This document shows, one piece after another, positions 1-32,000 of a DNA stretch of 32,000 nucleotides. The position numbers and the translations under genes are program-made. Under the pieces are notes generated by a model, which was given only the letters and a program-made list of their open reading frames with translations, had not been told where the DNA came from and did not search any database. The stretch spans positions 190,444 through 222,443 of the forward strand of contig PQXB01000001.1 of assembly GCA_003194425.1 (NCBI GenBank). The letters are read 5' to 3'. Each line of letters begins with the position of its first letter. The stretch's first letter is position 1. The DNA comes from Candidatus Methanophagaceae archaeon (lineage in GTDB: Archaea; Halobacteriota; Syntropharchaeia; Alkanophagales; Methanospirareceae).

Positions 1-411
1 TGCCCACGCCAAATGCTCGCCTTTTTTCGGCAGGTCACCCCCACCAAGCAGGTAAGGGACGCAGGTGCATTCTGCGGAGACGCCCAGACTCTTGTAAGCC
101 GCGAGCACCGCCAGCTGCTTCTTCGCAAACGGCTCTAAAACGCCCATTTCCCGCCATTTCTCCTTTTCCAAATCCATTCCGACGGGATTTAGAGTGCTTT
201 CAACCGCTACCCTGCCTTCAAGACTGTTGATGAACTCAAAGGCGTCGCCGATGGTCTTGTAGGACGCGCCCGACAAGTGTGCGGTCTTTATCGGAATTAG
301 CATTGAGGCGTCGTTTATTTCGCCGATTGCGACGAGGATTTCCATCGCCTTCTGCCTCGTCCAGCCCGCCTCCCCTTCGTAAATCCGCTCTTCTTCTCTC
401 GTGAGGTGCAT
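1..411 (-). CDS. Aconitase X catalytic-domain protein (DUF521; phosphomevalonate-dehydratase large-subunit-like). Only the N-terminal 137 codons are present, and the gene continues past the window start.
   Basis: Absent from the ORF track because it runs off the edge. Manual minus-strand translation from the ATG at 411-409 gives MHLTREEERIYEGEAGWTRQKAMEILVAIGEINDASMLIPIKTAHLSGASYKTIGDAFEFINSLEGRVAVESTLNPVGMD... This matches the conserved DUF521/AcnX N-terminus as I remember it. Confidence 0.65.
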   Translation of the reverse strand, partial: MHLTREEERIYEGEAGWTRQKAMEILVAIGEINDASMLIPIKTAHLSGASYKTIGDAFEFINSLEGRVAVESTLNPVGMDLEKEKWREMGVLEPFAKKQLAVLAAYKSLGVSAECTCVPYLLGGGDLPKKGEHLAWA

Positions 412-530
412 TTTCTTGTTGCTAGAAAAGTAGTCGATAACTATTTGGGCTTCCCTCCTTCACGCCTAAATACGCTAGCTTCTTGCTGCTCCTACCTTCC
501 TGTCTTCTCTTCCTTGTCCTCTTTCTGCAT

Positions 531-971
531 TTAACTCGAATTCCTCTTCCCCTCCCAATCTACTTGAACCTCTACCTCCACCTCTGTCTTTGGCACGGTC
601 TGCTCTCTAAAATACTCGGCATCAAATTCTACACGAACTGCACCCTTTGGAAGCAAATCTGCACCTTCTACCACCCTTTTTCTAACCACGCTGTCGTGTG
701 CAGCGTCTGTAAATATCAGAGTTACTGTCACATTTTTTGCCTCTTTATCTCCGATGTTCCAGACCTCTCCCTGCACTTTCACGCTCTCCATTCCGCTGAC
801 GCTGAGGTTCTCTGCTGCTCCCTGTGTAGCTCCCTGTGTAGTAACAACATCATAAGCAATGTTCACTTCGCTCTCTCTTTCTTCTCTGATTTGGAGGAAA
901 AGGAGAACACCACAAAAAATAATCCCCGCTATCACCACACCAAGTACAAATCTCTTGATTTTACGCTCCAT
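531..971 (-). CDS. Membrane-anchored hypothetical protein with a beta-rich ectodomain (CARDB/FxLYD-like)
   Basis: Track ORF of 146 aa. It has an N-terminal TM anchor (FVLGVVIAGIIFCGVLLFL) followed by a beta-strand-like domain (VKVQGEVWNIGDKEAKNVTVTLIFTD...). Its ATG lies 3 nt after the stop of the upstream small ORF. Confidence 0.5.
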   Translation of the reverse strand: MERKIKRFVLGVVIAGIIFCGVLLFLQIREERESEVNIAYDVVTTQGATQGAAENLSVSGMESVKVQGEVWNIGDKEAKNVTVTLIFTDAAHDSVVRKRVVEGADLLPKGAVRVEFDAEYFREQTVPKTEVEVEVQVDWEGKRNSS

Positions 972-973
972 TT

Positions 974-1123
974 TTATTCTCCTTTTCTTCTATTGATATT
1001 GTACAAACCCACATATTCCAAGAAACCTTTATTTGTTTTATGTTTCGCCAAATACACTATGAATGGAATAAGCGTAGCTAATAAAAGTTGAGATATTGTA
1101 TTTACGATTTCTTGAACTAACAT
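974..1123 (-). CDS. Small single-pass membrane protein, 49 aa, no family recognised
   Basis: This is the inner part of the 69-aa track ORF: MLVQEIVNTISQLLLATLIPFIVYLAKHKTNKGFLEYVGLYNINRRKGE. Its ATG (1123-1121) sits 1 nt after the TGA (1127-1125) of the upstream gene and follows a G-rich Shine-Dalgarno-like run. It contains one hydrophobic helix. Confidence 0.35.
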   Translation of the reverse strand: MLVQEIVNTISQLLLATLIPFIVYLAKHKTNKGFLEYVGLYNINRRKGE

Positions 1124-1124
1124 C

Positions 1125-2015
1125 TCAGCCCCCCCTTTTTCTCGGCTTACCTGTCTTAATAATCGCGTAAACCAACCCCGCAATCACGCTTATCGCTAAT
1201 ATCGGCAGGGGGAAGAAAGCGAAACCGAAACCTTCCGCTGAGCTGTGAAAGTCAAAAATCGTGAAGAGACTTTTCGCGGGTCCGATTGTAAAAGATTCTA
1301 CTCCCAAAATATCAAGAGCCATTGGCGCTGTTCCCATCAGAAGCCCCAGCGCAAAAAAACAGAGAATAAATACTTTGAAAAATTTGGAGGCAAATCCTGT
1401 TGCAGAGATATTCAGGAGCTTGTCTGTTTCTCTGCCATAAATTATCAGCCCGTTTTTTCGGTCTTCCAGCAATACTTCTTTCGGATATCTCAGCACGTTA
1501 CGGGTCACCCACAGATCGCCCACCGCTCCGGAAGCGTTTACTACAAGCGGTAGCAGGATCCAGTGCGCAACCGAAGGGAAAGCAGCCATTAAACCAATCC
1601 CCGCCAGAGAAATCACGACCAACGGCGCAATCGCGATCACAATGAACTGGTTGCGTCGAAAAGCAGTTTTTGTTGTGGCGTAGAAATAGGGGAGGATGAA
1701 ATATGCAATGCCCGCGCCGTAACTCGGCTTGCCACCATATTTTGTCATAAATACGCCGTGAATGAGTTCGTGCAGCACCAGTGTGCCAATGAAGAGTGCT
1801 GCTGAAATGAGAATTGTGCCGCCGCTCGTGAAGTCAAAGTTAAAGCCAACTTTCCCTGTAAATTGAGAATAGAGTGCAGTGAAAAAAAATGCAAACGCAA
1901 ACAGAGCCAATGTCCCCACCCCAATTAGCGTAACTACAACCTCTTTTGACATCTCCAACCTGCCAAGCTCTTTACGCCCGTCAACGTCAAGGTTGAGTGG
2001 TTGTTGTTCTTTCAT
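1125..2015 (-). CDS. Polytopic membrane protein with an HExxH motif (DUF3267-like putative zincin peptidase)
   Basis: The track ORF is 1125..2051 with a GTG start. I prefer the ATG at 2015 (MKEQQPLNLD...). It has several TM helices and HELIHG embedded next to a helix, as in DUF3267 family proteins. Confidence 0.55.
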   Translation of the reverse strand: MKEQQPLNLDVDGRKELGRLEMSKEVVVTLIGVGTLALFAFAFFFTALYSQFTGKVGFNFDFTSGGTILISAALFIGTLVLHELIHGVFMTKYGGKPSYGAGIAYFILPYFYATTKTAFRRNQFIVIAIAPLVVISLAGIGLMAAFPSVAHWILLPLVVNASGAVGDLWVTRNVLRYPKEVLLEDRKNGLIIYGRETDKLLNISATGFASKFFKVFILCFFALGLLMGTAPMALDILGVESFTIGPAKSLFTIFDFHSSAEGFGFAFFPLPILAISVIAGLVYAIIKTGKPRKRGG

Positions 2016-2120
2016 CTTAATCCTCTTGTACAAGCCCCATCCACGCCACACCAGAATAAAATTTTCTAAATATTTGCCTTTTTGTCAGACATAAAAAGAT
2101 AAATAAGAATATACCCCTCT

Positions 2121-2756
2121 TTGAGATGCAAATTCATTTTGAAGGTTGCAGGAGGCTTCGTGGGCTTGGTCTTCTTTGCCGGCGTAATTTCGGTGGACGG
2201 GAGCGGAGCGGGTGGGGTAGGCGGTGCGAGCCTGCTGCTGCCGCTGTGCGTTGGCGGCGGGGTCTTCTTGGGTCTCGGTGCGGTCATTTTGTGGGTAGTC
2301 TGGACAGCAGAATCGCGTTCCACCAACTTCCTCGCCAAGATCCCTTTTGCTTTCGTGCGGCGGTTTGAAGCGGAGTTTCAAAAAATGAAGGAGAAGAGTT
2401 TTTCAATACGCGAGACCGTTCCTCTTATTCTCGTAATTTACTTTGTCTGTTGGGTTCTTCTTGCAGTTCAGTGGCAACTCATCGGTTTGTCGCTTGGCGT
2501 GACGGCGGCGGAGTTGGGGTTTTTAGCCTACTTCCTTCTGCACCCGTTGATCACGATTCTGCGGTTCGTTCCTGTAACCGTCTCGGGGTTGGGGCTGATG
2601 GAAGGTGCGACCGCGGTAGTGTTTGAGTTGCTCGGCGTAGGACCTGCAGTAGGTCTCTCTTTTGCTTTGTTAGTGCGGTTGAATATGATTTTGGTGGACT
2701 GCGTGGGGCTGAAAGGAGTTTTTTCGTCAGAGTTCAGACTCAAAAATAACGCTTAA
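2121..2756 (+). CDS. Flippase-like (UPF0104 / LPG_synthase_TM family) membrane protein, short form or 5'-truncated
   Basis: TTG-start ORF of 211 aa with multiple TM helices. The C-terminal core RFVPVTVSGLGLMEGATAVVFELLGVGPAVGLSFALLVRL resembles the conserved GlG-x-E core of the family. Typical members are about 100 aa longer. Confidence 0.45.
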   Translation: MRCKFILKVAGGFVGLVFFAGVISVDGSGAGGVGGASLLLPLCVGGGVFLGLGAVILWVVWTAESRSTNFLAKIPFAFVRRFEAEFQKMKEKSFSIRETVPLILVIYFVCWVLLAVQWQLIGLSLGVTAAELGFLAYFLLHPLITILRFVPVTVSGLGLMEGATAVVFELLGVGPAVGLSFALLVRLNMILVDCVGLKGVFSSEFRLKNNA

Positions 2757-3660
2757 TCCGCGGGTAAAAAAAGACCAGCAGCGGAACGAGAAACAGCAGA
2801 CCTACCCCCACTTTACCAGCGACCGAACCGTGAAAGAGTAGAATAAACAGAACCGGCTCCTCTCCTCCCCGCAGTTCAAACATACACGGGAAGGCGTCTG
2901 CCATTAGTTCTTCGGTTAGATTGAGAGCCTCCGCGTAAGAGCCTCCTCCTTCGTCCGCGGTTGGTGGTGCGAACGCGGAGACGCGAATCATTGTAAAGTT
3001 CTCTGAAAATGAGGACTCTTTCAAATAAAAATACAGCACGACCTTCCGCTCGGTTACCTCTCCTAAATCTCCTTTTTTCTTCGCGACCACGAGTTTCTTT
3101 ACCGAGATTGTGCCGTTGAAACAGCCTAACTCCTCTTTTTTACTCTCCCAGCTGCTGTACAAAGGACGTTCTGCCCAACTCGCGTTCGGCACCGCTAAAC
3201 GCACTTTCCCCTCCTCCTCAATCTCGTAGCCCATCGCGGGGTAGCAGACAATTGGGGGGTGAAAACTCGTGCGGTTGCTGGACTGCACGATCAGGAAGAA
3301 GACGGGCTGCTGCGCTTTTGCGTGCCAGTAGTCGCGCATAAGCATAACATCCGCACCAAGGTTGGCGGCAACTCGGCTCGTGTCAAGGTCTGATGTCATC
3401 CCGCGCCAGTCGCCAATTTTCATCGGAAAAGCACGAATGTGCTCGCTGCTTCCGAGGTCCAGCCTCGCTCTTACCGTTACCGCGTCGTTGGTAGCGTGCG
3501 AGAGCTCGGTGTCAATCGTGGTGATATTTTTGGCGAGGAGCAGTGAGGGAGAAGAAAAAAGCAGAATGAGAACGAGAGAGAGCAGAAGAAGCCCGATTAA
3601 TTTTGAATACTCCTCGACGAAATCTTTTTCTTGCTCCTTCTTCTCTCCTCCTTCTTGCAC
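2740..3660 (-). CDS. EpsI-like (DUF3485, exosortase/archaeosortase-associated) membrane-anchored protein
   Basis: GTG-start ORF of 306 aa with an N-terminal signal anchor. The motifs PMKIGDWRG and SFHPPIVCYPAMGYEIE match the EpsI hallmark (ig.W.g ... H.P..C..g.G). There is a C-terminal TM helix. Its 3' end overlaps the convergent gene by 17 nt. Confidence 0.6.
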   Translation of the reverse strand: MQEGGEKKEQEKDFVEEYSKLIGLLLLSLVLILLFSSPSLLLAKNITTIDTELSHATNDAVTVRARLDLGSSEHIRAFPMKIGDWRGMTSDLDTSRVAANLGADVMLMRDYWHAKAQQPVFFLIVQSSNRTSFHPPIVCYPAMGYEIEEEGKVRLAVPNASWAERPLYSSWESKKEELGCFNGTISVKKLVVAKKKGDLGEVTERKVVLYFYLKESSFSENFTMIRVSAFAPPTADEGGGSYAEALNLTEELMADAFPCMFELRGGEEPVLFILLFHGSVAGKVGVGLLFLVPLLVFFYPRIKRYF

Positions 3661-3895
3661 CTTCCACCCTCACCTCACCTAGGAATTCGATTAAAAGATT
3701 TGGTGACTTTACTGCTCCTACTGCTCTTCATCGTAAATGTAGCAGTCGTGCTCCCTCCCGCTGACACCTTCTCTCTCGACAAATCCAACGCATTTTCACA
3801 AGGGCGAACCAAAAGTGAAGACCTTTCTCCTCGCCTTTCCGAGACCAGACAGTGCATTTTACTAACCTTTTTTCACCTTAAAATATTTCCTCTTC

Positions 3896-3927
3896 AAAAA
3901 ATAAAAACAGGGGGTGGAACGCCCCCC
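3896..3927 (-). terminator. Stem-loop plus oligo-T tract downstream of the beta-helix gene
   Basis: The minus strand reads GGGGGGCGTTCCACCCCC followed by TGTTTTTATTTTTTG, about 34 nt after the stop at 3961-3963. It is a G/C stem (3910-3914 pairing within 3922-3927) followed by a T-run, which is typical of archaeal termination. Confidence 0.4.
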
Positions 3928-3960
3928 TTTTCTTCTCTCTCCTTCTCTGCCTTTCCTTTT

Positions 3961-5553
3961 CTACTTCTTCTCCCTTCTCCGCTGTCCGAGCAAGAAGTAG
4001 CCCACGACCCCGAGCAGCCCCGCCGAGAACAGCACCACCGTCGGCAACTCCGGAACCGGCGCACACGGCACTGGACCAGACTTGTAGCCACTGAAGTCCA
4101 CTTCCCCTTTTCCCGCATTCTCGTCGTTGTCGTAAATGCTTGCATCTATTTTCGCCGCGTTTGTCGTGCCCCAGTAGTTGTTCTTCGCCGTTACTGCGTC
4201 TGACTGGTCGTTGTAGAAGTTCCACTCGTACCCCTCGCTCGTTCCGTTGTAGTTCCCGTTCACTAAAATGTTGTTCTGCGCGATTGTGTTCCCTGTGCTT
4301 CCGCCTGATAAGTGGAACCCTGCCTGCTTGTTGGCTTGCACCCTGTTGCACGAAATGTTGTTGCCGTCCGTGTTCCAGAGCCGGATGCCTTGCTTGTTGT
4401 TCTCGTTCGCGGTGTTGCCGGTCAGAGTGTTGTAGTTCGAATAATCCAGAAAGATGCCGTCCCAGTTGTTGTAGTTAGCGGTGTTGCTGGTAAGGGTGTT
4501 GTTGCTCGAAGAATCCAGCTCGATGCCGTCGTCGTTGTTGTAGTTAGCGGTGTTGCTGGTAAGGGTGTTGTTGCTCGAAGAATTCAGCCAGATGCCGTCG
4601 TCGTTGTTGTAGTTAGCGGTGTTGCCGGTCAGAGTGTTGTAGTTCGAATAATCCAGCAGGATGCCGTCCCAGTTGTTCTCGTTCGCGGTGTTGCTGGTAA
4701 GGGTGTTGTAGTTCGAATAATCCAGCAGGATGCCGTCGTCGTTGTTGTAGTTAGCGGAGTTGCTGGTAAGGGTGTTGTAGTTCGAATAATCCAGCCAGAT
4801 GCCGTCCCAGTCGTTCTGGTTAGCAGTGTTGCTGGTAAGAGTGTTGTTGCTCGAATAATCCAGCCAGATGCCGACCCAGTTGTTGTAGTTAGCGGTGTTG
4901 CTGGTAAGGGTGTTGTTGCTCGAAGAATCCAGCAGGATGCCGTCGTCGTTGTTGTAGTTAGCGGTGTTGCTGGTAAGGGTGTTGTTGCTCGAATAATCCA
5001 GCTCGATGCCCCAGTCGTTCTGGTTAGCAGTGTTGTTCGTTAGCTCGTTGTTGCTTGAATCCTGCAGGTAGATGCCGAACCAGCTGTTTTTCGAGCAGTT
5101 GTTCTCAGAGATCTTGCAGTGCTGCACGCCGTTGAGGGTAATCCCTGCTATCCAGCCACCACTTGTCGCTCCGGTCGCCGTGAACCCTGAGATGTTCACC
5201 CAGTCCGCGGTCACTTCAAAGACGTCGTCGCTTGAACTTGCCGCGGTCACTGTCACCTTGTCCTTGCCTTCGCCCTCTAGCGTGAGGTGTGCTGTCCCCA
5301 CGTTCACGTTCTCGTTGTAACTCCCGTTGTAAACAAAGACGGTGTCGCCGCTGGTTGCTGCGTTCACTGCGTTCTGAATTGTTGCGTAGTCGCACCCTAT
5401 TGCGCAGACGGTGTAAGTCGCTGCGTTCGCTGTTCCCACAACTACCGCGGCGACTGCGCAAAGGGCAAGCGTAAAGGCAAAAAAGAAACCCATTGCAGAC
5501 GCTGCCACCGCGGTATTTTCCTTCTTTCCTAATCCGTTTTTTCCTTTTCGCAT
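3961..5553 (-). CDS. Secreted right-handed beta-helix (NosD/PbH1-repeat) surface protein with an archaeosortase-type C-terminal sorting signal
   Basis: 530 aa with a signal peptide (..AAVVVGTANA/ATYTV). About eleven 22-23-aa repeats follow the pattern TSNTANYNNDDGILLDSSSNNTL. The C-terminal tripartite signal is PVPELP - TVVLFSAGLLGVVGYFLLG - QRRREKK, which is PEF/PGF-CTERM-like. Confidence 0.85.
   Translation of the reverse strand: MRKGKNGLGKKENTAVAASAMGFFFAFTLALCAVAAVVVGTANAATYTVCAIGCDYATIQNAVNAATSGDTVFVYNGSYNENVNVGTAHLTLEGEGKDKVTVTAASSSDDVFEVTADWVNISGFTATGATSGGWIAGITLNGVQHCKISENNCSKNSWFGIYLQDSSNNELTNNTANQNDWGIELDYSSNNTLTSNTANYNNDDGILLDSSSNNTLTSNTANYNNWVGIWLDYSSNNTLTSNTANQNDWDGIWLDYSNYNTLTSNSANYNNDDGILLDYSNYNTLTSNTANENNWDGILLDYSNYNTLTGNTANYNNDDGIWLNSSSNNTLTSNTANYNNDDGIELDSSSNNTLTSNTANYNNWDGIFLDYSNYNTLTGNTANENNKQGIRLWNTDGNNISCNRVQANKQAGFHLSGGSTGNTIAQNNILVNGNYNGTSEGYEWNFYNDQSDAVTAKNNYWGTTNAAKIDASIYDNDENAGKGEVDFSGYKSGPVPCAPVPELPTVVLFSAGLLGVVGYFLLGQRRREKK
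4405..5091. repeat. Tandem array of about eleven 69-bp units (one unit is 66 bp) inside the beta-helix gene
   Basis: Unit starts (GTTAGCGG / GTTCGCGG) were counted at 4405, 4474, 4543, 4612, 4681, 4750, 4819, 4888, 4957 and 5023. Adjacent units share long identical stretches such as GTGTTGCTGGTAAGGGTGTTGTTGCTCGAAGAAT. Confidence 0.9.
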
Positions 5554-5574
5554 TTTTTTGTCAAGATTATTTTA

Positions 5575-5968
5575 GGTGTAGGTCTTAAAAAGGTTTTTGA
5601 TTTTTTGCGTTAGTCTTACTTGCTTCTTACCATTTATCCAACGCTTAATTTTGTCCCTCTTCGATTCAGGCTCTAATTCTAATTCTCAAAATCAGGACGC
5701 TCGGCAATAACTAATACAGATCTCCTCTTTTCTCCAGAATCGGTGTAGAGGTATTTGAACAACACAATTAAGTCACAACTTTCGTCCTTGAGCCGTCCAA
5801 CCAGTTGGTCCACTTCAGAGTTGTTAAGAACGGTTTTTTACTCGAACCTTGCAGCACTTGACCTACCACGCAGACTTATTTAATCACAGAATCACAGAGC
5901 CTGGAGCTTGTGGAGCACTCCAGGGTGTCCCTGCTTTTCTCGTTCCTAACTGCTGCGTCTTCTTCCAT
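5575..5968 (-). pseudogene. Decayed tyrosine recombinase (XerA/phage-integrase-like) relic
   Basis: Manual minus-strand translation gives three pieces. (i) 5968-5876: MEEDAAVRNEKSRDTLECSTSSRLCDSVIK*. (ii) 5837-5682: KTVLNNSEVDQLVGRLKDESCDLIVLFKYLYTDSGEKRRSVLVIAERPDFEN*. (iii) In the +1 frame, 5685-5575: ELELEPESKRDKIKRWINGKKQVRLTQKIKNLFKTYT*. These resemble the XerA segments GKSRNTV..Y, LTEEEV...DRLILLLLY.aGLRvSEl..L...DvnFE and I.v.GKggK.R.Vpl...l...l..Yl. The catalytic C-terminal half (HxxR and Tyr) is missing, and there are stops and an internal deletion. Confidence 0.4.
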
Positions 5969-6069
5969 TTTCAACCAGGCACCTCCTAATCAACTAATCA
6001 TCCCAGGGGCTTACTTATCCAAGCAAGCTCATTCCTCAAATCTGTTAATCTTTAGACTTGTTATTTATA

Positions 6070-6984
6070 TTAAAGTGGAGGAATATCTTTACCAAGCCTC
6101 CCAATTGCGTCCGCACGGCAGTGCCGGCAGTGCGTCATCTCCTTCACGAACTCGCTGCACTTCTCCTGAATCGCCCGCTTCTCCTGCGGTGTCGGGGGTT
6201 TAATGTGTGCGAACTTGAACTGAGGGATGAGCGGAATAATGTTCTGCATATAAACGCCCAGCTCCGCTGCCTTCTTCGCAACCTCAACCACGTGCTGGTC
6301 GTTCACGCCAGGAACGAGAACCGTGTTCACCTTCACCAGAATCTTCCGCTTCACCGCCTCCTCGATGCCTTTCAACTGGTTCTTGAGCAGCACTTCAGCC
6401 GCCTCCTGCCCCTCGTATTTTTTACCGCGGTAGTTCACGAACGAGTAGATTTCCTTGCCGACCGCGGGGTCGACGGCGTTCAGTGTTACGGTTACAGTCC
6501 CAACGCCCAGCTCTTCGATCTCCTCAATCCGGTCTGGCAGCAGCAGCCCGTTCGTGCTCAGGCACCGCATTAGCCGCGGGAACTCCTCCTTCACGAGCCG
6601 GAAGGTCTCGAAAGTCGCCTCGTTGAAGAGTGGCTCCCCTGGTCCTGCGACCGCGACGACCTTGATGTAGTGCACCTTCTTTAAAACCTCCCTCACCCGC
6701 TCCAGCGCTTCCTCCGGCGTCAACACCTTGCTCGTCACCCCAGGTCGCGACTCGTTCACGCAGTCGAATTTCCGAACGCAGTAGTTGCACTGAATGTTGC
6801 ACTTCGGGGCTACGGGGAGGTGCATTCTCCCGAAGAAGTGGCAGGCGTTCTCGCTGAAGCAGGGGTGTTCTTGGATTTTCCGCAGTTGCTCGGGGTCCCA
6901 CTGAATTTCCCTGCCCTCTACTTCGGTTACTCGCGGGGCGGAGGGGGTGGGTCTCCCGCCCCTACTCCCCTCTTCTGCGCTCAC
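6070..6984 (-). CDS. nifB: NifB-type radical SAM protein (stand-alone SAM domain, archaeal minimal form)
   Basis: 304 aa. The signature is HPCFSENACHFFGRMHLPVAPKCNIQCNYCVRKFDCVNESRPGVTSKVLTPEEA, and the C-terminus is HCRHCRADAIGRLG. Its ATG overlaps the stop of the upstream gene (6981-6984). Confidence 0.8.
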   Translation of the reverse strand: MSAEEGSRGGRPTPSAPRVTEVEGREIQWDPEQLRKIQEHPCFSENACHFFGRMHLPVAPKCNIQCNYCVRKFDCVNESRPGVTSKVLTPEEALERVREVLKKVHYIKVVAVAGPGEPLFNEATFETFRLVKEEFPRLMRCLSTNGLLLPDRIEEIEELGVGTVTVTLNAVDPAVGKEIYSFVNYRGKKYEGQEAAEVLLKNQLKGIEEAVKRKILVKVNTVLVPGVNDQHVVEVAKKAAELGVYMQNIIPLIPQFKFAHIKPPTPQEKRAIQEKCSEFVKEMTHCRHCRADAIGRLGKDIPPL

Positions 6985-7790
6985 AACACCGCCCTCTTGA
7001 ACTTCTCAAACTCCTCAAGCCCGTCTTTCTTGAGGTAGCGTCCCAGCCGCAGTTTAGTCTCGCAGTTCTTGTAGTAGTTGAGGACGCGGTCTGCGAGTTC
7101 AAGAGCCTCGTCGTCGCTCAAGTTCTCTGCCAAAACCTCTGCAATTCTGGGCGACGCACCCGCGGCACCGCCGACGACCACTCTCCAACCTCTCGGCATT
7201 CCGACAAAACCCAAATCCTTTATCCACGACTCCGCACAGCAGTTAGTGCAGCCAGAGACGCCGATTTTGAACTTTGACGGCAGTGCCATTCCGTGAAACC
7301 TCTTGTCAAGTTCCAGACCCAGCTTCACTGCGTCTTGCTTCCCGCGCTTGCAAAATGTCGTCCCTGGACAAAACTTTACGCTCCGCACACACAACCCGAT
7401 CGCGTAGCCGGGTGGCAGACCGAGGTCGTTCCACGCATTTTCAATCTCGCTCTCCGCGATTCCCACGATCGCAATTCTCTGCGCCGAGGTCAATTTCAAC
7501 GCCGCAGCTTTGTACTTCTCCGCGACTTCTGCTACCTTCCTCAGTGCGGAAGGCTCGCAAAGCCCGCCCGGAAAATGCGGTGCTATCGCGTAAGTCTCGT
7601 AGTCCCGCTGCACAATCGCTCCCTTCTCCAACAAGTCCCCCCTCTTCTCTTCTTCCTCTTCTTCCTTCTTCTCCTTCCTCTCCTCCTCTTCCTTTTTTTC
7701 TTCCTTCTCTTCTTCCTTCTTCTCCTCTTCCTTCTTCTCCTCTTCCTTCTCTTCTCCTTTCTTTTTTCCCTTCTCTTCTTCCTCTACCAT
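6981..7790 (-). CDS. Small nitrite/sulfite-reductase-like siroheme/[4Fe-4S] protein (low-molecular-weight aSiR-like) with an E/K-rich N-terminal tract
   Basis: 269 aa. The core contains the Cys clusters CPGTTFCKRG and GVSGCTNCCAES, typical of the NIR_SIR 4Fe-4S/siroheme site. The first 50 codons are almost pure E/K. The true start may instead be the TTG at 7634. Confidence 0.7.
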   Translation of the reverse strand: MVEEEEKGKKKGEEKEEEKKEEEKKEEEKEEKKEEEERKEKKEEEEEEKRGDLLEKGAIVQRDYETYAIAPHFPGGLCEPSALRKVAEVAEKYKAAALKLTSAQRIAIVGIAESEIENAWNDLGLPPGYAIGLCVRSVKFCPGTTFCKRGKQDAVKLGLELDKRFHGMALPSKFKIGVSGCTNCCAESWIKDLGFVGMPRGWRVVVGGAAGASPRIAEVLAENLSDDEALELADRVLNYYKNCETKLRLGRYLKKDGLEEFEKFKRAVL

Positions 7791-7794
7791 TTTT

Positions 7795-9018
7795 TCACTC
7801 CCCTTTTAAGATTTCCTTGTGCTTACTCACGATTTCCTCTGCTAACCTGTCCAAAGCGTTGAACGCCTCTTCGCCTGGAACTCCTTTGACAACAACAGGC
7901 TCCAGCAGTTCTACCTTTAAGTTGGGCAGCAGTCCCGTAACTTGCTCCACCATTCTGCCGCCCCAGCCGTAAGACCCGACGACAGACGCGAATCGCAGTT
8001 TTGGTCGCAGAGCGTTTGCGAGACAAGCTGCGTAAACGACTTTCGGGTGCGGTCCGACCAGAACAGTCGGAGACCCGATCACAACCGTAGCAGCGTCTAC
8101 CAAAGCCATCGCCAACTTCCCAATATCAGGTTCTGACAGATTAAACTGCTTTACTGTTACGCCCCGCTCAATCAAAGCCTCTGTAAAGTAATTTACCATT
8201 TTCTTCGTGCTGCCGTGCATTGAGATGAAGGGAATGACCACCTCGTTCTTCACCTCGTCAGAAGCCCAATCGCGGTAAGCGTTGAGGATGAAGTTCGGGT
8301 TGTTGTACGCGGGACCGTGACTCGGTGCGATTATTTCTATCGCCAACGCATTTATTTTCTGCAGATTTTTCCTGATTGTTGTCCGGAAAGGCATCATAAT
8401 CTCTGCGTAGTACCGCTTGGCTGCCTCGTAGACCGTCGCCGTCGCTGTCGCCTCGTCGGGTACAAACAGGTCGCTGGTTGCGAGATGTGAGCCGAGGAAA
8501 TCGCAGGTAAAAAGCACACGGTCTTCTCTTAAATAAGTCAGCATCGTCTCTGGCCAGTGCACCCACGGTGCGTGAATGAACTCCAGCGTTTTGTCGCCCA
8601 AAGACAGCGTCTCTCCGTCTGCCACTGTTATAAACTTTTCTCCAGGAATTAAGAGCAAATCAGTAAGCAAATCCTTGCATTTCGGCGTGCAGACTACCTT
8701 GGCGTTGGGGTAAATATCGAGTACCTGTGGCAGCGACCCTGAATGGTCCTGCTCGGCGTGATTGGCAACTACATAATTTATCCCCCCAGTCCCAAGTTCC
8801 CCTGTTCCAAGTTCTTGTTCTTCAAGATTTCTTACCAACACCTCCGTCATAGTAGGGTCAACCGTGTCAATCAAAGCCGTCTTTTCGCTTCCTTTCACCA
8901 AATAAGCGTTGTAACTCGTTCCGTCGGGTAGCGGAATTAGTTCGTCAAATAACCTCCTGTCCCAGTCAACTGCGCCCACCGAATAAATGCTCGGTTTCAG
9001 TTCTCTTTGAAAACTCAT
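7795..9018 (-). CDS. fprA: Flavodiiron protein (FprA; rubredoxin:oxygen / F420H2 oxidase type)
   Basis: 407 aa. It has a metallo-beta-lactamase-like domain with the di-iron motif HAEQDHSG and a C-terminal flavodoxin-like domain. Confidence 0.9.
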   Translation of the reverse strand: MSFQRELKPSIYSVGAVDWDRRLFDELIPLPDGTSYNAYLVKGSEKTALIDTVDPTMTEVLVRNLEEQELGTGELGTGGINYVVANHAEQDHSGSLPQVLDIYPNAKVVCTPKCKDLLTDLLLIPGEKFITVADGETLSLGDKTLEFIHAPWVHWPETMLTYLREDRVLFTCDFLGSHLATSDLFVPDEATATATVYEAAKRYYAEIMMPFRTTIRKNLQKINALAIEIIAPSHGPAYNNPNFILNAYRDWASDEVKNEVVIPFISMHGSTKKMVNYFTEALIERGVTVKQFNLSEPDIGKLAMALVDAATVVIGSPTVLVGPHPKVVYAACLANALRPKLRFASVVGSYGWGGRMVEQVTGLLPNLKVELLEPVVVKGVPGEEAFNALDRLAEEIVSKHKEILKGE

Positions 9019-9156
9019 TTAAACCTCCTCCTCAAACGCTTCTTTGCCTACACCGCAAGCGGGGCACACCCAGTCGTCAGGTAAATCTGCAAATGCCGTT
9101 CCGCTCTCTTCTTCGTCGTAAATATATTCACAGACGGTGCATTTCCATTTTGCCAT
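9019..9156 (-). CDS. Rubredoxin (45 aa)
   Basis: Absent from the ORF track because it is under 60 aa. Manual translation gives [45 protein letters not shown], with two CxxC knuckles and the DDWxCPxCG signature. Its stop abuts the fprA ATG (9018). Confidence 0.85.
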
Positions 9157-9194
9157 TTTTCATTTCCCCCCTTTATTGCCTTCTCTTTATTTCT

Positions 9195-9638
9195 TTATTT
9201 TATCCGCTCCGCAATTTTCTTGCCGAACTCTCGGCATTCTTCCAAGCCCTTTTCTGTGGGTCTGCGTTTTATTCTCAGTCCCGGCTCTATCACTTCCATC
9301 CCAGCGAGGTTCTTCATCGTCTCAGTCAGTATTTCAATGGATTCGCCGCTCCAGCCGTAAGATCCAAATGCCGCCCCTACTTTGCCTTTCAAGTCCGCTT
9401 TATCCATCTCAAAAAGGAAAGTTTTCACCGCTGCGATTAGATTGCGAACATAAGTCGGAGAGCCGAGAACCACAGCGTCCTCTTCTTTGAGGTCGTCCGC
9501 ATTTGCACGTGCTGCTTTTTTCACTCCGACTTCAACACCCGCCTCTTTCAGTCCCGTCTCGATTGCTCTTGCCATCAATTCCGTATTCCCCGAGCGGGTT
9601 TCGTAAATTACCACTGCTTTTGCCATTTTTTGCAGCAC
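9195..9638 (-). CDS. Short-chain flavodoxin
   Basis: 147 aa (143 aa if the start is MAKAVV at 9626). It has the YETRSGNTE FMN-phosphate loop and GSPTY and GSYGWSGE motifs. Confidence 0.8.
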   Translation of the reverse strand: MLQKMAKAVVIYETRSGNTELMARAIETGLKEAGVEVGVKKAARANADDLKEEDAVVLGSPTYVRNLIAAVKTFLFEMDKADLKGKVGAAFGSYGWSGESIEILTETMKNLAGMEVIEPGLRIKRRPTEKGLEECREFGKKIAERIK

Positions 9639-9664
9639 CCATTTTAGTTTTCACTCTTTAGTTT

Positions 9665-9916
9665 TCACTCACCTACGAGTGGCATCTTACATTTGGGGCA
9701 CTTCATCGAACGGCAGGGCAGACCACGCTTCTTCGGCGCCTCGTACCCGCACTGAGGGCAGACGCATTTCGTGGGCGCTCTTCCCATTCGCCCAAGACCT
9801 TGCCTGGGTCCTCCAACGCCTTGTCCCCTTCCTAAACCTCTTCCCTGCCCTCTCACGCCTTCCTGTCCTCCTTGTCCTTCTCCTCTCTCTCCACTTCTTC
9901 CTCTTCCAAATCCCAT
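9665..9916 (-). CDS. Gly/Arg-rich small protein with a C-terminal zinc ribbon
   Basis: 83 aa. The N-terminus has GRG/GQG repeats, followed by CVCPQCG...(14 aa)...KCPKCK. The short form MGRAPTKCVCPQCG... (40 aa) is an alternative start. It is vaguely reminiscent of the small GRG-rich DUF5320-type proteins of anaerobes. Confidence 0.5.
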   Translation of the reverse strand: MGFGRGRSGERGEGQGGQEGVRGQGRGLGRGQGVGGPRQGLGRMGRAPTKCVCPQCGYEAPKKRGLPCRSMKCPKCKMPLVGE

Positions 9917-9990
9917 TTTCGTTTTCTCCTTTTTTATTTACCCTTCTTCCTTTACTTCTTTTATCTTTCCTTATTTACTTCTTTTTCTCC

Positions 9991-10515
9991 TCAGCCACCG
10001 CGGGGTGCAGGAGGCGTAAAGACCCGTGCCGCCAGCTCTTTGTCGAGCATTAGCAAGCCGTTTCCACCCCCCTCGCCCTCGCCAACGAGTTTCAATTTTG
10101 AAATTATTTCGTTGTCGTTGCCTTCCTCCTCGATCTGCTCGGTAACGAACCACTGCAGGAAAATGTTCGTGGCGTGGTCTTTCTCAGCGATCGCGAGGTC
10201 AACGAGCTCGTTAATGCTCCTCGTGATGAACCTCTCGTGCTCCAGCGTCTTCTCAAACATCTCCTGCGGCGACTCAAATTCCGTCGGCGGCTGCTCAATC
10301 GCCGCCAACTTTACCTGCCCGCCCTGGTCGTTAATGTAGTCGTAGATTTTCATCGCGTGCGTCTGCTCTTCCTGGTACTGCACCAAGAACCAGTTTGCGA
10401 ACCCCTTCAGTCCGATCCGCGTGCTGTGCGCGGACATTGCCAAATACAAATACGCCGAGTACAACTCCTTGTTGAGTTGGCTGTTCAGCGCTTCCAGCAT
10501 CTTTTCGCTCAACAT
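9991..10515 (-). CDS. ftn: Ferritin
   Basis: 174 aa. LNKELYSAYLYLAMSAH...QEEQTHAMK...LEHE...FLQWFVTEQIEEE shows the ferroxidase-centre E/H ligand pattern of non-haem ferritins. Confidence 0.85.
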   Translation of the reverse strand: MLSEKMLEALNSQLNKELYSAYLYLAMSAHSTRIGLKGFANWFLVQYQEEQTHAMKIYDYINDQGGQVKLAAIEQPPTEFESPQEMFEKTLEHERFITRSINELVDLAIAEKDHATNIFLQWFVTEQIEEEGNDNEIISKLKLVGEGEGGGNGLLMLDKELAARVFTPPAPRGG

Positions 10516-10540
10516 TTTATCTCCCTTTCTCTCCCTCTCC

Positions 10541-11200
10541 TTACTCTCCCTCCCCTTTCTCTCCCTCTAATTTTTTGTGGCAGAACCACCAGTCGAAGCA
10601 CTCGTACTGCTTCACCCGTTCCTTCGCGGTCTGCTCGTCTAACGCCGGCGGAATTACAACTTCGCTGCCGATCAAGTCGTTCTTTGGCCAATTTGCAGGT
10701 GTTGCGACGCCGTTCTCGTCGACGGTCTGAAGCCCTCGGACCATTCGCAGTATTTCGTCAATGTTCCTGCCAAGTTCCTGCGGGTAGTAAATCATCGCTC
10801 TCAGGATTCCCCGCGGGTCAACCGCAAAAACCGCCCGAACCGTGTTCGTGCCTTTGTTTGGGTGAATGAGTCCCAGCAGCTTTGCAACCCGACCGGTGTC
10901 GTCTGCGATTATCGGAAACTTTATCTCCACGCCCAGGCTCTCTTTTATCCACTCCACCCATTTTATGTGGCTAAACACTTGATCAATGCTCAAACCCACA
11001 AGCTCGCAGCCAAGTTTCTCAAACTCCTCGAACCGGTTTTGAAACGCCACGAACTCGGTCGTGCAGACCGGTGTAAAGTCCCCTGGATGGCTGAACAGGA
11101 CGAACCACTTGCCCTTAGCCTTAAACTCTTCTGGCAGCCTCTTCCTTCCGTGAGTCGTCTGCACTTCAATCTCCGGGAATTCCTCCCCAATCAACGGCAT
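10541..11200 (-). CDS. Peroxiredoxin (Prx6-like, archaeal type)
   Basis: The track ORF is 10541..11236. I prefer the start at [10 protein letters not shown] (11200). It has the active site [14 protein letters not shown] and C-terminal CFDWWFC. Confidence 0.9.
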
Positions 11201-11253
11201 TCTCCCCTCCCCTTCTTCTTCCATTTTCCGTCTCATTTTTTGCTCCTTCCTTT

Positions 11254-11610
11254 TTATTCAAGCTCTACACAATTTTCCCACAAACCGTGAACGTTGCAGT
11301 AAGCGAGCGCACAGAACGCTTTAAACTCTGCCACGGGGACTTGAAACCTCGCGTTTGGGTTGGTGTAACCCGCACCGAATACGGCTCGCCCGAGAGAGAC
11401 CACCTGCTCCTCTACCTCTTTCTTAACGCCGAAGAGTTCTACCCAAGCGATGTGGTGCTCTGCGGTGTTGGGGTGCGGCACCTCCTTGCCCACAACCACT
11501 CGCACAACTTCCACACCTTCTCTCCCTCTCCCCTTTCCTACTTCAATCTGCGGGACGTGCTTCTCCTTACCCTCCGCTTCTACACCCTTCAACAAATCTC
11601 CAAAATTCAT
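11254..11610 (-). CDS. sor: Superoxide reductase (1Fe-SOR / neelaredoxin)
   Basis: 118 aa with [20 protein letters not shown] and YCNVHGLWE, the SOR iron-ligand motifs. Confidence 0.85.
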
Positions 11611-12066
11611 TCTCTCACTTCCTCCTCTTTTTTACCCTTTTACTCAACATCCTCTCTCCCCTTCAAAATCCTTCCACCCTTCATTCTCCTTTCAGGATTA
11701 ATTATTTTTTTCTTTGTTTGGATTTTATTCTTTGTTTGGATTGTTGAATAAAATAAAACAAGTGATTTTATGATAAAAAGAGATAGGAAGGGAAGGATTA
11801 TAAAGGAAGGCATGGTCAAGAGGTTCGTGAAGTTTTTTTTGATTTTTGTCTACAGAGATTAGAAATGAGGTGGGTTGCAGAGTCCACGGTGAGTTTGTGA
11901 GAGCAACCAATTGTGAGAACAACTAAGTTTGAGAATATTGTTAAAGAAGTTGTGCTGAACTGCCTTGTTCAGATTTTGATTGATTATAAAACTATGCTGA
12001 GTTGTTAATTATTAGACAAACCAATTCAATTAAAAAAACAAACCAAAGGAAGGAGAAATAAAAAAA

Positions 12067-12876
12067 ATGTTTGAAGCCAAGATAGATTTGGGCGTGCTGC
12101 GGGGCTGCATAGAAGCGATTACAGCAGTAGCGGACGAGGGACGGTTGAGAATAACGGAGGACGGGTTGAAACTGCGGTCGGTGGATCCTGCGAATGTGGC
12201 GATGGTCTCGTTTGAGCTGCAGAGCGACGCTTTTGACGATTTTTCGCTTGAGCTTGCAGGTGCGGTGGAGACAGAGAAAGAGGGGAAGGGAGAAGAAGGA
12301 AAAGAGACGAGCATCGGAATGGATTTTGTGAAGTTGCTTGGGATTCTTGGAATAGGCGGCAGAGGAGGGGAGGAGATTGAGTTGAAATTGGACGAGAAGG
12401 GGCAGAAACTGTTCACGAGGATGGGCAGTCTCGCCTACACGATTTCGTTGCTCGCTTCTGATTCGCTGCGTAAGGACCCGAAGGTGCCGGAGCTTGAGTT
12501 TCCAGCGCAGGTAATTCTGGAGATTGAGGATTTTAAGCGGGGGATTCGTGCTGCCGAGAAAATCGCCGAGAATATCGTTCTTGGAGTGGACGGCGAGAGC
12601 GAGGAGTTTTTTATGGAGGCGGAAGGCGAGATGGACAAACTGCGGCTGGGCTTGAGGAAGGAGCAGTTAATTTATTTAACGCCGCCCGCGGAGAAGGTTC
12701 GTTCGTTGTACTCGCTGGACTACCTCTCGGCGATGAGCAGGGGGATTTCTGCCTGCCACGCGGAGCAATTAACACTCAATCTGGGCAAGGACTACCCGCT
12801 GCAGATTGATTTTGAGGTGGCAGACGGCAGGGGAAAGGTCAGTTACTTGGTGGCGCCGAGAATAGAGTCGGAATAG
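12067..12876 (+). CDS. pcn: DNA polymerase sliding clamp PCNA
   Basis: 269 aa. MFEAKI...GLKLRSVDPANVAMVSFEL...SLYSLDYLSAMSRG...YLVAPRIESE is the typical archaeal PCNA pattern. A strong SD (AGGAAGGAG) lies upstream. Confidence 0.9.
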   Translation: MFEAKIDLGVLRGCIEAITAVADEGRLRITEDGLKLRSVDPANVAMVSFELQSDAFDDFSLELAGAVETEKEGKGEEGKETSIGMDFVKLLGILGIGGRGGEEIELKLDEKGQKLFTRMGSLAYTISLLASDSLRKDPKVPELEFPAQVILEIEDFKRGIRAAEKIAENIVLGVDGESEEFFMEAEGEMDKLRLGLRKEQLIYLTPPAEKVRSLYSLDYLSAMSRGISACHAEQLTLNLGKDYPLQIDFEVADGRGKVSYLVAPRIESE

Positions 12877-12904
12877 TTTAGTCAGGTTGGTAAGGGCGGG
12901 ACAA

Positions 12905-14635
12905 ATGTTGGTCCGTAACTGCGACTACCGAGTGGCGTTGGCGCAGATAAACGCGACCGTAGGGGATGTAGAAGGCAACGCCGAGAAGGTGATTGGGTGC
13001 GTCAAGAAAGCGAAGTGGGCGGGGGCGGATTTGGTGGTCTTCCCTGAATTGACGACCACAGGCTACCCACCGAAAGACCTCCTGCTAAAACCCTCTTTCA
13101 TTTCCGCGAACAAGGAAGGTCTAAAAAAAATCGTGCGTGCAACGAGCGGGAGCGGAATTGCGGTTGTCGTCGGCTTTGTTGACGGGGTTGCTGACGCTGA
13201 CCTTGACGCTGACCAAGGGGAGAACTACAACGCAGCCGCTCTTATTCGGAACGGGCGAGTGGTGGGCGTGCAACGTAAGACGCACCTGCCGAACTACGAT
13301 GTCTTTGACGAGAAAAGATATTTCAAGCCCGCAACAGCAACAGAGACGAGCGTCTTTGAACTGGAGGGGGAGGAGGGAGGAAGGGAGGGGCTCAGGGAGG
13401 GGCTCAGGGAGGGGCTCAAGCTGGGAATAAACATCTGCGAGGACATTTGGGCGGGGAACGGCCCCACGACAGCACAAGCGAGGCTCGGGGCTGACCTCGT
13501 CGTAAACCTCTCAGCGTCACCGTTTTACGCAGGCAAAAGCAGGACGAGGCGGGAACTAATTTCGAAAAGAGCACGGGAGAACAGGATTCCAATCGCGTGT
13601 GTCAATTTAGTCGGCGGTCAGGACGACCTTGTCTTTGACGGCGGGAGTTGCGTCTTTAACGCAGCGGGCTCTCTAATCGCAGAGTGCAGGCAGTTTGAGG
13701 AAGATCTCGTGGTCGCAAATTTGGAGGGGGGAGGAAAAATAAAAATTCCAGAGAAGGAAGACCCGGTTAGAGAGATTTTCGGTGCTTTGGTGTTAGGAAT
13801 TCGGGACTACGTGCGAAAGAACGGGTTTGAGAAGGTCGTCGTTGGGCTGAGCGGCGGCGTGGACTCGGCGCTCTGTGCTGCTCTGGCAGTAGAGGCGTTG
13901 GGTGCGGAAAATGTCGTCGGCGTCTCGATGCCAAGTGCAGTCACCTCGCAAGCCAGCAAAGAAGACGCCGTGCGGCTGGCTGCGAACCTCGGAATAGAAC
14001 TCAAGGTCGTTCCGATTGTTCCTGCGGTTGACGCTTACACTGAAATGCTCTCTGCGGAATTCAGCCGAGAGCCAGAGACAGAGCCAGAGACAGAGCCAGA
14101 GACAGAGCCAGAGTCAGAGCCAGACGCGACAGAAGAGAACATTCAGGCGCGGATTCGCGGGAATGTCTTGATGGCACTCTCAAACAAGTTCGGCTACCTC
14201 GTGCTCTCAACAGGGAACAAGTCCGAGTTGGCGGTCGGCTACTGCACTCTGTACGGCGACCTGGCGGGCGGGCTGGCGGTGCTCTCGGATGTCTCGAAGA
14301 CGACCGTCTACAAACTCGCAAAATACACTAAAGTCATTCCAGAGGAGATTTTAATAAAACCGCCTTCTGCAGAGCTGCGGGCGGGGCAGAAGGACACGGA
14401 CTCGCTCCCGCCTTACGAGGTGCTTGACCCGATTTTGCAGGCTTACATCGAGGAGAACAAGAGCAGAGAGGAAATAATTGCGCGGGGTTTTGACGCAAGC
14501 GTGGTGAGCGAAGTCGCCTGGAAGGTGGACCGCAACGAGTACAAGCGGCAGCAAGCCCCGGTGGGCATAAAAATAACGTCAAAAGCTTTTGGCTCTGGCA
14601 GGCGAATGCCGATTACAAACCGATACAACGACTGA
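12905..14635 (+). CDS. nadE: Glutamine-dependent NAD+ synthetase (nitrilase domain + NAD synthetase domain)
   Basis: The track ORF starts at a TTG at 12887. I prefer the ATG at 12905. It has the CN-hydrolase catalytic region NICEDIW, the PP-loop GLSGGVDSAL and GNKSELAVGYCTLYGD. Confidence 0.9.
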   Translation: MLVRNCDYRVALAQINATVGDVEGNAEKVIGCVKKAKWAGADLVVFPELTTTGYPPKDLLLKPSFISANKEGLKKIVRATSGSGIAVVVGFVDGVADADLDADQGENYNAAALIRNGRVVGVQRKTHLPNYDVFDEKRYFKPATATETSVFELEGEEGGREGLREGLREGLKLGINICEDIWAGNGPTTAQARLGADLVVNLSASPFYAGKSRTRRELISKRARENRIPIACVNLVGGQDDLVFDGGSCVFNAAGSLIAECRQFEEDLVVANLEGGGKIKIPEKEDPVREIFGALVLGIRDYVRKNGFEKVVVGLSGGVDSALCAALAVEALGAENVVGVSMPSAVTSQASKEDAVRLAANLGIELKVVPIVPAVDAYTEMLSAEFSREPETEPETEPETEPESEPDATEENIQARIRGNVLMALSNKFGYLVLSTGNKSELAVGYCTLYGDLAGGLAVLSDVSKTTVYKLAKYTKVIPEEILIKPPSAELRAGQKDTDSLPPYEVLDPILQAYIEENKSREEIIARGFDASVVSEVAWKVDRNEYKRQQAPVGIKITSKAFGSGRRMPITNRYND

Positions 14636-14725
14636 AACATTTTTCATATTTTTTATGAATTTAGAAATAAAATATAGAAAGGATTGTTTTAATTTAACAG
14701 CAAGTAGGTAGAGGTAGCAAAATCA

Positions 14726-16096
14726 ATGCGAGGAACGAAAATGCAACGACAAAAAACAAGGACGAAGGAAGCAGTGTTTGAAGCGGTGGAGAAGCAAAAT
14801 GTGAGGTTCATTCGGCTGTGGTTCACGGACATTTTGGGGCAGTTGAAGAGTTTTGCAATCACGCCGAAGGAGTTGGAGGGTGCGTTTGACGAAGGGATGG
14901 GTTTTGACGGGTCTTCGATAAAGGGGTTTGCGAGGATTGACGAGAGCGACATGCTTGCGAGACCCGACCCTGCGACTTTCCGGATTGTGCCGTGGCGACC
15001 GAAGGAGATCGCGGTTGCGAGGATGTTCTGCGATATTTTACAGCCCGACGGCAGTCCTTACGAGGGCGACCCGCGGTTCGTGCTGAAGCGAAATTTGGAG
15101 CGGTTGCGAGAGGGAGGCTACTCTTTTTTTGTCGGTCCGGAGCTGGAGTATTTTTACCTGCGGGACAACAAGAGCAAGAACCCGGAGGGGTTGGACGAGG
15201 GTGGGTATTTTGATTTAACGACGCTGGACGCGGGGAGCGACTTGCGGCGGGACACGATTCTGACGCTCGAGGAGTTGGGAATTGATGTGGAGTACAGCCA
15301 CCACGAGGTCGCACCGTCGCAGCACGAGATTGACCTTCGCTACAAGGACGCGCTGACGATGGCGGACCAGGTGATGACTTATCGGATTGTAGTGAAGGAG
15401 ATTGCGCAGCGGCACGGCTGCTACGCCACTTTTATGCCGAAGCCGATTTTCGGCGTGAACGGCTCGGGAATGCACGTGCATCAGTCGTTGTTCAAGGGCG
15501 AGAAGAACGCGTTCTTCGACTTGGACGCGGAGTACCAACTCTCAGAGCTGGGCAGGGGCTACATCGCGGGACTGCTTCGGCACGCACCCGAAATCACTTC
15601 GGTCACTAACCAGTGGGTGAATTCGTACAAAAGGCTGGTTGCGGGCTACGAGGCGCCGGTCTACATTTTGTGGGGGCGGCGTAACCGCTCTACGCTCGTC
15701 CGCGTGCCGATGTACAAGCCGGGGAAGGAGAAAGCGACACGAGTGGAATACCGCAGCCCTGACCCTGCGTGCAACCCGTACTTAGCGTTCTCGGTGATGC
15801 TCGCTGCGGGGCTGGCGGGGGTGAAGAACAAGGAGAAGGACGAGTACGAATTGCCGCCGCCGACCGAGAAGGATGTTTATTTGATGACTGGGTCGGAGAA
15901 GGAGCGGGAGGGGATAAAATCGCTGCCTGGGAGTTTGATTGAGGCGGTTGCACTGACCGAGGAGAGTGAGCTGGTGCGGGAGGCTCTCGGAGAGCACGTC
16001 TTCGAGAATTTCATCACCTCAAAGAAAGTCGAGTGGGACAGGTACCGCGTCGCTGTGACGGAGTGGGAGTTGAAGGAGTATTTGGGGGTGCTGTGA
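14726..16096 (+). CDS. glnA: Glutamine synthetase type I
   Basis: 456 aa with FIRLWFTDILGQLKSF, GPELEYF, NGSGMHVHQS and RVEYRSPDPACNPYLA. An alternative ATG lies at 14738. Confidence 0.9.
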   Translation: MRGTKMQRQKTRTKEAVFEAVEKQNVRFIRLWFTDILGQLKSFAITPKELEGAFDEGMGFDGSSIKGFARIDESDMLARPDPATFRIVPWRPKEIAVARMFCDILQPDGSPYEGDPRFVLKRNLERLREGGYSFFVGPELEYFYLRDNKSKNPEGLDEGGYFDLTTLDAGSDLRRDTILTLEELGIDVEYSHHEVAPSQHEIDLRYKDALTMADQVMTYRIVVKEIAQRHGCYATFMPKPIFGVNGSGMHVHQSLFKGEKNAFFDLDAEYQLSELGRGYIAGLLRHAPEITSVTNQWVNSYKRLVAGYEAPVYILWGRRNRSTLVRVPMYKPGKEKATRVEYRSPDPACNPYLAFSVMLAAGLAGVKNKEKDEYELPPPTEKDVYLMTGSEKEREGIKSLPGSLIEAVALTEESELVREALGEHVFENFITSKKVEWDRYRVAVTEWELKEYLGVL

Positions 16097-16359
16097 AATA
16101 ATTTAATAGATGGTTTTGTGTTTACCTCCTTTTTAACGAGGTGGAGAAAAAAGCTTGAAAGGAGGAGAAAGATATGGCGGCGGTGCGGTAGAGGAGGTGG
16201 TAGAGGAGGTGAAAAATATATTAACTCTTGTGCCAGAGTTGTTGGAGGTTCCACATTCAATGGACCTCCTACAAATGAATGACAAAATGAATGACAGAGA
16301 CAAAATCGAACGGGGATTATCGCGGAAAGATTGAAAGTTGGAGTACGGGCACGGAGACA

Positions 16360-16395
16360 GAAGAACCGAACGAAGAACCGAACGAAGAACCGAAC
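16360..16395. repeat. 12-bp x3 perfect tandem repeat (GAAGAACCGAAC) in the glnA-gdhA spacer
   Basis: Read directly from the sequence at 16360-16371, 16372-16383 and 16384-16395. Confidence 0.9.
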
Positions 16396-16451
16396 GCAAG
16401 GAGGAGGTAGAGGAACTAAATGTTTAGTTTTTATGGTTTTTATTTTTATAG

Positions 16452-16467
16452 TATTATTGCAATAATA
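16452..16467. promoter_or_regulatory. Perfect 16-bp palindrome TATTATTGCAATAATA, just downstream of an A/T-rich TATA-like stretch and 28 nt upstream of the gdhA ATG. Candidate operator.
   Basis: The palindrome was read directly. TTTTTATTTTTATA (about 16437-16450) lies immediately upstream. The position fits a repressor site overlapping the transcription start. Confidence 0.35.
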
Positions 16468-16494
16468 AAAAAATCAAAAACAGAGGTAGAAGAA

Positions 16495-17742
16495 ATGGTA
16501 AAAGAGAGCGCATTTAGAAATGCACAAAGACAGTTGGATGAGTGTGCAAAGATACTCAAGTTATATCCCAATGCACACGCGATCCTGCGAATGCCGTTGC
16601 GTGAACTGCACGTATCATTGCCCGTTCGTATGGATGATGGCTCTATAAGAGTATTTCAGGGATTTCGGGTGCAGTACAACGATGCACGGGGTCCAACAAA
16701 AGGGGGAATTCGATTTCACCCTGACGAAACGATTGATACGGTGCGAGCACTCGCAGCTTGGATGACCTGGAAGTGTGCCCTCCTGGACTTGCCACTTGGC
16801 GGCGCAAAAGGCGGCGTTATCTGCAATCCCAAGGAAATGTCTCAAGGAGAGTTGGAGCGTTTAAGCAGGGTATATGTGCAAGCAGTATACCAGTTCGTTG
16901 GTCCAGATAAAGATGTCCCTGCCCCTGATGTCTATACAAATCCGCAGATTATGGTCTGGATGATGGACGAGTACTCAAAAATTGCAGGGAAGTGTCAATT
17001 TGGCGTTATTACCGGCAAACCACTCTGTCTTGGTGGTTCTGCAGGGCGTGGAACCGCAACAGCCCAGGGAGGTTGGTACACTATTCGTGAAGCGGCAAAA
17101 GAATGCGGGATAGACCTTAAAAAAGCTACTGTTGCCATACAAGGTTACGGTAACGCTGGAGCCAATGCTGCATATATTGGTAAATCGCTATTCGACTCTA
17201 AAATAGTGGCTATTAGTGATAGTAAAGGAGGAATATACAATAAGGAGGGGCTTGATCCCGAGGCAGTTACAGAGTGCAAAGATAAGACGGGTTCGGTAAT
17301 TAATTTGCCGGATGCGGAGCGTATATCTAACGAGGATCTTTTAGAACTTGATGTGGATATACTTATACCCGCAGCTTTAGAAAGCGTTATTACCGAGGAG
17401 AATGCTCCGAATATAAACGCTAAGATTGTCGCTGAGTTAGCCAACGGTCCAACGACACCCGAAGCGGACGAGATACTTTATAAAAATGGCGTCCACATAA
17501 TCCCAGACTTTTTATGCAATGCAGGAGGCGTAACCGTTTCGTATGTAGAGATGGTGCAAAACTTTTATATGTACTACTGGGACGAAAAAGAAGTTCAAGA
17601 GCGTTTAGATAGCAAAATGACCGCTGCATATCGCTCTGTATTAAACTGTTCCAAGAGCTATAAAATAAACATGCGCCAGGCAGCCTATGTGGTTGCTGTT
17701 GAACGAGTAGTTGAAGCAATGAAACTTCGTGGCTGGATTTAA
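16495..17742 (+). CDS. gdhA: Glutamate dehydrogenase
   Basis: The track ORF starts at 16420, but I prefer MVKESAFRNAQ at 16495 (415 aa). Motifs are KGGIRFHP, PLGGAKGG and GYGNAG (Rossmann). The gene is visibly lower in GC than its neighbours. Confidence 0.9.
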   Translation: MVKESAFRNAQRQLDECAKILKLYPNAHAILRMPLRELHVSLPVRMDDGSIRVFQGFRVQYNDARGPTKGGIRFHPDETIDTVRALAAWMTWKCALLDLPLGGAKGGVICNPKEMSQGELERLSRVYVQAVYQFVGPDKDVPAPDVYTNPQIMVWMMDEYSKIAGKCQFGVITGKPLCLGGSAGRGTATAQGGWYTIREAAKECGIDLKKATVAIQGYGNAGANAAYIGKSLFDSKIVAISDSKGGIYNKEGLDPEAVTECKDKTGSVINLPDAERISNEDLLELDVDILIPAALESVITEENAPNINAKIVAELANGPTTPEADEILYKNGVHIIPDFLCNAGGVTVSYVEMVQNFYMYYWDEKEVQERLDSKMTAAYRSVLNCSKSYKINMRQAAYVVAVERVVEAMKLRGWI

Positions 17743-17783
17743 TGTATCTCGACAGGCTTGCTCAAAATTGGAAACTGCATTGC

Positions 17784-17863
17784 AGGAGAGTGAGCAGGAA
17801 GGAGAGGGGACAGGAAGGAGAGTGAGCAGGAAGGAGAGTGAGCAGGAAGGAGAGTGAGCAGAG
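17784..17863. repeat. 16-bp x5 tandem repeat (AGGAGAGTGAGCAGGA; unit 2 is divergent) in the gdhA-hisF spacer
   Basis: Read directly. The units are head-to-tail with no spacers. Confidence 0.9.
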
Positions 17864-17995
17864 CAGGTGTAGGAGGTGCAGGAAACAGGAGTGCAGAAGC
17901 AGTTTGGCGAGACGGTGGGGAGATTTCCGTTACTGCACCGTCGTAAGTTTGATCAGTAGTATTTCTTATGTACGGATAAAGAGGAAATAAAGAAA

Positions 17996-18814
17996 ATGAC
18001 GAAACGAATAATTCCCTGCCTTGACACGACATTTGACGAGCAGGGTAAAGCGGTTGTAGTGAAGGGCGTAGAATTTGAGCAGCTCAAGTACGCAGGAGAC
18101 CCGGTTGAACTCGCAAAGCGGTACGACGAGCAGGGGGCGGACGAACTCGTTTTTCTCGACATTTCTGCCTCTTTAGAGCGGCGGGAGACGATGATTTCGG
18201 TCGTAGAGGAAATAGCCGAGCAGGTCTCTGTTCCTCTCTGCGTGGGGGGCGGGATAAAAAGCGTAGCGGATTTTGAGCGGGTCTTTGGCGCTGGTGCGGA
18301 GAAGGTGGGCGTAAACACCGCTGCGGTTAGGAATCCCGGTTTGGTAAAAGAAGCAGCAGAGAGGTTTGGTGGAGAACGCGTCGTGGCCGCAATTGACTGC
18401 AAGCGGAAGTTCGAGGGAGCAGAAGAAGAAGGGAAGACGCAGGTGCGGTTAGAAGACGGGACGAGTGCGTGGTACGAGGTGGTAATTTACGGGGGGCGTG
18501 AGAACACGGGAATTGACGCGGTAAAGTGGGCGGAGGAGGTGCAGGCGCTCGGGGCTGCCGAGATTTTGCTGACTTCAAAGGACAGGGACGGGACGACCGA
18601 CGGGTACGACATTCCAATTACAAGAGCAATTTCTGAGGCGGTGGAGATTCCTGTAATCGCTTCTGGAGGCGTTGGGACGGTAGAACACATTTACGAGGGG
18701 TTTGTCTGCGGTGCGGACGCCTGCCTGGCAGCGAGTATTTTTCACTACGAAAAGTACACGGTTGGCGAAATAAAGCGATATTTAAGGGAGAGGGGGATTT
18801 CTGTGCGGTTGTGA
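17996..18814 (+). CDS. hisF: Imidazole glycerol phosphate synthase cyclase subunit
   Basis: 272 aa. [10 protein letters not shown]...[13 protein letters not shown]...PLCVGGGI...ASGGVG is the classic HisF pattern. Confidence 0.9.
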
Positions 18815-18844
18815 TTTAATAAGGACTACGCAAAAGTTTATTCA

Positions 18845-19378
18845 ATGTTGCCACCCACTGCAGAAACAGTTCTTACCGCGGTTTGGTTAATGCTGCCCGC
18901 GTACGTAACAAACTCAAGTGCAGCCTTCTTTGGCGGTAAGACACCTTTAGACCGCGGCATTAGTTGGGGCAGAAACAGGCTGCTCGGCGACGGCAAGACC
19001 TACGAAGGTCTCTTAAAAGGCTTCTCGTGCGGCTTCCTCGTCGGCGTCGCTCAGCAGCAGGTCTCAGGCTCGTTTGGAGATTCCCCCTGGTTTTTGGTCT
19101 CGCTCTTCTGCCTCTCCGCGGGTGCGATGCTCGGCGACATTCTCGGTAGTTTCGTAAAACGGCGGGTTGGAGTGAAACGCGGTGCTCCTGTTCCTCTGCT
19201 CGACCAACTGGACTTTGTGGCTGGTGCGTGGCTGCTTCTGTTCGTGTTCGCGCGGGACTGGTTCGTTGAGGCGTTCAGTTGGGAAGTGGCGGTTGCGGTT
19301 CTCCTCGTTACTCCGCCGTTGCACCTGCTCGCAAATTACGCGGGCTTTAAACTGGGGCGGAAGAGCGTTTGGTGGTGA
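18845..19378 (+). CDS. carS: CDP-archaeol synthase (CDP-2,3-bis-O-geranylgeranyl-sn-glycerol synthase, DUF46)
   Basis: 177 aa membrane protein with LPAYVTNSSAAFFGG, LGDGKTYEGL, GAMLGDILGSFVKRRVG and LLDQLDFV, as in the CarS family. Confidence 0.75.
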   Translation: MLPPTAETVLTAVWLMLPAYVTNSSAAFFGGKTPLDRGISWGRNRLLGDGKTYEGLLKGFSCGFLVGVAQQQVSGSFGDSPWFLVSLFCLSAGAMLGDILGSFVKRRVGVKRGAPVPLLDQLDFVAGAWLLLFVFARDWFVEAFSWEVAVAVLLVTPPLHLLANYAGFKLGRKSVWW

Positions 19379-19537
19379 GAGAGTAGCGAAAAAGCGAAAA
19401 ATATATTTAAAGCGGGGCAAAAAATACTTGAGACACGAGGCGAGAATGCGTAGAAGAGAAGAAGGCGAGAAAGGGGAAGGGGAAGAGAAGGCGAGAGAAA
19501 CGCAAGGGAAAGCGAGGAACAGGGACGGGAGGAAAGG

Positions 19538-21130
19538 GTGGTAGGATTGTTTTTAGGTGAGCATTTTCCAGTGCTTGTTGTTGTGATTTCGCTGTTCTCG
19601 GCGTTCACGATTCTGCTTGCGGGTTGGTGGGAGAAGAGGACCTGCCTGCCGATTTCGCTCGCCACAATTTCAGTGCAGCTTTTTATGGCTCTTTACATTC
19701 TGCGGGAGGTCGTGAGCAGCGGCGAGGCGATTCACTACTGGCTCGGGGGTTGGGCGCCGCCTTGGGGGATTGAATATGTTCTGGACGCGTTCAACGCCTA
19801 CGTGCTGGTCGTGGTTTTGTTCGTCTGCTTGCTGACTGCGGTTTTTTCGAAGCGGAGCGTTGAGAAGGAACTGCCCGGTAAGGTCGTGCAGTTTTATGTT
19901 CTTTTTCAACTGCTCGTGACCGGTTTGTGCGGGATTTTGGTAACCGGTGACATTTTCAACCTCTACGTCTTCCTTGAAATCTCCTCGTTGACGACTTACG
20001 CGTTGATCGCAGCCGCACGCGGGCGGGCGCTGAAAGCGAGCTACAATTATGTAATTTTCGGCTCAATCGGCGCCTGCTTCTACCTGCTCGGCGTCGGCTT
20101 CCTCTACGCAGTAACAGGCTCGCTAAATATGCACGACCTCGCACTGCTCCTTCCACCGCTCTACGAGAACAAGGTAGTGCAGGCGGCGTTCGTCTTCTTC
20201 GTCGTGGGAACGAGCATAAAAATGGCGCTCTTCCCGCTGCATATTTGGCAGCCCGACGCCTACACCTACGCCCCCTCTGCGGTCAGCGTGGTAATTGCGG
20301 CGGCGATGTCGAAGGTCTCGATTTACGCCTTCATCCGCGTCTTCTTCTCGGTCTTCACCACGAAATTCCTCCAAATTTATGTCCCGATTGATACTGCACT
20401 CTGCTGGGTCGCTGCGGTCGCGATAATTGTAGGCTCGGTCATCGCGATAACGCAGACCAACCTGAAGCGAATGCTCGCCTACTCGAGCGTCTCGCAGGTG
20501 GGCTACATCGTGCTCGGAGTGGGGCTTTACTCGACGCAGTGGGGGCTTTACGGGGCTTTGATGCACATCTTGAACCACGCTGTGACGAAGGGCTGTCTCT
20601 TCGTAGTCGCTGGTGCGATAATTTACAGAACCGGGCTGTTAGACATTCGCGATTTCGCGGGGCTGGGGAAGAAAATGCCTTTCACTTGCGCGGCGTTCAC
20701 TCTTGCGGCGCTTTCGATGATTGGGGTGCCGCCGAGCGTGGGGTTCGTAACGAAATTGTGTCTGCTGGCGGCGTCGTTGGAAGCGGTGGAATACGGGCTT
20801 GTAGCAGTTGTTCTTGCCAGCACGCTGCTCAACCTCGTTTATTTCTGGCGTGTGATTGAGCGGATGTATTTTGTGAAGCCAGGAAGAGAAGGAAAAGGAG
20901 CGGCAAGAGAGGAGAGAGCGGCAAGAGAGGAGAGAGCGGCAAGAGAGGAGAAAAGTGGAAGAAAGATAATGAAGGACGAGGCACCTGTAAGTATGCTTAT
21001 TCCAGCGTTAGTTCTCGGCTCGCTCTGCGTCGTCCTTGGACTGCTCTGGCTCGCAGGTTCGGCGACGCCGCTGCTGCCTGTAGTTGAGCAGGCGGTTGAA
21101 GGGCTGTTAAGCACGGGGGTGGTAAAATGA
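19538..21130 (+). CDS. MrpD/NuoN-like proton-conducting antiporter-type membrane subunit (copy 1)
   Basis: GTG start, 530 aa, polytopic. WLGGWAPPWGIEYVLDAFN is MrpD/MbhH-like, and LFPLHIWQPDAY is also present. A 3 x 18-bp in-frame repeat (AAREER x3) sits before the last helix. Confidence 0.8.
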   Translation: MVGLFLGEHFPVLVVVISLFSAFTILLAGWWEKRTCLPISLATISVQLFMALYILREVVSSGEAIHYWLGGWAPPWGIEYVLDAFNAYVLVVVLFVCLLTAVFSKRSVEKELPGKVVQFYVLFQLLVTGLCGILVTGDIFNLYVFLEISSLTTYALIAAARGRALKASYNYVIFGSIGACFYLLGVGFLYAVTGSLNMHDLALLLPPLYENKVVQAAFVFFVVGTSIKMALFPLHIWQPDAYTYAPSAVSVVIAAAMSKVSIYAFIRVFFSVFTTKFLQIYVPIDTALCWVAAVAIIVGSVIAITQTNLKRMLAYSSVSQVGYIVLGVGLYSTQWGLYGALMHILNHAVTKGCLFVVAGAIIYRTGLLDIRDFAGLGKKMPFTCAAFTLAALSMIGVPPSVGFVTKLCLLAASLEAVEYGLVAVVLASTLLNLVYFWRVIERMYFVKPGREGKGAAREERAAREERAAREEKSGRKIMKDEAPVSMLIPALVLGSLCVVLGLLWLAGSATPLLPVVEQAVEGLLSTGVVK

Positions 21131-22683
21131 TTGGAGTGCAAGAAGCGGTCTTGAGTTCGACTACGACTTTGTCTTACAGACCGTTGTTGGCGATTTTGTG
21201 CCCTGCCACCGCTGCGGTTCTAATTCTGCTCTCGAGCAAGCGACCGAACCTGCGGGAGAGTTGGACGATTCTTGCGGGCGTGCTGCAGTTCTCGCTCGTT
21301 GCCTCGCTCGTGCCGACGATTTTGGACGGCAAGGTAGTGAAGTGCACTTTCTTCGAGACGATGTTTGAGGGTGTTGCGTTTGGGTTTAAGGTGGACGCGT
21401 TTGGGCTTGTCTTCGCACTCACCGCCTCGTTTCTCTGGATTCTCGTCTCCTTCTACTCGGTAGGCTACATGCGGGCGTTGAAGGAGCACGCGCAGACGCG
21501 GTACTACTTCTGCTTTGCGATCGCGATCTTCGGTGCAGTCGGCGTTGCACTCTCCGCGAACCTGCTCTCGATGTTTATTTTCTTTGAGGTCTTGACTGTC
21601 TCGACCTACCCGCTGGTGATTCACGAGCAGAACGAGGAGGCGTTGAGGGCGGGTCACAAATATTTCGCGTACCTAATCACAGCCGGCGTTTTCCTCCTGT
21701 TCGCGATAATGCTGACCTACCACCTCACGGGAACAACAGACTTCACGAACCGCGGAATAAAAGCGTTGGCAGAGCTCGGTCCCGCGTACAAGACGACTTT
21801 GGTGGTTCTTTTCTTCTGTTTCCTGCTCGGTTTTATGAAGGCTGCGTGGATGCCGTTTCACTCGTGGCTGCCGACTGCGATGGTTGCGCCGACGCCGGTA
21901 AGTTCGCTTCTACACGCGGTCGCGGTCGTGAAGGCTGGCGTCTTCGGCATCGTGCGGATTGTCTGCTACATTTACGGCGTTGATTTGATGTCCTCGCTTG
22001 GACTGGGGTTTGTGCTTGCCTGCATTGCTGCTTTTACAATGATCGTCGCTAACCTGCTCGCGATTTCGCAGGACAACCTGAAACGCCGACTCGCCTACTC
22101 CACGATTAACCAGCTCTCCTACATAATTCTGGGTGCTGCGTTGCTGACTTCCGAGGGGATTCGCGGTGCGATGCTTCACATTCCTTTTCACGGGTTTATG
22201 AAAATTACGCTCTTCCTCTGCGCGGGTGCGATAATGGTCGCGTCGGGCAAGAAGAACATTAGCGAGATGGCGGGGATCGGGAAAAGAATGCCCGTAACGA
22301 TGCTGGCTTTCACAATCTGCGCGTTCGGAATGTGCGGGATTCCGCCTGCCTGCGGTTTTATAAGCAAGTGGTTCCTCTGTCAAGGCACGCTGCAGGCAGG
22401 CGAAATGGTCTTCTTGTTCGTCCTCTTACTCGCCTCGTTCTTGGATGTCATTTATTTCTTCCCCATAATTCTCACCGCGTTCTTCAAGAAACCCGAGGGG
22501 GTTGTAGAAGGAGAGGGTGCTGCTGCTGTAGAGGTAAAGGAGGCGCCGTTGTTTATGCTCGTTCCGCTGACATTAACAGCGATTTTCTCGGTCCTCTTTC
22601 TTCTAGATTTCATTCTGGGGCTGAACATAATCTCGTTCTACTTTTACAGGATTGTGGAAGTGGCGGTGGGAAATGTGGTTTAA
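21127..22683 (+). CDS. MrpD/NuoM-like proton-conducting antiporter-type membrane subunit (copy 2)
   Basis: 518 aa. Its start overlaps the stop of copy 1 (ATGA). It has WMPFHSWLPTAMVAPTPVSSLLHA and the conserved antiporter-like core. Confidence 0.8.
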   Translation: MIGVQEAVLSSTTTLSYRPLLAILCPATAAVLILLSSKRPNLRESWTILAGVLQFSLVASLVPTILDGKVVKCTFFETMFEGVAFGFKVDAFGLVFALTASFLWILVSFYSVGYMRALKEHAQTRYYFCFAIAIFGAVGVALSANLLSMFIFFEVLTVSTYPLVIHEQNEEALRAGHKYFAYLITAGVFLLFAIMLTYHLTGTTDFTNRGIKALAELGPAYKTTLVVLFFCFLLGFMKAAWMPFHSWLPTAMVAPTPVSSLLHAVAVVKAGVFGIVRIVCYIYGVDLMSSLGLGFVLACIAAFTMIVANLLAISQDNLKRRLAYSTINQLSYIILGAALLTSEGIRGAMLHIPFHGFMKITLFLCAGAIMVASGKKNISEMAGIGKRMPVTMLAFTICAFGMCGIPPACGFISKWFLCQGTLQAGEMVFLFVLLLASFLDVIYFFPIILTAFFKKPEGVVEGEGAAAVEVKEAPLFMLVPLTLTAIFSVLFLLDFILGLNIISFYFYRIVEVAVGNVV

Positions 22684-22794
22684 ATTTTTAGACAACCCTG
22701 CCTAGGTGTGGTGCAGTTGATCCTGCAGATGTGAATGCGGCATTCAATACAGAGATGCAACGAAGGGGAACCGCAGAAACCCCTATTCTTTAGC

Positions 22795-23223
22795 TTAGGG
22801 AGTATGTCTGTTACGCCGAGCCTTCTCCTTCTTCTCGAAGAGCGAGGGCAGGTGAATTGCGTAAGAGCCGTCCTCTTTCAGTCTCATTATTATTCCCCTC
22901 CTGCCTAACAAAGTATCCAAATTGAGTTCGTAAACGCCCGGGCTTACAATCTTCAGACTCTCAATCTTGTCCCCCTCAGACGAGAGCTCCCCCCCACCCC
23001 CAGCCTCTTCCAACGGCTCCACTCCTTCTAACGCCGCTCCTTCTAACGGCAGTTTCCCAGCCGTCTCTGTCTTCTTTTCTAACCGCCGCACCAACTCGGT
23101 GGCGTGCTCTTCCTCGCCTTCTCGAACATACAGAAAAAGTTTGCTACCACACTCTGGGCAACCCCCAAACATCCCCTCATTCATCTTCTCGAAGTCCTTA
23201 CCGCATCTTAAACACTTGTGCAT
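22795..23223 (-). CDS. Zn-ribbon-containing protein (archaeal conserved, function unknown)
   Basis: 142 aa. The N-terminus is MHKCLRCGKDF...GGCPECGSKLF (CxxC...CxxC). It is the last gene of the GTPase/DUF2073/Zn-ribbon trio. Confidence 0.65.
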   Translation of the reverse strand: MHKCLRCGKDFEKMNEGMFGGCPECGSKLFLYVREGEEEHATELVRRLEKKTETAGKLPLEGAALEGVEPLEEAGGGGELSSEGDKIESLKIVSPGVYELNLDTLLGRRGIIMRLKEDGSYAIHLPSLFEKKEKARRNRHTP

Positions 23224-23226
23224 TTC

Positions 23227-23559
23227 TCAAATCTCCGAAATTACCGCACTTATCCAGTCCTTCCCCTTCTTTATCGTGTGCATCGTCTTCGCAGGGCCCA
23301 CAACGGTAAGCCGCGTCTTCTTTCGGAGGTTAAAAAAACCCTTCTTGCTCGGGTACCCGCTCATTTCAATGCCCGTAAAATCCTCGTCCACCTCCAACAT
23401 CGCGAGTTCTATCAATTTCATCTGCTCCTCCGAAGTCAGACCGCCCTCCAAAACAACAATATTTCCGGACTTCACCCCGTCCAGCACGAACCTTATTTTT
23501 TCCATCGAGCCCATTGAATTTACTTTATCTTCCGAGATTAAGTCCATCTTTATGTTCAT
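23227..23559 (-). CDS. DUF2073-like conserved archaeal protein
   Basis: The track ORF extends to 23625 through a repeat tract. I prefer the start MNIKMDLISEDK at 23559 (110 aa). The remaining sequence is KIRFVLDGVKSGNIVVLEGGLTSEEQMKLIELAM... Confidence 0.6.
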   Translation of the reverse strand: MNIKMDLISEDKVNSMGSMEKIRFVLDGVKSGNIVVLEGGLTSEEQMKLIELAMLEVDEDFTGIEMSGYPSKKGFFNLRKKTRLTVVGPAKTMHTIKKGKDWISAVISEI

Positions 23560-23570
23560 ATTTCTCTTCT

Positions 23571-23642
23571 CTCTTTCCTCCCCTCCTTCCTCTCTTTCCT
23601 CCCCTCCTTCCTCACTTCTCTTCACTTCTCTTCACTTCTCCT
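23571..23642. repeat. Two adjacent tandem arrays, 21-bp x2 (CTCTTTCCTCCCCTCCTTCCT) followed by 10-bp x3 (CACTTCTCTT)
   Basis: Read directly at 23571-23591 and 23592-23612, then 23613-23622, 23623-23632 and 23633-23642. The tract is purine-rich on the sense (minus) strand of the downstream gene. Confidence 0.9.
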
Positions 23643-23694
23643 CTTCCCTCCACATCTAAACCGCTCGCCCCTAAACCGCTAAACCGCTCACTGC

Positions 23695-24474
23695 TCACCT
23701 GAACCGCCTTACCATCGCCGCATAAAACTCAGGCATATTCTCGCCAGTCAACGCAGAAATAGGAATAACAAAGTGTTGAGGGAAGGCTTTTTTTATTTTT
23801 TGCGGTGCCGCACTTGAGAGGTCTATTTTATTCGCAGCGATGACGACTGGAATCCCCCGTGCTTCCATATTTCCGATGATTACGACATTAGTTTGTGTGT
23901 AGGGGTCTTGAGTAGCGTCCATTAGGAGAATGACGCCGTCAATGTCGTCAAGCCATTTTATCGCTTCAATGACGCCCTCGGTCGCCTCTTTCGCCCGCTG
24001 CTTCGCCTCCTCCTCCCTCAAGCCGTAAGCCAAGAAGTCGTGAAAGTCGATTTTCGTCGCCAACCCCGGTGTGTCCACTACATCCAACTTTAACTTCGCT
24101 CGTCCTTTCCGCCCGCTTTTTGTGCTGGGGTTTGTGCTGGGGTCTCCGTTTCTGGTTGGGTCTCCGTTTCTGGTTGGGTCAGACAGAGGTTGAGGGTTTG
24201 AATTGAAGTTTGTTCTTTGGAATTGTTTTAGATTTTGCTTCAGGTCAATGAGAATTCCGCCCCGCCTGACCGCTCTTCTCGTCTCGTGCGGAATTTCTGA
24301 GGCTGTTCCAACGTCCTCCTCCTCGTCCGCAAAAGTGTGAATTATTCGGTTTGTCAGCGTTGTCTTCCCTGCGTTCGGCGGTCCGTAAATGCCGATTTTT
24401 ACGCTCCTCTTTTTGAAAAACAACGCCTCCAGCAGCCACGCTAAAATCCCGCTTGTTCTTCTTCTCCGCACCAT
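23695..24474 (-). CDS. Era-like / small GTP-binding protein (archaeal conserved)
   Basis: 259 aa with the P-loop GPPNAGKT plus DTPG and NKID motifs. A low-complexity insert containing DPTRNG x2 sits between G1 and G3. Confidence 0.75.
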   Translation of the reverse strand: MVRRRRTSGILAWLLEALFFKKRSVKIGIYGPPNAGKTTLTNRIIHTFADEEEDVGTASEIPHETRRAVRRGGILIDLKQNLKQFQRTNFNSNPQPLSDPTRNGDPTRNGDPSTNPSTKSGRKGRAKLKLDVVDTPGLATKIDFHDFLAYGLREEEAKQRAKEATEGVIEAIKWLDDIDGVILLMDATQDPYTQTNVVIIGNMEARGIPVVIAANKIDLSSAAPQKIKKAFPQHFVIPISALTGENMPEFYAAMVRRFR

Positions 24475-24507
24475 TTTCTTTCCCTCAAACCTGATTTAAT
24501 AATTCCC

Positions 24508-24592
24508 TGCCTCCTTCAACACTTTTCCTACTTCCTTCAACACTTCCCCTACTTCCTTCAACACTTTTCCTACTTCCTTCAACACTTTCCCC
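24508..24592. repeat. 21-22-bp x4 tandem repeat (TACTTCCTTCAACACTTYYCC) in the divergent GTPase/aIF-1A spacer
   Basis: Read directly. Units start at about 24508, 24529, 24550 and 24571. Confidence 0.9.
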
Positions 24593-24595
24593 ACT

Positions 24596-24627
24596 CTTTA
24601 TTTAAAATTAAACTTAAATATTTTACG
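24596..24627 (+). promoter_or_regulatory. A/T-rich TATA-like region upstream of aIF-1A
   Basis: CTTTATTTAAAATTAAACTTAAATATTTTACG ends about 25 nt before the TTG start at 24651. This spacing fits a leaderless or short-leader archaeal promoter. Confidence 0.3.
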
Positions 24628-24650
24628 AGAGCAAAGCAAGAGGAAGAAAA

Positions 24651-24950
24651 TTGAGAGGGGCAGAAGGGGCAGAGGAAGTAGTGCGCGTGCGACTCCCACA
24701 AAGGAGGGAGCGGGAAGTGTTAGCAGTAGTTGAGAAGTTGTTAGGCGGGCGGAGGGCGAAGGTGCAGTGCCTGGACGGTGTGGAGCGGCTGGCACGGATT
24801 CCGGGCAGGCTGAAGCGGCGGAAGTGGGTAAAAGCAGGGGATGTTGTAATAATTGTGCCGTGGGATTTTCAGGACGCGAAGGCAGACCTCATTTACAGGT
24901 ACGAACAACCTCAGGTGGAATGGCTGCGAAAGAAGGGCTACTTGAATTAG
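24651..24950 (+). CDS. eif1a: Translation initiation factor aIF-1A
   Basis: 99 aa. VRVRLPQRREREVLAVVEKLLGGRRAKVQCLDGVERLARIPGRLKRRKWVKAGDVVIIVPWDFQ is the S1-like OB fold of the eIF-1A family. No in-frame ATG is available upstream, so TTG is the start. Confidence 0.85.
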   Translation: MRGAEGAEEVVRVRLPQRREREVLAVVEKLLGGRRAKVQCLDGVERLARIPGRLKRRKWVKAGDVVIIVPWDFQDAKADLIYRYEQPQVEWLRKKGYLN

Positions 24951-25993
24951 AAGCGGAGGCAGAAGAAGCCGTAGAGGTAGAAGAAGGGCGGTGGCTGAGG
25001 GTAGAAGAAGGGCGGTGGCTGAGAAAGGAAGGGAAGCTGCAGTCCAAGGGAAAGAGGAGGAGGAAGGATTTTCGGGACAGGAAAACGGAGTTGGAGGTTC
25101 TCGACACGCTGACTTTGGAAACGCTCTACAAACTCTCGAAGCAGGGGATTTTAAAAGCGTTGGGCGGACCCGTGAGTAGCGGCAAAGAAGCAGTCGTCTT
25201 TCACGCAGTAGGTGGAGGCGGTGCAGAAGGAGAGTTGGCGGTAAAAATCTACAAGACCAGCACCTCTAATTTTAATACAATGTTGGACTACATTCTCGGC
25301 GACCCCAGGTTTGCGAGGGTGAAAAGAGACCGCAGGAGCGTCGTTTTCGCGTGGGCTCGTAAGGAGTTCAAGAACCTGAAGCGGGCGTTTGACGCGGGCG
25401 TGCGAGTTCCGAAGCCGATTGCCTGCGAGAAAAATGTGCTTGTGATGGAGTTCGTAGGAGAAGGGGAAGGGGCAGGGACAGAAGGAGCAGGGGAGGAAGG
25501 GGAGGCGGTAGCGGCGCCGAGGTTGAGAGACGTGCCCGTGGAAGTGCTTGAGCGAGAGTTTTGCGGTGGCGTTGAAGAACTTTTTTTGCGTGTCGTCGCC
25601 GCTGTGAAGATTTTGTACGCGAAGGCGGGGCTGGTGCACGCTGACCTCAGCGAGTTCAATATTTTGCTCAACTTCAACTTTTTCTCTAAAGAGAAAACCT
25701 TGACTAAAAGAGGCTCTGAAGAGAACTCCTTCACTAAAAGAGGCTCTGAAGAGAACTCCTTCACTAAAAGAGGGACAGAGGAGGCAGCAGAGCCCGTGAT
25801 AATAGATATGGGGCAGTCTGTGCTTTTGGAGCACCCTAACGCGGACGCTTTCTTAAGGCGAGATGTGAAAAATATCGTCGCGTTCTTTAACAAACTCGGA
25901 TTGGACTGTGCAGGCTCAGAAGACGAAATACTGAGGAAGGTGAAGGGGGAGAGGGAAAGGAGGGGGAGGGAAGAGGGTGAGAAGGAGAGGTAA
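24920..25993 (+). CDS. rio1: RIO1-type serine protein kinase
   Basis: The track ORF starts at 24767, deep inside aIF-1A in another frame. The first ATG in that frame is 24920. Motifs are FRDRKTELEVLD, SSGKEAVVF, LVHADLSEFNIL and IDMGQSV. It carries 24-bp x2 and 30-bp x2.4 in-frame repeats. Confidence 0.8.
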   Translation: MAAKEGLLELEAEAEEAVEVEEGRWLRVEEGRWLRKEGKLQSKGKRRRKDFRDRKTELEVLDTLTLETLYKLSKQGILKALGGPVSSGKEAVVFHAVGGGGAEGELAVKIYKTSTSNFNTMLDYILGDPRFARVKRDRRSVVFAWARKEFKNLKRAFDAGVRVPKPIACEKNVLVMEFVGEGEGAGTEGAGEEGEAVAAPRLRDVPVEVLEREFCGGVEELFLRVVAAVKILYAKAGLVHADLSEFNILLNFNFFSKEKTLTKRGSEENSFTKRGSEENSFTKRGTEEAAEPVIIDMGQSVLLEHPNADAFLRRDVKNIVAFFNKLGLDCAGSEDEILRKVKGERERRGREEGEKER

Positions 25994-25995
25994 AA

Positions 25996-26559
25996 ATGGC
26001 AACGCAACAACACAAACAGCAGATTAGGGTTAGGATTCCTCTGGACAGAGTGGGCGCTCTAATCGGGCGTGACGGTGCTGTAAAGGGGATTTTAGAGAAA
26101 AAATCAGAGACGAAAATAGCAGTGGACAGCAACGAAGGAGAAGTGTGCGTAGAGGGCGTAGAAGGTGGAGACCCCGTAAAAGTGCTCGGAGCTGCAGAGG
26201 TGGTAAAGGCAGTAGGCAGGGGTTTTTCGCCCGAAAAGGCTCTTGCACTGCTTGACGATGATTTTGTCCTGCTCGACCTCGTCTCCCTTGCCCACCTCTC
26301 GCCGAAGACGCTGAAACGGGTGAAGGGGCGAGTAATCGGGCAGAACGGGCGAACGAGGCGGACGGTAGAGAACTTGGCGGGCGTTAAAATCTCGGTCTAC
26401 GGGAAGACCGTCGGCTTAATCGGACATTCGCACCAGATAAGGACTGCGCGTGAGGCTGTCGAAATGCTGATAAACGGCTCGCCGCACAGCGCGGTCTACT
26501 CCTTCTTGGAACGGCGGCGAGCGGAGGAGAGAGGGAAGGAGGGCGTTCGTGAGTCGTGA
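25996..26559 (+). CDS. KH-domain RNA-binding protein (aDim2p/Pno1-like, two KH modules)
   Basis: 187 aa with LIGRDGAVKG and VIGQNGRTRRTVE GxxG loops. It starts 2 nt after the rio1 stop. Confidence 0.8.
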   Translation: MATQQHKQQIRVRIPLDRVGALIGRDGAVKGILEKKSETKIAVDSNEGEVCVEGVEGGDPVKVLGAAEVVKAVGRGFSPEKALALLDDDFVLLDLVSLAHLSPKTLKRVKGRVIGQNGRTRRTVENLAGVKISVYGKTVGLIGHSHQIRTAREAVEMLINGSPHSAVYSFLERRRAEERGKEGVRES

Positions 26560-27251
26560 GGAACTTTGAGGAGGAACGGCGGCGGCTGGTGGAGCGTCTC
26601 AGGGCTCAAGGCGTCGGCAGTGAGGAAGTGTTGGCGGCGCTGGGGCGTGTTAAACGGCACTTTTTTGTCCCGCAGCACCTTGCAGAGCAGGCGTACGCCG
26701 ACTACCCGCTGCCGATTGGCGAGGGTCAGACGATTAGCGCACCGCACATTGTTGCGCTAATGTGCACTTATTTGGAGTTGCGGCGGGGGGAGAAGGTGCT
26801 TGAAATTGGCGCTGGCTCGGGCTACCACGCCGCGGTCGTTGCAGAACTCGTGGGCGAGGAGGGACAGGTGTACTCAGTGGAAAGGGTTGAGTGGTTGGCG
26901 GAATTTGCAAGGGCGAACCTGAGGCGGGCGGGCTACACGCAGGCGAGTGAGGGCGTGGTGCGGGGCGACGGAACTCTGGGGCTGCCCGAGCACGCGCCGT
27001 ACGACAAAATAAGCGTTGCCTGCGCTGCCCCTGATGTGCCACCGCCGTTGCTTGAGCAGTTGCGAGCAGGCGGGAGAATGGTCATTCCAATTGGGAAATT
27101 TATGCAGACGTTGTATCTGGTGAAGAAGGAGAAGGGAAAAGAGAAGGAGCGAGAGAGGCAGGAGGGCAGGGAAGAGGTAGTGCGGGAGAGGAAGTGCAGT
27201 GTGGTCTTTGTGCCTCTGGTGGGGCGGTACGGGTTCAGGGAAGAAGATTAA
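26556..27251 (+). CDS. pcm: Protein-L-isoaspartate O-methyltransferase
   Basis: The GTG start overlaps the upstream stop (GTGA). Motifs are QTISAPHIVA, VLEIGAGSGY and VFVPLVG. There is a K/E/R-rich insert before the last strand. Confidence 0.85.
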   Translation: MRNFEEERRRLVERLRAQGVGSEEVLAALGRVKRHFFVPQHLAEQAYADYPLPIGEGQTISAPHIVALMCTYLELRRGEKVLEIGAGSGYHAAVVAELVGEEGQVYSVERVEWLAEFARANLRRAGYTQASEGVVRGDGTLGLPEHAPYDKISVACAAPDVPPPLLEQLRAGGRMVIPIGKFMQTLYLVKKEKGKEKERERQEGREEVVRERKCSVVFVPLVGRYGFREED

Positions 27252-27257
27252 AAGAAT
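27244..27257 (+). repeat. Left copy of the 14-bp direct repeat AAGATTAAAAGAAT (contains the pcm stop codon)
   Basis: Read directly. It is identical to 29086-29099. Confidence 0.9.
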
Positions 27258-27426
27258 GCAGAAGAGATTATTTGAAGGAAATGTTGAGCAGGGGGAAGAC
27301 AGGAATAAGAGGGAGGGGTTTGTGATAAAGGATCGGGAAAAGAAGCAGAAATATTCTGCTGAAGAGATAAAAAATAAAGTTATCTCGGGAGATGCTTTCA
27401 AAGTTCTTAAGAAAATGAGTGAGTAA
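27256..27426 (+). pseudogene. N-terminal relic (56 codons) of an N4/N6-type DNA methyltransferase
   Basis: MQKRLFEGNVEQGEDRNKREGFVIKDREKKQKYSAEEIKNKVISGDAFKVLKKMSE*. The end resembles the usual pre-DPPY N-terminus of beta-class amino-methyltransferases (NKIi.GDa.evLKklp....DLi.tsPPY). The ORF stops before any catalytic or SAM motif. Confidence 0.4.
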
Positions 27427-27451
27427 AAATGTTCAAAAGGAGTTTTTGAAA

Positions 27452-28186
27452 ATGGTTACTAAAGTAGAAGCAATCAAAAAGGTTTTGGAGGATTTTAATG
27501 GCGTGGCAACTTGGGAGCAAATTTATGAGAATATTGAAAATTTTTATCCGTCAGCTAAAGTAAGTAGAGAATGGAAAGCGGGGATACGGGGGGTTTTATA
27601 CAGAGAACTCAAGAATAACAGAATTTTTAAAAAGATAGGTTTGGGAATTTATGCGTTAAAAGATTATGAGGAGGAAGAGAAGCCAAAGCCTGAGGAGAGG
27701 AGAAGAATGCACCCTTACATTGAAGGTATTTGCTTGGAGATCGGCAGGTTTGAAGGTTTTGAGACTTACACACCTGATAAATCCGCTGTATTCACGGACG
27801 GTATTTATTTAGGTCAAATCGCAACACTTTTAGAAATTCCTCAATTCACTTATCCAGAAATCGTAAATGTCGTGAGAAGAATAGATGTTTTGTGGTTCAA
27901 CAGCGTAGGCTTTAAGTTTCCCAAATACGCGATTGAGGTAGTAGATGCCGCTGGAACGCTTACCGACGCTCTGAACAGGTGCTTTCAATTGGTCTATTTT
28001 AACACTAACTTTACAATCGTGGGACCTGTGGAATACAAGGATAAATTTGAAGGGAAGATGAACAATGAACCTTACTTGAGGATTAGAGAGCGATTTGAGT
28101 TTAAGGACTACAAAATAGTTACGGATTTCTACGAATATTCAGTGAAAATGGACGAAGTTAGAAAAGGATTTTTTAGGGGTGTGTAA
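27452..28186 (+). CDS. wHTH (HARE-HTH/Mrr-N-like) + PD-(D/E)xK-like nuclease-fold protein, family unassigned
   Basis: ATG at 27452 with AAGGAG 9 nt upstream, giving 244 aa. Residues 5-70 (EAIKKVLEDFNGVATWEQIYENI...IFKKIGLGIYALKDY) look like a winged helix of the type fused to restriction nucleases. A C-terminal domain with H87, E91/E96, IDVLWF (D145) and AIEVVD (E162) follows the H...E...iDv.W...P..aiEV pattern of restriction-endonuclease-like folds. Confidence 0.55.
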   Translation: MVTKVEAIKKVLEDFNGVATWEQIYENIENFYPSAKVSREWKAGIRGVLYRELKNNRIFKKIGLGIYALKDYEEEEKPKPEERRRMHPYIEGICLEIGRFEGFETYTPDKSAVFTDGIYLGQIATLLEIPQFTYPEIVNVVRRIDVLWFNSVGFKFPKYAIEVVDAAGTLTDALNRCFQLVYFNTNFTIVGPVEYKDKFEGKMNNEPYLRIRERFEFKDYKIVTDFYEYSVKMDEVRKGFFRGV

Positions 28187-28216
28187 GCAAGCGGAAGCAA
28201 GCGGGAGGAAAATAAA

Positions 28217-29107
28217 ATGAACTATGAAAAGTTTTGTTCAATTATGAACGAGCAGATATTCAGGGAGGATAAGAAAAAACTGCTGAGAATAATTGCTTCA
28301 CAGGAGCTGTATTTTGGAGATTTCAGCCTGTTAAATTCGCAAATATTCCTGGGCAGTTGTTTGCAGCATCTCTTGCAGTCCCGCGAGATTAGATTTGGAG
28401 ATGCGATGGAAGAGTTGATTTCGGAGTTGCTGCGTGAGTGGGGATTTAAGGTGCTTCCAAAAATAATCCTGCCCGACGCCGCGAATAAAAGGAAGAGGCT
28501 TGAAATAGACCAATATTTTACGAAGTCCGAGGGGGGGGAGGTTTTTTATTTCATCGAGCAGAAGGTTAGAGACGACCACGATTCCACGAAGAAGAAAGGA
28601 CAACTGAACAATTTTGAGGCGAAGTTGGAGTTTCTTTACAAGAAGCACGGCGAGAGGCTTGAGGGAATTATGTATTTTGTCGACCCTGATTTGAGCAAGA
28701 ACAGGAATTTTTATGCGGAAGAACTGAAGAAGATGGAAGAGACTTACGGGCTAAAATTGGAGATTCTTTACGGCAAGGAGCTCTTTGAATATTTTGGGAG
28801 AGGGGAGTTGTGGGAGGCGATTTTGGAGTGGTTAGGGGAGTGGAAGGAGGGTTTGCCAGAACTGCCGGAGATAAACTTTGATACCAGTCCAAGAGAGAGT
28901 TTTGAAGAGATCAAAGATTTGGAGGTAAGGTATTGGAGAAGAATCTTAGGGAACGAGAGGCTGTGGGAAGGAGGAATAATGAAAGCGATTTTTAGAGAAG
29001 GTGAGACTTTGCGGAGTTTGTTAGAATTTTTCAGATTGGAGGAGCAGGATCTCGCACACGAACGGTTGGCTGAGTTGCTTACTCAAAGATTAAAAGAATT
29101 TTACTGA
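28217..29107 (+). CDS. PD-(D/E)xK restriction-endonuclease-like protein (D98-x15-E114-Q-K116) with a helical W/E-rich C-terminal domain
   Basis: ATG with GGGAGG 8 nt upstream, giving 296 aa. LEIDQYF...FYFIEQKVRDDHDSTKKKGQLNNFEAK is a canonical D...ExK core. From memory it is similar to some type II REase families (possibly TdeIII-like), but this is unverified. Confidence 0.6.
   Translation: MNYEKFCSIMNEQIFREDKKKLLRIIASQELYFGDFSLLNSQIFLGSCLQHLLQSREIRFGDAMEELISELLREWGFKVLPKIILPDAANKRKRLEIDQYFTKSEGGEVFYFIEQKVRDDHDSTKKKGQLNNFEAKLEFLYKKHGERLEGIMYFVDPDLSKNRNFYAEELKKMEETYGLKLEILYGKELFEYFGRGELWEAILEWLGEWKEGLPELPEINFDTSPRESFEEIKDLEVRYWRRILGNERLWEGGIMKAIFREGETLRSLLEFFRLEEQDLAHERLAELLTQRLKEFY
29086..29099 (+). 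repeat. Right copy of the 14-bp direct repeat AAGATTAAAAGAAT (inside the last codons of the 28217..29107 gene, 23 nt upstream of the psd-like ATG)
   Basis: Read directly. It is A/T-rich and may double as the TATA element of the downstream gene. Confidence 0.9.
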
Positions 29108-29121
29108 CACAAATAACACCA

Positions 29122-29580
29122 ATGACCGAGCAGATGCTTTCGCCTGCGAGCGGGAAGGTAACGAGGGTTGAAGAAGGAGGAGACCGAGAAGACCGAGGAG
29201 ACCGAACGATTTCTATTTTTATGCACCTCCACAACGTGCACGTCACTGCCGCACCGTTAGACGGAGTGGTGAAAAAAATAACACCCGAGCTGGGAGGTAC
29301 TTTCAAGCCCGCATTTCTCCGCAGCAGCGATTTCAACACGAGGAACACGATTGAACTCGCGACGAAATACGGGGAGGTGAAAGTAGTGCAAATAGCGGGA
29401 TTTTTTACGCGGAAGATCAAGTGCGAGGTGAAAGTAGGGCAGGAGGTCGCTAAAGGAGAGAGAATGGGTAAAATCTGCTTTGGCTCTCGCGTGGATGTGA
29501 GCGTTCCCGAGGGGCTTGAGATTTTGGTGCAGAAGGGGGAGAAGGTGCGGTGTAGGAGGACTGTTTTGGCGGAGCGGTAA
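29122..29580 (+). CDS. psd: Phosphatidylserine (archaetidylserine) decarboxylase-related protein, short form
   Basis: 152 aa with LSPASGKV, HNVHVTAAPLDGVV, VVQIAGFFTRKI and KICFGSRVDVSVP (the G-S self-cleavage-type motif). Confidence 0.65.
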   Translation: MTEQMLSPASGKVTRVEEGGDREDRGDRTISIFMHLHNVHVTAAPLDGVVKKITPELGGTFKPAFLRSSDFNTRNTIELATKYGEVKVVQIAGFFTRKIKCEVKVGQEVAKGERMGKICFGSRVDVSVPEGLEILVQKGEKVRCRRTVLAER

Positions 29581-29608
29581 GCAAAAGCCTTTACGGTGCT
29601 TTGCACAC

Positions 29609-30748
29609 TCACTCCGTGACCGAGTGCTGCAGCCATTTTAAAATGTACTCGGGCAGTTTTAACCCCCGCTCGTTCAACCGTTCCACCAAGTGCAGCGGCA
29701 GCGGGCTGAGCGCAAAGGTCGCACGCTCGTAGAAGGTCGTGGCGGAGGATTTAATTATGAAACTGCCTGACTCGGACGCTCGCGACAAGGTAGATTCCTT
29801 GCCCACGATTGAATAAACGAAACCGCCCGCTTTCTTCTGCCCTTTGCACCACTCCAAGAGCGGCTCGGTCTCGCCAGACCACGAGAGTAGAAAGAGAATG
29901 TCGCCTGCTCGGGAGCGTGGTGCGAACGGGCCAGACAAGTAAGCCTCGTCTCCGATTGCCCGCTTGACGTGCTGCAGGCGAATTGCAGTCATCTTCGCGA
30001 CATTTCTCGCAGGTCCGAGCCCGCCCATCGTTATTCGGCTTCGGGTCTCGAGGTTGTCAAGAATCCGCTCGTAGCTCTCGGTCTTGACGAAACTACGCAC
30101 GAACTTTTTTATTTTTTTAGATTCCGCCTCTATTTTCTTTGGCACGCTCCCGTAGCCTGCCTGCTCGTTAATTGCCTCCTTCGTCTTCTGAAGTAGCAGC
30201 AGCGAGCCGAGTTCGTAAACATCGTTCATTATGCCGTGTTTCAGGAAACCGTTGGAGGAGTAGGGACGGTTCTCCCTGCCCTTCAGCTCGACCACGCAGC
30301 CATAATTTTTCTCTGCGATTTTTCCGATCGAGGACTCGGTCTCCGAGACGATGGCGTTGATCGTAAATTTCTCGCTCCTCGTTCGCTCGATGTAGTCCGA
30401 AAGTTGCTTAACCACGATTTTTGGCGTTGAGGTCTCGCCGCTGCCGGAATTAACGAGCAGTGCGATTTTGTCGTATTTCTTCTCCAAGACCGGCGCTGCC
30501 TCGACGATGTCTCTGCCGGGGAAGTCGATGTCTACCATTGTTTTCACCGTCTTCTCTTTCATTTGCCCCATTCCGATGTACAACGCACTCTGCGACCTTC
30601 CTTCGCCGACGAGGACGACGCAGTCCGCGGCGTTGAGGTCGTCGTAAAAAGCCCTGAACTCGCTGGGGTCGACGCTGCGAACATTTCGCGTTACTTTGTT
30701 GAGGTAGCCTATTTTTCTCTCGTTTTCTCTTGGTGCCATAAGTTGCAA
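29609..30748 (-). CDS. Tandem SIS-domain (phosphosugar isomerase/binding, PHI-like) protein
   Basis: 379 aa. The first half has VLVGEGRSQ...LVNSGSGETSTP and the second half has MGGLGPARNVAKMTAIRL...LLSWSGETEPL. Both fit the SIS GxGxS ... SxSGxT pattern. Confidence 0.65.
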   Translation of the reverse strand: MQLMAPRENERKIGYLNKVTRNVRSVDPSEFRAFYDDLNAADCVVLVGEGRSQSALYIGMGQMKEKTVKTMVDIDFPGRDIVEAAPVLEKKYDKIALLVNSGSGETSTPKIVVKQLSDYIERTRSEKFTINAIVSETESSIGKIAEKNYGCVVELKGRENRPYSSNGFLKHGIMNDVYELGSLLLLQKTKEAINEQAGYGSVPKKIEAESKKIKKFVRSFVKTESYERILDNLETRSRITMGGLGPARNVAKMTAIRLQHVKRAIGDEAYLSGPFAPRSRAGDILFLLSWSGETEPLLEWCKGQKKAGGFVYSIVGKESTLSRASESGSFIIKSSATTFYERATFALSPLPLHLVERLNERGLKLPEYILKWLQHSVTE

Positions 30749-30796
30749 AAAAGAGGGCTTAACACTCTTTAAGACTTTCGGTTTTTTTCTATTTTT

Positions 30797-32000
30797 TTAA
30801 TACGACCTTGCGATGTACACCCTCTTCCCGCCTCTCGCGCAAATTACGCATTTTCCTTCGCTTCCTCCCTTGCCCTCTCGTCCGCCTTCTTCTCTTTCTC
30901 CGCCTTCCCCACTTTCTCCGCTTTTCCCCTCCGCCACTGCTCCTCTTTCTCCTCCTTCCCTGTTTTCCGCCACTGCCTCTCCCAACACACTCACTCCAAG
31001 CCGCTCCTCCACTTCCCGCCCGCACCGTTCTTGCCCGCAGAGGAACACGGAGGAAAAGCCGCGGAAAGCCGTTTTTGCTCGCTCGTGAATTTGGTCTTGG
31101 ATCTCGCTCAGCGCCCTCTTCACCTCCGAGACCACCTCGGCGAGTGGGACTTGTGTCCTCGAGAAGTCGTGCCTGCAGACGAGTTCGCAGCTCTTCGCCC
31201 TCAAATCCCGCGGACCGACCTCAACCCGCAACGGCACGCCCTTCAACTCCCACTTGAAATACTTCGCCCCCGGCCTCTCGTCCGAGTCGTCCAAAAGAAC
31301 CCGCACACCCGCCTCTTTCAACTCTTTGACCACACCAACGCCCGCCTGCAACACTTCTTCTGCACCCCCTTCTGCACCCCCTTCTGTACCGCTTCGCCCC
31401 CGCGAGTACAAAATCGGCACGACAACAACCTGCACGGGCGCGACCTCGGGAGGCAGCACCAGACCCCGCTCGTCGCCGTGCACCGAAATCACCGCGGCGA
31501 CGCACCGCTCTGAAATGCCGTAGCAGGTCTGGTTAACGAACTTCAGCGAGCCGTCTCGGTCCTCGAATTTTATCTCAAAAGTCCTCGCAAAACTCTCACC
31601 GAGCAGGTGAATTGTCGCAACCTGCAACGCCCGCCCGTCAGGCAGCAGCGTGTCAAACGCGAGGGTGTAGTCCGCCCCCGGGAACTTGTCCCACTCCGGC
31701 CGCCGCGTTACCAAGTAGGGAACTGCGAGTCGGTCGAAGAATTCTTTGTAAAGTGTGACCGCTTTCTTCACCTGCTCCTCCGCCTCGGCTCGGCTTGCGT
31801 GCACGGTGTGCGCCTCTTTGAACGAGGTGATTTCACGCAGCCGAATTAGCGGTCGCGTGTGCTTCGTCTCGTACCTGAAAGTGTTCACGATTTGGTAAAT
31901 CCGGAGCGGCAAGTCCCGGTGCGACCGAATCCAGACCTTAAACACAGGGTAAATCGCGGTCTCCGAAGTGGGGCGGAGTGCGAGAGGGACCTCCAACTCC
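30797..32000 (-). CDS. proS: Prolyl-tRNA synthetase (archaeal/eukaryal type). The C-terminal roughly 400 codons are present and the N-terminus lies beyond the window end.
   Basis: ALRPTSETAIYPVF, NTFRYETKHTRPLIRLREI (motif 2) and QTCYGISERC are present. The C-terminal Zn domain is CGQERC...CVIC and the protein ends ARSY. The reading frame stays open to position 32000. Confidence 0.9.
   Translation of the reverse strand, partial: ELEVPLALRPTSETAIYPVFKVWIRSHRDLPLRIYQIVNTFRYETKHTRPLIRLREITSFKEAHTVHASRAEAEEQVKKAVTLYKEFFDRLAVPYLVTRRPEWDKFPGADYTLAFDTLLPDGRALQVATIHLLGESFARTFEIKFEDRDGSLKFVNQTCYGISERCVAAVISVHGDERGLVLPPEVAPVQVVVVPILYSRGRSGTEGGAEGGAEEVLQAGVGVVKELKEAGVRVLLDDSDERPGAKYFKWELKGVPLRVEVGPRDLRAKSCELVCRHDFSRTQVPLAEVVSEVKRALSEIQDQIHERAKTAFRGFSSVFLCGQERCGREVEERLGVSVLGEAVAENREGGERGAVAEGKSGESGEGGEREEGGREGKGGSEGKCVICARGGKRVYIARSY

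Follow-up and report, generated by a model that had tools for sequence, protein, structure and literature searches.

Mobile type II restriction-modification (R-M) units are the closest described counterparts of the island analysed here. Insertions of such units have been described at translation starts and stops and within clusters that resemble operons (Furuta, Abe & Kobayashi 2010, PMC2853133; for related insertions, see Nobusato et al. 2000). The present island resembles these mobile units in being small and of foreign GC content, in lying between conserved neighbours at a translation stop/start site of an operon-like cluster, and in being variable among close relatives; partial methyltransferase (M) and endonuclease (R) genes were also figured by Furuta et al. 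It differs from them in that neither a long nor a short target duplication, nor a linked mobility gene, accompanies it, and in that M is dead and a third gene replaces most of it. A second precedent comes from Photorhabdus luminescens, whose PluTI element (Khan et al. 2010, PMC2875022) consists of an R-M unit and additional genes between the copies of a perfect 16 bp direct repeat that first suggested site-specific integration and was later traced to pre-existing sequence, much as is concluded below for the repeat of our locus. The PluTI repeats, however, come from IS ends that lie outside the genes, and an empty site was not available for that element, whereas here the repeats are the ends of cassette genes and the empty site is known.

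The two larger genes of the island also have described relatives. R shares with the HpyAIV/HinfI family (GANTC; NF045832, PF09520) a full-length match, a D...EQK core, and the C-terminus, but has no intact cognate methyltransferase beside it and carries a variant N-terminus of about 50 residues, so that its GANTC specificity and activity are at most predicted. Fusions of winged-helix and nuclease domains act as N6-methyladenine-dependent type IV enzymes (DpnI, HhiV4I; PMC11037411). The gene between M and R, called ORF2, appears similar to these in its predicted N-terminal winged-helix-type domain and predicted PD-(D/E)XK-like domain and in usually lacking an adjoining functional methyltransferase; the similarity in sequence and fold is weak, however, and ORF2 sits amid what is left of an adenine methyltransferase gene, beside a type II endonuclease gene. 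Domains of the HARE-HTH type have also been proposed to read cytosine modifications, unlike the N6-methyladenine-reading fusions. In ANME-1 archaea, defence genes have been reported as strain-level structural variants (Zhou et al. 2026, PMC13385816), which the island resembles as an R-M-type presence/absence variant among closely related genomes; it differs in being a single 1.9-kb cassette in a housekeeping operon and not a large variable hotspot, and neither pcm nor psd is mentioned in that report. The kind of event is ordinary, a defence-gene cassette that varies between strains, while the cassette itself is moderately unusual.

The features of the locus within the window, that is, the whole 32-kb stretch of DNA that was analysed, are as follows:

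26556..27251, + strand: pcm, protein-L-isoaspartate O-methyltransferase (Pfam PCMT, E=1e-62)
27238..29120, + strand: inserted segment, promoter-less, starting 18 nt upstream of the ATG of the dead M gene and ending 13 nt beyond the stop codon of R
27244..27257, + strand: repeat copy 1, Shine-Dalgarno spacer and the "AT" of the truncated methyltransferase start codon
27256..27426, + strand: M remnant of 56 codons, pseudogene of a beta-class N6-adenine DNA methyltransferase
27452..28186, + strand: ORF2, 244 aa, predicted N-terminal winged-helix (HARE-HTH-like) and C-terminal restriction-endonuclease-like (NmeDI_C / CCGG-family-like) domain
28217..29107, + strand: R, 296 aa, HpyAIV/HinfI-family type II restriction endonuclease (NCBIfam NF045832, 205.5 bits against a cutoff of 160)
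29086..29099, + strand: repeat copy 2, R codons Q290-R-L-K-E-F295
29122..29580, + strand: psd, archaetidylserine decarboxylase-like, short 152-aa form (Pfam PS_Dcarbxylase, E=3.5e-28)

The island is a genuine and recent foreign insertion between pcm and psd of an ANME-1-type methane-oxidising archaeon, because pcm is directly followed by psd in about 14 ANME-1/Methanophagales genomes (L004-L015, L017, L028) and because conspecific empty sites exist. Two conspecific contigs without the island, L084 and L091 (flank identity 97.9% and 99.5%), share the junction ...GGTTCA|AATGACCGAG, also written GGTTCA|AATGACC, and set the borders of a 1883-bp insert, with BLAST breakpoints at 27237|29121 between filled and empty contigs. 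In the empty allele, the pcm product terminates in ...GFK*, and the TGA stop codon shares bases with the ATG of psd (TTCAAATGACC). In the filled allele, the last four codons and the stop of pcm (REED*) come from the insert, the new TAA lying at 27249-27251, inside repeat copy 1; psd retains its ATG and loses only the overlap with the pcm stop, and its protein does not differ between filled and empty alleles. Both flanking genes remain intact after the insertion. A 5′ truncation of psd was considered and rejected, as a protein of 152 aa is usual for this clade and relatives match residues 1-150.

No host bases are duplicated at the insert edges, and neither microhomology at the junctions nor terminal inverted repeats at the insert ends were found. 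The insert holds just three ORFs (the M remnant, ORF2, and R) and no recombinase; that it has neither integrase nor transposase had been observed in an earlier note on this DNA. No tRNA or Rfam family was detected in the 32-kb window. GC content is 0.60-0.64 in pcm, 0.37-0.44 within the island, and about 0.52-0.60 in the flanks; the insert mean of 0.404 is the minimum of the window, and the computed fall from about 0.62 to about 0.40 bears out the earlier hand counts. Other stretches of lower GC in the window (0.5-2 kb, 11-12.5 kb, and 16-18 kb) encode ordinary housekeeping proteins.

Ten filled alleles, from independent assemblies or contigs, carry the island, and SNPs in the flanks are common to filled and empty haplotypes; the island segregates as a presence/absence polymorphism in the host population. 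It shows the deviant GC, the conspecific presence/absence, and the nearest homologues in other lineages that are expected of a horizontally acquired islet. The nearest homologues of R and ORF2 lie on a contig of a Thermoplasmatota genome and on metagenome contigs, and the homologue searches yielded no near-identical donor cassette (nearest, 82% for ORF2 and 65% for R). A viral vehicle, for which the earlier note had proposed a search, did not emerge: IMG/VR contained no ORF2 relatives and no match to the element conserved beside the L102/L093 cassettes.

The M remnant aligns by tblastn with only residues 8-40 of the intact 301-aa M of L092. Since it ends before the DPPY motif and has no AdoMet-binding motif, it is classed as a pseudogene; one allele (L083) additionally carries a 2-nt frameshift in it. 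Judged by these motifs, the methyltransferase gene is dead and the island is not a complete type II R-M system. R is an intact, full-length member of the HpyAIV/HinfI endonuclease family with a variant N-terminus. The NF045832 match covers residues 1-266, and the PADLOC REase_II match (E=5e-66) residues 1-290. The core D98...E114-Q-K116 is kept, and D98, E114, Q115, and K116 are invariant columns, the window protein included; 1166 homologues of R were collected. An N-terminal segment (FSLLNSQIFLGSC) stands in place of the canonical FRPTKPGAK, and the variant class of R, defined by about 50 N-terminal residues, co-occurs with ORF2. Variant R genes have dN/dS values of 0.11-0.22, and the seven SNPs found in R (three nonsynonymous, four synonymous) are compatible with constraint; decay of R in the population was rejected on this ratio.

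ORF2 is predicted to be a winged-helix and nuclease-type protein. Its 317 homologues are about 240 aa each, and the domain NmeDI_C (PF27126) is precomputed for most of them; HARE-HTH was detected in nine of 29 family members (best E=1.7e-5), the window protein not being among them, and the window's own ORF2 matched no Pfam family in the local library. AlphaFold2 models of ORF2 (mean pLDDT 93 and 91) gave weak Foldseek matches to BsaWI (TM 0.50, E=0.03), with the nuclease domains of Mus81 and Can2 also among the top matches, and to the winged-helix domain of DpnI (probability 0.89, E=0.3). D145 and E162 are invariant, with no obvious lysine. No solved structure matches either ORF2 or R by sequence. 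The dN/dS values of ORF2 are 0.13-0.28, and it has no SNP across ten alleles against seven in R, a difference that rests on small numbers (P ~0.015).

The combination of truncated M, ORF2, and variant R recurs in four other metagenome contexts (L093/94, L095-97, L102, and L110), one of them from a Thermoplasmatota genome, and canonical R accompanies intact M in L092, L111, and L113. ORF2 usually occurs without a functional methyltransferase partner, with M truncated in five contexts and absent in L098, L103, L106, and L108, where ORF2 homologues stand alone among housekeeping genes. A supposed integrase fragment beside the L102 cassette was rejected, as Pfam gave only sub-threshold HARP/DUF2683 matches.

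An active GANTC enzyme would be lethal to an unprotected host because 30 kb of host DNA contains 62 GANTC sites. One might suppose that the system is a functional classical type II pair with its methyltransferase gene at another place in the genome, in which case the M remnant beside R would be irrelevant. The full length of R, its retained catalytic residues, and the purifying selection on it fit such a system, as does a moderate under-representation of GANTC in host DNA (observed/expected 0.58). This depletion is no stronger than that of GGNCC (0.58) or CCNGG (0.64), however, and the 32-kb window contains no second methyltransferase of the M family. The N-terminal segment of R is altered in these cassettes, and a fortuitous unlinked methyltransferase would be needed in each of the four other contexts with the methylase-less arrangement, which makes an intact type II system with a distant partner unlikely.

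A conspicuous feature of the island is its 14-bp direct repeat. AAGATTAAAAGAAT occurs exactly twice on the + strand of the window, at 27244-27257, spanning the pcm stop, and at 29086-29099, in agreement with the counts of the earlier note, and no copy with one mismatch was found; its 10-bp core, GATTAAAAGA, also occurs at 3689-3698, as had been noted. Copy 2 ends 22 nt ahead of the psd ATG (29122). The true insertion borders are displaced outward from the repeat, by 6 nt at copy 1 and by 21 nt at copy 2, and both copies are native cassette sequence, one being the 5′ leader and start of M and the other C-terminal codons of R. Regions homologous to copy 1 are found 5′ of M in L102 (GGAGATTAAAATATG), L110 (GAGGATAAAAGAATG), L105 (GGAGGATAAAACAATG), and L095 (GGAGAAAAAGAATG), and, at an equal distance from the ATG, the M leaders of L102 or L110 account for 13 of the 14 nt of copy 1. 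In the family alignment, the C-terminus of R follows the conserved pattern ..QRLxE(Y/F)Y, in which Y296 does not vary, and the DNA consensus is xAAAGATTxxxxGAATAxTAx; the bases to the right of copy 2 (TTTTAC TGA) complete this conserved terminus and therefore belong to the cassette, not to the host. The direct repeat between M start and R end is not conserved in L093, L095, L102, or L098, where the best 14-mer matches reach 9-11 of 14. The 14/14 identity is most likely a coincidence of two purine-rich, independently conserved elements.

A repeated 14-mer is common as such, and the earlier caution on this point was well placed, as the 32-kb window contains about 12 dispersed exact repeats of at least 14 nt. 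An arrangement in which each end of the insert has its own copy at no more than 40 nt is rare, with a probability of 3e-5 for independent bases and a frequency of one in 3000 second-order Markov simulations; when family constraints are allowed for, the chance rises to perhaps 1e-3 to 1e-2, by rough estimate. The low chance of such terminal positions when composition alone is modelled (3e-5 to 3e-4) could favour a secondary origin of copy 1, as a by-product of integration or later repair; a short stretch from the 3′ end of R would then have reached the left junction through template switching, templated filler synthesis, or slippage. Local copying or slippage is shown by allele L086, in which 25 bp (GGTTCAGGGAAGAAGATTAAAAGAA) are duplicated in tandem precisely at the left junction, and the junction sequence CAGGGAAGA occurs 70 nt upstream in pcm as well. 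Against this, copying is not needed to explain copy 1, because 13 of its 14 nt are matched by the M leaders of L102 or L110; furthermore, there is no simple priming microhomology, and six extra nucleotides (GGGAAG) separate the host end from the repeat. We consider an origin of copy 1 by copying to be rather improbable.

The earlier note had taken the repeat for a target-site duplication or an att (crossover) core, with an ancestral junction consisting of the pcm stop, a single 14-mer, and then TTTACTGACAC..psd. Conspecific empty sites and synteny uphold the insertion itself; the repeat is not its scar, because the 14-mer is missing altogether from the empty sites L084 and L091, as is the 41-nt spacer, the pcm TGA instead overlapping the psd ATG. 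The absence of the single-copy junction from relatives without the island had itself been named in advance as evidence against the proposal. Sought among metagenome contigs as the exact pattern GGGTTCAGGGAAGAAGA N{5,35} CACCAATGACCGAGCAG, that junction gave no match, and it is absent among the contigs listed for the window's pcm and psd proteins. The perfect repeat does bracket the low-GC segment, the filled tail GFREED* does resemble the natural pcm tails of relatives (GFKTD*, GFKGD*, GFRDYE*), and the pcm-psd spacer does vary widely across ANME-1 genomes; yet the right side of copy 2 is the conserved R C-terminus, copy 1 is homologous to the M leaders of unrelated cassettes, and no integrase or transposase is present, all of which leaves the duplication or att proposal with very little probability. 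Two related schemes were also rejected. A tandem-unit or rolling-circle donor would predict a 41-nt terminal redundancy from the 1842-bp spacing, of which only 14 nt match. A single crossover of a circle at the 14-mer is contradicted by what follows each copy, namely M sequence and not the 3′ end of R after copy 1, and the conserved R codons FY* after copy 2.

That the island is ancestral at the site in this species, the empty contigs being precise deletions or assembly collapses, is scarcely credible even though the filled allele is the commoner one (8/10 places among the contigs retrieved), as no outgroup ANME-1 genome has the island and the stop/start overlap recurs in several of them, the composition is foreign with the nearest relatives in Thermoplasmatota and bacteria, the empty junction is present in two independent NCBI assemblies, and a deletion would need to recreate the in-frame ATGA overlap without microhomology.

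The reading we favour, with a probability of roughly three in four, is that the cassette is a horizontally acquired, promoter-less descendant of a HinfI/HpyAIV-type (GANTC) R-M operon that was inserted cleanly at the pcm/psd junction, and that the repeat is not a scar. Its point of entry would have been the 4 bp shared by the pcm stop and the psd start, in a single lineage of an archaeon related to ANME-1. The absence of known signatures points to integration by an illegitimate, end-joining-type event at a break. The insertion may have survived since both ORFs were preserved, and the filled allele may then have spread via homologous recombination in the flanks. Within the cassette, ORF2 occupies the place of the lost part of the methyltransferase.

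As to function, we tentatively propose, at somewhat short of even odds, a methylase-independent nuclease module of which ORF2 is the selected component. ORF2 might act as a stand-alone enzyme, possibly modification-dependent and type IV-like, and the variant endonuclease would be non-toxic without cognate methylation. Expression of the cassette might occur by read-through from the eIF1A-RIO-KH-pcm operon. A more speculative and, on balance, doubtful extension is that ORF2-type genes are invaders of HinfI/HpyAIV-type R-M operons, which replace the catalytic 3′ part of M and bring their own first ~50 codons of R. A classical type II system would in this way be converted into a stably selected, horizontally mobile, methylase-less module of two nucleases, and the ANME-1 island would represent a copy that arrived recently.

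The locus provides a recent gain of a cassette in a conserved housekeeping operon, resolved to the base pair and free of the signatures of known recombinases. It is also a case, in an uncultured archaeon, in which a conspicuous flanking direct repeat is no insertion scar, as only the conspecific empty site revealed. The cargo suggests a recurrent, selected arrangement in which a dead methyltransferase is combined with a putative winged-helix nuclease and with a restriction enzyme whose N-terminus has been exchanged. If functional, the arrangement would have a bearing on the ways in which restriction systems cease to depend on methylation, as well as on conflicts of methyl-dependent with methyl-protected systems. 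If the invasion proposal is true, ORF2 would offer a natural path by which modification-protected restriction could become independent of modification or dependent on it.

The psd protein was found by exact look-up in ten places, with the island present in eight of them and missing from two, the conspecific contigs L084 (GCA_026133975.1) and L091 (GCA_029935835.1). Both empty contigs read ...GGGCGGTACGGGTTCAAATGACCGAGCAG..., with pcm ending in GFK* and its TGA overlapping the ATG of psd. Flank identity to the window is 99.5% for L091, over 4.4 kb, and 97.9% for L084; for the remaining filled alleles, identity is 98.6-99.2%. The window junctions read ...GGTTCA(27237) / GGGAAGAAGATTAAAAGAATGCAG ... 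TTTTACTGACACAAATAACACC(29120) / AATGACCGAG, and BLAST breakpoints between filled and empty alleles fall at 27237|29121, thus defining an insert of 1883 bp (27238-29120). Comparison of filled and empty alleles revealed no duplicated host bases and no microhomology at either junction, and no terminal inverted repeats of the insert, tRNA genes, or Rfam matches were found. The island is a clean insertion of an operon-trimmed cassette, reaching from 18 nt upstream of its first ATG to 13 nt past its last stop, and the landing site is the 4-bp pcm/psd overlap. The insert provides pcm with a new tail (REED*), and psd is intact. A truncation of psd was considered and rejected, because its 152-aa form is the usual one in the clade.

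The insertion proposed in the earlier note is thus confirmed by the empty conspecific sites, and the drop in GC on which it drew was reproduced (0.60-0.64 in pcm, 0.37-0.44 between the repeat copies, the window minimum). Flank polymorphisms are common to filled and empty haplotypes, indicating that the island is a presence/absence variant segregating within a recombining population. The flanking genes (GTPase, eIF1A, RIO kinase, KH protein, pcm, psd, SIS-like protein, and ProRS, in this order) share 60-75% protein identity with those of ANME-1/Methanophagales genomes. In about 14 of these genomes gene order is conserved and pcm is directly followed by psd, with spacings from an 8-bp overlap to ~370 nt, and the island genes occur in none of them.

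The pcm-psd spacer of one ANME-1 relative (L006:2422-2661, compared with L005:5189-5251) contains a ~180-nt MITE-like insert whose termini form inverted repeats (GGCACTGTCGAA...AGACAGTGCC) and which comes with a duplication of 9 bp, AGCGCAAAG; the insert is missing from a close relative, so the spacer is a recurrent insertion site. The long spacers of another ANME-1 group (L014, L015, L017, and L028; e.g., L028:1192-1560) contain runs of an 8-nt unit, CTAAACCG/CTAAACCA. Host proteins also carry short, charged, purine-coded tandem insertions in frame (EEGRWLRV/EEGRWLRK, KRGSEENSFT twice, DPTRNG twice, GDREDRGDR), for example in the RIO (24767-25993), GTPase (23695-24474), psd (29122-29580), and pcm (26556-27251) genes. 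Their lengths differ between alleles, the RIO gene being called at 339-370 aa, and they are a host-wide trait with no relation to the island.

Three ORFs lie between the repeat copies; as the earlier note had stated, neither an integrase nor a transposase is present:

27256-27426: methyltransferase (M) remnant, 56 codons
27452-28186: ORF2, putative winged-helix/nuclease gene, 244 aa
28217-29107: R, full-length HpyAIV/HinfI-family endonuclease, 296 aa

The M remnant matches only residues 8-40 of an intact 301-aa M of the beta-class N6-adenine type (contig L092), ends before the DPPY motif, and is a pseudogene. A 2-nt insertion that frameshifts it in one filled allele (L083:4208-4209, window ~27328) is consistent with this status; the same allele further lacks one nucleotide at window 28206. 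R scores 205 bits against its NCBIfam model (cutoff 160), is called REase_II by PADLOC, and retains an intact D98...E114-Q-K116 core. A conventional GANTC enzyme would be lethal to the host without protection. The host DNA of the window contains 62 GANTC sites (observed/expected 0.58), a depletion no stronger than that of other palindromes. For ORF2, 317 homologues of ~240 aa each were detected, most of them with a precomputed Pfam NmeDI_C match (PF27126); HARE-HTH was found in 9 of 29 members. AlphaFold2 models of ORF2 were confident (mean pLDDT 93 and 91). Foldseek revealed weak likeness of the N-terminal domain to the winged helices of DpnI and histone H1, and of the C-terminal domain to the nuclease domains of BsaWI (TM 0.50, E=0.03), AgeI, Mus81, and Can2. 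Across ten ANME-1 alleles, ORF2 has no SNPs and R has seven (three nonsynonymous, four synonymous).

The window contains two exact copies of the direct repeat AAGATTAAAAGAAT (27244-27257 and 29086-29099) and no one-mismatch relatives of it; its 10-bp core recurs at 3689-3698, as noted earlier. Repeated 14-mers are not rare in themselves, with ~12 dispersed exact pairs of at least 14 nt in the window when a repeat-protein gene is excluded, and location alone gives the 14-bp repeat its significance. That gene, of the beta-helix/NosD type (ORF 3961-5553, minus strand), is the source of most repeated 14-mers of the window; many exact direct repeats of 14-59 nt lie within it at 4396-5035, spaced by multiples of 69 nt. 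Both copies of AAGATTAAAAGAAT lie within the insert, copy 1 at 6 nt from its left end and copy 2 at 21 nt from its right end. The stop codon of pcm (TAA, 27249-27251) falls within copy 1, which is made up of the Shine-Dalgarno spacer and the first two start-codon bases ("AT") of the truncated M gene; unrelated cassettes read GGAGATTAAAATATG (L102), GAGGATAAAAGAATG (L110), GGAGGATAAAACAATG (L105), and GGAGAAAAAGAATG (L095) at this position. Copy 2, 22 nt before the psd ATG (29122), encodes Q290-R-L-K-E-F295 of R. The R-family C-terminus is conserved as ..QRLxE(Y/F)Y, with Y296 invariant in 17 sequences and a DNA consensus of xAAAGATTxxxxGAATAxTAx, so that the TTTTAC TGA to the right of copy 2 is also part of the R gene.

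Descent accounts for each copy in its own right. The two elements have about 10 of the 14 positions fixed, independently of each other, and the A/G-rich M leaders and R ends are alike across cassettes; the best 14-mer matches reach 9-11 positions inside other cassettes and, in most cross comparisons, 8-12, apart from a single 13/14. Composition-only models give a probability of 3e-5 to 3e-4 for the terminal 14/14 match. We roughly estimate the real chance at ~1e-3 to 1e-2, for a feature picked post hoc. The 13/14 match pairs the M start region of the window (AAAGAATGCAGAAG, 27251-27264) with the codons for the R C-terminus in an unrelated cassette (AAAGATTGCAGAAG, L113:4341-4354). Shuffles of the two end regions of the window gave 13/14 at 2.5e-4 per comparison, with ~48 comparisons made, and the match may reflect chance or hint at a shared ancestry of M leaders and R 3′ ends.

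The repeat is unlikely to be a junction by-product of integration. One filled allele (L086:4086-4135, homologous to window 27232-27256) does carry a 25-bp tandem duplication, GGTTCAGGGAAGAAGATTAAAAGAA twice, exactly across the left host/insert junction, suggestive of slippage or repair acting locally or of a quirk in the assembly, but no such process is required to explain the repeat. A target-site duplication or att core, as the earlier note had proposed, is excluded by the continuation of the R gene past copy 2 alone, and the 14-mer occurs in neither empty site and twice in every filled allele; the predicted single-copy junction was not found in the metagenome collection. A flanking repeat that is not an insertion scar has a precedent in the PluTI element, whose perfect short flanking repeat was traced to sequence that was already in place (PMC2875022).

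Cassettes of this type recur, with R in two forms:

Canonical R (FRPTKPGAK segment): accompanied by an intact M, in some cases with a third gene between the two; L092, L111, L113
Variant R (FSLL(N/K)...C segment): ORF2 and a 3′-truncated M; window, L093/94 (a Thermoplasmatota genome), L095-97, L102, L110

In variant contexts M has ~253, 72-85, or 56 codons, and on L105, a short contig ending inside ORF2, a 252-codon M adjoins ORF2. Between M and R, canonical HinfI/HpyAIV-type operons have varying third genes, encoding a 345-aa protein with a weak EVE-domain match (L092:3958-5004) or a 173-aa protein without a Pfam match (L113:2983-3504), and this slot is a possible accessory-gene hotspot. R has a mosaic structure, in which the first ~50 residues form two classes (window 28217-28366, L093, L095, L102, and L110 versus L092, L111, and L113) that group by ORF2 linkage, whereas the remainder can be nearer to canonical enzymes; between L102 and L111, identity is 0.51 over the N-terminal part and 0.80 beyond it. 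The variant N-terminus always occurs with ORF2 and a truncated M, whatever the kinship of the rest of R, suggesting that ORF2 travels with the R 5′ end by recombination at the conserved LQHLLQSHEIR region. In comparisons with measurable dS, variant R gives dN/dS values of 0.11-0.22 and ORF2 values of 0.13-0.28; both genes have been kept under selection with no intact methyltransferase next to them. Homologues of ORF2 are also seen on their own among housekeeping genes (L103, L106, L108) or beside a decayed R fragment (L098).

An inverted repeat with a GC-rich core, TTCCGCCCGCCAA / TTGGCGGGCGGAA, borders some of the ORF2 cassettes (L102:527-539, L102:2943-2955, L105:149-161, L093:1998-2010, L094:1875-1887). 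The window insert is roughly equivalent to the segment between such repeats, but lacks the repeats themselves. Downstream of R, L102 and L093 have a nearly identical ~60-nt element, with weaker similarity to ~150 nt, despite R proteins only 63% identical; this element had no Rfam or tRNA match and no match in viral contigs.

Integration was probably recombinase-independent and of an illegitimate end-joining type, and the insertion would have been retained because both flanking genes were spared, the allele presumably spreading via homologous recombination. Since all genes are co-directional and the ATG of the dead M gene begins 5 nt past the new stop codon of pcm, the cassette may be expressed through read-through from the upstream operon. 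R-M units are established as small mobile insertions with foreign GC content, often at start/stop sites or in operon-like clusters and sometimes including partial M and R genes (PMC2853133), and strain-level variation in defence genes is known from ANME-1 (PMC13385816). With PluTI, these precedents place the island within an established kind of event. We tentatively favor (about 40%) a nuclease module that is methylase-independent and in which selection acts on ORF2. ORF2 could belong to the described winged-helix-fusion enzymes that depend on modification (PMC11037411), which would also explain its place in the wreck of an adenine methyltransferase gene, a location that would fit the epigenetic-conflict idea (PMC2993543). 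The part that merits pursuit is the recurrent architecture of dead M, ORF2, and variant R.

Follow-up and report, generated by a model that had tools for sequence, protein, structure and literature searches.

What keeps a restriction nuclease next to a protein of unfamiliar kind, with no functional methylase beside them, is the question raised by a locus in an ANME-1 archaeon. The first-pass annotation of this DNA had read two neighbouring genes, A and B, as a candidate two-gene defence module of the sensor-plus-effector kind, the alternative being the decaying remainder of a restriction system. This interpretation is partly supported by our analysis of the window, the whole 32,000-nucleotide stretch of contig PQXB01000001.1 in which the genes lie: the pair is better described as the methylase-deleted derivative of a three-gene operon, in which B is ordinary and A is the gene of interest.

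A horizontally acquired cassette

Both open reading frames are intact and 30 nt apart, as first annotated. Together with a methylase remnant they form a compact cassette (M, methylase gene; A; R, restriction endonuclease gene, here B) with the following setting:

26556..27251, + strand: pcm (protein-L-isoaspartate O-methyltransferase), host flank, C-terminus altered by the insertion (231 aa versus 228 aa)
27238..29120, + strand: inserted cassette (M remnant, A, R), 1,883 bp, missing from a related Methanophagales genome
27244..27257, no strand: left-hand copy of the 14-bp direct repeat AAGATTAAAAGAAT, 7 nt in from the left junction
27256..27426, + strand: remnant of a HinfI/CcrM-like N6-adenine DNA methyltransferase gene (PF01555 type), N-terminal ~55 codons, stopping before DPPY
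27452..28186, + strand: gene A, 244 aa, predicted winged helix plus PD-(D/E)xK-like nuclease of the PF27126 'NmeDI_C' family, from homologues and an AlphaFold model
28217..29107, + strand: gene B, 296 aa, HpyAIV/HinfI-family type II restriction endonuclease by NCBIfam NF045832 and PADLOC REase_II
29086..29099, no strand: right-hand copy of the 14-bp repeat, lying in the final codons of B, 21 nt in from the right junction
29122..29580, + strand: phosphatidylserine-decarboxylase-like gene, 152 aa, host flank, whose start overlaps the pcm stop at the empty site

The cassette is foreign, horizontally acquired DNA of ~1.9 kb. In an alignment of the window with the empty site of the related genome (L162), host homology ends after GGGTTCA (27237) and restarts at AATGACC (29121), which identifies 27238–29120 as an insertion and bears out the earlier impression of a mobile-looking island. 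G+C content falls to ~0.40–0.42 over 27.0–29.0 kb, against ~0.53 in the flanks. The junctions show no target-site duplication relative to the empty site; the 14-bp repeat was considered as one and ruled out, since the empty site places both copies inside the insert. By our own estimate, ~1e-4 such repeats at both ends would be expected by chance. No tRNA genes or convincing terminators were found at the island borders, and a search against PHROGs gave zero matches. The c9 profile and the list of open reading frames revealed no small Xre-type helix-turn-helix controller (C protein) gene in the window, and neither an ATPase nor a helicase accompanies the pair, as had been noted before. Variants of the cassette are present in several ANME-1 and Methanophagales assemblies.

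Gene B belongs to a known restriction endonuclease family

By its sequence, B is an ordinary full-length type II restriction endonuclease of the HpyAIV/HinfI family, already annotatable and not new. It matches the NCBIfam equivalog NF045832 ('HpyAIV family type II restriction enzyme') with 205.5 bits (cutoff 160; E 1e-60), residues 1–266 aligning to profile positions 1–267 of 269, and PADLOC REase_II (PDLC03497) with E 5e-66 over residues 1–290. Its homologues are labelled PF09520 HinfI, and NCBI names B itself 'restriction endonuclease'. The PD-(D/E)xK core read from the sequence at the outset (D98, E114-Q-K116 and RDDHDSTKKKGQ) is intact: B carries the consensus residue in all 73 of the 73 columns that are invariant among 13 intact members, including D98, E114, Q115, K116, R118–S123 and the C-terminal stretch W199...N246. 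The W/E-rich C-terminal region, which the first-pass annotation could not place and took for a novel domain, is thus a family-invariant part of HpyAIV/HinfI enzymes. Assignment of B to a characterised type II family had been named in advance as one half of a result that would count against a new module; the other half, that A maps to an unrelated function, was not observed. The suggested PADLOC check was likewise divided, as A had no match in PADLOC-DB v2 at E≤1.

B presumably cuts unmethylated GANTC, as judged from its family membership. The observed/expected ratio of GANTC in the window is 0.46, but it is 0.48 in a cassette-free relative, and GGNCC, CTNAG and CCNGG are more depleted than GANTC in the window; avoidance of GANTC was therefore rejected as a sign that B is active.

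A deleted methylase upstream of A

A tblastn search with the full-length M of locus L012 matched positions 27259–27423 of the window to M residues 11–60 at 55% identity (phmmer E 2e-6). In the alignment the remnant reads ...EEIKNKVISGDAFKVLKK and then stops, while homologues go on ...DMVFIDPPY. The rest of the window contains no PF01555-like reading frame, so a functional cognate N6-adenine (GANTC) methylase adjoining B is absent, in agreement with the earlier annotation. The ~30 nt before the start of A, including the ribosome-binding site, resemble the 3′ end of intact L012 M, which points to an internal deletion of M and rules out, for the window, that A is a homing-type insertion into the methylase gene. 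At several loci the truncated M gene has undergone an in-frame deletion that kept its natural last codons and stop next to the start of A. Because these 3′ ends are retained, the truncated forms are best explained by an M-A-R ancestor that lost internal parts of M. Truncated M genes have a low dN/dS (0.04–0.2), but this is not proof of function because the cassettes are mosaic and recombine with intact alleles.

The closest characterised counterpart is HpyAIV/HinfI (R.HpyAIV HP1351, M.HpyAIV HP1352; GANTC). B agrees with it in the catalytic core and in the C-terminal domain, the remnant upstream of A corresponds to the matching PF01555 HinfI/CcrM-like N6-adenine methylase, and both are inserted as compact mobile units; the window differs in that the methylase is deleted and a third gene, A, lies between M and R.

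Fold and conservation of gene A

For A, the AlphaFold model (pLDDT 83.6) supports a winged helix followed by a restriction-endonuclease-like fold, the domains being placed as follows:

27452..27661, + strand: predicted N-terminal winged helix, residues ~1–70, from the AlphaFold model and Foldseek
27698..28186, + strand: predicted C-terminal restriction-endonuclease-like domain, residues ~83–244, from the AlphaFold model and weak Foldseek matches

The modelled winged helix comprises H4–14, E18–20, H21–30, H41–54, E59–63 and E66–69, and its Foldseek matches are histone H1 globular domains, FoxP3 and the DpnI winged helix (67–70 columns, 18–19% identity, probability 0.5–0.66). The fold was as the first-pass annotation had proposed, but its assignment to the HARE-HTH kind was not confirmed: a direct Pfam scan of A gave no HARE-HTH at E≤1 and Forkhead alone as a weak match (E 0.02), HARE-HTH (PF05066) being a faint precomputed label on two homologues. 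The C-terminal domain is modelled in the order helix, strand, strand (D145), strand (E162), helix, strand, with weak Foldseek matches to AF2093 (2ph7, E 4e-3), YaeQ and Mus81. The proposed nuclease-like character of this domain is also backed by PF27126, a precomputed label on most close homologues (53–82% identical), some of these labels being weak and none being recorded for the window protein (P0001). An alternative GTG start at 27419 would extend A to 255 aa.

The residues originally singled out in A (H87, E91, E96, IDVLWF at 144–149 and AIEVVD at 160–165) are present as described, and we propose H87/E91, D145 and E162 as a candidate active site, which has no canonical ExK lysine at E+2, as previously pointed out. 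R51, H87, G92, D145, W148 and E162 do not vary among 131 sequences, and window A has the consensus residue at all invariant family positions; in one sub-clade H replaces D165. We found 317 homologues at E≤1e-3 and 592 cluster representatives with a profile search. The family is conserved across Archaea and many bacterial phyla and is under strong purifying selection throughout (dN/dS 0.03–0.2). NCBI names A 'hypothetical protein' (PXF51061.1, OYT65688.1), NCBIfam does not recognise it, and PDB sequence searches with A, an A profile and B gave nothing useful. Among the Foldseek and PDB sequence matches, all weak, there was no characterised close relative of A.

Domain shuffling is evident on both sides of the protein. 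P0180, P0192 and P0237 (208–235 aa) join HNH nucleases to a winged helix nearly identical to that of A, and the nuclease domain of A recurs at the C-terminus of an EVE-domain fusion (P0157) and of ~370–420-aa proteins, where it follows other N-terminal domains of ~220 aa.

Gene A in 134 loci

We surveyed 134 non-redundant loci, all found from A and not from R, so that the counts below are ascertained on A. In these loci A lies between M and R of three unrelated type II systems (HinfI-, AlwI- and TdeIII-like), next to methylases only, or alone; wherever remnants of both M and R flank it, it sits between them. The co-occurrence of A and B anticipated by the first-pass annotation is real in that A is directly followed by a HinfI-family R in 33 non-redundant loci, but it is not exclusive, given the other partners and the solitary copies. 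The A–R junction is tight, often with an ATGA stop/start overlap (overlaps of 4 to 11 nt or gaps of 3–30 nt), in two unrelated endonuclease families. Intact M-A-R operons (L012 and L150) have overlapping stops and starts and an M that keeps DPPY and DPxxGxGT. They suggest that the ancestral unit was a three-gene operon, of which the window holds a methylase-deleted derivative and not a module built from two genes.

About half of all loci have M remnants next to A, and about 10 have an intact M there. In the HinfI- and AlwI-type loci the adjoining methylase is intact in 7, truncated in ~43 and missing in 5, and a dead M accompanies an intact R in 26 of the 62, namely in 8 HinfI-type loci (10 with L164 and L166) and 18 non-redundant AlwI-type loci. 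Both genes are intact in only 2 loci and both are truncated in 9 HinfI-type loci, including the HpyAIV locus of Helicobacter pylori. The HinfI-type counts (2, 4, 8 and 9) are those of statistically independent M and R states, and the idea that an intact M and an intact R tend to exclude each other was dropped for this reason. Intact M and A coexist in L012, L021, L034, L043, L051, L150 and L045/L046. We also looked for mutated catalytic motifs in full-length M beside A, as might mark a conflict between the two, and found none, nearly all keeping DPPY and DPxxGxGT. In L016 the M gene lacks a DPPY-type match, and the state of M could not be linked to the D165 variants of A.

No endonuclease gene lies beside A in 54 loci, and other loci have R remnants only. 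In 29 of the 134, no restriction–modification (R-M) gene of the searched families adjoins A; where checked, the neighbours were housekeeping genes (gatB and gpsA; rpoC; nadD and gyrB), which argues against a conventional restriction enzyme, as such an enzyme would hardly be tolerated there. No integrase accompanies the cassettes, which are inserted whole and at times lie between 12–26-nt direct repeats; L027 and L143 carry the same M-truncated cassette at genome positions unrelated to each other. Insertions of A by itself between conserved genes occur as well. Elsewhere, M-(c9)-A units lack any other endonuclease (L034, L043 and L051), the c9 reading frame having weak helix-turn-helix matches only. 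A homologues were absent from 50,697 phage records, and plasmids yielded one distant, uninformative match. Among loci sharing the same M truncation, dN/dS of R is low (0.05–0.16).

Gene A resembles modification-dependent enzymes

By analogy, A is best read as being built like a modification-dependent (type IV) enzyme. Winged-helix fusions with nucleases, including DpnI, HhiV4I, wH-HNH and wH-GIY-YIG, have been characterised experimentally as m6A-dependent type IV enzymes, mostly without a neighbouring methylase (Helbrecht et al. 2024, PMC11037411). A likewise joins one reader-type winged helix and one nuclease domain, as modular domains, in one small polypeptide (~240 aa), and mostly lacks a functional methylase neighbour; the HNH fusions of its winged helix have the very architecture tested in that study. 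It differs in several respects: the order of winged helix and then PD-(D/E)xK is reversed in DpnI, the NmeDI_C-type nuclease falls outside the study, and A, known here from sequence and model, is typically nested in R-M operons rather than standing alone. Homology of its winged helix to the DpnI-type reader is weakly supported by Foldseek.

The C-terminal domain carries the Pfam name of the C-terminal domain of R.NmeDI (PF27126, through the precomputed labels of homologues), which implies a cleavage module common to both. R.NmeDI is a type II enzyme of Neisseria meningitidis whose cuts fall on either side of RCCGGY (PMC2095814). Unlike A, it has 351 aa and another N-terminal part, and it works with a C5 methylase.

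Possible roles of the cassette

We favour, with even confidence, a methylase-deleted M-A-R cassette that encodes two independent nucleases, A being type IV-like and B type IIP. Its ancestor would have been a HinfI/HpyAIV-type R-M operon with the gene order M, A, R, from which an internal deletion left ~55 codons of the methyltransferase. B, as a type IIP enzyme, would presumably cut unmethylated GANTC, and, if active, would require the host to protect GANTC from elsewhere in its genome. The winged helix of A may read DNA or a DNA modification, on which its activity would then depend, and the NmeDI-type PD-(D/E)xK domain probably cuts DNA. A would travel nested in type II R-M cassettes and act beside R, not through it; if it needs no methylase of its own, this would explain why it persists alone or beside broken methylases. 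Several observations count against the type IV part: A lacks the canonical lysine, a sub-clade has H for D165, and the position between M and R, often with an ATGA overlap to R, is not explained by an independently acting gene. If A read the m6A of the neighbouring M, loci with intact M and A would be suicidal, so that the mark, if any, is not simply the neighbour's.

In the usual decay of R-M systems the nuclease is lost first and orphan methylases survive. Around A this rule is inverted, the methylase being lost and the nuclease often intact; such a frequent pairing of dead M with intact R is unexpected for classical R-M and suggests that A may matter for tolerating R. A coupled arrangement, in which A replaces M by making R safe for the host or by directing it to foreign DNA, is unlikely. 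In variants of it, A might hold R in check until infection, in the style of a toxin–antitoxin or abortive-infection system, or the two might divide the work, A sensing invader DNA that is modified and R dealing with unmodified DNA, which comes close to the original sensor-plus-effector idea. The tight A–R junction in two endonuclease families speaks for coupling, as do the spread of the M-truncated cassette to unrelated positions, its discrete insertion in the window and the in-frame M deletions that keep the natural stop beside the A start, which suggest selection for continued translation of A and R. The low dN/dS of R among loci with one M truncation points the same way, but may come from recombination with intact alleles. 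Moreover, a single A family (50–85% identical) would have to control three unrelated endonuclease families, A is stable without any endonuclease or with R remnants only, M and R states are independent in HinfI-type loci, the invariant catalytic-type residues suggest an enzyme rather than an inhibitor, and a methylase elsewhere in the genome may protect the host. The same deletions could be taken as selected, and not as decay, if methylase-less A-R cassettes, sometimes with a conserved dead-M stub, were a stable mobile two-nuclease defence unit, which we regard as rather improbable. R would then cut unmodified invader DNA, and A would cut invaders that methylate themselves (phages with Dam- or CcrM-type methylases) or keep R harmless to the host in place of M; a type II restriction enzyme would thus be maintained without its cognate methyltransferase.

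That the cassette is the functionless rest of a classical R-M system, with M gone and A and B to follow, is highly doubtful. M has been cut down to a stub, M and R are often truncated together across the family, and a sigma-70-type scan, whose scope does not include archaeal promoters, found no recognisable promoter of the cassette's own; against this, A and B are full-length with every invariant position preserved, variants persist in related assemblies and A is under purifying selection family-wide. It is also quite improbable that A is a conventional R-M partner (a second endonuclease or nicking subunit, sometimes c9-controlled) or a homing-type nuclease that mobilises the cassette. The M-(c9)-A units do resemble M-C-R systems, the C-terminal domain is named after that of a type II enzyme, and integrase-free insertion, direct repeats and single-gene insertions of A would suit a homing-type nuclease. 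However, an intact methylase is missing from the vicinity of most A genes, which is hard to square with a methylation-sensitive endonuclease, and HinfI-family enzymes function without a partner. The insertion sites are diverse, with no single homing site, and A is absent from the phage records and nearly absent from plasmids.

Interest therefore lies in A and the methylase-less cassettes, not in B. The A family has hundreds of members, exchanged between Archaea and bacterial phyla and nested in three unrelated R-M families. If A is modification-dependent, it would represent a new winged-helix/NmeDI-type class of type IV restriction; if it lets a type II nuclease live without a methylase, a new principle of self-protection.

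In Streptococcus pneumoniae, DpnI and DpnII are alternative occupants of one locus, the former a methylation-dependent nuclease and the latter a classical R-M cassette. The HpyAIV locus looks similar in that it holds either M-R or c9-A, but differs in that A sits within R-M gene remnants and that M or R remains intact at some loci. Five H. pylori strains have a truncated M, c9, A and a truncated R in place of this locus (L065–L071).

A methylase-deleted cassette between pcm and psd

Genes A and B were recovered where the first-pass annotation had placed them, with every motif that it quoted at its residue; that observation is confirmed, and its interpretation as an undescribed sensor-plus-effector defence pair is partly supported. 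Both genes lie on the + strand, 30 nt apart, in a stretch with a G+C content of ~0.41 versus ~0.53 in the flanks.

Features of the inserted cassette
27199-27426: methylase (M) remnant ORF directly upstream of A, likely start ATG 27256, ending ...EEIKNKVISGDAFKVLKKMSE before the stop
27238-29120: insert, 1,883 bp, from junction alignment with a related empty site
27452-28186 (+): gene A, 244 aa (255 aa from a GTG at 27419)
28217-29107 (+): gene B, 296 aa

The host is an ANME-1/Methanophagales archaeon, and in a related Methanophagales genome eIF-1A, RIO1, KH, pcm and psd follow one another in the same order. There the stop of pcm and the start of psd overlap with no intervening DNA, an empty site that bears out the earlier suggestion of a mobile-looking island. 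Insertion alters the pcm C-terminus (228 to 231 aa). Aligning the junctions with the empty site revealed no target-site duplication, and neither a tRNA gene nor a clear terminator marks the insert borders. Copies of a 14-bp direct repeat, AAGATTAAAAGAAT, occur close to each end but within the insert (27244 and 29086), not at the junctions. Direct repeats of 12-26 nt, differing in sequence per locus, also delimit several homologous cassettes (L076:4694/7347; L123:295/3004; L038:4441/6589), and these repeat-bounded cassettes lack an integrase or transposase.

The M remnant is the N-terminal part of a HinfI/CcrM-like N6-adenine methyltransferase (PF01555), aligning with residues 11-60 of a 315-aa full-length homologue and stopping ahead of the DPPY motif, while the ~30 nt ahead of the A start codon resemble the 3' end of the homologue's M gene, ribosome-binding site included. 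An N-terminal remnant followed by an M-like 3' end therefore points to internal deletion of M in a former M-A-R operon (R, restriction endonuclease gene), and the locus as it stands is a mobile M-A-R cassette that has lost most of its M.

B is a predicted conventional restriction enzyme

The view of B as an undescribed nuclease did not hold, as it belongs squarely to a characterised family. Against the NCBIfam equivalog 'HpyAIV family type II restriction enzyme' (cutoff 160 bits) it reaches 205.5 bits (E = 1e-60), aligned to profile positions 1-267 of 269, and its residues 1-290 match a PADLOC model for type II REases (E = 5e-66); its homologues carry the label PF09520 HinfI and its own NCBI name is already 'restriction endonuclease'. 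D98, E114 and K116 are invariant in the 13 intact members, as are W199, W209, P214, P217-I219, F221, D222, R241 and N246 in the W/E-rich C-terminal region, so this region, previously considered unplaceable, is conserved family-wide and not novel. No solved structure was found for the family, and the C-terminal domain is therefore structurally undescribed, though still not new. We predict that B is an ordinary GANTC-type enzyme, whose activity in this host would depend on GANTC protection.

A often sits in restriction-modification (R-M) cassettes with a truncated methylase

Species-representative genomes supplied 74 loci carrying A homologues and metagenomes another 80 (134 non-redundant), and we sorted the neighbours of A using profiles built from the loci themselves.

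Neighbourhoods of A in 134 non-redundant loci
M(PF01555) - A - R(HinfI-like): 33
M(D12/Dam-like) - A - R(AlwI-like): 29
R(TdeIII-like) - A - M: 18
A with a methylase remnant or methylase only: 17
A with small ORF c9 only: 8
A without an R-M neighbour (for example gatB-A-gpsA, rpoC-A, nadD...A...gyrB): 29

Wherever both M and R are recognisable, A lies between them; complete M-A-R operons, in which stop and start codons overlap, occur in few loci (L012, L150). The adjoining methylase is usually truncated and the surviving piece is the end distal to A: upstream M genes are N-terminal remnants ending at Pfam positions 93-184, and downstream M genes lack the 5' part. HinfI-type loci alone show at least 14 distinct M truncation points, and several of these truncations are in-frame deletions, retaining the natural last codons and stop of M beside the A start. 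Truncated R genes keep the distal (C-terminal) part alone, save a few with a frameshifted 5' part (L105, L108). Intact M adjoins A in ~10 loci and keeps its DPPY-type motif in all except L016.

State of M and R in evaluable loci
M and R intact: HinfI-type 2, AlwI-type 0
M intact, R truncated: HinfI-type 4, AlwI-type 1
M truncated, R intact: HinfI-type 8 (10 with L164 and L166), AlwI-type 18
Both truncated: HinfI-type 9, AlwI-type 7

A dead methylase with an intact nuclease is the reverse of the classical R-M prediction. Values of dN/dS are low (0.03-0.2) for A, and also for R and even truncated M, where they are taken with caution because the cassettes are recombination mosaics. In L027 and L143, at unrelated genome positions, the truncated M, A and the 5' half of R are 91-100% identical; in this comparison (L027:4590-7310 and L143:2095-4993, two Bacteroidales with AlwI-like R) the 3' half of R falls to 57-80%, and part of the restriction enzyme looks to have been exchanged by recombination. 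Truncated M ORFs with a common truncation point are kept open (dN/dS 0.04-0.16) despite losing half of the catalytic motifs (AlwI-type L024:4499-4996, L125, L135, L031 and L023; HinfI-type L036:4500-4997 and L048:4521-4997); these stubs are either functional, in DNA recognition or translational coupling, or refreshed by recombination with intact alleles.

The ORF c9 (55-75 aa, conserved) lies immediately upstream of A, often overlapping it, or downstream in a few loci (L034:4814-5041, L065:4830-5000, L001:5825-6004, L021:5398-5595 and ~25 others), and is absent from the window. Its consensus, MDTIYLKIKIKK.D...ELREEGLFF..IA.AL.IDR..I.EIDE.NYK, has weak helix-turn-helix matches (HTH_19, E = 7e-4; PDB HTH proteins, E ~1), and c9 may be a controller-like regulator of A. 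Some AlwI-type cassettes have the order C, truncated M, A, R, with an Xre-type HTH gene (HTH_31/HTH_3, 103 aa) before the truncated Dam-like methylase (L024:4191-4502, L022:1890-2201). In Helicobacter pylori HUP-B14, Arg-19RC1, KH0141, KH26 and PZ5056 (L065-L071), the HpyAIV locus, adjoining a ctpA-like protease gene, holds a truncated M (Pfam 1-114), c9, intact A and the C-terminal 135 aa of R (e.g. L065:4376-6190); this A cassette is flanked by a 16-25-nt direct repeat, and the arrangement resembles an allelic swap of a GANTC R-M system for the A cassette.

A combines a modular winged helix and a predicted nuclease domain

Searching 5.8 billion protein clusters returned 317 homologues of A (E ≤ 1e-3), of which the 120 closest are 51-82% identical to it, in Thermoplasmatota, Nanoarchaeota, Bacteroidota, Chloroflexota, WOR-3, Spirochaetes, Campylobacterota and others. 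Separate searches of 50,697 phage records and of plasmids gave no homologue and a single distant match, respectively. The AlphaFold model (pLDDT 83.6) reproduces the proposed N-terminal winged helix (~1-70) and C-terminal alpha/beta domain of restriction-endonuclease topology; the proposed HARE-HTH type appears as a faint match on two homologues, and most carry Pfam PF27126 'NmeDI_C'. Across 131 sequences, R51, H87, G92, D145, W148 and E162 are invariant and E91, E96, D109, K/R142 and Q179 nearly so, with no lysine at E+2, in agreement with the reported lack of a canonical ExK lysine. Foldseek matches are weak for both the nuclease part (AF2093, E = 4e-3; YaeQ; Mus81) and the N-terminal part (histone H1, FoxP3, DpnI winged helix).

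When 1.84 billion representatives were searched by profile, both domains proved modular: fusions of 208-235 aa join a winged helix nearly identical to that of A to HNH nucleases, ~370-420-aa proteins with other N-terminal domains end in the nuclease domain, and in protein P0157 that domain comes after an EVE (PUA-like) reader domain. A thus shares the reader-plus-nuclease build of enzymes that restrict modified DNA; fusions of a winged helix to a nuclease, wH-HNH among them, have been demonstrated to be m6A-dependent type IV enzymes, mostly without a neighbouring methylase (PMC11037411). In P0190, a 354-aa protein from the representative search, residues ~46-94 are a short piece of a PF01555 methylase and residues 123-353 a complete A-like protein, as if a deletion in the methylase had run into the A start.

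Possible roles of A

The best explanation, to which we give roughly an even chance, is that A is an autonomous nuclease of the type IV kind riding inside R-M cassettes, where it would read DNA modification and cut on its own. This would account for the modular relatives, the survival of A alone or beside dead methylases, and its strong conservation, but not for the placement between M and R, translational coupling to R, or the intact M genes with a retained DPPY-type motif. The inverted decay pattern speaks for the main rival, in essence the earlier sensor-effector idea, in which A lets R persist without M, but one A family would then have to serve three unrelated nucleases, and A is found also without any nuclease; we consider this unlikely. 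That A is a conventional restriction enzyme, a subunit or a mobility nuclease seems improbable, and pure decay of the locus, also raised in the first-pass annotation, about equally so. Overall, B is ordinary, and A and the methylase-less cassettes are a variant of type IV-like winged-helix nucleases and three-gene R-M cassettes.

Other features of the window

Outside 27238-29120, many N-centred pentanucleotide palindromes fall far short of the frequency expected from a dinucleotide model (observed/expected: GGNCC 0.27, CTNAG 0.36, CCNGG 0.40, GANTC 0.46), and GCNGC and CGNCG are over-represented. We rejected GANTC depletion as a sign of this cassette, as it is not cassette-specific; the skew is probably due to strand and codon bias, to restriction pressure or to the two together. 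Housekeeping proteins of this ANME-1 genome have short tandem or low-complexity peptide inserts, three examples being a RIO kinase (24767-25993; TKRGSEENSF three times), a GTPase (23695-24474, - strand; NGDPTR repeated) and prolyl-tRNA synthetase (30797-31996, - strand; G/E/R-rich runs).
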